A DNA stretch of 64,000 bases from Octopus sinensis (GCF_006345805.1 NC_043000.1:149358001-149422000), one strand, 5' to 3'. Shown: positions 1 to 64,000, counted from the stretch's first letter. Notes: generated from the letters alone by a model not told the origin. Translations and numbers: made by a program.

Positions 1-3000
1 ATTTGATGCAGTAAATTAAATTTCTGCTTTTGGAGTTCATATTCGCGTTTGTGAATATTTTCCCGATTTTTGTGTTTATATATTGGCCGGTATGTATGAA
101 TTGGCATGTGCCACATCGGCTATCATTGCATTTAGATACAGTGAATGTTTGGTCTTTGTTGCTAAGGTCAAATTTTGCCTTTGTTAGTAATTTTTTCAAG
201 TTTTTAGGCTGTCTTTTACTAAGAACCATAGCTCGATCCGTAATTATGTCTTTTAATTTATTACTTTGGGCAATGATTGGTAGGTTTGCTTTGGCAATGT
301 TGAAGATATTCTGGTGACATGGGTTGTGTGTCACTATGAATGGTATGACTCGTTCTTGTTTTCCTCTTCCTTGGGTTGTCCTAAGTTGTTGTATGGGTAT
401 TTTTATAGCCCGCTGCATGCCATTTTCTATAAGTAGAGATGGGTATTTTTGTTTGAGCAAAAATTCTCTTAGTTCTGTTAGGCGTTTGTTCCTGATATTT
501 GCATCTTCTATAATGGTAAAAATTCTTCTGGCTAGGCAGTATGGGATGTTGCGTTTTGTATGTGGTGGATGGCACGACTTAAAATTTAGGTATTGATGTG
601 TGTCTGTGTGTTTATAGTATATATCTGTGGTGATGGTGGTGTCTTTTTTAATTCCCATTATATCTAGGAATGGTAATTTGGTACTACTCATCTCCTTTGT
701 AAATTGGAGAGATGGGTGTAGGTTGTTCAGGAGGATATTGAACTCTTCCAGAGTATTTAGAGATTCTGTCCAGATTATTAAGCAGTCGTCAAGGTATCTC
801 TTCCATGCCTTTTCAATATACTTTCTAAATCCAGTGCCATAGTTTACCTCCCACCTTGGTAGAGTTGTTGTTCTAAGTATCCCATTACAGAGTTGGCGTA
901 AACGGGAGCAAACCTCGTTCCCATTGCCGTGCCTCTAATTTGGATGTAATTCTTTCCATTGAAGAAGAATGTGTTGTTTTCTAGAATAAGTTTGACTGTG
1001 TCTAATATAAATGGCACTGTGAGTCTGCTGGGAATCACTTTTCTATGTCTTCCTAACCAGTATTTAATCGCCTTTATTCCTAAATCGTTTGGAATATTGG
1101 TGTAGAGGCTTACCGCATCAAAACTTAGTAAAACTGAATTTGTTTCTGTTGTTTTGGGAAGATGGAACAGGAAGTCGATGTCATCCCTGATGAAACTAGG
1201 TATGTAAGTACATAGTGGTTTCAAAACAATGTCAATAAAATTGCTTAGTCGGTGGGTAGGGCATGCTGGACCAGCTATGATAGGTCTAAGTTTTAGGTCT
1301 TTTGGATGTAGTAATTTTATGTACTCACTTTCTTGTTCTTTTACTGCCTGTTGAATATCTTTTGATTTATGTATTTTCGGTAAGCCGTAGAAGTTGCTGG
1401 GTTTTGGTTCGAAATTGGTGATGTAGTCTCTTCCATTATCGATAAGTGAGTTGTAGTGTTTTGAGATTAGGTTGTTGATCTTTTTCATGATGTGGTGGTC
1501 TGTATTTGAGGGTATTTCACAATAGAAGGTTGTGTCCTTCAGTTGGTCCTCAACCAAATCCTTATAGTATTCTGTATCCATAATAATAATTGCCCCACCT
1601 TTATCTGCTTGTTTAATTATTATTGTTTGATCGTTTTGTATACGTTTACATGCAGACATCTCTGATTTGTTGATGTTTGGCCTAACATTAGTTTTGTGTC
1701 TAAGGGGAAATTTAGACAGGATATCAATGTATTGGTCAAGATAGTTATTTCTTCCTTTTGGTGGGGTGAAATTTGATTTATTCCTTACTAGGGATTCATC
1801 AATCTCATTACTTTTGTTAGCGAAGAATTCTACAAATCGTAATTTTCGACAGAATTTTTGGATATCCTCCTTTAATTCTTGGTGGTTGGCTGTTGGTGTA
1901 GGTGTGAATTTCAGTCCTTTTGACAGAAGTTGGATTTCATCAATGTCAAGATCTCTTTTTGATAAATTAATTATTTTAGGATCTATACGTTCAGTTGTTT
2001 TGGGTATGTTTCCTCTTGGATTTTTTCTTTCTCCGGTGTTTGTTGTCCTAACGTAAAAAAATGGATTTTTTTCTGTTTATGATTTATATTCCTGTTGATG
2101 TTTGCTTGATGAATTTTGCGTTTTGGTTGTGGTATTTTACTTGGTTTCGTTATGTTTTCAGTTTTGTTTTTGGTATTATGTATACTATTTTTCAATTTCT
2201 TGTTAGTATTGTTTTTAACCACCTGGGGAAATGATCTGGGTTTACTTCCAGATCTAGATCGGTTTTTCGTCCAGTTTCTTGTGGGTAATCTCTGTTGAGG
2301 TCTTGAAAATGATCTCCTGTTATTTCTACTGCTAATGGTCTGATCAAAAGAATATCTATTTTGTTTGTGCTTTTTGTTCATGTTGTGTGCATTAGGGTGT
2401 TTGCATACAAAAAGGGAAGAGTTCTTACCGTAGTTCGTCTTCGATTCGTGGTGAAACGGGTGTTCATGTTGCCACGTGTTCTGGCGTATGTTGCGTTGGT
2501 GAGGTTGTCCACTTTTATGCTATTTCTCAGAGTTCTGGTGTCTTTACCGTAATTTGTAGCATATTTGTCGAGAAATAATTGTTTCCTGCTGCCAAAACTT
2601 TCTTGATCTGCTTTCTTCTTTTGAGATATCTCTGGTCCATAGTTCTCGCATTTTTTCTGCTATATTGCCGGTCGTTAGTTTGGATATTTCGTCTCTGATT
2701 TGATCATCGATAGCTTCGTATTTGGCTTTGTAGCGGGATTGTTTAGACAGGGTAATGGAGATGTCGGTCCTGAATTTTATCAAACTAGTTTTGTTTCTTC
2801 CTCTGGTTCTCCTGCAATTTCATTAATTAGGTACTTCTAAAGATATCCATTCCGAATGTATTTCAGCATATTTTTCGCATTTATATGCCTTCCAGAAGTT
2901 TTGTTTTTCTATGTTGTAAGGAGTTTTTTCCATGTCTTCCGTATCTCTTCTCTTTTTTTCGGTGTGCCTCTTTTTCCAGATTTCTTTCGTTTATTCTGAC

Positions 3001-3241
3001 ATCCAAGGAGGTTGTGGTAGGCTTTCTCTTGTAGATTTTATAATTGTTGGTATCATTTCAGCTAAATTCTTAATTTCAGAGTTTATATGTTCATTTCCAA
3101 GTTTTCCGTCTATAGACTGTTTTTCTCTATTTCCTTTAAATAGAGGATTGTCTGTCAATCATCGTGATGAGTGTTGATAATTTCGATGAAATTTCCATTA
3201 GAATTCTTTCTGATTCTGTTAATTTTGTTTGTTGCTTTCCA

Positions 3242-3244
<3 letters not shown>
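1..3244 (-). mobile_element. Penelope-like retroelement, decayed (RT plus start of GIY-YIG endonuclease), running off the left edge
   Basis: ORF 844-1659 has PLE RT motifs KQADKGGAIIIM, FYGLPKIHK, LRPII, SFDAVSLYTNIP and GTAMG. After a frameshift, RYLDDC lies at ~782-800 and LPFLDI at ~660-678. The Cys-rich linker and NLIYCIK lie at ~1-130. Confidence 0.9.
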
Positions 3245-3330
<86 letters not shown>

Positions 3331-3579
3331 CATACATATATACATACATATATATATATATATTATATATATATATATTATATAATATATATATACATAT
3401 ATTATATATAATATATATATATATATATAATATATATACATACATCTACATACATATATATATTAATATATATATATTATATATATACATATATATATAT
3501 ATATACATACATATACATATACATACATATATATAATATCTATATATATATATATATATATAATATATATGTATGTATG

Positions 3580-3613
<34 letters not shown>

Positions 3614-3641
3614 ATATATATATTATGTATGTATGTATATA

Positions 3642-3689
<48 letters not shown>

Positions 3690-3840
3690 GAAAGCAACAA
3701 ACAAAATTAACAGAATCAGAAAGAATTCTAATGGAAATTTCATCGAAATTATCAACACTCATCACGATGATTGACACACAATCCTCTATTTTAAAGGAAA
3801 TAGAAAAACAGTCTACAGACGGAAAAGTTGGAAATGAACA
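3088..3840. repeat. ~155-bp inverted repeat (3088-3244 vs 3685-3840) flanking a (TA)n tract
   Basis: The arms are near-perfect reverse complements, e.g. ...gtttgttgctttccaaca / tgttggaaagcaacaaac... Confidence 0.9.
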
Positions 3841-3855
3841 TATATATATAATATA

Positions 3856-4903
3856 TTAAGGTATGTAGAAAAATACAACATGGACAAGAACGTATAACTC
3901 TTTAAGACGATACAATAACATGGACAGGACATTCGAACCCCTCAGTCTTCAGTCAAGAACCGGATCATCGTAGTAATTTCGGCTTGATTAATCTTGAGAT
4001 TACTAGATCACGGCCAGCCCTCCAAGAAAAACTAAGCAACGAGCATTAGAAAAACTAAGCTGGAAGCGTAGATTTCCTGGAAGAAGGATCGAATGCATAC
4101 GAACACCAGGACAGCAAAAGGGACAGATATAAAAAAACAAAAAACAATAATGGAATACAGAAACATGAAATACAGAAGCATTAACGGTGAAAACAACAAG
4201 TGTCTTACGACTGATAACAGCAAACAAATTTTTTCTCTGGCGCATTGGAAAAAGCCTTTATAGCGGCGGACGAAAAACAACGATGTTAACACGACGAGGG
4301 TCAGGAGCTGAAAGGCAGATTTCGGCCAACAGTCACGTGACAGAGAAGAGGGAAAAGAAAAGAAAGAGAAGCAAAGGAAGAGAGAGAGACAAAAGGGGGA
4401 CAAAACGCAACAAAGAGAGAGAAGAGAGAGAAGAAGGAATCAGAGAGGAGAAGGGATGGGTGTCGAAGAATGACCTGTGAGTGCAGAGCGAGACAAAGAA
4501 ATAGGAGGGTAGTGGAAGACTAGACCAAAGGATCAGAGGAAAGAGAAGATGAATAGAGAGAAAAGAGAGAGAGGGGGGGGACAGATCAAGTAAAAATGAG
4601 AGAGAGAGAGAGAGACAAACAGAGAGTCGTACCAATTATTAAGAATATGTGTTCACATTAATGATAAGGGGGGTACGGGGCGCCTGGAATATATTTAAGG
4701 TATGTAGAAAAATACAACATGGACAAGAACGTATAACTCTTAGAAGACGATACAATAAACATGGACAGGACATTCGAACCCCTCAGTCTCAGTCAAGAAC
4801 CGGATCATCGTAGTAATTTCGGCTGATTAATCTTGAGATTACTAGATCACGGCCAGCCCTCCAAGAAAAACTAAGCAACGAGCATTAGAAAAACTAAGCT
4901 GGA
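3856..4903 (-). mobile_element. Non-coding element with ~205-bp direct repeats (3856-4064 and 4695-4903), probably tandem pseudo-LTRs of a Penelope-like element
   Basis: The near-identical repeats read ttaaggtatgtagaaaaatacaac...aaaactaagctgga. The minus strand has a hammerhead-like ggctg...cagcc-GAAA, but the core is degenerate. Confidence 0.5.
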
Positions 4904-4996
4904 GTATGTATATGTATGTATATAATATTATATATACATACATTACATACATATATATATATATATATATAATATATATATTATATATTATATATA

Positions 4997-5028
<32 letters not shown>

Positions 5029-5649
5029 TATATATATATATATATATATATTATAATCTTCCAATACTGAAACCTGTGTAGTTCCTGCATAATTGATAAT
5101 TTTAATTTTAACTTAAGTATGAGATAATTAAGGAATTATATTTTATCACCTGGTGGTATACTGTTTATATCCTTTAAAGTATTATTTCATGATGTGCAAA
5201 TAGATATCACGATATACTCATTTGGTTATTTTTTTACATTATCTGAAATTAAATACCCGCATATCTATTAATCATCATTATTATTATTGTTTTCTATTGT
5301 ATATTTTGAAATAATGAAATTATTGTATGCAGTGCTCAGGTGCACCACAACTTGCCAAAAGTGCATATAAAACGTATGCAGTAATGTACAAATGTCTGGG
5401 AAGCGAACAGCGTATGAGTCAGATAGATGCTTGCTTGTGTGTATGGAGGGGAGAAAATCAGGTGTAGTGTTGGCGAATCTCAGGAAGCATGAAAGTTTTG
5501 AAGGATGCAGTGCCCCGACATTTTGTATATTTCTAGATAAATATATGATAATCAAGATCCCACAGTACAATATACAGATGCATGTAATGCTAAAGGGTTG
5601 TGCCTGATTTATTTGGTAATTCGTTGCTCCCAAATTATTTAAATTACTA

Positions 5650-5927
5650 TATGTATGTAGGTATGTACGCATGTATGTATGTATGTATGTTTGTATGTAA
5701 GTATTATGTATGTATGTATGTATGTTTGTATGTATGTTTGTATGTATGTATGTATGTATGTATGTATGTATGTTTGTTTGTATGTATGCATGTATGTATG
5801 TATGTATGTATGTTTGTTTGTATGTTTGTATGTATGTATGTATGTATGTATGTATGTATGTATGTTTGTATGTATGTATGTATGTATGTATGTATGTATG
5901 TATGTATGTATGTATGTATGTATGTAT
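5650..5927. repeat. (TATG)n microsatellite
   Basis: Read directly from the sequence. Confidence 0.95.
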
Positions 5928-7325
5928 GGGTTCCCACCCTAAACACCCCAAGCTCTCCATCCCCATTTATCCGTCTACGCAGGCTTTGCCGTAACAACCA
6001 TGACTTTGAGATTCAGTCTCAACTCATGGCTTGCCACTTCTTCCTGCGTGGATATCCCCTCACCACTATCCACACCGCCTTTGCCAGTGCATGTTCTGTG
6101 GACCATGCATCTTATCTCTCCTCCAGCACCTGCCCCGCCGTCACCCGTCTCCCGTTTCCCCCTCGCGTACCACTCCACCACCCTACTTCTCCAACGCACC
6201 ATTCTCTGAGCCTTCCGGCAACTCCAGTCCGACCCGTCCACTTCGTACATCTTCCCTAACCGACTTCAAACGAGCCCACGAACTACGAGATCTCTTAGAC
6301 CACAGCTTCTTCCCTAACCCAACCTCCCGACATGGCTTGTTTCCCTGCTCCTGCCCACGCTACAGCACGTGCCCTTACCTCTCCAACAACACCCTCCTCA
6401 CAGGCACCAATCATCGACCCTATCATATCACTGACTCCTTCGCCTGCATTTCTAGCAACATCATCTACTGCATCTCCTGCTCTCTCTGTCCTTCATCTAT
6501 ACATTGGTCAAACGGGACGCCGCTTGGCTGACCAGCTCGTGGAACACCTCCAAGACATCAAACTCAGTAACGACACCCCTGTCTCGCGCCATTTCGGCTC
6601 TACCGGTCACACTTTACAACACCTGTCTGTGTTCGGATTGTCCTTGCACAGGTGCCATCCGGACTCCCATCTTCGCTGGGAGCAGGGATTAATCTTCTCT
6701 CTTTGCTCCTTTGCATCACATGGGCTCAACTTTCCTCCCCTCTTCATCTAACCCTCTTCCTCTCACATCTACTTACTCCCACCCAGTTCTCTTTTGCTCC
6801 GACACCGACTTCCTCTCTTCACTCATTACCTCACCTCTACACATTCCAGCCTACCATCCTTATACATCCCATTCCAACCCCACCCTTGCTTCCCCACTCT
6901 CACCTGCCCCACACCCCAACACCACCACATCACCACACCACCCTGTACACGCTAGCACTAACCACTTCTAGCACCCACACCATCATCCACACATACACAC
7001 GTCAAGTTCACCATCCCCCTTCCACACGCAAATAAATGCTCTCACATACACACGCACATCTTCGTTTTGGGATCACCACTACTTTATTGTTTGTTTTCTC
7101 TTTTTCCTAGTCTCCCGTATGATCCCTCTGACCGGCGTTCGCCATGATAGATCGGTAGACAGTAAAACTTTTTCTATTTTCTCTCTCTGTTTGTTCCTGT
7201 GTTCCTTTCTGTCGAAGAGCATAGGCTCGAAACATAGAAAGCATTCTCTCATTTCAGTAAATTAATACATCTGTTTGTTGCTTACACACCCGTCTTCGTC
7301 TTCTGTTTTCTTTGTAAATTCTCAC
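5928..7325 (+). mobile_element. 5'-truncated Penelope-like element (RT C-terminus, GIY-YIG endonuclease, 3' pLTR)
   Basis: Translations include SHPKH...RLRRLC...RGYP and C-x2-C...NIIYCISC / LYIGQTGRRL...EH...PVSRHF...E...HGLN, with frameshifts. Confidence 0.88.
7205..7241 (+). ncRNA. Minimal type I hammerhead ribozyme-like motif (variant core)
   Basis: ctttct-gtcGAAGA-gc atag gc tc-GAAAC-ata-gaaag. Stem I is ctttc/gaaag and stem II is gagc/gctc. It lies in the PLE 3' region. Confidence 0.55.
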
Positions 7326-7426
7326 TACACACACATATATATCTATATATGTATATATATAGGCATGTATGTATATATGTGTGTGTGTGTGTCTGTGTTT
7401 ATATATATACATATATATATATATAT

Positions 7427-7845
7427 AGGCGCAGGAGTGGCTTTGTGGTAAGTAGCTTGTTTACCAGCCACATGGTTCCGGGTTCAGTCCCACTGTGTGG
7501 CACCTTGGGCAAGTGTCTTCTACTATAGCCTCGGGTTGACCAAAACCTTGTGAGTGGATTCGGTAGGCGGAACCTGAAAGAAGCCTGTCGTATATATGTA
7601 CATATATATATATATAAGTGTGTGTGTGTGATTGTGTATCTGTGCTTGCGCCCCCCCAACATCGCTTGACTACCGATGCTGGTGTGTTTACGTCCCTGTA
7701 ACTTAGCGGTTTGGCAAAAGAGACCGATAGAATAAGTACTAGGCTTACAATGAATAAGTCCTGGGGTCGATTTGCTCGACAAAAGGCGGTGCTCCAGCAT
7801 GGTCACAGTCAAATGACTGAAATAAGTAAAAGAGAGTAAAAAGAG
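7427..7845 (+). mobile_element. tRNA-derived SINE, family A
   Basis: Head aggcgcaggagtggct with A-box and B-box (ggttcagtccc) motifs, a CORE-like ccttgggcaagtg, and tail ggcggtgctccagcatgg...gactgaaa..gtaaaagag. About 10 copies occur in the window. Confidence 0.9.
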
Positions 7846-7918
7846 TATATATATATATCCATACATATATATATATATATCCATGGATATATATATATCC
7901 ATTCACATAATATATATA

Positions 7919-7957
<39 letters not shown>

Positions 7958-8164
7958 TATATATAATATATATATATATATATGCATATACATATATATA
8001 TGCATGTATATATATATATATATAATATATATATACATATATTTATATATTTATAAAAATATGCATACATGCATATATATCCATACATATATATATATAT
8101 ATATAATTTTATTTTTTATTTTTATTATTTTTTATTTATTTATTTTTATCTATTTTTATTTATT

Positions 8165-9780
8165 TTATCTAGTTTCAGCTCACGAGCTGTGGCCATGCTG
8201 GGGCACCGCCATTTGGTGTTGCTACGTGATTTTACTTCACGAATGCTTTTTAGCAATTGCCATTTGGGGCATGAGAGAGTTCGATGCAGCTGCCCTCATC
8301 TGCATCTCCTGTCGGGAAGTTGGTTCATCCGGGACACCTGACAGGAAGAGATCCAGTTTTATTTTAAAGACATCTGCATCCACCCCATGTAGGTCTCTCA
8401 GGTTCTTCGGAAGGATATTGAAGAGCTGTGGGCCTCTGAAGCCCAGGCTACACAGTATCTTGTCCTGCATCTTGATGGCAAATTTGGAGTCCTTGCACTA
8501 TGCAGTAGCGCCCAGTTCTAGTATTTGTGTAACTCTCGATGCCAAAGTTTGGGACAAGTCCTTCTAGGATCTTCCATATGTATATTTTGGCATATCTCTC
8601 TCGCCTACGCTCTAAGGAATAGAGTCTTAATCTCTTGAGTCTTTCCCAGTAGCTTATATGTTGCACAGAGGCTATCTTCTTCGTGTAGCTTCGTTGGATC
8701 GCCTCAAGTTCTGTGATTAACTTGACACTGGATGGTGACCATAGCTGAAATCATTGGTCAAAGTGGCTTAGGACAAGTGTCCTCCAGAGGACCATCATGG
8801 TTTCCTGGTCTCTTGTTCTAAAGGTTCTAAGAATCCATCCGATCAGCCGCCTACATTTCATTGCTAATTTAGCAACATACCCATGAAAGGTCGCATCATC
8901 ACTCATGTAAATACCCAGGTCTCGCACTGATTGTGCCTCTGGGATTGCAATCCCTCCAGGTCCAGTGTATTTATTGGGTATTGCATTTAGTTTTGCATGC
9001 TGATAGCATAAAGCTTGAAACTTTTCAACATTGAACTGCATGCTATTCTTTTCAGCCCACTTGTATATTTTGTCCAGCTCACATTGCAGGTGCATAGTGT
9101 CTTCAGGGTTCTGTATTGCCTGCGAAACTTTTGTATCATCTGCATAACTTGTGATCGTGGCTCTCTGCGTGGCTGAGGGCATGTCTGAGAGGGCCATTAT
9201 GAACAGTAGTGGTCCCAAAACAGTGCCTTGCGGAACACCGCTAACTATTTGCGTGTTAATGGAAGTGACCCCATTGGCTGCTACCACCTGGCCTCTATCC
9301 TTCAGAAAGTCATGAAGCCATTCTCCCAATTTTCCAACTATGCTAAGATCATGCAGTTTGTGACATATCATTCCATGATCGACTTAATCAAAGGCCTTTG
9401 CAAAATCGAGATATATGACTTCCACATATGAGTGGTTGAGCAGTCATTTCAGCACCCAGTCATAGTGTTGTAGGAGCTGAGTTAGGCAGCTTCTTCCTGG
9501 TCGGAAACCATGCTGGGTGTCAGGCAGCAAGTCATTTTCTTCAAAGAAGGTGATTATTTTCCTTCTGACTATTCGTTCCATGGCCTTGCTGATGTGTGAG
9601 GTCAGAGAGATAGGTCTGTAGTACTTGGCCTCCGCTCTGCTACCTCCTTTATGAATAGGGCATATTTTACCTTCCTTCAGTTTTCTTGGAAGTTTGCCAG
9701 TTGCAAGGAAGCTCTGAAAGAGGAACTGCAGTGTTCTTGCTAGGACTCTCTTACATACTTTTAGAAGGATTGCTGGGAAT
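8165..9780 (-). mobile_element. 5'-truncated CR1/L2-group LINE (RT and 3' UTR)
   Basis: Motifs QHGFR, DFAKAFD, GVPQGTVLGPLLF, YADD, VRDLGI and YSLERRRERY, followed by an A-rich tail. Confidence 0.9.
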
Positions 9781-10053
9781 ACATATACACATATATACGT
9801 ACATATATATACTCGTCAATAAGACGAGTATAAATATATTTTCCTAGTTTATAAGGTTTTATTTAATATACATATAGTCATATACTTCTCATTTATTTAA
9901 CTTTTCCTTAATTTATCCCTCCTCTTTCTATATGCTACCTCTGACGTTATATCATATAACGTTTTTTCAAACAATAGCGTTCACTATACATATCACTATA
10001 CATATCGATCATTTTCTGTTAAAATGTCTTATCGACGAGTTTCATTTCTTCAC

Positions 10054-10142
10054 TTCCCTGAAGAGAAGATTACATTGTTTTACACCATTTTATTCCTTTG
10101 GAATAATATCAATGATATCTTCGAAACATGTGTCGGAGGGAA
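10054..10142 (+). ncRNA. Type I hammerhead ribozyme motif in a probable PLE pseudo-LTR fragment (~9800-10305)
   Basis: ttcc-CTGAAGA-gaagat...atcttc-GAAAC-atgt-GTC-ggagggaa. The core is intact, stem II is gaagat/atcttc, stem III is palindromic, and the cleavage triplet is GUC. Confidence 0.75.
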
Positions 10143-10350
10143 AAGTATTTGAATTACACCTGCGTTAAACTCCATTTATTTATTTATATATTATACAAAA
10201 AATTTCACGTAAACCCGAAGTTTCTACCTTTAAAAACAAGGAGTTACAATCTCTTGTGTGATTTTTTGCTACCTTGGTAACTATTTATCTATTTTTCCGT
10301 GTTAATTGTTAACAAGGGAAAATACACACATATATTTATATATACATATG

Positions 10351-10446
<96 letters not shown>

Positions 10447-10513
10447 GTATGTATATATAGATTTATATATATACATATGTATATATATCCATATGTATAT
10501 ATACATAGGTATA

Positions 10514-10545
<32 letters not shown>

Positions 10546-10549
10546 TATT

Positions 10550-10596
<47 letters not shown>

Positions 10597-10955
10597 ATAT
10601 ATATGTGTGTGTGTGTGTGTGTGAGTGTGTGTATGTATGTATGTATACATGTTGGTGTGTTTCCATCCGTTTAACCCAGTGGTTCGGCAAAAGAGACTGA
10701 TAGAATAAGTACTAGGCTCACAAAGTGTAAGTACTGGGGTTAAAAGACTGAAACAAATCAAATAAAATATACATATATATATATGCATATATATATGTAT
10801 ATGCATGTATATATGTATATATATATATGTATACATATGTATATGTATATATATATATATGTATATATGTATATATATGTATATATATGTGTGTATATAT
10901 ATATAGATATATGCATATATATATGTATATATATATATATGTGTGTGTATATATC

Positions 10956-13180
10956 AGTGGCGTGCGGTGACTTCCGGCGTTGGGCATGCAATGAATTTCA
11001 TTGCCACCACCCCACCCCCATTGGCAATTTTTCTGTAAAACATTTTCGTATTCCTACGATTTACATATAAGAGATTCTGAATATGCAATCACCCCCGTAT
11101 GACCTAGAATAAACAGGGAATAAAAAAAATGGCTGTGTAGAGATGAGCCTGAAATAAGTGTATTGTTTGTATTATTCTTTGCTCTTCGAAACGTCAGTAC
11201 TTTCCCATCATCATTCTCCCTTAGAAAAGTCTAAAAATCATAAGCGAAATGTAATAAAGATGAAATTGGATTCTGTCAATATTTTTGCATATTCAGAATC
11301 TCTGTTAAAGGTAGGAATCCGAAAAAAAATTTTCACATAAATTCGTTTTTCAAAGAGGTGCGATTCTGCATTAGCCCCTATACCTATTGGTTGAGCTGAA
11401 TGAAATGATTTAATTAAAAGAACACATTTAGTTACATTATATGTCCATGGTTTTAGATCGTTACGCTCTCGAAAACAAGTCAGGTGCTTTATCATGCTGC
11501 TTGTCAATTCCGGGAAAATTATTGATACTCAAGCAGACTGTTCTGAGACTTACTCCGTATATTAAAAGACTACGTCTCACGCACACACATTGAAAATACA
11601 CGCATATACATGAATTCACACACAATGAAAGACAGCGAAAATTCAACATTGTAAAAAGCCTCCTAAAATTGTTGTGGCAGAAGTCAACATTTCTGAGATT
11701 GAAACAAGACACTTATCGAAAGTGAAACAAGAAACTTATTTACGGCCATAAATAGACTACACCCAGCAGCACAGAAAGGGAAATCTATGTAGGTTAGGTT
11801 TCACGAAGAAATCGAAACATTTCTCCTGCGAAACAATACTGATGTAAGAAGGTCGAACCTTTCGTTATAACAAACACTAAGCAAAACCTGTAATATATGC
11901 TATTTAATATATTAATTTTTTTTATGATTTAAAATGTTATTTACCTCTTTTATAAATTAATTCAATTCTTCGATCTTTCTGGGCAAATAAATCTATCACA
12001 TTTTCATAGAAATCTTCTCTTTTCATCAATTCTTGTAATAAATCTTTTTCAATTGACATTAGTGCTAACCCAGACAGTCTTCTTTCTCCTGTCGCATTTC
12101 TTCGGTATGTTTTAATTCTACTTAATGCAGAAAAGGATCGCTCTACAGAAGCAGTGGTAGACAGAATTGTCAAAATCAACTTGCACAGATTGAAGAGTTC
12201 TGGCATAGCTTCAACAAGATCACTGCTGTTAATGTAACTCATTAAATGACTTACACTTGGTTTTTAAAAATCTTTCATTGAATACATCACATTGAGCTCA
12301 CTTTGAAATCGTATTACATCAAAAAATCTGCCATAAGTTGTTCTTAAAGAATCTAAAGAGTCCACAGGAAATTGTTTGCAATACTCATCAACTTTGTTGA
12401 AATTCAAAAGTTCCATGAATTTAAACTCTTCTAAGGATGAATATCGTGCTTTTATTTGGTCAACTATTGTACTGATAATTTTGTTATAAAGCATTCTATA
12501 ATGTCGTTGGGGATCAATAGATATATTCTTGGATCTCTGAATTCCGATTCCTGCATCGACTCCATATTTTTCCCCTAACCTATCATAAAAGATTGAAAAA
12601 TTATCAAGTTTGTTTTCGAGTACAGTTCTAGTTTTATCTATTTGCTCTTTACAATACACTATGTCATGACTTTTACTCTGGGGTATGTTAAATAAGACGT
12701 CAGTAAAAGAAAAAATGTCACTGAATACTTCTAACAAAATAAGAAATCAGGAGCTTTTAAAGTGTGTAAGAATCCAATTGCTGAATTTATGGTGGTATCA
12801 TCCCATGCTTCAGGATTTTCAATGATGTGTTCAAAAAGGCTGATTATGAAATTATAATTTTCCTTTGTGGTAATAATAAGACGTGAGGAGTAATTCCATC
12901 TAGTTGCTGTTGCTTTCGGAAATCTTTTTTTAACAATGTTATCTAATGCATTAGCCCTTTTCGGTGATTTCGTAAAACATGTACCGAGTCCGTTTATTGT
13001 AGAAAAAAATATCTTGCATTCTTTCATAGCAGAGCAGGATTTTGAAAGAACTAAATTTAGGATATGGGCACAACAATGAATAAAGATCGCACATTCATAT
13101 TTCTTTCTTACTTTTGCCTGTAACCCATTTAGTTGTCCTGCCATTGAAGCGGCACTATCATATGTCTGTGCAATCAATTT
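10956..13180 (-). mobile_element. hAT DNA transposon (Tip100/ZMYM1-like), 5'-truncated, frameshifted transposase
   Basis: ORFs 12731-13177 (QTYD...GLQA...HCCAHILNL), 12264-12737 and 11937-12242 (dimerisation domain ASVERSFSALSRIKT). A terminal CAGTGGCGTGCGG lies at 10956. Confidence 0.88.
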
Positions 13181-13199
13181 AATTAATTTTAATTAATTT

Positions 13200-14390
13200 T
13201 AAGGATCATAATTGGATTAGAAGTGACGTGACGAACTACTTCAATATCACTATGGGGTCATCAAATTCAACCCAGCTGACAACCCTTGTGGTTCTATATC
13301 TCCTGTCTCAAATCAAGAAAAGCTTTCCAAACGTCTCTGTTGGGCTCTATAGGGACGACGCACTCTTGGTAGTAAATGGTTTATCTAAACCAGAGACTGA
13401 GCGAATTAAGAAATCATTAAGAAAATTTCTTTTGAATTTCTTTAATCTCAATATTGTATTTGAGACTGACACAAAAATAGCCAACTTTTTAGTTGTCGCA
13501 TTTTATTTAAATACTAAGTTATATTATCTATACAGCAAACCAAACCAAACATTGTAAGGCCACTGAATTATGTCCACTTGCGGGTTTATGTTTACACAAA
13601 AATATAATCTATAAATGTACAGTGACAAACAATAAACATCAAGTTAGGGTATACATAGGAAGCACTAAAGACTTCAAAAACCGATATAGAACACATGTAA
13701 ATTTCTTCAATAAGTTAAAACATAAAATTTCTATGGTGTTAGCCAGGTACATACACTCCTTAAAAGTACAGAACATTAATTATACATTGTGCTGGTCAAT
13801 CATGGATGAGGCCCCACCATACAATACCATTACTGGCAGATGCCGATTGTGTATAAAAGAATTATACATTATCCTTTACATGTTTAATTCCACTGTTTTA
13901 AATAAGTTTTCTGACTCTATTTATTCCTGCAACCATATATACTATTCAACTTTTATGAGACGATTTAAATTCGAACCCACTTAGCAATATTTTCTGTTGC
14001 ACAACAATATATTGTCAATATAAATATAAATTTTAAGGAAGTCAATAAACAATCTAATTTTTCTGCCATTGGCTCTCATAAAAACTTCCATAATTTACAT
14101 AGCTTTATCCACTCTTCTATAAAAGCACCAAATTATCTCCTACCTGGTAAGGAACTAAATGCATATCTAGTGTAAACACTATTTTCCCCTGATGAGGGGG
14201 TGCATTCTATGGAAATGAATCTTAAGATTCATATGTAATCTGGACGAACATACTCCTGAAACGATCGTTGGAACATCTTATTTTCCTCTAACTGTTACCC
14301 AAAACTCTTTTCAATGCCTATTGCTTTCACTATATTATATTTTGAATTTTTAAAAATGTTTTTTTTTTCATGTTCCATTATTATTTTTAT
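13200..14390 (+). mobile_element. Internally deleted Penelope-like element (RT fragment, GIY-YIG, pLTR)
   Basis: Translations include GLYRDD, CPLAGLC...NIIYKCTV, YIGST...FKNRY..H, WSI and CRLCIKE. Confidence 0.85.
14184..14273 (+). ncRNA. Type I hammerhead ribozyme motif
   Basis: ttccc-CTGATGA-gggggtg...tactcct-GAAAC-gatcgtt-ggaa. Stem III acgatcgt is palindromic, and the cleavage triplet appears mutated (GUU). Confidence 0.7.
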
Positions 14391-14393
14391 CTA

Positions 14394-15681
14394 TCAGGTC
14401 ATCCCATAAGTTCTGTCCGATTTTACCTTTTTTAAAATTGAATGAAATTTAATAGTATTTTAGAATGTCTAATGGAATTAAAAATTATTTTTATGCATTT
14501 CTGTACATTTAAACTAATTAACTATTATTTTACAGAATAATAGAATTAAAATTTCTTTGATTAAAACTCTTTCTAACATGGAAGAATCCAAAGAGCATTT
14601 GAGGCACATAATGATTTATGAGTACAAAAAAGGAAACTCTGCAGCTGAAGCGTCTTGAAACATGCATTCAGTATATAGGAAAGAATGCTTGAATGAAAGA
14701 ACTTGCAGAAGATGGTTTGCAAAATTCAGAAGTGGCGATTTCAGCCTTGGAGATGAAGATCGAACAGGACATCCAGTTGAGTTTGATGATAAGCTCCTTG
14801 AGGCATTACTTGAAGAAGATCCTGCATTATCAGTTGAAGAATAGGCAATAAAGCTTAGTTCAAACCATACAGCTGTTCATCGTCATCTTCAACATCTTGG
14901 AAGGGTTCCAAAACTTGGAAAATGGGTGCCTCATGAATTGTCTAAAAGCAACTGCAAATTCCGAGTTGACATCTGCTCTTCTCTCTATTCTAGCAAACTC
15001 ATTTCACCCTTTTTGGATAGACTTGTGACTGGGGGCGAAAAATGGATCTTCTATCGAAATGTTTAATGTCGTAAGCAGTGGCTTGGTAATAGGGAAAAAG
15101 CTCAACCACAACCGAAAAGGGAACTTCATGGGCAAAAAGGTGCTTCGCTCTATCTAGTGGGATTGCAAAGGAGTAATTTACTTTGAATTGTTACCACCTA
15201 ATATAACAATCAATGCTCAAGTCTACTGTCAGCAATTAGAGCGTTTGAACCAAGCTGTAAAGAAAAAAAGACCCACTTTGGTGAATTGAAAATGAGTAAT
15301 GTTTCGTCAAGACAATGCGTGACCTCACACTGCAAAGATCACATCACAGAAGATTGAAGAACATGGTTAGGAAAAAATTCCTCATCCGCCTTATTCTCCC
15401 GACCTTGCTCCTTCAGACTACCATTTGTTTCGTAGTTTACAGAATCATTTGGGGGACATAACTTTTGCAAACCAGGAGGAGTCAAAACTGACATTTTAGA
15501 GTTCTTCGCTTTGAAACCAAAAGAGTTTTACATTGATGGTATTAAAAAGCTTGTAAATAGATGGAAAGAAGTCATAGATAATCAGGGAAAGTACATTGAT
15601 GATTAAATTTCAATTAAATATAACATTTTATCACTTGTTTTCTTTATTCAAAATTCGGATAGAACTTATGGGATGACAAGA
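14394..15681 (+). mobile_element. Full-length mariner element with inactivated transposase (14578-15606)
   Basis: TIRs tcaggtcatcccataagttct / agaacttatgggatgacaaga with TA flanks. WVPHEL, QDNA and YSPDLAPSDY motifs are present, with in-frame stops. Confidence 0.95.
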
Positions 15682-16202
15682 TATATCCTATTATCATTAT
15701 GTTTACATATCTATATATATATATATGTCCATGTATATTTTTACTATCCATATATTTTTATATTTCTAATATATCAAAATATGTTTCAGATTGGACAATT
15801 CTTATTTTATCCTAATTAAACCCGTATATATATATATGTTCATCGTAGTCTGCTTGATTTGAACCTTTTTTTATTGTGTCTTTTATACTCGTCTAGCACC
15901 TTGGGTTTTTGACTTGAGCACTTCTACGCTATCTATGTTTTTTGAAAGAAAATTATAATTATATATACATATATATATTTATATATACACACATATATAT
16001 ACACATATATATACACATATACACACACACACAAACACATATATATATATATATACACACACACCACACACACATATGTATATGCATTTATATATATACA
16101 TATATACATACATGCACACACACATACACACACATGCATGCCTATATATATATATATATATATACATATACATACACACACACACATATATATATATGTA
16201 TA

Positions 16203-16266
<64 letters not shown>

Positions 16267-16547
16267 CATACAGCCTATGGAATCTACATCTTCACACTTT
16301 CCAATTGTCATAACAAAATATGAACTCCTATCAGAATCTACATACCATGTACAAGAAGCATTTTTTACCATTTCTACACACCAGTTTCCTTGGACAATGG
16401 AACTGCAACTATAACACCCTACATATATTTTTTATTTTCACTTTTGTTCTCTTATTTCCCTTTATATTCTTATTTCCATTTTTTTTTACCAAAATAACTC
16501 CTTATATTGAACTCTACTATTTCTTTCTATTTAAACATCTCACATCA

Positions 16548-16593
16548 TCTCTGATGAAGGGATATCCCTAATAACCCAGAAACAGCCGTAAGA
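16548..16593 (+). ncRNA. Type I hammerhead ribozyme motif in a PLE-like pLTR fragment
   Basis: tct-CTGATGA-aggg...ccca-GAAAC-agcc-GTA-aga. Confidence 0.65.
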
Positions 16594-16661
16594 CTAACCT
16601 GCTCTTTATAAATGTTCTGAAAATTCCACACAGTCATTTTATTTAACATATTATATATATA

Positions 16662-16848
16662 TATATTAAATTAGAGATAAAACCACAATTAGGCAAATCA
16701 AACAGGGAAAAACATAAACCAAAACATAGAAATAAAATTAATTAATATAATATACAAAATATATAAAATATAAAATTCAAAATTATGTTGGTTTATGTTT
16801 TTCACTGTTTGATTTGTCTAATAGTGGTTTTATCTCTAATTTAATATA
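16662..16848. repeat. ~65-bp inverted repeat
   Basis: tattaaattagagataaaaccac...aaacataaacc versus ggtttatgttt...gtggttttatctctaatttaata. Confidence 0.8.
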
Positions 16849-17039
16849 TATATATATTTATACTGTAAAATTAGATTTAATCCTAAATCTAATTTTTCCC
16901 TGTAAGTTTGGATTTACTCCCTAATATTATTCTTATATATATATATATTCAATATAAATGAGTAAGAAAGAGATACAGGTCTCAATTCGTTATGGCTGTC
17001 TCCTATGAATCCTTTAATTAATGAAAACATTACGGGAGA

Positions 17040-17515
17040 CCTATTGAGTCAAGTAAAATCAAAATGAAATGGAAATTGTAGTTGTGACCACTACCAGTGC
17101 TGCCTAACTGGCTCCCGTGCTGGTGGCAGGCAATAAGCACCATTCGTGTGTGGGTCATTGCCAGTGCTGTCTGACTGGCTCTCTGTGCCAGTGGCTTGTA
17201 AAAAACACCATCCAATCATGGTTGATGCCAGCCCCACAACCCCGACTGGCTCCTGTGCCAGTAGCATGTAAAAAGCACCATCCGAATGTGGCTGATGCCA
17301 GTGCTGCCTGACTGGCTCCCATACCGGTGGCATGTAAAAAGTATTCACTACTCTCTTGGAGTAGGAAGGGCATCTAGCTGTAGAAACATTGCCAGATCAG
17401 ACTGGAGCCTGGTGCAGCCTCCTGGCTTGCCAGTCCGCAGCCAAACCATCCAACCCATGCCAACATGGAAAATGGAGTTTAAACGATGATGATGTTGATG
17501 ATGATGATGATGATA
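17040..17515 (+). mobile_element. RTE-type LINE 3' UTR fragment with internal tandem units and (GAT)n tail
   Basis: Homologous to the UTR that follows the RTE ORF end at 28880-29782. Confidence 0.8.
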
Positions 17516-17828
17516 ATGATTGCATCTTTGTAAAATAACCATTTGCATCCGTTAAATTCATGATCTTCAAACACAAAGGGCAATTCATCTTATTCAATAT
17601 AGTTAACAAATTCACAGATTAAAAATATCTACATTGATCCTGCTATTTTTCATTTGGCAGAATGAACTTAGAATAGTGTATATGTGGTCAGAACAAGGAA
17701 GAATTTAGGGGTACTTAGAGTTTATAGTAGGGGGAGGAGATAATTGACTCATGTGACCCAGTTATCTAAACTTCTAATAATAGATGAAAGGTCAGTTGTA
17801 GAATTTTTATCTTAAGTAAGTTGTTTAA

Positions 17829-18049
17829 CCCTTTCGTTACCAACCTGGCTAAAACCGGCTTTGGCTCTTTAATATAAATGTCTTCTTTTCATAAGTTTTC
17901 AATTAAAATCTTCCACTAATTCTTAGTCACAATTTATGTTCTTAACACTAGCTGAATGATAAGTAAGTTATTTTACTAAATTCTTTTTTATATTTAAAAT
18001 AATTGAAAGAAACACAGAACATCTCAAAATAAATACGGTAGCAAAAGGG
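17829..18049. mobile_element. piggyBac-type MITE
   Basis: TTAA on both sides; termini ccctttcgttacc / ggtagcaaaaggg. Confidence 0.75.
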
Positions 18050-18248
18050 TTAAGATAAAAAAATCCAGACAATCAGAACTGATCCTTCATCTATTGTATA
18101 TGTTTCTCTTTAATTTCACTAGTTTTGGAAAAGCCTATGACAGTCCTGGGCAATGTTACCTTCCTGTAACTAAATAATAAAAAAAATAATAAATATCCTT
18201 TATTTTCAAAGATAATTTTCAAAGTTTTCTAATTTTTTTTTAGGTAAA

Positions 18249-18333
18249 ATGAGATCAGTTCAGAAGCTGTGTATGATTGTTTTCATATTTATAACAGTAT
18301 CATTTGTTGCATTTGTAACATTGAAATTTCAAA
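18249..18333 (+). CDS. Coding exon 1 of HtrL/YibB-like gene: start codon and signal anchor MRSVQKLCMIVFIFITVSFVAFVTLKFQ
   Basis: Polypyrimidine acceptor (ttttttttag, ending 18243), ATG at 18249, a hydrophobic stretch after basic residues, and donor A|GTGAGT (phase 1). Confidence 0.7.
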
Positions 18334-19350
18334 GTGAGTAATTTTGTATCCTTTATTTTATGATGTCACATTGATTTCATTTGTATTTTCAATTTATTTT
18401 CCCTATATATGGTTGGATGTTTCTGTAAAATTAAATATTCTATTTGTTATCGCTGATGTTTGACTGACATGCTTAGCTGGATTTCAAATAATTTCTAGCA
18501 TAGAGTTGGTAGAGAGATTAAAGCATTCTTAAAAAAATGAATGCTCTGGGTGTAAGAAATCAAATATAAACATAAATGTTATAACTTCATTTTATTTGAG
18601 TTTGTTACAAAATTAAATCAGGCTAAAGGAATATTGAAACATTTTCTTTGATTTATGGCATGTGAAGAATTTAGATGATAAAAAATCTCCTAATGCCAGA
18701 GAGAAGGATATTTGACATTTGGTGTCAGGGAGCAAGATGAACACCATGGGAAAAGTGTAAACTGAAAATTGATATAATCTTCATACAAATTTCAGCACAT
18801 CTAAAATTAAGAAAATAGAACAGATCCTATAGAATGTAGGCTGAATAAATACATATTTACAAGGAGCTGAGTTAAACTGGCTGTCTGAGACTAAAATATT
18901 TGAAAAAAATATGTGTAAAGCTCATTGGTACATTTAGCCCAGTGCTTTTACCTACAGAGCCACCAGTAATAAAAAGCAGTTACAAATCTTGTAGAATTGC
19001 CACCAAATTGAATCCAATGTTTTCTGTGATGAGTCATATTTCATTTACTATTACTATATTAGAATAGAGAACACAGTCATGTAATTTTCATAATCATTAG
19101 ACTCTCTTTGTAGATACTGAGTTCTGTATTTTGTATCACTAACAATACTTTACAATGAGGTTGGATCAATTTAAAAATGTACTTAGAACACAATGAAATT
19201 AAATACAGTCATCACTTACATTCAGCAGTTAATGATGATGGTATCGAATAGCACAATTATTCGCTGTTGAAATGAAAATTACTCATACTAATTAAAAACA
19301 CATACATGAATTTGTTTGCGTACCAAATATGCAATTATAATGGAAGGATG

Positions 19351-20879
19351 GTTTTTATGATACTTTTGGGGTATCTTCTTCCATTATAATTATGCTTTCA
19401 GTAACTATCTTCACAGCAGTATGTAGTTAGCCTTCTTTCCCATACACGTGAGGTTCAATAACCTCTGGAGACAATGCATGTGGTGTCACAGTGGGACAAA
19501 AGTCTGCTGTGAGCTCCTGGCTTCAAAGTCTTGCTTGACGCCAGTGTGAGAAGAATGAGAGGGAGAATGTTGCCTTTTCCTTAAATAATGGTTGCAGGTG
19601 AGATCTCACTTTTGTCTCGCGTATGGCAATGGTTGCAGGTGAGATCTCGCTGTTTCAAAATGGCATTGGCGTCTTTGTGTCTCACTACTGGGGCTCCTTC
19701 CTGAGAACATTAATGCAAAAATAGAGAATAACTGGAGCAGGCACAGGAAAAGAGCAAAGATGGTAACTAATTGCAAACAAAATATGGTACAAAAATATGA
19801 CAAGTCAAAAAGAAAAATAATTGCAAGGAATATAAATTGGCATGCACAAAATTTGACAAAATGTTCAATGGCAGAATATTGGAATTGTTCAGTAACACAA
19901 GAAAGAAATTGTCTGTCACAGGAAACACAAAAGAGATTGTCAGATATAAATAGTTTTGGTAAGTTTTTTGGGCCAATGCACAGTATGTCCTGTCCTGGTG
20001 ACATAAGGTTTGTTTGTGTTAGGTTGTGGTGACGAAGGTGGAGGTGTAGGTGATGGTGTAGTCAAAGGTAGATGTGTAGGTGGTTGTAAAGGATCAAAAG
20101 TGGGCGTGGCCGGAGTGTCATCAAAGGGTGTAGAAACCTCAAAATATGCCTTTTTAAGTCTGTCAACTGACATGGTCTCTGCCCGACCATTGATGTCGAG
20201 ACTAAAAGTTTTAGGTGTGCGCGATAGCACATGAAATGGTCCTTTTATAGGGAGAAATGAGCGGTCCTCTGACAGAATCATCCCAAGCAAAAACATGAGT
20301 CAACTTGTCAATGTCTGGTGGAACATGAGAGGGAATAGATTGGTCACATGGATACATTGGTGAAAGACTTGAGAAATACGAGCAGTCTGGTGACATACAA
20401 CATTGGATCACGATGTGATGAAGTGGCTGGTGCTAACATTGTACCAGATTTTTATGATACTTTTGGGGTATCTTCTTCCATTATAATTATTCTGTTGATT
20501 CAAGTAGCTGGAAATACGAAGAATGAAGTTCTCAGGTGGAGAAAATTCAGTAACTGTTTATTCACAGGTGCTTCGTACAAGGGGTTTGCTTTCAGTAACC
20601 ATCTTCACAGCAGTGTGTGTTTAGCCTTCTCTCCCATACACGTGAGGTTCAATAACCTCTGGAGACAATGCATATAGTATCACAGCGGGACAAAAGTCTG
20701 CTGTGAGCTCCTGGCTTTGAAGTCTTGCTCGGTGTCAGTGTGAGAAGAATGAGAGGGAAAATGTTGTCTTTTCCTTAGTGGTTGCAGGAGAGATCTCATT
20801 TTTGTCTCACGTATGGCAATGGTTGCAGGTGAGATCTCGCTGTTTCAAAATGGCACTGGCTTCTTTGTGTCTCGCTACA
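19351..20879 (-). mobile_element. Internally deleted Gypsy-type LTR retrotransposon (LTRs ~20448-20879 and ~19351-19688; integrase C-terminus between)
   Basis: Long direct repeats, the upstream one starting TGTAGCGAG on the minus strand. Internal GPFHVL...FSLDINGR..SVDRLKKA is a GPY/F module. Confidence 0.8.
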
Positions 20880-21883
20880 TATTTTTTTTTTGTGAATCTC
20901 TCAATGCTTAACAACAAACTGTAACCAAAAAATTGAGGGAAACTAACAAATATAATAATGCTAAATATAAAAGCAAACTCTCTGTTGTTATTCTATGTCT
21001 ACATAAAATCTTGCCAGATTTTTTATGTACTCTTTTGTATAGTTTTTCAAATAATCAAGATAGCAAAGGAAATCCAATAACGAGAAAATTAGCGAGTGAT
21101 TCAAGGTCTGGACTGTTCTATAATTACAGGAAGAGACTAATCATTATATCCCCATTTCACTTTGATATCTGTAGTTAAAATTAATCAAATATAATGTATC
21201 CATTAGAGATATTTCCATTTGCACCATGCTGACCCTAAACGTTTTGACTAATTTTCAGCCTCACAATTGTTAACATGAAACAAGAAGTATCCGAGTGAGA
21301 TGTTTAATTGAATATCAGAGAGTTATTTAAAAAGAATTCCAATTAAGATTATAATCTTGTGCCAAAGGGAAATTTTGTAGAGACTTGTTTCCCAATGAGA
21401 AATGAAATAATATAAAAAATTATATTTCATATGAACAAGCATCACGATGAATGAATAAAATCATTTAGGGAGTGCTAAAAATACAATTAGAGGGACCAGA
21501 CAGTAATGCTGCACACCTGATAAATTAAATCTGATAAATTACACACCTGATAAATGTATTACTGTCGTTGTTGTTGTCATTGTCATTACTTTAGCATCTT
21601 CTTTTCCTTGCTTGTATGAGTCAGATGAGACTTTGTTGAGGCAGAATCTTCTATGCCCTTCCTGAAACCATCCCTAACCGGTTTCTAAGCAAGATAATAA
21701 TCTCCCAGTCTATCAAATAAGCAGCCTGGACATGCTTTGATGGTAACTACAAAGGGCACCATTTGTATTAACAGTGAGACTTTTGTTTTCAAATGTCAAG
21801 TTGAGGGAGAATGCATCTCAGTCACATACATATACATACATAGATGTGTGTGTGTGTGTGTGTGTATTATGATTGTGATAATA

Positions 21884-23142
21884 TCAGGTCATTAAGATTG
21901 AAAAGTTCAATTTTCTTATGCACCAAGTTTGACAGTCATTAACTCTAATGTTTTATCTTGCCGATTCTTTGTTTTACAACATTGAAGAGGTACGTTATCA
22001 CTTTTCAAAATGCAATTCATGGTGTGAAATTATATTGTGAGTTTTCTCATTTCAAACAGTTTTTGTGAACTCATGGAGAGATAAAAAATTTGTGTTGTTT
22101 ATGAATATGAGTTCCATCATGAAATCAATGCATCTCAGACAGCTTGAAATATGAATGAGGTGTCTGGTGAAGATGTAGTGAATGAGTGCACTGTACGCCG
22201 ATGGTTTGAGAAGTTCCAGCCTGGTGACTTTACTCTTGAAAAATCAACCCCATGGTAGACTTGGAACCAAGGTGGATAATGATGAGCTGGAAACTGTAGT
22301 AGAAGTGGATACATCTCAAACTATGTATGAGTTAGCAGCAAGGTTTGATGTACTGGAACATCTGAAACAAATCAGCAAAGATAAAAAAAGCTGGACAAGT
22401 GGGTACCACATGAACTGAAAGAGTATCAAATGACATATCGTCTTGAAACTTGCTGTTTTTTGCTGTCACGGCGTAAAAGCGAACCATTTTTGCATTGTAT
22501 TATTATGTGTGATGAAAAAGGAATTCTTTTTAACAACAGCAAGTGTTCTGCATAGTGGTTGGATAGAGACGAAATGCCAAAACACAATCCAAAAAAGAAT
22601 ATGCACCAAAAGAAAACTAATGGTGTCTGTTTCGTGGTCCAGGACTGGTCTCATCCACTACAGCTTCATGAGACCTGCTAAGTCAATTACAGCAGATATA
22701 TACATCAATCAGTTAGATGAAATAATGAGTGAACTTGCAATTAAACAACTGAGACAACTGAAACAACTGCAAGACAATGCTTAACAACATGTTGCACAAA
22801 GAACATTACTCAAGATACAGGAACTGAACTTGGAAGTACTTTGTCATCCATCAATTTCATCAGATCTTGCACCAACTGACTATCACGTTTTCCAGGCATT
22901 AGACAACTTTTTGCAAGGAAAAAATTTCAAATCTAAAGAAGATGCAAAAACAGCCTTTCATGGTTTCATCACCTCTTGCTCTCCAGAATTCTTCACTGCC
23001 AGTATAGATAAGCCACCAATAACATGGCAAAATTGTGTTGATAATTTAGGTGCATACATTGAGCTACTGCATTGCATTTTGTTGAGATAAAGCAAAATAT
23101 AATTTCAGTTCAAAACTGGACATTTCCTTCTTAATAACCTGA
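21884..23142 (+). mobile_element. Decayed mariner element
   Basis: TIRs tcaggtcattaag / cttaataacctga with TA flanks. QDNA and HP..SSDLAPTDYH motifs. Confidence 0.9.
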
Positions 23143-23156
23143 TATATATATATATG

Positions 23157-23537
23157 GAAGCACTCCGTCGGTTACGACGATGAGGGTCCCGGTTGATCCA
23201 AATCAACGGAACAGCCTGCTCGTGAAATTAACGTGTAAGTGGCTGAGCACTCCACAGTCACGTGTACCCTTACCGTAGTTCTCGGGGATATTCAGCGTGA
23301 CACAGAGAGTGACAAGGCCGGCCCTTTGAAAATACAAGGTACAACAGAAACAGGAAGTAAGAGTGAGAGAAAGTTGTGGTGAAAGAGTACAGCAGGGTTC
23401 ACCACCATCCCCTGCCGGAGCCTCGTGGAGCTTTAGGTGTTTTCTCTCAATAAACACACACAACGCCCGGTCTGGAATCGAAACCACGATCCTATGACCG
23501 CGAGTCCGCTGCCCTAACCACTGGGCCATTGCGCCTC
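23157..23537 (-). mobile_element. tRNA-derived SINE, family B
   Basis: Head ggcgcaatggcccagtggttagggcagcggactcgcg...ggtttcgattcc. The 3' half is shared with 24338-24655. Confidence 0.85.
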
Positions 23538-23556
23538 TACATATATATATATATAC

Positions 23557-23635
<79 letters not shown>

Positions 23636-23701
23636 GACACAAGTGTGTACAACCATATCTAATGTTTATATATATTTAATATATGTATTATGATGATGAT
23701 G

Positions 23702-23735
<34 letters not shown>

Positions 23736-23817
23736 GAATAATAATAATAATAATGATAATAATAATAATGTATATATATATATATCAAACAAATTAAAAA
23801 CAGAACACAAAGGATAT

Positions 23818-23908
23818 CGCGGTACACGTGTTTCAAGCTTTATAAACAATCTGTTATCACATCAGTATATTATTGATTTAAAAGATGGTTTAAAGCTCTC
23901 TTCAGCTG
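23818..23908 (-). ncRNA. Hammerhead ribozyme motif in a PLE-like pLTR fragment (~23785-24330)
   Basis: Minus strand reads CTGAAGA-gagcttt...aaagctt-GAAAC-acgt-GTA. Stem III is palindromic and stem I is weak. Confidence 0.6.
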
Positions 23909-24337
23909 CAAATATCGTTAGTCCAAAGATTACATTACAAAATAAAAGTACACGTAGTATTACCCATTATAATAGGTTTATCATATCTTCTTGAAAAAAT
24001 ATATTTGTATAAAGGTTCGATGGATTTCAAAAATCTGCCCAACTGTACCACCGTTCAGCATAGAGTGAATGTTAAATAGATTGGATTGAGTTTATATTTA
24101 ATTAGCGTGTATAAGATAGAAAAAATAAAAGTCAGAAAATAAAATAAGAAATATAAATAATAGAAGTAAAAGACAAGAGTAATAAAAATAAAGATAATAA
24201 AGCTAGATACAGAAGAAATAAAAGCATAAAGTAGAAGAGATAAAGAGATAAAGAAAGAGCTGAGAATAGGATTTTGGCTTTGATGAGACGGTAGTGGTCA
24301 TAAATAATTTCTTAGTTTGACCACTCGTTGAATTGTG

Positions 24338-24655
24338 AGGGCGCGTGGCTTAGTGGTTAGGGCATTCGGCTCATGATCGTAAGGTTGTGAGTTCGATTCC
24401 CGGCGACGCGTTGTGTCCTTGAGCAAGACACTTTATTTCACGTTGCTCCAGTCCACTCAGCTGGCAAAAATGAGTTGTACTTGTATTTCAAAGGGTCAGC
24501 CTTGTCACTCTCTGTGTCACGCTGATTATCCCCGAGAACTGCGTTAAGGGTACACGTGTCTGTGGAATGCTCAGCCATTTGCACGTTAATTTCACGAGCA
24601 AGCTGTTCCGTTGATCGTATCAGCTGGGACCCTCATCGTCATAACCGGTGGGGTC
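24338..24655 (+). mobile_element. tRNA-derived SINE, family C
   Basis: Head gggcgcgtggcttagtggttagggc...gagttcgattccc. Shares the 3' body with family B. Confidence 0.85.
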
Positions 24656-24945
24656 TTTAGATTAAGGTTGCAATTTGATATCATTGTGATGAATGGTCAG
24701 TTTACCCAAACTAATCACTAAAAATTAACTAGCTTTATAAATTTATAGTATATGTATAGGTGTGTATACACACGCACTCATACAGATATATATGCTAACA
24801 TGCTCAAGTGTATACAAGTACGCCTCATTATGCACAGCTTTAAATACATGAATCTACACATACATCGCCACACATATCTACAGTTACACCCTAGTAAACA
24901 TATACATACACTACCATATCAACACATCCTTAAGCACACGTACAG

Positions 24946-24981
<36 letters not shown>

Positions 24982-24984
24982 TTC

Positions 24985-25127
24985 TCAAAAGAAAAACAGG
25001 ATTCAAAGGATTTAGCGGTACATATGTTTCTGGCTTTATTGGACAGTTTATATCAATGCATATAAACTGTCCAATAAAGCCAGAAACATAGTACCGCTAA
25101 ATCCTTTGCATCCTGTTTTTCTTTTGA
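24985..25127. repeat. Long hairpin (~68-bp arms) made of PLE pLTR-like sequence
   Basis: Near-perfect palindrome. The right arm gaaacatagtaccgctaaatcctttg resembles the sequence just 3' of the hammerhead at 23818. Confidence 0.8.
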
Positions 25128-25247
25128 TGAATATACCCTATCACCTACACCACTAACTGGCATATACAGGTGCTTACAGTTATCAAGTATTCACCCTGAA
25201 TTTATATATATATATATATATATATGTATAATTTATATATATATATA

Positions 25248-25436
25248 AAGCTCTGTCTGGCACCTGTTCGGGTGGCATGTAAAAAGCACCCACTACACTC
25301 ACAGAGTGGCTGGCATTAGGAAGGGCATCCAGCCGTAGAAACACTGCCAGATCTGACTGGGCCTGATGAAGCCTTCCAGCTTCACAGAACCCAGTTGAAC
25401 CGTCCAACCCATGCTAGCATGGAAAACGGACGCTAA

Positions 25437-25470
<34 letters not shown>
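25248..25470 (+). mobile_element. RTE-type 3' UTR fragment
   Basis: ggaagggcatccagc...ccaacccatgctagcatggaaa followed by (GAT)n. Confidence 0.8.
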
Positions 25471-25471
<1 letters not shown>

Positions 25472-25777
25472 ATATATATATATATATATATATCCATGTA
25501 TATAGAATCCGCATACATTCACGCACGTCCATCTATGTATACACACATACAATACACCTTACAAGTGTATATCTTGTTTCTGAGTATGTAACAGTTATAT
25601 TTAATATACTATTCTCAAATAGATTGAGCTCCATATATTTAAAAGTTTTTAAAAAATGGTTTTTAGATCTGTCTATAAAAAATCCAATAGGCCTGGTATT
25701 AAGTAACAACAAGTTGAAATGAGGAATGATTAATAAAAGAAATTATTTAAAAGAAAAGAAATAAAAGAAATAAATAT

Positions 25778-26190
25778 AGGCGCAGGAGTGGCTGTGTGGT
25801 AAGTAGCTTGCTAACCAACCACATGGTTCCGGGTTCAGTCCCACTGCGTGGCATCTTGGGCACGTGTCTTCTGCTATAGCCCCGGGCCGACCAATGCCTT
25901 GTGAGTGGATTTGGTAGACGGAAACTGAAAGAAGCCTGTCGTATATATGTATATATATATATAAGTGTGTGTGAATATGTTTGTGTGTCTATGTTTGTTC
26001 CCCTAGCATTGCTTGACAACCGATGCTGGTGTGTTTACGTCCCCGTCACTTAGCAGTTCGGCAAAAGAGACCGATAGAATAAGTACTGGGCTTACAAAGA
26101 ATAAGTCGATTTGATCGACTAAAGGCGGTGCTCCAGCATGGCCGCAGTCAAATGACTGAAACAAGTAAAAAGAGTAAAAAGAGTAAAGAG
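25778..26190 (+). mobile_element. SINE family A
   Basis: Full head and tail, as at 7427. Confidence 0.9.
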
Positions 26191-26286
26191 TATAAGTGAT
26201 AAAAGGGATTAGTAAATCTTTATATATAAGCGTGTGAAGGCAGTTATTGATAAAGAAGGAGGACACATAGAATAAAAATATTTTCT

Positions 26287-26410
26287 ATTATGTAAATTTT
26301 CTTGTAGCAAATAAATTCTTATGACTTTCAATAAACTAAAGACAGTTTATGACCAATTTAGTTTATTGAAAGTCATGAGAATTTATTTGCTACAAGAAAA
26401 TTTACATAAT
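26287..26410. repeat. Hairpin with ~53-bp arms
   Basis: attatgtaaattttcttgtagcaaataaattc... versus ...gaatttatttgctacaagaaaatttacataat. Confidence 0.85.
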
Positions 26411-26645
26411 CTATATATATAAAACTGTAGTTGTGTGAGTGTCTGTCTCCTACGATTCGCTATTGAATAAGGGAAGTAACTCTCTAAAAATGTCTACGAT
26501 GAGTCAACGATTTAAAAAAAAATTTACCATCATTTTTTTTCCATTTTTAATGCATTTTTTTGCTATTTTTTGGCTATAACTCTCTAAAAATGCTTATATA
26601 GTTATTTCCCTTACAAACCCGAGCAACGCCGGGCAATACTGCTAG
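26410..26645 (+). mobile_element. Non-autonomous Helitron
   Basis: 5' TC, a subterminal GC hairpin cccg-agcaacgc-cggg, 3' CTAG, inserted between A and T. A homologous copy lies at 34681. Confidence 0.8.
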
Positions 26646-26792
26646 TTAACAATAAATGAAGTAATTGATATAGAGATATAAGGTTCTATAGGAATAGAGG
26701 TATGTAAGAATCATTTTAAAAAAAAAAGAGGGTTTTACAAGAATCATTTAAAAAAAAAAATAATAGTGAAAGAGCATTAGAAGGATGCTTAT

Positions 26793-26964
26793 AGGCGCAG
26801 GAGTGGCTGTGTGGTAAGTAGCTTGCTAACCAACCACATGGTTCCGGGTTCAGTCCCACTGCGTGGCATCTTGGGCACGTGTCTTCTGCTATAGCCCCGG
26901 GCCGACCAATGCCTTGTGAGTGGATTTGGTAGACGGAAACTGAAAGAAGCCTGTCGTATATATG

Positions 26965-26999
<35 letters not shown>

Positions 27000-27212
27000 T
27001 TGTGTGTCTGTGTTTGTCCCCCTAGCATTGCTTGACAACCGATGCTGGTGTGTTTACGTCCCCGTCACTTAGCTGTTCAGCAAAAGAGACCGATAGAATA
27101 AGTACTAGGCTTACAAAGAATAATTCCCGGGATCGATTTGCTTGACTAAAGGCGGTGCTCCAGCATGGCCGCAGTCAAAATGACTGAAACAAGTAAAAGA
27201 GAAAAAAAGAAA
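26793..27212 (+). mobile_element. SINE family A
   Basis: Full head and tail; nearly identical to the 25778 copy. Confidence 0.9.
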
Positions 27213-27497
27213 GAGAAGTAGTAAAAATACTGACAGAATAAACTGGTGATATTAGAAAGATGTTGTAAGATATCAAAAAATATATCAAAATCCATCAAAT
27301 ATATCTGAAAATGTACAAAATGTACAAAAAATATCTGACAAGATACATAAAAAGATAAATAGTAATCGGTTACAAAGAGGTAAAAAGCAAAGTGAAAATG
27401 TAAAGAATAAAATAAAATGAAATGAAGTGAAAAGTGGGATGGAAGTTAAAAATGAAATACGAAGAAAAATTATAGTAATAGTAATAATATAATAATA

Positions 27498-27945
27498 TCA
27501 TCATCATCATCGTTTAGCGTCCGCTTTCCATGCTAGCATGGGTTGGATGATTCAACTGGGGTCTGGGAAGCCAGAAGGCTGCACCAGGCCCAGTCTGATC
27601 TGGCAGTGTTTCTACAGCTGGATGCCCTTCCTGATGCCAACCACTCCGTGAGTGTAGTGGGTGCTTTTTACGTGCCAGACGAGTCTGGCAAACAGCCACG
27701 ATCGGATGGTGCTTTTTACGTGCCACCGGCACGGGGGCCAGGCGAGGCTGGCAAACGGCCACGATCGGATGGTGCTTTTTACGTGCCACCGGCACGGGGG
27801 CCAGGCAAGGCTGGCAACGGCCATGAACGGATGGTGCTTTTTACGTGCCACCGGCACGAGGCCAGTCGGGGCGGTGCTGGCAACGGCCACGTTTGGATGG
27901 TTCTCTTACGTGCCACCGGCACTAGTATCACAGCTGCAATTTCCA
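27498..27945 (-). mobile_element. RTE-type 3' UTR fragment with tandem ~60-bp units
   Basis: (CAT)n tail and repeated ggatggtgctttttacgtgccaccggcacg. Confidence 0.85.
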
Positions 27946-28129
27946 TTGGGGAGATTTCAAGTCTATCCACTTGTATAAATTATACTCCTATTTTAATTGT
28001 TCAGGAAGTGGGATATGAAGTTAAAAAATGTCTAGGTTCCTATCTACTCATGATTACTAGTATAATATCATTATAAACATTATTGAAGTTATTAGTGTTG
28101 GCTAATAGGACCTATGTGTATCGTAGTGA

Positions 28130-28870
28130 ATTCTAAATTTTAGAATCAATAACAAAAGTATTTAGATATGTTCTCTATAGATAAATCTAAAGTCCTTGGA
28201 TTGTTTATTACGTGTGTATTATATGGGGTCAGAATCTAGCTAGGTGAAAGTAAACCGAATAAGTAAGTAGTTGGGGTAACCCCAGGAGTTGTTAGTTTAA
28301 TGCCTGAATAGTGGCAGGAGGGAGCAGATGATGGAACTTCCAATGAAAGAAGATCATGAAAGGATTAAAATAGATAATGGAGACTTAAGGCTTATAGTAT
28401 TTAAAGGTTTTAGTCAATTTACGCATACAAGTTGGTTTGAATTCAGATCTTTTATTAACTAGCTTGTCCTTATCAGGGAATCTAATGATTTTCAAGAGTT
28501 CTAAGGCACGTAACTGGCAACCAGTTCTATTATTTTTATAAATCGCTGCCGATCCAACTATGGACCATCTAAGGTTAAAGTTAATAGTTTTGTCTTTAAG
28601 TTCCCATATCCTACGCGATAAGGAAGTGCTATTAGCCTTATGTATGAGTCTAAAAGATGACCTATGGTTATAAAACCTAGATTTCCAGATGGATGAACAA
28701 CCAATGTAGGTGAGAGTATTTGATTCCGTAATTATTTCACAAGTTTAGACTATGTTTTTGCTAGGCAGTTTCCACGTAAAGGACATGTTGTTGTTGTTAC
28801 ACAATTGCACCCAAATTTATAATTTCCAGACCGTCTGTTATTTGCACGTGGAGGATAAATGTTGATAGAA
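28130..28870 (-). mobile_element. Penelope-like GIY-YIG fragment
   Basis: Translations include CNC...CPLRGNCL, TYIG...KSRFYNH and IWELKD...RWSI. Confidence 0.75.
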
Positions 28871-28879
28871 TTGATCAAC

Positions 28880-29782
28880 ATACACGACAGAGTGCAAGTG
28901 TCTTGAGAGAAAAGTTGGACATAAGAAGCATCAAGTGTGGTGTGCAAGAGAGACGACTGCACTGGTATGGTCATGTGTTAGGTATGGATGAGGAGAGCTG
29001 TGTGAGGAAGTGCCACACCCTAACTGTGAAAGGAACCTGTGGAAGAGGTAGACCCAGGAAGACATAGGATAAGATGGTGAAGCATGACCTTTTAACATTG
29101 GGCCTCACAGAGGCAATGACAGGAAGCCGAGACCTTTAGAGATATGCCATAGTTGAGAAGACCCGGAAACTAAAGTGAGATCACAGCCATGGCCAATGCC
29201 AGTGTTACATGTCCGGCCTATTTAAGAGTACCCTTGATGCACTGGGTGATATATGCTTGAGAAGACCTCTTGAGTCAGGAAAATCCAAAATCGTAGCTGT
29301 TGTCAGTACCCTTGACTGGCTCCCGTTCCCATGGCACATAAAATGCATCATCTGAACGTAGTTAATGCCAGTGCCCCCGACTGGCTCCCATGCTAGTGGC
29401 ACATAAAAAACACCATCCAAATGTGGTCGATGTTAGGTCTGCCTGACTGGCTCCTGTGCTGGTGGCACGTAAAAAGCACCATCCTAACATGGCCAGTGCC
29501 AGTACCCCTTGACTGGATCCTGTGCCAGTTGCACGTAAAAAGCACTACCTGAATGTGATCAATGCCAGGCCCGCCTAATTGGCTCCTGTGCTGATGGCAC
29601 GTAAAAAGCACCCATTACACTCTCAGAGTGGTTGGTGTTAGGAAGGGAATCCAGCTGTTGAAACATTGCCAGATCAGATTGGAGCCTGGTGCAACTGCTG
29701 GGCCTCCAGACCTCAGTCAAACCGGCCAATCCATACCAGCATAGAAAACGGATGTTAAACGATGATGATGATGATGATGATG
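28880..29782 (+). mobile_element. 5'-truncated RTE LINE (ORF C-terminus plus complete 3' UTR)
   Basis: RRLHWYGHV...GRGRPRKT motif, followed by the tandem-unit UTR and (GAT)n. Confidence 0.88.
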
Positions 29783-29959
29783 GTAAATATATAAACAAAC
29801 AACAAGAGGAAGTGCAGAACAAATGTATTCACTTGAATCTCAGTAAAAAGTGAGAGTTTCAAGCATAGTTCTTCATTGCAAAGGAAAATGGGAAAAGTAC
29901 AGATAAGGAAAAGAAATGACTAACAACACGTGTGTAGTTACAGCACATGCAATTGCGTA

Positions 29960-30262
29960 CAACCATATTTAACACTGAACACTGAACACCTTTTTGATCT
30001 CCATGTGTCTAACACACGTGGACATGCCTACAAAGTCAGAAAACAATACAGCTCCCATGACTTTCGGAAACATTTTTTCACGCTCAGGGTTGCTGAAGCG
30101 TGGAATAAACTGCCTGCATCAGTTGTTGACTGCCATGACACTGCATCCTTTAAGGCCCTCATGCTTCCCGAAATCCGTCGAAACTACACCTGATTATATA
30201 TACACTTTAGATGAGTTGTAGTGCACCTGAGCACTGTACACAATTATTATTATTATTATTAT
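29960..30262 (+). mobile_element. CR1-type LINE 3' end
   Basis: TRGH...RKHFFTLRVAEAWNKLPASVV, followed by an (ATT)n tail. Confidence 0.85.
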
Positions 30263-30282
30263 TAATATTTATAAATATTTAT

Positions 30283-30313
<31 letters not shown>

Positions 30314-30472
30314 TTCGATGGGAGAGGTGGGGAAGCCAACCAACTAAGGGATAGTACGTATCCAATATACTGCTGGTAGTGTACCCAATTATTAATACCC
30401 AAGTGGCAATTTCGCAATTGAGTGTCATATATGGGTGGGGGTAAAAAGTGGCTTACCCTTAATTTATAAGGC

Positions 30473-31300
30473 AAAAAAGAAAATGGAAGGGACACAAAAA
30501 TGACATACATCAGCCTGTAGACATTCTATTATGTCTATTTATTCTAAAACATAAGGAAGTATTATAAGAATACATACACATGCAAAGACTGTGTTACACA
30601 CATATGTTCTAATACATAAAAGAGTAAAAGATCAGTTCCTTACGGCTGTTTCTGCCAAGAGGCCACGATATCCTCTATGCTATATCCATCTCTTCAGTGT
30701 TCTGTAGGGATGGGTAGATAAAGTTTGGATGTTGAGTGTGCCTCTAGGCTTCTTCAGAGGGTCTAAATGGTTAGGAGAGCCAATACATACGAGAATCAGT
30801 TACCAATAGGTACAGTATATTTTTGTTATTGAAGTGGGCGTAAGAAGAACAGGAGCAAAACTTAGAGTGTGTGAGGAGTACAACTTAGTAAAATGGATTA
30901 TGTATAGGAAAGGGAGATAAGTCATAGCCTTCCTGATTCATGTTATTTCATCCATTGGTGAATAGGTGGATATAGTCGTTCTTCGGAGGAATTTTTTTAG
31001 GAAGGGTGAATTTAAGCAGTGGTTCTTATTTTGTTTACATATAAATACAAACTTTATCTACCCATCCCTACAGAACACTGAAGAGATGGAGATAGCATGG
31101 AGGATATCATGGCCTCTTGGCAGAAACAGCCGTAAGGAACTGATCTTTTACTCTTTTATGTATTAGAACATATGTGTGTAACACAGTCTTTGCATGTGTA
31201 TGTATTCTTATAATACTTCCTTATGTTTTAGAATAAATAGACATAATAGAATGTCTACCGACTGATGCATGTCATTTTTGTATCCCTTCCATTTTCTTTT
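30473..31300. mobile_element. ~255-bp inverted repeat (30473-30727 vs 31048-31300) of PLE pLTR-like sequence with hammerhead core
   Basis: The arms are reverse complements. Each carries CTGAAGA...GAAACagccGTA (31078-31134 on +). Confidence 0.8.
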
Positions 31301-31309
31301 ATATATATA

Positions 31310-31925
31310 GCATCATCATCATCATCATCATCATCATCATTGTTTAACGTCCGCTTTCCATGCTAGCATGGGTTGGACGATTTGACTGAGAACTGGCGAA
31401 CCAGATGGCTGCACCAGGCTCCAATCTTGATCTGGCAGTGTTTCTACAGCTGGATGATGCCCTTCCTAACGCCAACCACTCCGAGAGTGTAGTGGGTGCT
31501 TTTACGTGCCACCGGCATGGGGGCCAGTCAATCGGTACTGGTAACGGCCACGCTCAAATGGTGATTTTTACATGCCACCAGCACAGGAGCCAGTCCAGCG
31601 GCACTGGCAATGACCTCACTTGAATGTTTTTTCACGTGCCACCGGCACAAGTGCTAGTAAGGTGATGCTGGAAATGATCAAACTCGAATTGTGCTTTTTA
31701 CATGCCACCGGCACGGAAGCCAGGTTGTTGCTCTGGAACGATCACGCTCGGATGATGCTCTTAGCACTCCACTAGCATAGATGCCAGTCATCGAATTTGA
31801 TTTCAATTTCACTTGCCTCAACAGGTCTTCGCAAGCAGAGTTTAGTGTCCAATGAAGGAAAGGTACGCATAAGTGGGCTGGTTACACCCCTGACATAGTC
31901 CACGAGGTTATGGTCTCACTTGGCT
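31310..31925 (-). mobile_element. RTE-type 3' UTR fragment
   Basis: (CAT)n tail and tandem units. Confidence 0.8.
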
Positions 31926-33456
31926 TGGACAAAAAATGGAAGCACCTTAAAATTACAAATAAATTCATTTTCATATGGGGTAGGACCGCCTTTGGCCGTA
32001 ATTACAGCTTGAATTCTACGGGGTATGGACTTGTACGAAGTCTGAATTGTTTCCAAAGGAATTTTTGTCCATTCTTCAGCTAAAACAGTCTCCCGTTCTT
32101 GTAGTGATGATGGTGGAGGATATTGACTCCTTACTTGTTTTTCTAAAATGCACCATAAATGTTCAATAATATTGAGATCTGGGGACTGTGGTGGCCAGAT
32201 AAGATGTTCAACTTCACTAGAAAGTTCCTTGTGCCATTCAGTAACAACTTTAGCTGTGTGAATTGGTGCATTATCATCCTGAAAGATTACGTTTCTCTCC
32301 GGAAACAGTTCTGAAACCATAGGATGAATTTGATCAGATAAAATGCTTAAACAATTGCAGCGTGGAAGGTGTTTGTAAGCCATTTAAGAAACACACAAAA
32401 GCCGTTCGATTCACTTCAACATTTAAGTTTAATTTGTCAAAATATTTTCGTAGCTAAAGTCCGCGACCTGTTCACAGGTCGCGGTCTTATAGTGACGAAA
32501 ATATTTTGACATATTAAACTTATATATTGAAGTGAATCAAACGGCTTTTGTGTGTTTCTTAAATGGCTTACAAACACCTTCCACGCTGCAATTGTTTTCA
32601 TTCCAGCACACGATCTCAGATCAAATCACTTGCTATGCGAGTACATCTCCGTAATGCTTAAATAGTCTTGACTATTAATTTTGCCATGAAGAGAAACCAT
32701 TGGGCTGGCAGATTTCCAAGATATAGCCCCACTGCTAGATCATTACAGATCCTCCTCCATGTTTAACAGTTAGAAGAAGGCAGTCTGGGTCACATGCTTC
32801 TTTTGGCTGTCTCCACATGTATACTTGGCCTGTGGTCAGAAATAAGGAAAAGGATGACTTGTCTGAGAAAATAACATTCATCCACTTCTCTAGGGACCAA
32901 TTCTGTAGGTTTTTATGCCAATCTAAATGCTTTGCAACGTTTGTTTTTGAAAGTAGTTGTTTTCTGATTGCAGCCCTCCCATGAAATCTGGCTTGGTGTA
33001 GCTCCCAGCAAACAGTTTTTGTGGAAACTTTGTTCTTGATGTGGTCATTAAGTTCTGCAGTAATTTTGTGATCCTTTCTAAGTATTCATGTAAGGGTCCA
33101 ACCTGAAAGTTTTGGTTTTCTTTTGGAGTTTTGTTTCCACAAGGAGGTTTTTCCTTCTTTCTCAAAGGCTGTCATTACTTTTGAGACAGTACTTCTTGAT
33201 ACACCAATCATTTTGGCTGTTTTCATTATGCTAGCATCTGCCATATGAGTACCAGCAATTTGACCTCTTTGAAAGTCCGATAGATCTGTCATTTGAATGA
33301 ATTCTAATTACCTTTTCCTGATGATATCTGAAAAGAAACAGCAATTTTAGCAGAACATATTAAGCAGCACTAATAATAAATAAAAAAAACATAAAAATAA
33401 ACAAGCAAAATTATGATGCTATGATACTAGGTGTTTCCATTATTTTGTCCAACCCC

Positions 33457-33458
<2 letters not shown>
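31925..33458 (-). mobile_element. Decayed Tc1-family transposon
   Basis: N-terminal LSDFQRGQI HTH region, FQDDNAPIH and WPPQSPDLNIIEHLW. TIR ttggacaaaa(t)aatggaa.cacc at both ends, clipped on the left. Confidence 0.9.
32352..32652. mobile_element. Hairpin insertion inside the Tc1 element with a 10-bp target duplication
   Basis: A ~240-bp palindrome plus ~60 bp of unpaired sequence. aatgcttaaa occurs at 32342-32351 and 32653-32662. Confidence 0.8.
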
Positions 33459-33514
<56 letters not shown>

Positions 33515-33524
33515 ATATATATAT

Positions 33525-33990
33525 TTGGAGATATGCAGTGTAGTGTTTAAAAAGACCTGGCAAGCCAAGTGAGATCATAGCCATGGCCAGTGCCAGTGTC
33601 GCATAACCAGGCCATTTAAAAGTACCATTCAATTGTCAGGCAATATTCTGTGCTAGAGAAGACCTGTCAAGTGAAATCCTAGTAGTGGTTGATGCCAGTG
33701 CCAGTAGCACATAAAAAGCACCATTCAAGTGTGGGCAATGCCAGTGCTGGTGAAATGTTAAAAGCACCGTTTGATGCCAGACCCACCTGACTGGCTCCTG
33801 TGCTGGTGGCATGGTAAAAAGCATCCACTGTGCTCTTGGAGTGGTTGGCGTTAGGAAGGGTATCCATCTGTAGAAACCTTGTCAGATCAGATTGGAGCCT
33901 GATGCAGCCTGCTGGCTTACCAGTCTGCAGCCAAACTGTCCAATCCATGGCAGCATGGAAAGCAGACATTAAACATTGATGATGATGATA
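33525..33990 (+). mobile_element. RTE-type 3' end/UTR fragment, diverged
   Basis: Homologous to 29140-29782. Confidence 0.75.
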
Positions 33991-34002
33991 TATGTATGTG
34001 TA

Positions 34003-34213
34003 CAGGCAGTGAGCTGGCAGAAACGTTAGCACGCTGGGTGAAATGCGTAGCCGTATTTCGTCTGCCGTTATGTTCTGAGTTCAAATTCCGTTGAGGTCGA
34101 CTTTGCCTTTCATCCTTTCGTGGTCGATAAATTAAGTACCAGTTATGCACTGGGGTCGATGTAATTGACTTATTCCGTTTGTCTGTCCTTGTTTGTCCCC
34201 TCTGTGTTTAGCC
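34003..34213 (+). mobile_element. tRNA-derived Nin-domain SINE, family D
   Basis: Head ggcagtgagctggcagaa...gagttcaaattcc, a Nin-like ctttcatcctttcgtggtcgataaattaagtaccag, and tail tgtctgtccttgtttgtcccctctg...taaagaaa. Confidence 0.85.
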
Positions 34214-34680
34214 CCTTGTGGGTGGTAAAGAAATATATATATATATATGTACACACACACACACACGCAATCGTGTGCAACCATATCTAATGTTTGTGGA
34301 CATGGGAATGCCATTCAGTGCAGAAATAGTCCTGGAGTAAAATTCTCCTCGCAGACAAAATGTGTCAAACACATTAGGCTTTGAATGATGTCATCAGACT
34401 GTGTGATGCATGTATTTTTAGATCATTGTCTGTCATCAGCTATGAATACGAAGTTTGTCCTTCTCTGCCCCATAAGAACAATAGTTGATATTCATAAGAA
34501 CAATAAACATTACATTTGTGATTGTAAATGCTGCAGTTACTGTTTAACAAAGGGTTAAGTGATAAAATATTCATTAGTTCTCAGATATGCTTCTGTTGTT
34601 GCTTTTTGCTGGAATAGTTCTTGTTTTAATGTGGGTTTTTTTTTTGTTTAAAGTTCTTGAAGTTAAATTATAGATGTCAA

Positions 34681-35062
34681 CTAGCAGTATCGCCCGGCGT
34701 TGCTCAGGTTTGTAAGGGAAATAACTATAAAGCATTTTTAAAGAGTTATAGCCAAAAAACAGCAAAAAAATGGAAAAAAATTATGGTAAATTTATTTTTA
34801 GTTAAAAAAGGTGGAGTTGCGTCCCCTAGACAGTTTGTGGTTCGTGTTTCTGATTGTCGACCCCATGTCGAATTTATCGATTTTTTTCAGAACTGGGGGA
34901 ACTTTTCAAAATTTTCGCTGCGTTAGTTTTGAATTATGGCATTGGGCTATGTGTGTGTCAAGTTTCATCAGAATCGGTTGAAAGCCGTGGTCAGGGTGAG
35001 GGTACAAGCAAACAGACACACAGAAACACGCACAGACAAACTGCCGTTTATATAGAGAGAGA
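34681..35062 (-). mobile_element. Non-autonomous Helitron
   Basis: On the minus strand: 5' TC, subterminal hairpin, 3' CTAG, and A|T insertion. The 3' end matches 26410-26645. Confidence 0.8.
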
Positions 35063-35209
35063 TGATTGAATATCATATTGAGTTAAATCTGTCTCGATAC
35101 GACAAAGCAATTCTCCACATCAGACACAATACCTGAATAGAATGTTTCACAGGTTACTATGACATTGTTATCCTGGACTGATTTCAAACTACAAAACCCA
35201 TTTGCATTT

Positions 35210-35740
35210 TTGCCAGCCTGGCCTGGCTCCCGTGCCGGTGGCACATAAAAAGCACCATCCGATCGTGGCCATTGCCAGCCTCGCCTGGCCCCCGTGCCAG
35301 TGGCACGTAAAAAGCACCATCCGATCGTGGCCGTTGCCAGCCTCACCTGGCCCCTGTGCCGGTGGCACGTAAAAAGCACCATCCGTCCGTGGCCATTTGC
35401 CAGCCTCGCCTGGCCCCCGTGCCGGTGGCACGTAAAAAGCACCATCCGTCCGTGGACGTTTGCCAGCTCCGTCTGGCACCTGTGCAGGTGGCACGTAAAA
35501 AGCACCATCCGTCCGTGGACGTTTGCCAGCTCCGTCTGGCACCTGTGCAGGTGGCACGTAAAAAGCACCCACTACACTCATGGAGTGGTTGGCGTTAGGA
35601 AGGGCATCCAGTCGTAGAAACACTGCCAGATCAGACTGGGCCTGATGCAGCCTTCTGGCTTCACAGACCCCAGCTGAACCGTCCAACCCATGCTAGCATG
35701 GAAAGCGGATGCTAAATGATGATGATGATGATGATGATGA
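35210..35740 (+). mobile_element. RTE-type 3' UTR fragment with six tandem units
   Basis: Repeated gtgccggtggcacgtaaaaagcaccatccg units and a (GAT)n tail. Confidence 0.85.
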
Positions 35741-35900
35741 ACAGTATTTTAAGGGGACAAATCTGCAATAGGGGAACTGATGAAAAATTATCTGCAGTCA
35801 TAATGTAAGTTCTTTTTAAAATTCAAATATTTATAATATTCATGTCATGCCATTATATATCAACAAAACTAATTCAATGACTATTTTTATATAATTACAG

Positions 35901-35962
35901 GAATTCCATTTACAGACCAGGAATTTATAGAAAGGATTAAGCTTAAACTGATAGGACCCTAT
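35901..35962 (+). CDS. Coding exon 2 (62 nt) of HtrL/YibB-like gene: (R)IPFTDQEFIERIKLKLIGPY
   Basis: Acceptor ttacag|, donor |GTAAGA, open frame. It enters in phase 1 and exits in phase 0, which bridges exons 1 and 3 exactly. Confidence 0.65.
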
Positions 35963-36074
35963 GTAAGAATTTTTGAAATTTCTTCTCAACATATTGTTTC
36001 AGTTAAAAAAAGGAAAGAAAGAAAAAATTAAACCATAAAAATCAGAATAGTGTTGCATTATTTTTTTGATATAA

Positions 36075-36190
36075 ATATCAACTATTTATCAAATATTTAA
36101 ATATCAACTATATATCAAATAAATATCCAACTATATATCAAATATATAAATATCAACTATATATCAAATAAATATCAATTATATATCAAA
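36075..36190. repeat. Short AT-rich tandem repeat (atatcaactatatatcaaat, ~5 units)
   Basis: Read directly from the sequence. Confidence 0.75.
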
Positions 36191-36192
36191 TA

Positions 36193-36578
36193 CTCTTTTA
36201 CTTGTTTCAGTCATTTGACTGCGGCCATGCTGGAGCACCACCACCTTTAATCGAGCAACTCGACCCCGGGACTTATTCTTTTGTAAGCCCAGTACTTATT
36301 CTATCGGTCTCTTTTGCCGAACCGCTAAGTAACGGGGACATAAACACACCAGTATCGGTTGTCAAGCAATGCTAGGGGAACAAACACAGACACACACACA
36401 TGTATACGTATATACGACAGGCTTCTTTCAGTTTCCGTCTACCAAATCCACTCACAAGGCTTTGGTCGGCCCGAGGCTATAGTAGGAGACACTTGTCCAA
36501 GGTGCCACGCAGTGGGACTGAACCCGGAACCATGTGGTTGGTAGACAAGCTACTTACCACACAGCCACTCCTGCACCT
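36193..36578 (-). mobile_element. SINE family A
   Basis: Reverse complement of the family A head and tail. Confidence 0.9.
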
Positions 36579-37343
36579 ATATCTGTACTATTATGCAAAG
36601 ATGATGACCTGTAATGGGTTGAGATCCATGACAATCGCTGGCCATGATTCTATCATTCCCAAAAGTTATGTACTGTGATAACAGCCTTTGGGCAGCTATG
36701 TGATGTACCAGCATTACCTATTTCATCTATATACTCTGTCTTGGTTGAAGCACATATCCTTCCACATACCAACCAGAGTCTCTTTCAGCTCTTCCTTTGA
36801 AGGTCTATGGAAGCCTCTTAATTTTATGTAAAACACTGGTATGTTACCTTGTGCCTCACTCTTTCCTTGGTGAAAATCTTTGGACAAGAAGGCAGTATGC
36901 TTTCTGACATAGTTAGCATCTCATTTTCTTTTAGATGGTTCAAGTTCAGTTGTTCCTTTTGTCCTACCACATCAGCAAATGATAGAAATTGTTGTTGCTG
37001 TTGTTGTTGTTAGTTTTGTTACCTTTGCCTCTTGAACTGTTTATTTTCATCATTCGAAAAAATGTTTCCAATACTGTGCACCTTCTGATGTACAATGTAG
37101 ATGTCTTACTTCAAAGTTCCATCTGTGTGTTTGATTTTTGTTTTTGTTTTTGTTTGAATATATTTTGGGGGCGTGTTTGTTTGCATTACAGCAACAGCCA
37201 GTATGGTAAGCATCATAACCTACCATCTTTGAGGCAACGAATGAGTAAATGTTGCAAATGAAAATTTGTAAAAAAATGTATAAAGCAATTTAAAATGTCC
37301 TAAGACAAACCTTTTCTTTACTCCAGGTAATGAAATAGACATA

Positions 37344-37516
37344 TAGGCGCAGGAGTGGCTGTGTGGTAAGTAGCTTGCTAACCAACCACATGGTTCCGGG
37401 TTCAGTCCCACTGCGTGGCATCTTGGGCAAGTGTCTTCTACTATAGCCTCGAGCCGACCAAAGCCTTGTGAGTGGATTTGGTAGGCGGAAACTGAAAGAA
37501 GCCTGTCGTATATATG

Positions 37517-37551
<35 letters not shown>

Positions 37552-37765
37552 TTTTGTGTCTGTGTTTGTCCCCCTATCATTACTTGACAACCGATGCTGG
37601 TGTGTTTACGTCCCCGTCACTTAGCGGTTCGGCAAAAAGAGACCGATAGAATAAGTACTGGGCTTACAAAGAATAAGTCCTGGGGTCGATTTGCTCGACT
37701 AAAGGCGGTGCTCCAGCATGGCTGCAGTCAAATGACTGAAACAGGTAAAAGAGTAAAAGAGAGAG
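37344..37765 (+). mobile_element. SINE family A
   Basis: Full head and tail. Confidence 0.9.
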
Positions 37766-37842
37766 TATTCAAATGTTCCCGAGATATTTAGTAGCTAAAA
37801 GAACAACACCCCCTCTACCTGCTGCTACTACTAAATAATAAT

Positions 37843-38059
37843 CCTTTCTACTGAAGGCACAATGCCTGAAATTTGTGGGGAGGGGACAAGTTGATTACAT
37901 TAACCCCAGTGTTCAACTGGTACTTAATTTATTGACTCCGAAAGGATGAAAGGCTAAGTTGACCTTGGCAGGATTTGAAATCAGGACGTAGCAACAGACG
38001 AAATACTGCTGAGCATTTCACCCAGTGTGCTAACGATTCTGCCAGCTCGCTCGCCACCT
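37843..38059 (-). mobile_element. Nin-domain SINE, diverged, with a different tail from family D
   Basis: ccgaaaggatgaaaggc...ttctgccagctcgc head region. Confidence 0.75.
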
Positions 38060-38127
38060 TAATAATAATAATAATAATAATAATGATAATAATGATAATA
38101 ATAATAATAATAATGATAATAATAATG

Positions 38128-38164
<37 letters not shown>

Positions 38165-38258
38165 TAATAATAATAATATTGATAATAATAATAATAATAA
38201 TAATGATAATAATAATAATGATAATATAATAATAATGATATTGATAATAATAATAATG

Positions 38259-38291
<33 letters not shown>

Positions 38292-38512
38292 GTAATATAA
38301 TAATAATAATAATGATAATAATAATAATAATAACAACAACAACAACAACAACAATAATAATAATAATAACAACAACAACAACAATAATAATAATAATAAT
38401 AACAACAACAACAACAACAATAATAATAATAATGATAATAATAATAAAAATAATGATAATAATAATAACGATAATAATAATAATAATAATAATGATAATA
38501 ATAATAATAATG

Positions 38513-38552
<40 letters not shown>

Positions 38553-38646
38553 TAATAATAATGATAATAATAATAACAATAGTAATAATAATAATAATGA
38601 TAATAATAATAATAATAATAATAATAATATAATAATAATAATAATA
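38060..38646. repeat. (TAA)n/(CAA)n microsatellite
   Basis: Read directly from the sequence. Confidence 0.95.
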
Positions 38647-38811
38647 CATTGCACTGCATTGAAATAATTCTTTCATTTTGAGCTATTTCTGTATTTATAT
38701 ATTTCAAATATAAAATGCAATAACAAAGTTGTAGAGCTTGCCTACTCCATGGAATATCTACGGTTCCAGCTAGTTATAACTATTAGTATAATTATTAAGG
38801 TGGCTAGCTGG

Positions 38812-39445
38812 ATTTGCCCCATGAAAAAAACTGGTGGGAACACAAACCACCCCCAGTGCTTGAAAATGACCACATCTCACTCCTCTGGAACTTCACCATT
38901 CAAACTGACAGAAAGATAGATGCAAATAGGCCAGACATCATATTGAAAGACTTCAAACAAAGAACATGCCTCCTCATTGATATGACTGTCCCAATCGATA
39001 TAAACGTATCTGTCAAGACCTACCAAAAACTGAGCAAATATAAAGATCTTGAAATAGAAATCAGCAAAATGTGGAACCTGAAGACTAAAACAATACCTGT
39101 TGTCATAGGTGCCCTGGGAATGATAGCAAAAGGGGCTGATTGCTACCTAACTCAGATACCAGGAAACCCCAAAATGGCAGAAATTCAAAAGATAGTGCTC
39201 ATGGGAACTGCTCATATCCTATGCAAAATACTTTCTATGTAATCTCAAGATTTAAAACAAACATAATTTTCGGTTTACAAAAAAAAAAAGCTTTTTTTAG
39301 ACATTCATTATTACAACCCCCCCCCCCAATATATGGCACACTAGGCATAACAACAACATGAACTTCCAACCCTGTTGTCTCTTGAGGTCTCTGGGTGAGA
39401 CTTGGAGCCAACTTGTACAAATATAAAGCAAAAGTCAAACATAGA
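38812..39445 (+). mobile_element. 3' fragment of an R4/Dong-type non-LTR retrotransposon (restriction-like endonuclease)
   Basis: LWNFTIQTDR...NRPDII...LIDMTVP...KY.DL...PVVIGALG is a PD-(D/E)xK RLE domain. The fragment ends in (TAA)n. Confidence 0.85.
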
Positions 39446-39600
39446 ATAATAATAATAATAATGATAATAATAATAATAGTAATAATAATAATAATCATGA
39501 TAATAATAATAATAATAATAATGATAATAATAATGATAATAATAATAATAATGATAATAATAATAATAATAATAATAATGATAATAATAATAATGATAAT

Positions 39601-39870
39601 AGAAAACAGAAACAATTCCTATCATAGTAGGTGCATTAGGCATGATAAAAAAATATTCAGACAAATACATAACAAAAACACCAGGACTTACAAACACATA
39701 TAACATACAGAAAATTGCACTACTAGGCACTGCACACATCCTACGCAGAACACTTTCCATACAATAGCCATCAGAGCATCACAACAAATCACAGCACATA
39801 CCCAAGGCACACACAGCTGCGCTCGGTAGTGAAGTGAAAGCACGCTATAAAAATAAAACTACTGAATAGT
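39601..39870 (+). mobile_element. Second R4/Dong-type 3' fragment embedded in (TAA)n
   Basis: ETIPIIVGALG...IQKIALLGTAHILRRTL, with TAA repeats on both sides. Confidence 0.8.
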
Positions 39871-39934
39871 AATAATAATAATAATAACAATAATAATAGC
39901 AACAACAACAACAACAACAATAATGATGATAATT

Positions 39935-40130
39935 TTTCTAATTATATCACAAGATCAGCAAATTTGAGGGGAAGGAGCTAGTCAATTACATCAAATCCAG
40001 TACTTGACTAGTACTTTATTTTATCCCTCTAAAGATGAAAGATAAAGTTGTCCTCAGCAGGACGTAAAGAGCTACAACGTAAAGAGCTACAACAAATGCT
40101 ATTGATGATTCTGCCAGCTAGCCACCTTAA
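39935..40130 (-). mobile_element. Degenerate Nin-domain SINE
   Basis: Similar to 37843-38059. Confidence 0.6.
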
Positions 40131-40225
40131 TAATTATAGTAACAGTTATAACTAGCTGGAACCGTAGATATTCCATGGAGTAGGCAAGCTCTGCAACTTT
40201 CTTATTGCATTTTATATTTGAAATA

Positions 40226-40791
40226 CAGTTGAGGCCAAAATGTTCAGAACGGCATTGTTTTCGTCAGAAAAGTAGATATAATTTTTTTATCAAAGTTGTT
40301 TTATTCTCTATAATTTTCACAGACAATAAATACGATATTATTAACTTGTTAACAATCTTTGCAATAGATCCAATACTTAAATTATCCTTCCTTCGAAGCT
40401 TAATAATCTGCTGACGAATTGGTAACGGAGTAAGTGGCATTATATTAACAAAGTACACTGCAAATATTCTTACTAATGTTTAGTAAACGAACCGTCACGT
40501 AAACAAATTCAAAACATTAGAGTTCACCGGTTAAATATACTAAAACACGGAGTAAAAGCCGCCACGGGTTTTGCCGCCACGGGTTTTGCCGCCACGGGTT
40601 TTGCAGTAAATCAATAAATCATCCATAACGTTTGTATTATCCTCTCAAATTACACCAAAATCTCAGACAATAACAAATAATATTGTATTTATTGTCTGTG
40701 AAAATTATAGAATATGAAACAACTTTGATAAAAACTTATACCTACTTTTCTGACGAAAACAATGCCGTTCTGAACATTTTGGCCGCAACTG
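40226..40791. mobile_element. Tc1/mariner-type MITE with ~100-bp TIRs and an internal 15-bp triplicate (gccgccacgggtttt)
   Basis: cagttgaggccaaaatgttcagaacggc... / ...gccgttctgaacattttggccgcaactg, with TA flanks. Confidence 0.88.
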
Positions 40792-41076
40792 TATATAAAT
40801 ACAGAAATAGCTCAAACTGAAAGAATTATTTCAATGCAGTGCAACATATGAATTGCAGCAACATTTTCTGGTTTGTAGTAGATTTTTGGTGAAAAATTGT
40901 TCATGAAGTTTCACTGTGGTTAGATCAATTTCATGGATCTCTTGTGAAATGTGACTGTTCATATTGAACAATAAAACATGATAGAAATCTTTTAACTTTT
41001 ACTCTGCTTCAGTCATTAGACTGTGGCCATGCTAGGACACTATCTTGAAGGATTTTTAGCCGAATGAATTGATCTC

Positions 41077-41478
41077 TCTCTCTTTTTACCCTTTTACTTG
41101 TTTCAGTCATTTGACTGCGGCCATGCTGGAGCACTGCCTTTTTTAATCGAGCAACTCGACCCCGGGACTTATTCTTTTGTAAGCCCAGTATTTATTCTAT
41201 CGGTCTCTTTTGCTGAACCGCTAAGTAACGGGGACATAAACACACCAGCATCGGTTGTAAAGCAATGCTAGAGGACAAACACAGACACACAAACACACAC
41301 ACGCATATATATATATACATATATACGACGGGCTTCTTTCAGTTTCCGTCTACGAAATCCACTCACAAGGCTTTGGTCGGCCCAAGGCTATAGCAGAAGA
41401 CACTTGCCATGGTGCCACGCAGTGGGACTGAACTCGGAACCATGTGGTTGGTAGACAAGCTACTTACCACACAGCCAT
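41077..41478 (-). mobile_element. SINE family A inserted into an older SINE, flanked by a ~117-bp direct duplication
   Basis: 40958-41076 is repeated at 41478-41594. Confidence 0.85.
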
Positions 41479-41514
41479 TCACATTGAACAATAAACATGA
41501 TAGAAATCTTTTAA

Positions 41515-41678
41515 CTTTTACTTGCTTCAGTCATTAGACTGTGGCCATGCTAGGACACTATCTTGAAGAATTTCTAGCTGAATGAATTGATCTCAGAACT
41601 TATTCTATTGGACTCTTTTGAACCACGAAGTTACATGGATGTAAACACCAACATTTGTTGTCAAGTGGAGGTGGGGGA

Positions 41679-41715
<37 letters not shown>

Positions 41716-41875
41716 CTTTCAGTTTCTTTCTATAAAATCCACTTACAAGGCTATGGTCAGCCTGAAGCAAGCTATAGCAGAAGACACTTGCTCTGAGGTT
41801 CCACATAGTAAGACTGAATCTGGAACCATCTGGCTGGGTAGCAAGCTTCTTACCACACAGCCATACCTGCACCTA
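41515..41875 (-). mobile_element. Older, diverged SINE family A
   Basis: Diverged head and tail. Confidence 0.75.
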
Positions 41876-42931
41876 TAAACATTTGCTTTTCTGAATAACC
41901 TTGATATATAAGCATGAAGGTGTTTTGATTTACTGTTGACATATCTTTTCAGTGTTACATGTACAACATTTCATCTATTTGGCCACGTAGCTATCATATC
42001 TGTTAAAACAAAGTTGTTAAGTTCACTCTCTGTTCACATATCCTGTTCTTCCATCTCAGATTAAGAATAGAGAAAATATATTGATTTGATTGTGTCTGGG
42101 GGGAGTCATTTTCTTTTTGTGCCATACTATGTAACACACTCACTGGTAAAATTTCCACGTTTTTTAAAATTTTTATTGTCCTAAAATTGTCGTTGCATCT
42201 TGCAACCTTTTCAATAGTTTTGACTATAGTCACTAGTCAAAACTATTCAAAAGGTTGCAATAGTCAAAGTGTGTGTTACATAATAAGGCACAAAAAGAAA
42301 ATGACTCTCCCCAGACACAATAGAATATGCTTCAACACACAAACTCATATAAAGAATCTTGCAAACCAAATCCAAAAACGAAATATTGATTTGAGATATA
42401 TGTTATTATATACCCACAGTTTAGAAAATAAAACTTTTCAATTAATCTTCCTCTAACTTCATTTTGCACCTTATACATGAATTAATATTATTACTATATC
42501 ATTCATTAACATCTTCCATCACATCTTGGCCGTTACATACTATCATCAGTTAATTCTAATTATTGCTTTTCCTTGTTGATTCTGTTTAGATTGATATAAG
42601 TCATATCAAAGTTCATTATCTATTGTTGTTATTGACGTCACAGAAGGGTGATAGTATTTTATACTAACTGAAATTTTCTTAGATATAAATATTTCCTTAT
42701 GATATTAATTATGATAGTGCCTGTATATATTTGTTAAAAAGATTTCCTTCTTTCATTTAGGCCAAATGATTCACTCAATCTTATAATTTTATTTGTAGTC
42801 ACTTGTTTTATAATATATATATTGTGATTTTCAGTGATATGAATATGACACTATAAAGATATGACTTATTTTGAATTGTTTTCCTTGAATATCCTATCTT
42901 AATATAATTATATCTATTATTTATTTAACAG

Positions 42932-43867
42932 GATCCTCAGACAAAATTAATAAATGACTTGAATATAACATTCACAACACCAAGCATCATTCAAAATTCT
43001 ACAGAAATATCCTCAATTCAGGGAGACATTTTCTCTTTTAAAAAGGAACTTCCAAAGAATACCATGAACCTTTCCAATGAAATCTCAGTATTGACTGCAT
43101 ATTTCAATTTAGGATCCTTTGCAAAAGGCAGTCCTGGACATCAGTATACCCCAAATATCTATTACAAATGGATGTCTGTATTTGGCAACTTGACTAACAA
43201 TTTAATTGTTTATACAGATGATAAAATTGCATACAAATATTTCCAAAAATTAAGGGAAAAGTTTCCTAAAGAGCGAACCAAAATATTTCTGATAAACAAG
43301 AAAGAATTGTGGTCATTTCAGATAGAAAAAAATATTTCTCAAATATATAAACAACCTGGTTACCCAAAATATCTTCCCAATACTGTTGTGCCTGGGTATT
43401 CTTGTGCCATGCATGCAAAATTTGAACTTCTTAATCGGGTTATAAGAAAGAACTATTTTCATACTAAATACTTTATGTGGTTAGATATTGGACTTTTTCG
43501 AAGTCTCCGTAATGATTCTAAATTTAAATTGAGAGTACCTACAGATTTTAATGAAGCTAAAGTTGCTTACAGCTATGTATATGATTTTAAAAAGGATGTA
43601 ACATATAAAGACATTATTTATCACAACATGGTGTGGGTAGGAGGTGCCAGCAATCTTGGTAAATATGATGTTTTGTACAAATTTACTCAAGAGTATTTGA
43701 ACTTCCTTAACAAGTCTTTGTCCATAAAACTAATAAGTACAGATCAACAGATATTATATGGAATGTATGTGGACAAACATAAACCAGAAACAAAGCTTCA
43801 ACTTTATAAATCAGGTTGGTTTAAATTGGGTTATGTATGTTATACAGTTGAAAAGACACCAACCTGA
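42932..43867 (+). CDS. Coding exon 3: HtrL/YibB (WlaTC)-like putative glycosyltransferase domain; full protein 360 aa
   Basis: Acceptor ttaacag| in phase 0 and an uninterrupted 311-codon frame. Motifs VLTAYFNLG, NLIVYTD, Y..AMHAKF, YFMWLDIG, WVGGA, TDQQIL and GWFKL are colinear with E. coli HtrL motifs as I recall them (ITAYFDIG, WIDFG, IGG, DDQ, WF). Confidence 0.85.
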   Translation, partial: DPQTKLINDLNITFTTPSIIQNSTEISSIQGDIFSFKKELPKNTMNLSNEISVLTAYFNLGSFAKGSPGHQYTPNIYYKWMSVFGNLTNNLIVYTDDKIAYKYFQKLREKFPKERTKIFLINKKELWSFQIEKNISQIYKQPGYPKYLPNTVVPGYSCAMHAKFELLNRVIRKNYFHTKYFMWLDIGLFRSLRNDSKFKLRVPTDFNEAKVAYSYVYDFKKDVTYKDIIYHNMVWVGGASNLGKYDVLYKFTQEYLNFLNKSLSIKLISTDQQILYGMYVDKHKPETKLQLYKSGWFKLGYVCYTVEKTPT

Positions 43868-44034
43868 TGTGTACATACATGTGTATAAAATAATCTGAAG
43901 ATATCAACATCTTGTTCACACACACACACACGCACACAATTTATCTTCCACTTGGGGCATAAATCACCTTTGTTCAGCATTCTTGTTTTTACAGCTTTGT
44001 TCTTTCACATTTCCTCTCTGTCTCTCTATCTCTG

Positions 44035-44088
<54 letters not shown>

Positions 44089-44089
44089 C

Positions 44090-44421
44090 GTTGGGCCTCA
44101 CTGAGGCAAAGTGGCTCAGTTCCTTTCGAGTGATGGGTCTCACGGAGGCAATGACTTTTGGCATTATGTTGTGCTTGAGAAGAAAACCCATCAAGCCAAA
44201 CAAAATCGCAGTCATGGCAGATACTGGTGTCATGCAAATGGCACCCATTACACTCTCGGAGTGGTTGGCATTAGGAAGGGCATCCAGCCATAGAAAACCA
44301 TGCTAAATTAGACTGGAGTCTGGTTGCAGCCTTCCAGCTTACCAGCCCCAGTCAAACCGTCCAGCCCATGCCAGCATGGACAGCAGACGTTAAATGATGA
44401 TGATGATGATGATGATGATGA
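44090..44421 (+). mobile_element. RTE-type 3' end fragment
   Basis: Ends in ggaagggcatccagc...gacgttaaa(tga)n. Confidence 0.8.
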
Positions 44422-45146
44422 TATATAATGAAGACTAAGATTGAAAAATCTTTGAAATATATGGGAGTGAAAAACAGAAGGTAGTCAGAATGACAGCTTG
44501 TACTTTACCCTATATATCAATATTTCAAGGTTAATATCTCTCATCTGGAGAAAATGCAAGATGCTGTTCAACTGGTATTCTTTGCTCATATGTATTGGGA
44601 AGAGGTTGGGGCTTGAGACCTGCATTGAACAATCTGTCTTGTATAACTCTAGTTTTGTCAGAAGTACCATCTGAAGGCTACATATCAGTATCAAGGAACA
44701 TATGCAGACAAACACGTCATTCAAAAAAAGCACCTGGAAAAATGCCACACTCAGATCTTCACAGTTACAACAGAGCATAATACTGGTAATTTGAGGATCA
44801 AAGAAGTCCCTCATTAATAAAATTAAATTATTGATCAATAAAAATGAGTTACAAGTGGTAGATTGGTTGTTGTAACAATACCTACCATTCTGCACATATC
44901 ACAAACCATCTTCCCATACATTGGAGCAAAAGATACCAGCTGACATCAACCTCTATTTTTTTCCCTGATAAAGAGGTATTAAGCCCAAAATATAGAAATA
45001 TGAAATAAAGGGCAAACTATTTTTCAATCTTTTTTATTTGTTTTCGCTCCAATATTTCAATTTGCATGACATTAGTTCTTAAACAATTTCAGTCTTAATT
45101 TTAAATATCACAGTGTTTCACTCAGAACTATATATGTGATATATCC

Positions 45147-45228
45147 ATAAAAAGACAGTGTCTTTGATGTTTGTTATTGTTTTATATATATATAACAATT
45201 ACAAACATCAAAAACTATCTCTTTTTAT
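45147..45228. repeat. Imperfect hairpin
   Basis: ataaaaagacag...gatgtttgttattgtt / aacaattacaaacatc...ctctttttat. Confidence 0.65.
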
Positions 45229-46310
45229 AGAGTCAAACTAATACATTCCATGTGCACATTCTCTTGTTTGCTATTGTTAATTTTAATGATCATTTATTTG
45301 ATTTGACTATGTGCGTGTGTATTTCATGTTATACTTAGAAGCAATGCACATATGCAGAATCTCCAACTTGAGTTGAAGGGAACAAACCATTCCAAATTTT
45401 TGTTATAGTATTTGTGTGGATGAAGCTGGGACTGACCAGATTGTACTGGCATAGAATCATATGATGTATAATAATGAAGTCAGATTGAATAATGATATTT
45501 TGAATGCATTTAGTACATAGATTTCAGATTATTGTGTTATAGACAAAAAGGGAATTTTGTGTCATGCACAAAATCTTCCTCAATTAAGACATATCAAAAT
45601 ATAGAAATATATGGCTTAACTGAGGAAAATTTTGCTTAAGAGATGGAATTCCTTTCTTATCTGTTGCACAGTTATCTGAAATGTACTTATTAAAACATTC
45701 GAAACATCACTACCCAGTTTGACTTCATTTTATATATCATCATCATCATATCATCATATATATATATATATATATTAATGTTTTTTTTTTATGTTCAGTT
45801 ATAATAAAAACAATTTTACATTAATCTGACGGGTTACTCTATACTTTTGAAGAGTACAAATTTATTATTCATATACAAGAATGTTGACAGTAACCTCAAA
45901 GTTTCTGCCAGCTAAGCCATCATCAGACTGCGATGCCTTGGAGTTAATTTTGCCTTTATATAGTCTCTGTTGAGTTAAGAATCATCTTTGGGTGTGTGGG
46001 TTTGAGTGAGGTTATAATTAGGTTTTTATGAAAAGGTGTTTTGGAAAAAATTTTATTGATTAAATTTGGGGTTATGTTACATTTTAGAATTTATTAATGC
46101 ATGTAGAACTTTCTAAACAAGCCTATTGATGTTTCTTTTTGTTAGGTAGGTACTAGGTATTACATTATTTTTGTTGCTTTTGGTATTATTAGATATAATC
46201 TTTTTGCTTTGACAATATGAAGGTCAAAAGTACTAAGTCCAGTATTTAAGCCCTTAGTAATTGAGTGTTTCAACTTTATATATATATATATATATATATA
46301 TTAAAATATA

Positions 46311-47196
46311 TGCGATCTGATCAATAAGTATCCGGACTGTTACCGTAATAACGAAGCATGCAGATTGAAGCCACTTTGCAGAGATTGACTGTGAATTCTG
46401 CTGTGCATGCACACTAAATTTTAACGTTCTAGTTCACTTCTGCTGTTTACAGCAGTGCTTGGAAGGAAGGTGTGTAGTGTGTGATCATAGCATTGACCAT
46501 GACAAAGAAAGTTGTCAAGGTGATACCTGCTCAGAGGCCCACACAAAGTTGGCAGAAAGTGTATGGAGAGGAGTGTATGAGCTGCACACAAGTGTCCAAG
46601 TAGTTCAGACATTTCCAAGATGGCCAAAAAATGTCAATATTGAATGTTCTGGGAGACCCGCAACCAGCAGAACTGAGAAAACCATTGCAGATATGCATGC
46701 AATTGAGAGAGGAAATTGTCGAATCTCCATCCATGAGTTATCAGAGGATGTGTAGATTAGTTATGGTTCAGTTCAGTCCATCAACCCTGAAAATTTGGGT
46801 ATGGGATGTGTGTCTGCCAAGTTTGTGCCAACACTGCTTTCAGCTGACCAAGAAAGCACTTGGGTTTGAGTTGCACAAAATCTCCTTCATTGTATCGAGA
46901 ACGATGAAAACTTTTTGAAAACTTTGCATAGGCCCCTGAGCACGTATCACCAAGCTTTAGGCAAAATTTGAGGCAGATTCTCTACTCAACTTTCTCTGTC
47001 ATGGTGAATGTGATGGTCACACGCTACACACGTTCCTTCCAAGCACTGCTGTACACAGCGGAAGTGAGCGAGAATATTAAAACTTAGTGCACATGCACAT
47101 CAGAGTTTAAGGTCAATGTGTGCCGAGTGGCTTTACCCTGCATGCTTTAGCTTTCTTACTATGGCAACAGTTTGCATACCTTTTGATCAGACCATG
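46311..47196 (+). mobile_element. Non-autonomous mariner derivative with long (~180-bp) imperfect TIRs
   Basis: tctgatcaataagtat / ataccttttgatcaga, plus inner IR 46403-46487 vs 47014-47098. Transposase HTH remnant SGRPATS. Confidence 0.75.
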
Positions 47197-47819
47197 TATA
47201 TATATATATGTATGTGTGTGTGTGTGTGTATGCCCAACAAGAAACTTTCCTACATATATTATCAGACTTGTCACACATCCTCCCCCATAGTGTTTAAAAG
47301 CCTGATAGTCAGCATTTGTGGTTTTAATAATGAATTCACAATCCCTCATGTAATAACACAAATAACAAGAACAGATCTAAAAGTAAACTTAGGAGAATAA
47401 TTTGGTTCATTCCTGCCACTTCCCTAGACAAATATTTTCCCATAATTAACAGGTACACAAATAGACTCAACAGGGGTTCAATCAAATTATCATATATATA
47501 GCTGCTGCCCCATCATCAAGGGCCTACTCTCAGTTGTAACTGTCAAGATACAGGAGCTTGTCCACTTGCTTGCGTGATGGCACTTGCGTGTTATAAAATG
47601 CTGAGTTGTTTTTATAGCATGAAATTATTAGTAGGTCATAAAAATATACACTGTGGTTATTAAATAACATTTATCTCACACCAGATGGAATACCTTTTTC
47701 TTGATCTTACCTTCACGGTGCAGTATACTGTATATAAATACACACACACACACATATACCATCCCAGCATGGAAGGGAGATATTAAAGGAAGATGATATA
47801 TATATGTATCATATATACC

Positions 47820-47977
47820 AACTTTCTGGGTTCTTTTACAGGGCTTAGAACGAATGAAGGACTGCTGTAATAAATGTGTGAATCTGAGAGGGGATTATGT
47901 TGTGTAAAATCCTAATTAACTGATCCTCCAGTTTTTTTCTTTTAACCAAAGCCAGGAACTTTTCAGCACCTCCTTGT
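47820..47977 (+). mobile_element. mariner 3'-end fragment
   Basis: KCV.L.GDY-like transposase end followed by a TIR-like aacttttcagcacctccttgta. Confidence 0.5.
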
Positions 47978-48932
47978 ATATGACACACTCACACACACAC
48001 ACACACAAAAGATGTTAGGGAACTAATAACTGCAAGTTGATTCCTCAGTCAGCACTCCTGCAAATAGTGGCTAATAGAATGTCTAGAAGTGGACACCATT
48101 CCTTAAAGGAAATCCTTGACACAGACTGAAATTCTAAATATAATTAATTAGTCACAGAGTATAATACCTTATGTCCAAGAGTGAAATTTTTGATATACTT
48201 ATTAAAAATTCTGTTCTTGGATTTTATATTCTTTTAATGTTTACTCTCTACCATCGGAACAAAACAAATTGCCTTTGTTTTTTTTGCCTTACTTATCTTT
48301 TAAAAAAACAAAAACAAAAAACAAAAAAGCAACAAAATTTATGCATTCTAATCTTGTTTCACATGAATATATCTAAAAATTTTCAACCGTTTTTTTTTTC
48401 TTCTTCTAATTGTTATTATTACTGTTGCTACTCTAAACCTTACAACACATTTTCTTCCTATCTCTTTCCATTTTCTTTCTCATTTTACAATGTCAGCTGT
48501 CTGTCAAATTGTTCACAATACTTACTGAATTTTGATTTGATAATATTGTTTTTCATATTGCTAACACATTTTGTTTAACTCTTGTTAAGAATGCCAAGTA
48601 TTTTCATAGCTTTTTTTTTACATAACAGATTTATACATATCACTATTTTGTACATTAATAAATATATTATTATTTTAGCTTTGTTCTTATTCTCTTTTAT
48701 TTCATGTTTTTTTTTCTTTTCAATCCATTTATTTCATTCTTTTCTTGTTGTTTTATACATTTTAACCCTGTTAATTGTAATGCTTATTTATTCACATTAT
48801 TTTAATTAATCATCTATTATCTAGCAGCTTCTACATTTTGATGATGTAATTGTTTAATTTTAGAATGACATCATAGGTAGGAGTAAAACGATGGTTTCGA
48901 CCAGTTTTAACCTAAAACAGGTAGAATATTTT

Positions 48933-49460
48933 GATTGGATATTGGTTGGATACTGGCTGGATATTGGCTGGATATTGGCTGGATATTGGCTGGATATTGG
49001 TTGGATATTGGCTGGATATTGGTTGGATATTGGCTGGATACTGGCTGGATATTGGCTGGATATTGGCTGGATACTGGCTGGATATTGGTTGGATATTGGC
49101 TGGATATTGGTTGGATATTGGCTGGATATTGGTTGGATATTGGTTGGATATTGGCTGGATATTGGTTGGATATTGGCTGGATACTGGCTGGATATTGGCT
49201 GGATATTGGCTGGATATTGGTTGGATATTGGCTGGATATTGGCTGGATATTGGTTGGATATTGGCTGGATATTGGCTGGATATTGGTTGGATATTGGCTG
49301 GATATTGGCTGGATATTGGTTGGATATTGGCTGGATATTGGTTGGATATTGGCTGGATATTGGCTGGATATTGGTTGGATATTGGCTGGATATTGGCTGG
49401 ATATTGGTTGGATATTGGCTGGATATTGGCTGGATATTGGTTGGATATTGGCTGGATATG
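48933..49460. repeat. 11-bp minisatellite (GGATATTGGYT), ~48 units
   Basis: Read directly from the sequence; it produces the 11-aa periodic translations in the ORF track. Confidence 0.95.
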
Positions 49461-49539
49461 GCCAGCTGGAATAGTAAAAGATTAAATATAATCTATTGCA
49501 CACATTTGGCTTTTAAAAATATATTCTTTTGTTTTTTTA

Positions 49540-49905
49540 TTTGCTTCAGTTATTTGACTGCTGCCATGCTGGAGCACCGCCTTGAAGGGTTTTCTTTAGT
49601 TGAACAAATTGACTTCAGGACTTACTTCTTAAGGCTGGTACTTATTCTATCAGTCTCTTTTGTCAAACTGCTAAGTTACAGGGTTGTAAACACACCAACA
49701 CTGGTTGTTAATGCTGATGGAAGGGAGATAAACATATGCACACACACACATGATGGGCTTCTTTCAATTTCCGTCTACCAAATCCACTCACAAGGCTTTG
49801 GTCGGCCTGAGGCTATAGTTGAAGACATTTACTTAAGGTTTCACACAGTGGGATTGAACCTGGAACCATGTGGTTGGGAAGCAAAGTTCTTACCATACAG
49901 CCACA
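49540..49905 (-). mobile_element. Diverged SINE family A
   Basis: Head and tail are recognisable. Confidence 0.8.
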
Positions 49906-50042
49906 ACTAAGTCTCCGGGAATAATTGATATTTTACTTGATTTTTTGACACTAATAAAATGCCATTAACTGATACATGAAATGTACAAATCTTTTTTTAC
50001 ATAAGTAATATTTTTGAAGAGGTGAAGATAACTCGTTTACAC

Positions 50043-50409
50043 TTTTACTCTTTTACTTGCTTCAGTCATTTGACTGTGGTCATGCTGGAGCCCAGGACTT
50101 ATTCTTTGTAAGCCTAGTACTTATTCTATCGGCCTCTTTTGCCAAACCGCTAAGTTACGGGGACGTAAACACCAGCATCGGTTGTCAAGTGATGTTGGGG
50201 GGATAAACACAGACACACAAATATATACACGCACACATACATATATATATACATATATACGACGGGCTTCTTTCAGTTTCAATCTATCAAATCCGCTCAC
50301 AAGGCTTTGGTCGGCCCGAGGCTATAGTAGTGCCCAAGGTGCCATCCAGTTGGAATAAACCCGGAACCATGTGGTTGGTAAGCAAGCTCCTTACCACACA
50401 GCCACTCCT
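50043..50409 (-). mobile_element. SINE family A
   Basis: Head and tail are recognisable, with small deletions. Confidence 0.85.
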
Positions 50410-50429
50410 AGTATTTATAACATGATAGA

Positions 50430-51077
50430 AGGTAAGCATCTAGCAAACAAAGTAAGCAACTCTATTGCAATTCTATGTTCTACCTCTTTCTTTTCACTTA
50501 TATCACCAAAACCTTTGGGAAAAAGCATAGCAGAGACGGGCCACATGTTCAATTCAGACGTTAGGATTGCCTGCACAAACACATACAACAGACCATCAAC
50601 ATCAGCAATGTCGTTGATTGTTCTCTGACGATCCTCATCCACAAGCTGATGAACTTTCTCCACATTTCTGGGGATGATGCTCATGGTAGGCCTCCAGATC
50701 ACTCATCATCTTCCAAGGATGTTCTTCCACCTTTGAAGAGCCCATGCCACTCGAAACATTGAGTACAACCCATTGCCTTGTTGCTGTAAGCTTTCTAATG
50801 CATGTTCACTGTCCATGTAGCAGACTTTTCAACTTTAACGCAAAATTTCTTGTTGGCTCTTTGTTCCAACTTCTTGTCCAAGACAAAATCACAGGCTGCA
50901 GCATATATGTCATCCCAAAAGCACAAATTTCACAACTTTCGAAGTAAACACAGCAATGTCATTCGACACATTGCCTCATAAAGGTCACTTGCTAGCTCTC
51001 ACTGTGCAAGCAACTTTGTGCTGCCATCTGTTGGTGCACTGCAGAACTAGTCTGGGAACATTTTGATACCACCTCAT
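50430..51077 (-). mobile_element. Decayed mariner 5' fragment
   Basis: Translation NVEKVHQLVDEDRQRTINDIA...ILTSELNM, and a TIR-like gaggtggtatcaaaa. Confidence 0.7.
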
Positions 51078-51119
51078 ATAAATATGATAAATGATCATGC
51101 AGTAAGTACACTGGAGACA

Positions 51120-51720
51120 CAGGCAAGTTAACAGAGAAGATAGACTTTGTATGTGGCAGATGCACAGAAGTAAGGAATTCTAAAAACGCATAAGAAATAA
51201 ATGCTCAGGTATTTCACAAAAAGTTATCGATAACTTCTGTTATCTAGGTGATCAGAATAACAACAAGGTGAAGAAAGTTCAGGAGGCTATTACTTCTGTT
51301 AACTACAAAAGGTTTCTTTCTTAGAGTGAACAGCAGACTGTATGATGTTAGTGTATGAGCTGCAGTATTACATGGTAGTGAAATATGGGTCCTGTGAAAA
51401 GTAGAGAACCTATGAAGACTAGAAGGAAATGAAGTAAGCATGCTCTGCAGGATGTGCAGTGTTACTGCACATGATCAATGAGCATTAGAGGAATCTAATG
51501 CAGCATTCAGGAGAAAAATCTGCATTGATTTGGTCATGGGAAGATAGTTGTACAAAGAAGCACTGATTGCTTATAACAGATGGAGTCTGGAAAAGGAAAA
51601 CCCAGGAAGATGTGAGATGAGGTGGTGAAGGCTTTTCTCAGGATGTTGAGATTCACAGAAGAGATGTCAAAGGACCAAGATGACTGGCAATATGCAGTGA
51701 TCAAGAAAACCCACTTGGCT
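51120..51720 (+). mobile_element. Old, highly decayed RTE LINE fragment
   Basis: Remnants of F.YLG, L.GSE.W and GKPRK.W motifs. Confidence 0.6.
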
Positions 51721-52284
51721 ATGCTAATAAGGTGTGACTGGGGCTCTCAAAGCTTAATGCGTGCACACACAACTGGGTCCCTACCAAGCCTACAAATGCT
51801 GCTTCATCCCTCTTTTGCACCCACTAGACAGTTGGGTCTCTCCTTCAAGCCATTTTTTATTGACATCTCATTTTTACCAGTGACTCTCCCATTCTTGTTT
51901 GTATCCATCTTTTTCTCTCTTCTCACTTGTAACCTTTAACCCAATCCTTCGTTACTCCACTACTCACCTTTCAAATGCTTTCCTATCTACTGTTTAACAT
52001 GTGACTGTAAGAAATGAAAGCAGAACCTGCTACTATACCATACTGTTATCTTTGTACTACCAGCTTTCACTCCCTCTCCTCTGTGCCATCCCCAAATGGC
52101 ATCCATTTCTCATTTTTATAATTGTCTACTCCACTCATATTTATCAACCCCACCTTTGCTCACCATTCAGTACATTTATTCCCTATATACATCTGACCAC
52201 TTTGAAGACCATGCTGCTATCCCTCTTTCACTCCATTTTCATACTCTTGCAATCTTATCCACCCTTCCTGATTATTCTGTACCT

Positions 52285-52695
52285 CTTTACTCTTTTACTC
52301 TTTTACTTGTTTCAGTCATTTGACTGCGGCCATGCTGGAGCACCGCCTTTAATCGAGCAACTCGACCCCGGGACTTATTCTTTTGTAAGCCCAGTACTTA
52401 TTCTATCGGTCTCTTTTGCCGAACCGCTAAGTAACGGGGACATAAACACACCAGCATCGGTTGTCAAGCAATGCTAGGGGGACAAACACACTCACACAAA
52501 CACACACACGCATATATATATACATATATATGATGGGCTTCTTTCAGTTTCCGTCTACCAAATCCACCCACAAGGCTTTGGTCAGCCCGAGGCTATAGTA
52601 GAAGACACTTGCCCAAGGTGCCATGCAGTGGGACTGAACCCGGAACCATGTGGTTGGTAAACAAGCTACTTACCACACAGCCACTTCTGCGCCTA
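52285..52695 (-). mobile_element. SINE family A
   Basis: Full head and tail. Confidence 0.9.
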
Positions 52696-52899
52696 TGTAC
52701 CCATGCTCTCTATTTACTGTCTTGGACATGTTACCATGAAAGTATGTTCTGGAATATTGACTCTATCATATTTACCTCACTTTTGGGTATCACTTCAGCC
52801 TTTTCCATTCACCCATGTTAAATGTAAGGTAATAATGAATCCTTTGATCATACTGTAACCTCTCAACCCTTGTGTAAAGCAATCACTTAATCACCTATT

Positions 52900-53137
52900 T
52901 GAGGGGCTCTTTAATCTTGCAAGTTATCAGGTAACCTCAGTAGTGCTGGTGCCATGGAAAGAAAGCACCCAGTACACTCTGTAAAGTAGTTAGTGTTAGG
53001 AAGAGCATCCAGCTGTAGAAACCATGCCAAAACTGAGATACTGAAGCATGACATAGTCCTCCAACCTGTTTAAGCCTGTCAAAATATGCAACTCAAGCCA
53101 GCATGAAAAGTGGACGTAAAAGTGATGATGATGATGA
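52900..53137 (+). mobile_element. Old RTE-type 3' UTR fragment
   Basis: ttaggaagagcatccagctgtagaaacc...ggacgtaaaa followed by (GAT)n. Confidence 0.7.
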
Positions 53138-53170
53138 TTTATTTATACTTTAATTAAAATGACAATTTGT

Positions 53171-55036
53171 TGTGGTGAAATCTTGACACTCCTGGGGGTT
53201 AGCAAGTGAACTGTCCTAAACCTTTTAAAGGTGGATGTGTACTGACGGTGCGAGGTACAGTGTGGTGTTTTCTGGTTAAAATCCTGGTGATTCCGTAGAA
53301 ATAAGTGGTGTTATAATTGCTATAGTATATTTGTTGAAGGTCTCCCCTCGTGTGTGTACCTACGATTGTTGATTGTTGAAATTGCTATTTTTACATACGA
53401 GTTTGTAGCTTTGTGTTTCTTTTCTTCCCGTTTATAGGGGAGCTTGAGAAGAGAAGAAAAATGGAACAAGTACCAGAAAAAGGCCACAGTTATGCGGCAG
53501 TAACTGGTAGAGGAGTAGACTCTGACGCTTTGGAGGTTCGTGAGGTGAAGGTAGAACCGAAGTAGCTAAAAGAGTCCGAAAAGTTATTGAAAAGAGAAGG
53601 CCATACTTTAAAATTAACGCTACCAGATGAACTAACAAATTGTGCAAGAAACAGAACTGTGATATACAAAACACTGAAAGTGTCATCGAAAAAAATTGAA
53701 ATCGCAACTATCGAAGCCATTTGCGAGTGTCTAAAAGCAGTTAAAAAGTTCACCACTTTTATCACAAGAGGAAGGAAGTATCGCATAGCGGAGGTGCGCT
53801 TCGTGACGGAAGACGAAGCGATAAAGCACGCCACTGTAGTCATAAATACGGAAGAATGGGTACTTTTGCCAACGTACTATGGCAAGCGTGTTGCCAGGGT
53901 GAGAGTTGGAAAAGTACCCCCAGAAATAAATGAAAGATGGTTGGTAGCAGCGATAATGTTTAACATGGAGGAAGATGCAAAAATACTTAAAGTGACGAGA
54001 AACAAAAGGTTAAATTGTATGGCATAGAGATGTCCATACAAGCAATTTTAAGTGACTTAAACAAAACTACAGAGAAATAATTTTACCTGAGGATGTGAGG
54101 CTGATAGTGGTAGTGGAAAGCAGGCCTCCTATATGTTATCAATGCAGGGGAAAAGGCCATATGAAGGCGAGGTGTCCCCAGAGAGAGAGAGAGAGAGAAC
54201 AACAGATGGAACAATCTGAAGAAAAGAGGTGGACGAAGTGGTAGAAGATGGTGTGAAGGAGACGGTAATAATGGAGAAAGCGTTCACAGTGGTTAAAAAA
54301 CGAAAAAGAAAAGAAAGAGTAAGCTCTCCGCCGGAGAGGCAGAAAAAGAAAAAAAGAAGAGCTTGAGAAAGAGGTGACAGTAGCAAAGGTACTGGCTACA
54401 TTAGCGGAGGAGGAAGATTTGGGTGGTGAAGAGAGACGACAGCACGAAAGTAAAGCAGTGGCAGTATCTAAAATGGAAGAGGATAAAGACAGAGTGAAGG
54501 CGCCAAGAGTGGATCATGGGAAAAACAAACAAGCGAGAAAGCCGAAGAATTTCGTGACATACGCCAAGAACACGGCAATAGAAAAACAGATAACGAAGTT
54601 TAAATCCATAATAAGGGTGAGGTTGCCTGCGGATGTTTACACGAAAAATGTGAAAGCAATTGTTATAGATAAAGAGAGGTATAACGGGTTGAAGGAAATG
54701 CTTGGAAGGGAGATTGATCCACCGGGAGTTGAGGTGGAGTTTGGCGAACTACCGCCAGTGATGGAATATAGAGAATTAGAACCATATATGAACTATTAAA
54801 AAAAAAAGAGTAAGTAAAATGAAAAAAAAAACACTATGCTAATGGAACAAACAAAAGGAAAGAAGAGATTATAAACTGCCTGAAAGAACGGTCAAATGGT
54901 ATTGCATGAGAGTGGGGCTCAAGCAGCCATTTCATCTTCATTTATTATATCGTTTTGTGTTTTTGTCCCCACTGTGTTGTTCTGTCTGTCCTTGTGCTGT
55001 CCCCTCAGTGTAAAAGCCTGGGTGCTTAAAGAATTA
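53171..55036 (+). mobile_element. ORF1/Gag-only element, copy 1 (apparently full length; disrupted ORF 53461-54799)
   Basis: MEQVPEKGHSYAAVT start, an RRM-like region, knuckle CYQCRGKGHMKARC (54134-54175), a K/E-rich linker, and C-terminal ...FGELPPVMEYRELEPY. The short 3' UTR ends taaagaatt, and there is no RT. Confidence 0.75.
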
Positions 55037-55041
55037 GTATA

Positions 55042-55273
55042 TATTTCTTTATTGCCCACAAGGGGTTAAACATAGAGAGGACAAACAAGGACAGACAAAC
55101 GGATTAAGTCGATTACATCGACCCAGTGCGTAACTGGTACTTTATTTATCGACCCCGAAAGGATGAAAGGCAAAGTCGACCTCGGCGGAATTTGAACTCA
55201 GAACGTAACGACAGACGAAATACGGCTACGCATTTCGTCCGGCGTGCTAACGTTTCTGCCAGCTCACCGCCTT
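55042..55273 (-). mobile_element. Nin-domain SINE family D with a ~16-bp TSD
   Basis: ttaaagaattagtata occurs at 55026-55041 and 55273-55288. Confidence 0.92.
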
Positions 55274-55289
55274 TAAAGAATTAGTATAG

Positions 55290-57070
55290 TGTGATGTGTG
55301 CAGTCGCATTTGTGAAGGCAGTCGTAGAAGTCGTTGAGAAGAGATATAAGTTTGTTTCTGATTTAGTTTTAGTAGTGTTATAACACTGTTACAGTGTAGT
55401 CTAGATCCAAACTCAAGAATGTGAGTGGCATCGATACATTCGAAGCTCAGCATGGACGTTCTTAGCATGGAAGACCTGTTATCTTCAGTGGTACAGTTGC
55501 AACGGCAACTACAACAAGAACAACAGAAACAGCAACAACAGGTACAACAGCAAAATCAACAGTTGTTGGTCTTGTTGTTGCAGTATAAAAACACTTCAGG
55601 TTCGTTTCCGGCAGGCGAGGTTGCTAATTCAATTGAAGAATTTACTTATAATCCATAAGAAGGGATTACGTTTTCTGCATACTTCAGAAGATATGAAGGA
55701 ATCTTCAAACAAAAATGTAGAAATTGGGCGGAAGAAAAGAAAGTACGTCTTCCAGTAACATTGCTTTTATATTCCGGTTCTCTTCCTTATCGGCCAGCTT
55801 AATTCTTATCACGACTTTCATCTTTGAGATTTTTTTTCTCTATTTCCACACTCTCCTCGTATTGCACCATCACTCTTTCGTATTTCCCCTTCGGTGGCTT
55901 TCTTGGCTGTATCCCTTCACTCTCTGTCTGATTCCATCTCTGTTTGTTGCTCCTTTTCACTTCCTAGTCTCTTCTGTCTTTCCTCCTCCTTGCTTGTTGA
56001 AGGCTCTGGTCTTTGTGTTCGATCTTCCGTTGATTCCTCATTTTCTCTTTTTTCCTCTTTATTTTCATCCGTCTTTCTTTTCTACCACAGTGGACTCTTT
56101 TTCCCCTTCTGCCATTACAATTTCTTCTTCCCGACGCTCTTTCTCCGCCTCCTCCCGATCGTGTTTCTGGGGAGACTTGGCTTTCATGTGACCCCTTACT
56201 CCACAGGCAAAGCATATTGGAGGTCTGCTTCCCACCATAATTCTAAGTCTGGTTTCATCGGGTAAATAATTTCAACAATTTTGTGGAGGTCTGATAGGCT
56301 GATATGGTCGCTGGCCAGATCCTTCAAGATCGACTGCAATAAAAAAATATGCCTCCTCCGAAAAATATTATAATGTTACAAGCATTCTCGGGGCTCGTAA
56401 ACTATTACCAAACATATATACCAAATATGCATGAGCTAAGAGCACCCCTATACAACCTGTTGAAAAAATACGTTAAATGCTATTGGTCGGACAGGTGCCA
56501 AAAAGCGTTCGAAGAAATTTTATAAGTTTTAACATCGGAACTGTCATTATCACACTTTGATCCAAATTTAAAGATAGTAATAGCATCAGATGCTAGTGAA
56601 AATAGTATAGGAGCGGTAATTTTACACAGGTATGAAAATGATAGCCTAAAATCCAGATATGAAAATGATAGTCTTCATGCTTCAAGTTCATTGTTGGAGG
56701 CTGAAAAAACTACAGACAAATTGAGAAGGAAGTATTAGCCATTATTTTCACAAATTCATACATGAAAGGAAATTTAGTCTGAAGACAGATCACCACCCAT
56801 TGTTGTCAATTTACGGTTCGAAAAAGGGTATCCGCCACACATACAGGCAACTGATTGCAGCGCTGGGGGACGATCCTGCTAAATTATAACTTCAAGATGG
56901 AATTTCTACCACCGAAAAAACTGGGACTTGTGGATGGGCTGTCAAGATTGATACCCAAATACAATGAACCGTTAGAGGACACTGTAATAGCGGCATTAAA
57001 AGCTGAAATCAAAATAAAATATATACTCTGCGACATGGTACGTGAACTACCTGTCTCTTTAGAGCTGTGA
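55290..57070 (+). mobile_element. Decayed Gypsy-type (K02A2.6-like) LTR retrotransposon: gag start and RT/RNase H remnants
   Basis: Gag-like EFTYNP.EGITFSAYFRRYE; RT/RNase H LQAFLGLVNYY, LRAPL..LLKK, SDAS..IGAV, TDH.PL and QRW...LLNY.F. A possible further 3' remnant lies at ~57640-57830. Confidence 0.85.
55760..56300 (-). mobile_element. ORF1/Gag-only element, internal fragment (copy 4), inverted, lying within the Gypsy remnant
   Basis: Minus-strand LPDETRLRIMVGSRPPICFACGVRGHMKAKSP is homologous to copy 1 LPEDVRLIVVVESRPPICYQCRGKGHMKARCP. A K/E-rich tract follows. Confidence 0.75.
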
Positions 57071-57862
57071 TTTTCAACTAGGGTTCCGCCAGTACAGTCC
57101 AGGGGTTCCGCAAGAGGTTACATAAATGCTAAACTCGACAGTAATTTCTAATTCTCCTGTGCAGATATGTGTGCACATGTTGGGCCTACGTGTACATCTA
57201 CGATTTGCACGCCAGCGTAGATGACCCTGATCCTTGGTGTGTACATGTACGTGCACTTCTACGAGTTGCATTACAGCTTAGGTGATGGTTTAGTTTTCTT
57301 TTGTAAAATACGAGTGACTATATTTGGAAGAAACATTTTAACTGCGTAAGCCATTTAGGTGTTGTTGTTAATCCGCCTTTTAAAAAATCTTTAGCTTTTT
57401 GGAAGGCGTTTTTGTAAAATCTTTTTCTTGTATGACGTCTATTAATATTTGGTCGAATGTTAAGATTAAAAATTCGAAAGAAAGTTGAATTACATGTGTA
57501 GAAAAAAAAAAGAAATAGGGAAACTGATACTAAATTATAAGATAAGTAAATATGCATAAATATTAATTCTTTACAAATTTCTGAACACAAAAGACATTTA
57601 AAACAACTGAAAAAATGGTTTACAGAAGAAAGAATAACACATGAAGAACCAATGGAATTTCTTTATGACATTTTTGACGTCCTGGTACCTCAAGGAATAG
57701 TCGAACCAACGAGTACATCGAGTAGGAAGAGAAAACAAACAGAACTTTTGCAAGTAGAGGCCAAACGAAAAATAAATATTCCAATTTCTTCCCGGGGAAT
57801 TAAGTGGAAAAAATGGGGAAGAGGTCGTAATAAATATATAATAAATAAAAGAAAAATAGTTA

Positions 57863-58072
57863 TTTCTTTATTGTCCACAGGGGGCTAAACATATAGGAGA
57901 CAAACAAGGACAGACAAAGGAATTAAGACCTCAGTGCGTAACTGGTACTTATTTAATCGACCCTGAAAGGATGAAAGGCAAAGTCGACCTCGGCGGAATT
58001 TGAACTCAGAACGTAACGGCAGACGAAATATCGCTAAGCATTTCGCCCGGCGTGCTAACGATTCTGCCAGCT
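57863..58072 (-). mobile_element. Nin-domain SINE family D
   Basis: Same sequence family as 55042-55273. Confidence 0.88.
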
Positions 58073-58088
58073 TAAAGAGGGAAGATAT

Positions 58089-59971
58089 TATGGTGAAATT
58101 CTGACACCCCTGTGGGATGGCAAGTGATCTGTCCTAAACCTTATAAAGGCGCATGCATACTGATAGTGTGAGGTACAGTGTGGTGTGTTAATCCTCGTGG
58201 ATTGTATTGGTAGCAATTTGGGGGGGGGGGTAGTGCGTTCGGCTGTTTTCTGTAAATTTTGTTTTGTGTTACGGATAGTTATCCTTTGTTTAATGTTTTT
58301 TTCACTAGCGGGGTGTCTGTTGATTGTTTTGAATTTTAATATTGCATTTGCTTTGTGGTTGTTCTCTCCTAGTGGGGAAAAGCTACAATGGAGGTAAAGC
58401 AAGTGCGTGCTGGCAGCTACGCAGCAGTAACGAAATGCAGAAGTGTTGCAGAGGCTGTAAGAAAGTTGGAAGTAATGGAAGTGGCTGTGGACTTGGAGGC
58501 AGTGGAGAACAGCCGGGATTTATTTGGGAAAGAGGGTGCAAAGTTAGAATTGACGCCACCAACGGAGGTGACAACAAACAAAGAACTGACGACAGTGATG
58601 TACAGAACTCTGTCACTGCTAACTAGGAAGATAGAAACGGCGAGAGAAGACGTTGAAGAATGCCTGAATAAGGTGAGCGAAAAAGTCGAATATTTCTGTA
58701 GAGGCAGGAAATTTGGAACGGTGGAGGTGCGCTTCTCGACAGTGGAGGAAGCAGTAATGCACTCCACGGAAGCCTTGAAGTCGGAGAAGTGGGTACTGCT
58801 GCCAAATTATCTTGGGAAGAGAGTAACAAGAATAAGAATTGACAGGGTGCTCCCGGAAATTAAAGAAATGTGGTTGCTGGTAGCCATTATGATGGATATG
58901 GAAGACGACCCGCAGATTCTACAAGTGAGCCGCACAGAACAATTAAATTGGTGGGGTTGAGGTCTTAATCCAGGCCACCATTAGTGACCTTCAAATGATA
59001 ACAGAGGAGGTTGAACTCCCGGAGGATGTGAAACTGTGGGCAGTAGAGGAGGGAAGACCTCCCACATGTTACCACTGCGGGGAGAAGGGGTACATTAAGG
59101 TGAGCTGTCCCCTTCTCCAAAAATAAACACCAAAGGAAGTGAGAAAGGAAGAAATCAGTAGCAGTGAGAAGCCGGAGGAAGACACAGAGGGACCAAGTAT
59201 AAATGAAGTGCATGAAATACAAAATAGAAAGAGTAAAGAAACAAAGAACTCCTCGTCCCCGAAGAACTCTAAGAAAAAGAAAAGGAGAAAACACAGTAAT
59301 ACACAAACGCCCACACCGCAGCTAACAAATACAATGACACTAAACAGCCCTGAATCTCCAACCAAACGCACACATACATGTACATATAGCACAGTAACCC
59401 CAATAACAGAACACCCACAGGAAATCGCAAGCACTTCATGTACACGGAAAAACTCAAACTGAAACAGTACAGATACACCAACTGATTACACACAAATAGG
59501 CACACAATAAAAACAATATAAAATATCAACATGATTTATAACATACTACTGGACAAATTCAGTGATTGAAAAACAATTTAACAAAATGAAGACAGTTGTC
59601 AGGGTTAAAGAAGAGGAGACAGTACAAGCTCTAGGTAGGAAATGTATGATTATTGATAGAAAGTGTTACAAAAGGTTGAAAGCAATAAACCCATTGGGAG
59701 CAGAAATAGACTATTTTGGACCTTTGCCACCTGTGGTGGACTTTGAAAAATTAAATCCACTGTATACTGAACGGAAATGATTTAGTTATAATCTTGATAC
59801 AAAATAGATTTAAATGGGACTGCTCAGAAGTGGGGTCGAGTAGTAGCTATCACATCTTCCTTGTATAATTATCATATCATTCATTCGTCTATGTTGTTTG
59901 TCCCCACTTGTGCTGTCTTGTCTGTCTTTGTTCGTCCACCCTATGTACGCTTGAATAAGCAAATAAAGAAA
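58089..59971 (+). mobile_element. ORF1/Gag-only element, copy 2 (divergent subfamily; disrupted ORF 58388-59780)
   Basis: Same 5' leader as copy 1. GSYAAVT, RGRKFGTVEVRF, WVLLPNYLGKR, CYHCGEKGYIKVSC (59067-59108) and FGPLPPVV. Ends aataaagaaa. Confidence 0.75.
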
Positions 59972-61712
59972 CCGGTGGGTTAATCCTTGTGATTCTGGTT
60001 TAAATCCTTGTGATTCCGTAAAAGCAAGTGGTGTTATTGTATATTGTTGAAGGTCTCTCCCTCGTGGGTGTACCTACGATTGTTGATTGTTGAAATTACT
60101 GTTATTGTTGTTTGCATACAAACTTGTTTAATTATGATTGTTTTCTTCCCATTTATGGGAGATATGGAACAAGTACCAGCAAAAGGCCACAGTTATGCAG
60201 CAGCAACTGGTAGAGGTGTGGACATTGACGCTTTGGAAGTTCGTGAGGTGAAGATGGAGCCAAAGAAGTTGAAAGAGTGTGAGAAATTGTTGAAAAGAGA
60301 AGGTAATACTTTGAAATTAACGCCACCAAAAGATCAAACGAATAGTGTGATAAAAAGAACTGTAATATATAAAAATCGAAATTGCAACCATCGAAGCTAT
60401 CGAAGAATGTTTAAAAGAGATTAAGAAGTTCACTTTTATCACAAGAGGAAGGAAGTATGGCACAGTGGAGGTGCGATTCGTGACGGAAGACGAAGCGTTA
60501 AAACACTCCACTGTAGCCATAAAGACGGAAGAATGGGTACTTTTGCCAACGTACTGTGGCAAGCGTGTTGCCAGGGTGAGAGTAGGAAAAGTACACCCGG
60601 ATATAAATGAAACATGGTTGGTAGCAGCAATAATGATTAACGTGGAGGAAGACGTAAGAATACTTAAAGTGACGAGAACCAAAAGGTTAAATTGATCGGG
60701 GTATGGCATAGAGATGGCCATACAAGCAAGTTTGAGAGAATTAAACGAAATTACAAAGTTTTACCAGAGGATGTGAGACTGAGAGGGTAGGCCTCCCATA
60801 TGCTATCTATGTGGGGAGAAAGGCCACATGAAGGTAAGGTGTCCCCTGAGAGAGGAAGAACGACGGATGGAACAGTCTGAAGAACAAAAGAAGGAAGACG
60901 AATTGGTTCAAGAGGGTGCGAAGGAGACGGTAGTAACAGAAGAGGTGTCCACAGTGGTAAATAAGCGTAAAAGAAAAGAACGAGTAGGCTCTCCGCTGGA
61001 GAGGCAGAAAAAGAAAAAAGAGGTTGAGAAGGAGGTGACAGAAACGAGTATACTAGCTACACCAGCTGAAGATGAAGAGGAAGAGTTGCGTAGTGGATAG
61101 AGACAACAGAATGAAAGTGAATCTTCGACAAAAATGGAGGAAGAAATAGACAGTGTTGGGGTGCCAAAGGTGAAGGAAGGAAAAAACAAACAGGTGAGAA
61201 AACCGAAGAAACACAAGAACACGGTGATAGAAAAAAGACAACAAAGTTCAAATCCATAATAAGGGTGAGGTTACCAACAGAGATTTACACTGAAAATGTG
61301 AAAGCAATAGTTATAGATAAAGAAATGTATAATAAGTTAAAGGAAATATTTAAAAGCGAGATTAATCAACCCGGATTTGAGGTTGAATTTGATGAACTGC
61401 CACCTGTGGTAGAATATAGAGAATTGGAACCATATATGAACAATTGAAAATAAAGAGTAAGTAAAATTCTTTAAAAAAACGATGCTAAGGAAAAAAATTA
61501 CAAACGGAAAAAAGAAAAGATTAGAAACTGTAAAAACGTTCAAATGGTACTGCATGAGAGTGGGGCTCGTGCAGTCATTTCATTTTCATTTATTACATAA
61601 CATTTTTCTCATTTTCATTCGTTTTGTGTTTTTGTCCCCACTGTGGGGTTCTGCCTGTCCTTGTGCTGTCCCCTCTGTGTAATAGCCTGAGTGCTTGCAT
61701 AAAGAATTAGAA
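59972..61712 (+). mobile_element. ORF1/Gag-only element, copy 3 (5' leader missing; disrupted ORF 60164-61447)
   Basis: Close to copy 1: MEQVPAKGHSYAA, CYLCGEKGHMKVRC (60801-60842), FDELPPVVEYRELEPYM, and the same 3' UTR. Confidence 0.75.
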
Positions 61713-61729
61713 TTAGTACAGTTTGGTGA

Positions 61730-64000
61730 GTTTCTACCTACGCCTTTTCTACAAATCGAGCAGGGCCATCTACCAGAAGGAGTTTGTGGTTTGTCTACCT
61801 TCCTACTTATTAGGACTTTGGTTTTAGCTAGGTTGACTCTAAGGCCCTTCGATTCTAATCCTTGCTTCCACACCTGAAACTTCTCCTCTAGTTCTGATAG
61901 TGACTCAGCAATTAGAGCAAGTTCATCAGCATAGAGGAGCTCCCAGTGGCATCCTGTCTTGAATTCCTCTGTTATTGCCTGGACAACTATGATAAATAGG
62001 AAGGGGCTGAGGACTGAACCTTGGTGGACCCCAACCTCTACCCGGAATTCTTCACTGTACTCGTTGCCAACCCTCACCTTACTGATGGCATCCTTGTACA
62101 TGGCTCGCACAGCTCTCACTAACCATTCATCTATCCCTAGTTTCCTCATTGACCACCAGATGAGGGATTGTGGGACCCTGTCAAAGGCTTTCTCCATGTC
62201 AACGAAAGCCATGTACAGAGGTTTATCTTTGGCTAGGTATTTCTCCTGCAGCTGTCTTAGTAGAAATATAGCATCAGTGGTGCACTTCCCTGGCACGAAC
62301 CCAAACTGCATCTCATCTAAACTGACTCTCTCCCTAATTAGTTGGGCTATGAACCTCTCTGTAACCTTCATTACCTGATCCAACAACTTGATACCTCTGT
62401 AATTATTTGTATCTAAATCTTCACCTTTACCTTTGTAGCAGTTGACTACGGTGCTCCTACACCAGTCATTGGGTATGGCTCCTTCGTGTATTACCTGGTT
62501 AACTATACGAATGACTAGGCTATATCCGACACTGACTGATATTTTGAGCATCTCTGCAGTGATTCCTGGTGAGCCGGGGGCTTTCCCTGCCTTCATACTC
62601 TTGATTGCTTTATCTACCAAGGTATTGTCATTTCGGATAGCTAGTGCCTCTGTTGGGTCAACATTCAGCAGACTCTCTTTATTGAGCAACCTTTCATAGT
62701 GGCGTCTCCAAACCTCTCTCTTTGCAGCCTCGTTTAGTGCAAGTGAACCATCACCCATACAGACACATTTCTCTCCTATGACATCACGATTCTCTCTCAC
62801 ACCCTGTCTTGCAACACGAAATACCTCAAGTCTTTGGTCCGCACGGCGCAGAACATTGGCAAATTTTTTCTTATCTGCTTCCCCACTGGCTGAATAAACC
62901 TGTCTCCTAGCTTCCCTTCTGGCAGTCTGATACAATTCCCTGCTACCTCCGTTCTTCCATTCCTTCCAAGCCTGTTTCTTTTGTCTAATAGCCCTGTCAG
63001 CCACATTGTTCCACCACCACGTTACCTTGGGTTGAGAGGGGACTTTGCATCATCCACAGATCTGGTCAGTGGCTCTCAGCTGGTTGTCCTGTAGAAACCT
63101 CCAGTTGTCTTCCACATTATGTGATGCTATATCCCCTTCTATTTCATCAAAGGCTTTGATTAATACGTCTCTAAATCATTGTCCATTTGCATGATCTTTA
63201 AGCTTCCAGACCCTTCTCCTCCAAGCTGGTCATCTTCAGAGCATCCACTTAGCCCTGATCCTGAAGTTGCTAACTACTAATCTATGTTGAGGGATACATT
63301 CTTCGCCTGGGAAGGTTTTGGCATTTATAAGCAGCCCTCTTTCCCTTTTTCTGGCGAGGATGTAGTCAATTTGGCTAGTGTGTCTGCCAGAACGATAGGT
63401 GACTAGGTGACAGGCGGGTTTCCTGAAGTTGGTATTGCAAACCATAAGATCATTTACATTTCAGAACTCCAGCAGTCTGGTTCCCTCCTCATTGCGGGAA
63501 CCTAAACTATAGCTTCCGTGTATGCTATGGAAGCCCCCTGCATGTTGTATGCCACATCCATTGAAATCACCAGCCACAAAGAGAAAGTCCCTGTCATATA
63601 TCAACGAGGTAGTCTGCAATAGGGTGTCATAAAATCGGTCTTTCTGCCCATCCGGTAGCCCCGGTTGAGGGGCATAGGCCGAGATAATGGTAGCTAACCT
63701 ATGGTGAAGCACTAATATAATCTTAAGTACTCTGTCACATACTCTGACTACCTCGATTACCTTATCAACCCATTTCTCCACAAGAAGTATACCCACGCCC
63801 CCGACCCCGTCAATGTTCCCTGCCCAGAAAATCATGTACCTGTGTTTCTTGCCTGTGAGGAACCTAACAGAACCTCCTCTCCACCTTACTTCTTGGAAGC
63901 AGCACAAATCTGCACATTTCCGTTCAAGCATCTCAACAATCTCACCAGACCTACCTTTCAGTGTGCCAACGTTGAGTGTGCCAACTCTGAGGGCGTGGGA
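61730..64000 (-). mobile_element. RTE-clade LINE (APE endonuclease and RT), 3'-truncated, running off the right edge
   Basis: APE motifs FQEVRW, GVG, SAYAPQ, GDFN and QIDYIL. RT motifs NYRGIKLL, QFGF, FVDMEKAFD, GVHQGSVLSP and LYADE. Confidence 0.93.

What the first reader, a model, noticed from the sequence alone, without database searches (positions are those of the whole stretch)
54975..55110. The ORF1-only element and the Nin-domain SINE share the same 3' tail
Seen: the SINE tail tgtctgtccttgtttgtcccctctgtgtttagccccttgtgggtggtaaagaaat (34180-34234; also 55044-55098 and ~57865-57920 on minus) aligns with the element ends. These are copy 3 tgcctgtccttgtgctgtcccctctgtgtaatagcctgagtgcttgcataaagaatt (~61652-61708), copy 1 (~54983-55035) and copy 2 (~59919-59971). 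Known: SINEs share 3' tails with the LINE whose RT recognises them. Inference: a three-part system in which an unseen autonomous LINE mobilises both the SINE and the ORF1-only element. The 16-bp TSD beginning TTAAAG at the 55042 SINE fits an L1/Tx1-type endonuclease.
Basis: partly seen in the sequence, partly recalled or inferred. Interest (0 to 1): 0.72.

Follow-up and report, generated by a model that had tools for sequence, protein, structure and literature searches.

The report
Site-specific half-LINEs sharing a SINE tail
In an octopus genome, a short jumping element (SINE) and three 1.8-kb elements that encode only a predicted RNA-binding protein end in the same ~55-base tail, and the 1.8-kb elements sit at one and the same 14-base spot inside copies of another repeat, so they likely borrow the copying enzymes of a site-specific LINE that has not been found yet.

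Summary
The shared tail is real. SINE1 matches the three element ends at 44/58, 45/59 and 39/58 columns. No dinucleotide shuffle reached the score for SINE1 or SINE2 (0 of 2000 each), and the three ends are the best non-SINE hits in the window.

The stronger result is new. What looks like the elements' shared 5' end is their target: a repeat, probably the LTR of the adjacent Ty3/Gypsy-like element. Each insertion unit is bracketed by a 13-14 bp duplication of the same site. Public contigs in 3 of 4 runs show the empty site. Copies 1 and 3 descend from different masters (ORF1 dN/dS 0.26 against 0.79 ± 0.19 neutral), so the site was hit at least twice independently.

ORF1 models as two RRMs plus one CCHC knuckle, which fits the L1/Tx1 group. 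No RT-bearing element with this tail was found; no genome was available to search.

The TTAAAG lies at the SINE's 5' (second-nick) end, and two published Nin motifs are absent. The SINE is dispersed, so its driver may be a relative rather than the same LINE.

Verdict: new variant of known kinds (HAL1/HeT-A half-LINEs; Tx1-Mar/SINEU targeting).

The parts
53168..53254 (+). Target repeat, part A, first copy (starts TGTTG; probable 5' LTR start of the Ty3/Gypsy-like element). Not part of the ORF1-only element.
   Evidence: 84% identical to 58088-58186; contigs run from A+B straight into part C without any ORF1 element (table 7)
53255..53268 (+). Site B, 5' copy of the 14-bp target-site duplication of copy 1
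53269..55036 (+). ORF1-only element copy 1 (E1): 5' UTR, decayed ORF1 53461-54799 (stops and frameshifts), 3' UTR, tail
54983..55035 (+). Shared tail of E1
55026..55041 (+). Left copy of SINE2's exact 16-bp TSD (end of the E1 tail plus the first 5 nt of site B)
55042..55272 (-). SINE2 (tRNA-like head, unassigned body, shared tail 55044-55098), antisense in the E1/B junction
55273..55288 (+). Right copy of SINE2's TSD
55284..55297 (+). Site B, 3' copy of E1's TSD (12 of 14 identical)
55298..55420 (+). Target repeat, part C (rest of the probable LTR; 3' end not fixed)
   Evidence: matches the loose ends behind A+B in X1, X4 and X13 at 28, 29 and 27 of 30 letters (compared by eye)
55449..57060 (+). 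Decayed, internally deleted Ty3/Gypsy-like internal region (DUF7083 gag-like part; RT_RNaseH_2 part; no integrase seen)
   Evidence: DUF7083 E 1.9e-07; RT_RNaseH_2 E 2e-12
55760..56340 (-). Fourth ORF1 fragment (CCHC to C-terminal domain), no tail, not at site B, lying where the middle of the Gypsy-like element is missing
57861..58072 (-). SINE3 with the shared tail (57865-57920); about 7 nt short at its 5' end, no clean TSD
58074..58086 (+). Purine tract (12 of 13 purines) directly before the second copy of A: candidate polypurine tract
58087..58172 (+). Target repeat, part A, second copy (probable 3' LTR)
   Evidence: heterogeneous loose ends before 58091 in X4 (16 contigs, agreement 0.51) mark the repeat's 5' boundary
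58173..58186 (+). Site B, 5' copy of the TSD of the E2+E3 tandem unit
58187..59971 (+). ORF1-only element copy 2 (E2), a distant subfamily (ORF1 46% aa identical to E1); decayed ORF1 58388-59780; tail 59919-59971
59972..59980 (+). Short degenerate B-like spacer between E2 and E3
   Evidence: sequence seen; likeness to B judged by eye, inconclusive
59979..61715 (+). ORF1-only element copy 3 (E3); decayed ORF1 60164-61447; tail 61652-61708 followed by a short AATTAG repeat
61716..61728 (+). Site B, 3' copy (12 of 13 identical); part C is missing here and a 3'-cut RTE-like LINE fragment abuts
34005..34236 (+). SINE1 with the shared tail 34180-34234, in a TA/CA microsatellite

Best explanation
The three 1.75-kb elements encode only an ORF1 protein, carry a 3' tail homologous to that of the SINE, and sit at the same 14-bp site in two copies of another repeat (likely a Ty3/Gypsy LTR); they are likely non-autonomous 'half-LINEs' moved by the reverse transcriptase and site-specific endonuclease of an unseen L1/Tx1-group LINE. 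Shown: tail homology; ORF1-only layout; 13-14 bp duplication of site B around E1 and around E2+E3; empty A-B-C sites in public contigs; purifying selection on ORF1 between copies. Predicted: two RRMs plus one CCHC knuckle. Inferred mechanism: the element RNA is packaged by its own ORF1p, the 3' tail recruits a partner ORF2p in trans, the partner's endonuclease nicks at the A|B boundary, and target-primed reverse transcription leaves B duplicated. The regenerated site can be hit again, which gives head-to-tail arrays. The SINE likely got the ~55-nt tail core by a tail swap (its head and body also occur with another tail in this window). It likely uses an RT of the same tail lineage, but not necessarily the same site-specific family, because it is not confined to B. 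My odds: site-specific insertion 0.88; partner in the L1/Tx1 group 0.7; SINE uses an RT of this tail lineage 0.75; SINE uses the very same family 0.35.
For: Tail statistics. B with at most 2 mismatches occurs 5 times in 128,000 positions: twice after A, twice directly behind an element tail, and once in an unrelated low-complexity stretch. Loose ends behind A+B equal part C in X1 (11 contigs), X4 (13) and X13 (2); X11 shows no such row among those printed. A contig in X1 and X4 joins A+B to an E3-type body about 86% identical to E3, i.e. another locus (joint 58186->59979, side 79). Joints 61696->60086 and 61682->60456 fit tandem arrays. E1 vs E3 over 239 codons: dN 0.107, dS 0.407, dN/dS 0.26; neutral simulation 0.79 ± 0.19, 0 of 2000 as low. 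E2 is a still more distant subfamily (dN/dS 0.29 and 0.09). AlphaFold model of a homologue (P0046, pLDDT 86.9): Foldseek's top hits are tandem-RRM proteins (E 7.7e-4); VIA Z 8.0 over 80 residues to an RRM; Pfam zf-CCHC in the window ORF (E 5.8e-05). Atlas neighbours include ZCCHC3-type RNA-binding domains (0.88) and a DUF4283 cluster (TM 0.27), both leads only; PMC5203782 ties RRM/CCHC ORF1s in non-mammalian animals to the Tx1 clade and DUF4283 to plant L1 ORF1 (passages). O. vulgaris has 13 recently active L1-Tx1 families with 421 near-full-length insertions covering 2.29 Mb (PMC13282606 Table 1). Precedent for Tx1 elements that target LTR elements and for tandem copies sandwiching a TSD (PMC4494074 passages).
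Against: No RT-bearing sequence with this tail was seen. The four RT-family 3' regions I could test in the window score 11-22 against the tails, which is background; one search printed only 24 of 823 loose-end rows and gives no coding context. The clade rests on ORF1 architecture; RRM+CCHC ORF1s also occur in Jockey, L2 and CR1 lineages, there with three knuckles (PMC4120745 passages). The fourth ORF1 fragment is antisense and not at B. Loose ends behind 61680 (21, 23 and 6 contigs, agreement 0.58-0.64) show many tail-bearing copies going on with mixed, A-rich sequence, so B-targeting is not shown for the whole family. The E2/E3 spacer is only a poor B. The tails have no consensus secondary structure, unlike the stem-loops described for stringent tails (PMC3747384). 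The LTR identity of A-B-C is inferred: its 3' end, the primer-binding site and the flanking duplication were not fixed.
Confidence: 0.65

Rival explanations
1. One reading: one and the same autonomous LINE family mobilises both the SINE and the ORF1-only elements.
For: Shared tail. SINE2's 3' junction lies 5 nt into site B and SINE3 lies about 100 nt before the other B, both with TTAAAGA at their 5' junction; post hoc and weak. [quoted passage not shown]
Against: SINE2 and SINE3 are antisense to the ORF1 elements with different junctions; SINE1 sits in a microsatellite. The SINE shares only the ~55-nt core, not the longer 3' UTR motifs common to E1-E3. Summed contig depth on the bin that holds 28 bp of SINE (plus part A) is about 1000-fold that on the ORF1 bins (a crude figure, not a copy number).
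Confidence: 0.35
2. Hitchhiking: one old insertion in an LTR was copied along with the Gypsy-like element, so the shared site reflects common descent and not targeting.
For: A1 vs A2 differ at 19 of 97 aligned sites and the E1 vs E3 UTRs at 12-15%, a similar depth; E1 and E3 are one subfamily.
Against: Two LTRs of one insertion start identical and decay neutrally, but E1 vs E3 show dN/dS 0.26 (0 of 2000 neutral simulations). E2 is a different subfamily at the same site. Empty LTR-like copies are common in the contigs. E1 and E3 differ at their 5' ends.
Confidence: 0.1
3. The partner is not L1/Tx1 but another clade with a type I ORF1 (I/Nimb, R1, Jockey, L2 or CR1 sublineages).
For: Mollusc SINEs are known to use CR1, CR1-Zenon, L2 and Nimb partners (PMC11481361 passages). 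Weak Atlas neighbours DUF4780 and PRE_C2HC at 0.85-0.86.
Against: Single knuckle against three in Jockey, L2 and CR1 type I ORF1s. The CR1-like 3' end in this window has a different tail, shared with a different SINE family.
Confidence: 0.25
4. The tail likeness is chance convergence of pyrimidine-rich TGTCC-type sequence.
For: The core is repetitive; copy 2 is reached by 22 of 3000 order-3 Markov samples; no conserved fold.
Against: 0 of 2000 shuffles in six of nine pairs, the three best non-SINE hits in 64 kb are exactly the three element ends, and the match is co-terminal.
Confidence: 0.03

Closest known systems
ORF1-present bipartite non-autonomous LINEs: HAL1 (from L1), HeT-A (from Jockey), Ag-Sponge (from CR1), as listed in PMC5786205 (passages)
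   Same: ORF1 kept under purifying selection, no ORF2, 3' tail kept, RT needed in trans; HeT-A also forms head-to-tail arrays at a fixed kind of place (recalled).
   Different: Type I ORF1 (2 RRM + 1 CCHC + a conserved C-terminal domain); nucleotide-exact targeting of another transposon's LTR with a 13-14 bp TSD; that list names no Tx1-derived or mollusc member.
Tx1-clade target-specific LINEs: Tx1L into Tx1D, crocodilian Tx1-Mar into Mariner-N4_AMi, Tx1-8_Crp and Tx1-4_AMi into LTR retrotransposons (PMC4494074 passages)
   Same: Repeated insertion at one site in another transposon; tandem copies around a TSD; LTR elements as targets.
   Different: Those are autonomous EN/RT elements; here the targeted copies carry no ORF2, and the autonomous one is not identified.
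SINEU / Tx1-Mar pair (PMC4494074)
   Same: A SINE ascribed to a target-specific Tx1-type machinery.
   Different: There the link rests on shared targets, and no LINE sharing SINEU-1's 3' end was found; here the link is a shared tail and the targets differ.
Stringent SINE/LINE tail pairs (58 pairs in PMC3747384 Table 1; bivalve pairs in PMC11481361)
   Same: Short homologous 3' tail; tail swapping among SINEs with one body.
   Different: Those lists hold no Tx1 partner and no cephalopod pair; no stem-loop consensus was found here.

Membership tests
ORF1-only non-autonomous LINE (HAL1/HeT-A kind) | Encodes an ORF1-type protein | tested here: met
   Predicted two RRMs and CCHC
ORF1-only non-autonomous LINE (HAL1/HeT-A kind) | No ORF2 between ORF1 and the 3' end | tested here: met
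   190-270 nt from stop to tail end in 3 of 3 copies
ORF1-only non-autonomous LINE (HAL1/HeT-A kind) | Propagated as a unit with ORF1 under selection (not a one-off deletion) | tested here: met
   dN/dS 0.26, including the C-terminal domain at 0.22; same layout in two subfamilies
ORF1-only non-autonomous LINE (HAL1/HeT-A kind) | Retrotransposition marks (TSD, 3' tail) | tested here: met
ORF1-only non-autonomous LINE (HAL1/HeT-A kind) | Autonomous counterpart sharing the ends | tested here: inconclusive
   None in the window; no genome held; not informative on coding context
Tx1 clade | RT domain groups with Tx1 | not testable with these tools
   No RT linked to the tail
Tx1 clade | ORF1 of RRM/CCHC type | tested here: met
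   not exclusive to Tx1
Tx1 clade | Target-sequence preference (many members) | tested here: met
   At least two independent insertions at B, empty sites seen; family-wide share not measured
Nin-domain (Deu) SINE | Nin central domain | tested here: not met
   Two 12-nt motifs from the published Nin sequences have no hit in SINE1-3 at up to 2 mismatches, and window-wide counts are at chance (5 vs 4.6; 10 vs 9.0). Motif test only, no profile search.
tRNA-derived SINE | tRNA-like head with A and B boxes | tested here: inconclusive
   Head looks tRNA-like by eye; ARAGORN finds no tRNA and Rfam no match, as is usual for decayed heads
Stringent SINE/LINE pair | SINE tail homologous to the 3' end of an RT-encoding LINE | tested here: inconclusive
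   Homology shown only to the ORF1-only elements
L1-type endonuclease target (TT/AAAA first nick) | TSD starts A-rich at the element's 3' junction | tested here: not met
   SINE2's TSD starts TATACT in element orientation; the ORF1 elements' TSD starts GTACAG
Ty3/Gypsy LTR (the target A-B-C) | Two direct copies flanking gag-pol; TG start; polypurine tract before the 3' copy | tested here: met
   the second copy's start is decayed and its part C is missing
Ty3/Gypsy LTR (the target A-B-C) | CA end, primer-binding site, 4-6 bp host duplication | tested here: inconclusive
   3' end not fixed; right flank lost

The most novel reading that the evidence does not exclude
Octopods harbour a large, old radiation of ORF1-only half-LINEs (592 cluster representatives at 50% identity match the ORF1 profile; the named ones are from Octopus and Argonauta) that home to fixed sites in other transposons through a Tx1-type endonuclease and pile up in tandem. 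The same Tx1-type RT reads a specific 3' tail that a very abundant tRNA-SINE has captured. That would be a four-layer parasite chain (SINE and half-LINE on a LINE, on a Gypsy LTR) and a tail-based Tx1/SINE pair of a kind absent from the pair lists I read.
Probability: 0.35. Interest if true: 0.68.

Novelty: new variant of a known kind. Interest (0 to 1): 0.52.

Why it matters
It would add a target-specific, probably Tx1-derived member to the short list of ORF1-only non-autonomous LINEs. It would also name the likely RT lineage behind an abundant octopus SINE and show that a Tx1-type RT can recognise a specific 3' tail. It gives a defined 14-bp target and tail, so a cheap genome search can find the autonomous element. 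Sequence-specific LINE endonucleases are of interest for site-directed insertion. For annotation: the first ~100 bp that seem to belong to these elements belong to their target, which an automated consensus would merge. The families may already sit in Repbase or the O. vulgaris library, which I could not see.

Tried and rejected
No genome is held, so the decisive tail search could not be run.

Tail patterns in public collections: 0 and 0 matches in metagenome contigs, 2 in viral contigs, 4 in bacterial genomes. I took these six as chance and did not read them. The search for related loci would not take either alignment.

A search for long homologues of the E2 ORF found none, and none of the 35 homologues scanned with Pfam carried an EN or RT domain. 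This says nothing about a partner, since ORF1 and ORF2 are separate proteins.

The idea that region A is a ribozyme or small RNA: Rfam gave 0 matches for both copies and nothing convincing for 53000-62000; the empty-site contigs explain A as target.

Consensus fold of the tails: no pairs. The model of the C-terminal ORF1 domain was too poor to search with (pLDDT 60, pTM 0.35). The PDB sequence search found only zinc knuckles; the viral fold search found generic RRMs. The C-terminal and pooled dN/dS rows used a wrong frame and were dropped; one search replaces them.

No RNA holder is listed among the runs, so expression is untested. The SINE body could not be assigned: motif searches in supplements of PMC5804259, PMC4758252 and PMC4824008 found nothing (file 1 of the latter two was not searchable). 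The ZCCHC3-Tx1 link that I recalled was not confirmed in the passages searched. The HAL1 paper is not held.

Earlier-findings look-ups by place, sequence and octopus words were empty.

Full report
Setting. The window is octopus DNA: the named homologues of the ORF are from Octopus bimaculoides, O. sinensis, O. vulgaris and Argonauta hians. No genome is held. The region 53.1-61.8 kb is a nest of decayed mobile elements.

1. The observation. Global identity of the SINE1 tail is 44/58, 45/59 and 39/58 columns to copies 1, 3 and 2. Of nine SINE-by-element pairs, six were never reached in 2000 dinucleotide shuffles; the three SINE3 pairs were reached 3, 1 and 7 times. Harder nulls (order-2 and order-3 Markov, 3000 each) were reached 0/0, 1/0 and 3/22 times for copies 1, 3 and 2. 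Among 5110 sliding windows the three ends are the best non-SINE hits. As a yardstick, a CR1-like 3' end near 8160-8215 shares a 60-nt tail with another SINE family at score 50 under the same scoring, against 33-45 here. The tails have no consensus fold.

2. Two side claims fail. SINE2's 16-bp TSD is exact (55026-55041, 55273-55288), but the SINE is on the minus strand. In its own orientation the TSD starts TATACT at the 3' junction and TTTAA lies at the 5' junction. An L1-type first nick gives an A-rich TSD start at the 3' junction (own knowledge), so this TSD is no evidence for an L1-type endonuclease. The SINE ends in AAAGAAAT followed by TA, which suggests priming on target TATA (inference). 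The Nin label is also unsupported: two motifs from the published Nin sequences (PMC4758252 supplement file 4) are not in SINE1-3. The body stays unassigned. Two more copies with the same head and body carry a different tail, so the tail is a swappable module.

3. The ORF1-only elements. Each has a ~200-nt 5' UTR, one decayed ORF of about 430-460 codons, and 190-270 nt to the tail end. A profile of the N-terminal half matches 592 cluster representatives at E<=0.001; 35 homologues were scanned with Pfam and none had EN or RT. A homologue modelled from an 80-row alignment (pLDDT 86.9) resembles tandem-RRM proteins and is followed by one CCHC knuckle. A C-terminal domain is conserved from the window copies to Argonauta but could not be modelled. 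This is a type I ORF1. PMC5203782 (passages) links such ORF1s in non-mammalian animals to the Tx1 clade; PMC4120745 (passages) shows type I ORF1s with three knuckles in Jockey, L2 and CR1. The clade is therefore likely, not shown. ORF1 evolved under purifying selection between copies: E1 vs E3 dN/dS 0.26 over 239 codons against 0.79 ± 0.19 in 2000 neutral simulations, none as low; E2 vs E1 0.29 and vs E3 0.09.

4. The main new result: a fixed target. E1 and E2 seem to share a 100-bp 5' end that is 84% identical, although their ORFs are about 65% identical. Its last 14 bp (site B, 53255-53268 and 58173-58186) recur directly behind the tails of E1 (55284-55297, 12/14) and E3 (61716-61728, 12/13). 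B with at most 2 mismatches occurs only 5 times in 128,000 positions, the fifth in an unrelated low-complexity stretch. I laid 4 of the 24 listed runs on 58045-61757 at 80% likeness. Contigs that leave the window behind B continue with the sequence found behind E1's 3' B (55298 onward): X1 11 contigs, 28/30 letters; X4 13 contigs, 29/30; X13 2 contigs, 27/30. X11 shows no such row, and 799 loose-end rows were not printed. So an empty A-B-C repeat exists, A is target and not element, and B is a TSD. The layouts are A-B-E1-B-C and A-B-E2-(poor B)-E3-B. Another locus with A-B joined to an E3-type body (about 86% identical) and two go-back joints that fit tandem arrays appear in both X1 and X4. 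X1, X4 and X13 are one coded organism, so shared joints are the same loci and not independent support.

5. What the target is. C is followed within 150 bp by a gag-like ORF (DUF7083) and an RT/RNase H fragment. The second A follows a 12/13 purine tract, and the first starts TGTTG. A-B-C is therefore probably the LTR of a Ty3/Gypsy-like element, hit in both LTRs. Its 3' end and primer site were not fixed. Passive copying with the LTR cannot explain E1 and E3, because they diverged under selection, and E2 is a different subfamily. Whether E2 inserted later or arrived with E3 by template jumping, the site was hit at least twice independently.

6. Results against. No RT-bearing element with the tail was seen: the CR1-like, Dong/R4-like and two Penelope-like 3' regions in the window score at background (these family labels come from translation and recall, with Pfam RT support only for 8754-9371), and the RTE-like element is cut before its 3' end. 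A fourth ORF1 fragment lies antisense, tailless and off B. Many contigs share the tail core and then diverge into mixed A-rich ends (21, 23 and 6 contigs), so other tail-bearing families exist whose targets are unknown. The three tail-bearing SINEs are not inserted the way the ORF1 elements are; SINE2's closeness to B is a post hoc hint only.

7. Mechanism. Shown: tail homology, ORF1-only layout, TSD, empty site, selection. Predicted: RRM-RRM-CCHC. Inferred: cis packaging by ORF1p, tail-dependent recruitment of a partner ORF2p, site-specific nick at A|B, target-primed reverse transcription, re-use of the regenerated site. All three copies are in the sense of the LTR, so the LTR promoter could drive them (untested). 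The SINE likely captured the tail core and uses an RT of the same lineage; the same family is possible (0.35) but not favoured.

8. Comparison with what is known. It works like HAL1/HeT-A/Ag-Sponge (PMC5786205 passages) combined with the transposon-targeting Tx1 elements of PMC4494074 (passages), which include two families that prefer LTR elements and tandem SINEU-3 copies around a TSD. L1-Tx1 families are recently active in O. vulgaris (PMC13282606, parts 1-2 of 3 read) and expanded in coleoids (PMC8967140 passages). The 58 SINE/LINE pairs of PMC3747384 (Table 1 read) and the bivalve pairs of PMC11481361 (passages) hold no Tx1 or cephalopod pair. Ten searches found no description of these elements, but Repbase, Dfam and the O. 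vulgaris library could not be seen. Other papers were seen as passages only and did not bear on the verdict: PMC4824008, PMC5804259, PMC11203168, PMC9004415, PMC12129022 (no hits).

9. Verdict. Real, and richer than reported, but built from known parts and missing its autonomous element: new variant of a known kind, interest 0.52.

Noticed in passing
window 8160-8215 (-) and 52283-52340 (-), plus about nine further copies of that SINE: The 3' end of a CR1-like RT fragment (8751-9371) shares a ~60-nt tail with the window's other, ~400-bp SINE family (score 50): a visible SINE/LINE pair.
   Followed up: partly
window 37790-38051 (-) and 39900-40130 (-): Two SINE copies with the same head and body as SINE1-3 but a different tail ending in (ATT)n-like repeats: tail exchange.
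   Followed up: partly
window 55760-56340 (-): Fourth, tailless ORF1 fragment standing where the gag-RT middle of the Gypsy-like element is missing.
   Followed up: partly
run X11 record 10; joints 60649->61593 and 60785->61528: A 972-nt contig holding only 5' and 3' parts of the E3 type, and other internally deleted copies: possibly a still shorter, non-coding bipartite derivative.
   Followed up: no
window 57063-57850: An unclassified ~800-bp insertion between the Gypsy-like pol fragment and SINE3; its start looks like a hAT-type terminal repeat (recalled, untested); single copy in the window.
   Followed up: no
window 61729-64000 (-): RTE-like LINE (Pfam RVT_1 and Exo_endo_phos) cut after its zinc-finger motif exactly at E3's 3' B; the rest of the LTR and the LINE's 3' end are both missing, which suggests a deletion.
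   Followed up: partly
window 43064-43867 (+): Intact single-frame 267-aa ORF with Pfam HtrL_YibB (E 2.4e-12), a family described as bacterial, in an animal genome.
   Followed up: no
proteins P0012, P0032, P0051, P0088, P0136: Pieces of this ORF1 appear fused into predicted host proteins (WD40, LDL-receptor, astacin, C2H2 models): probably gene-model artefacts, possibly exonisation.
   Followed up: no
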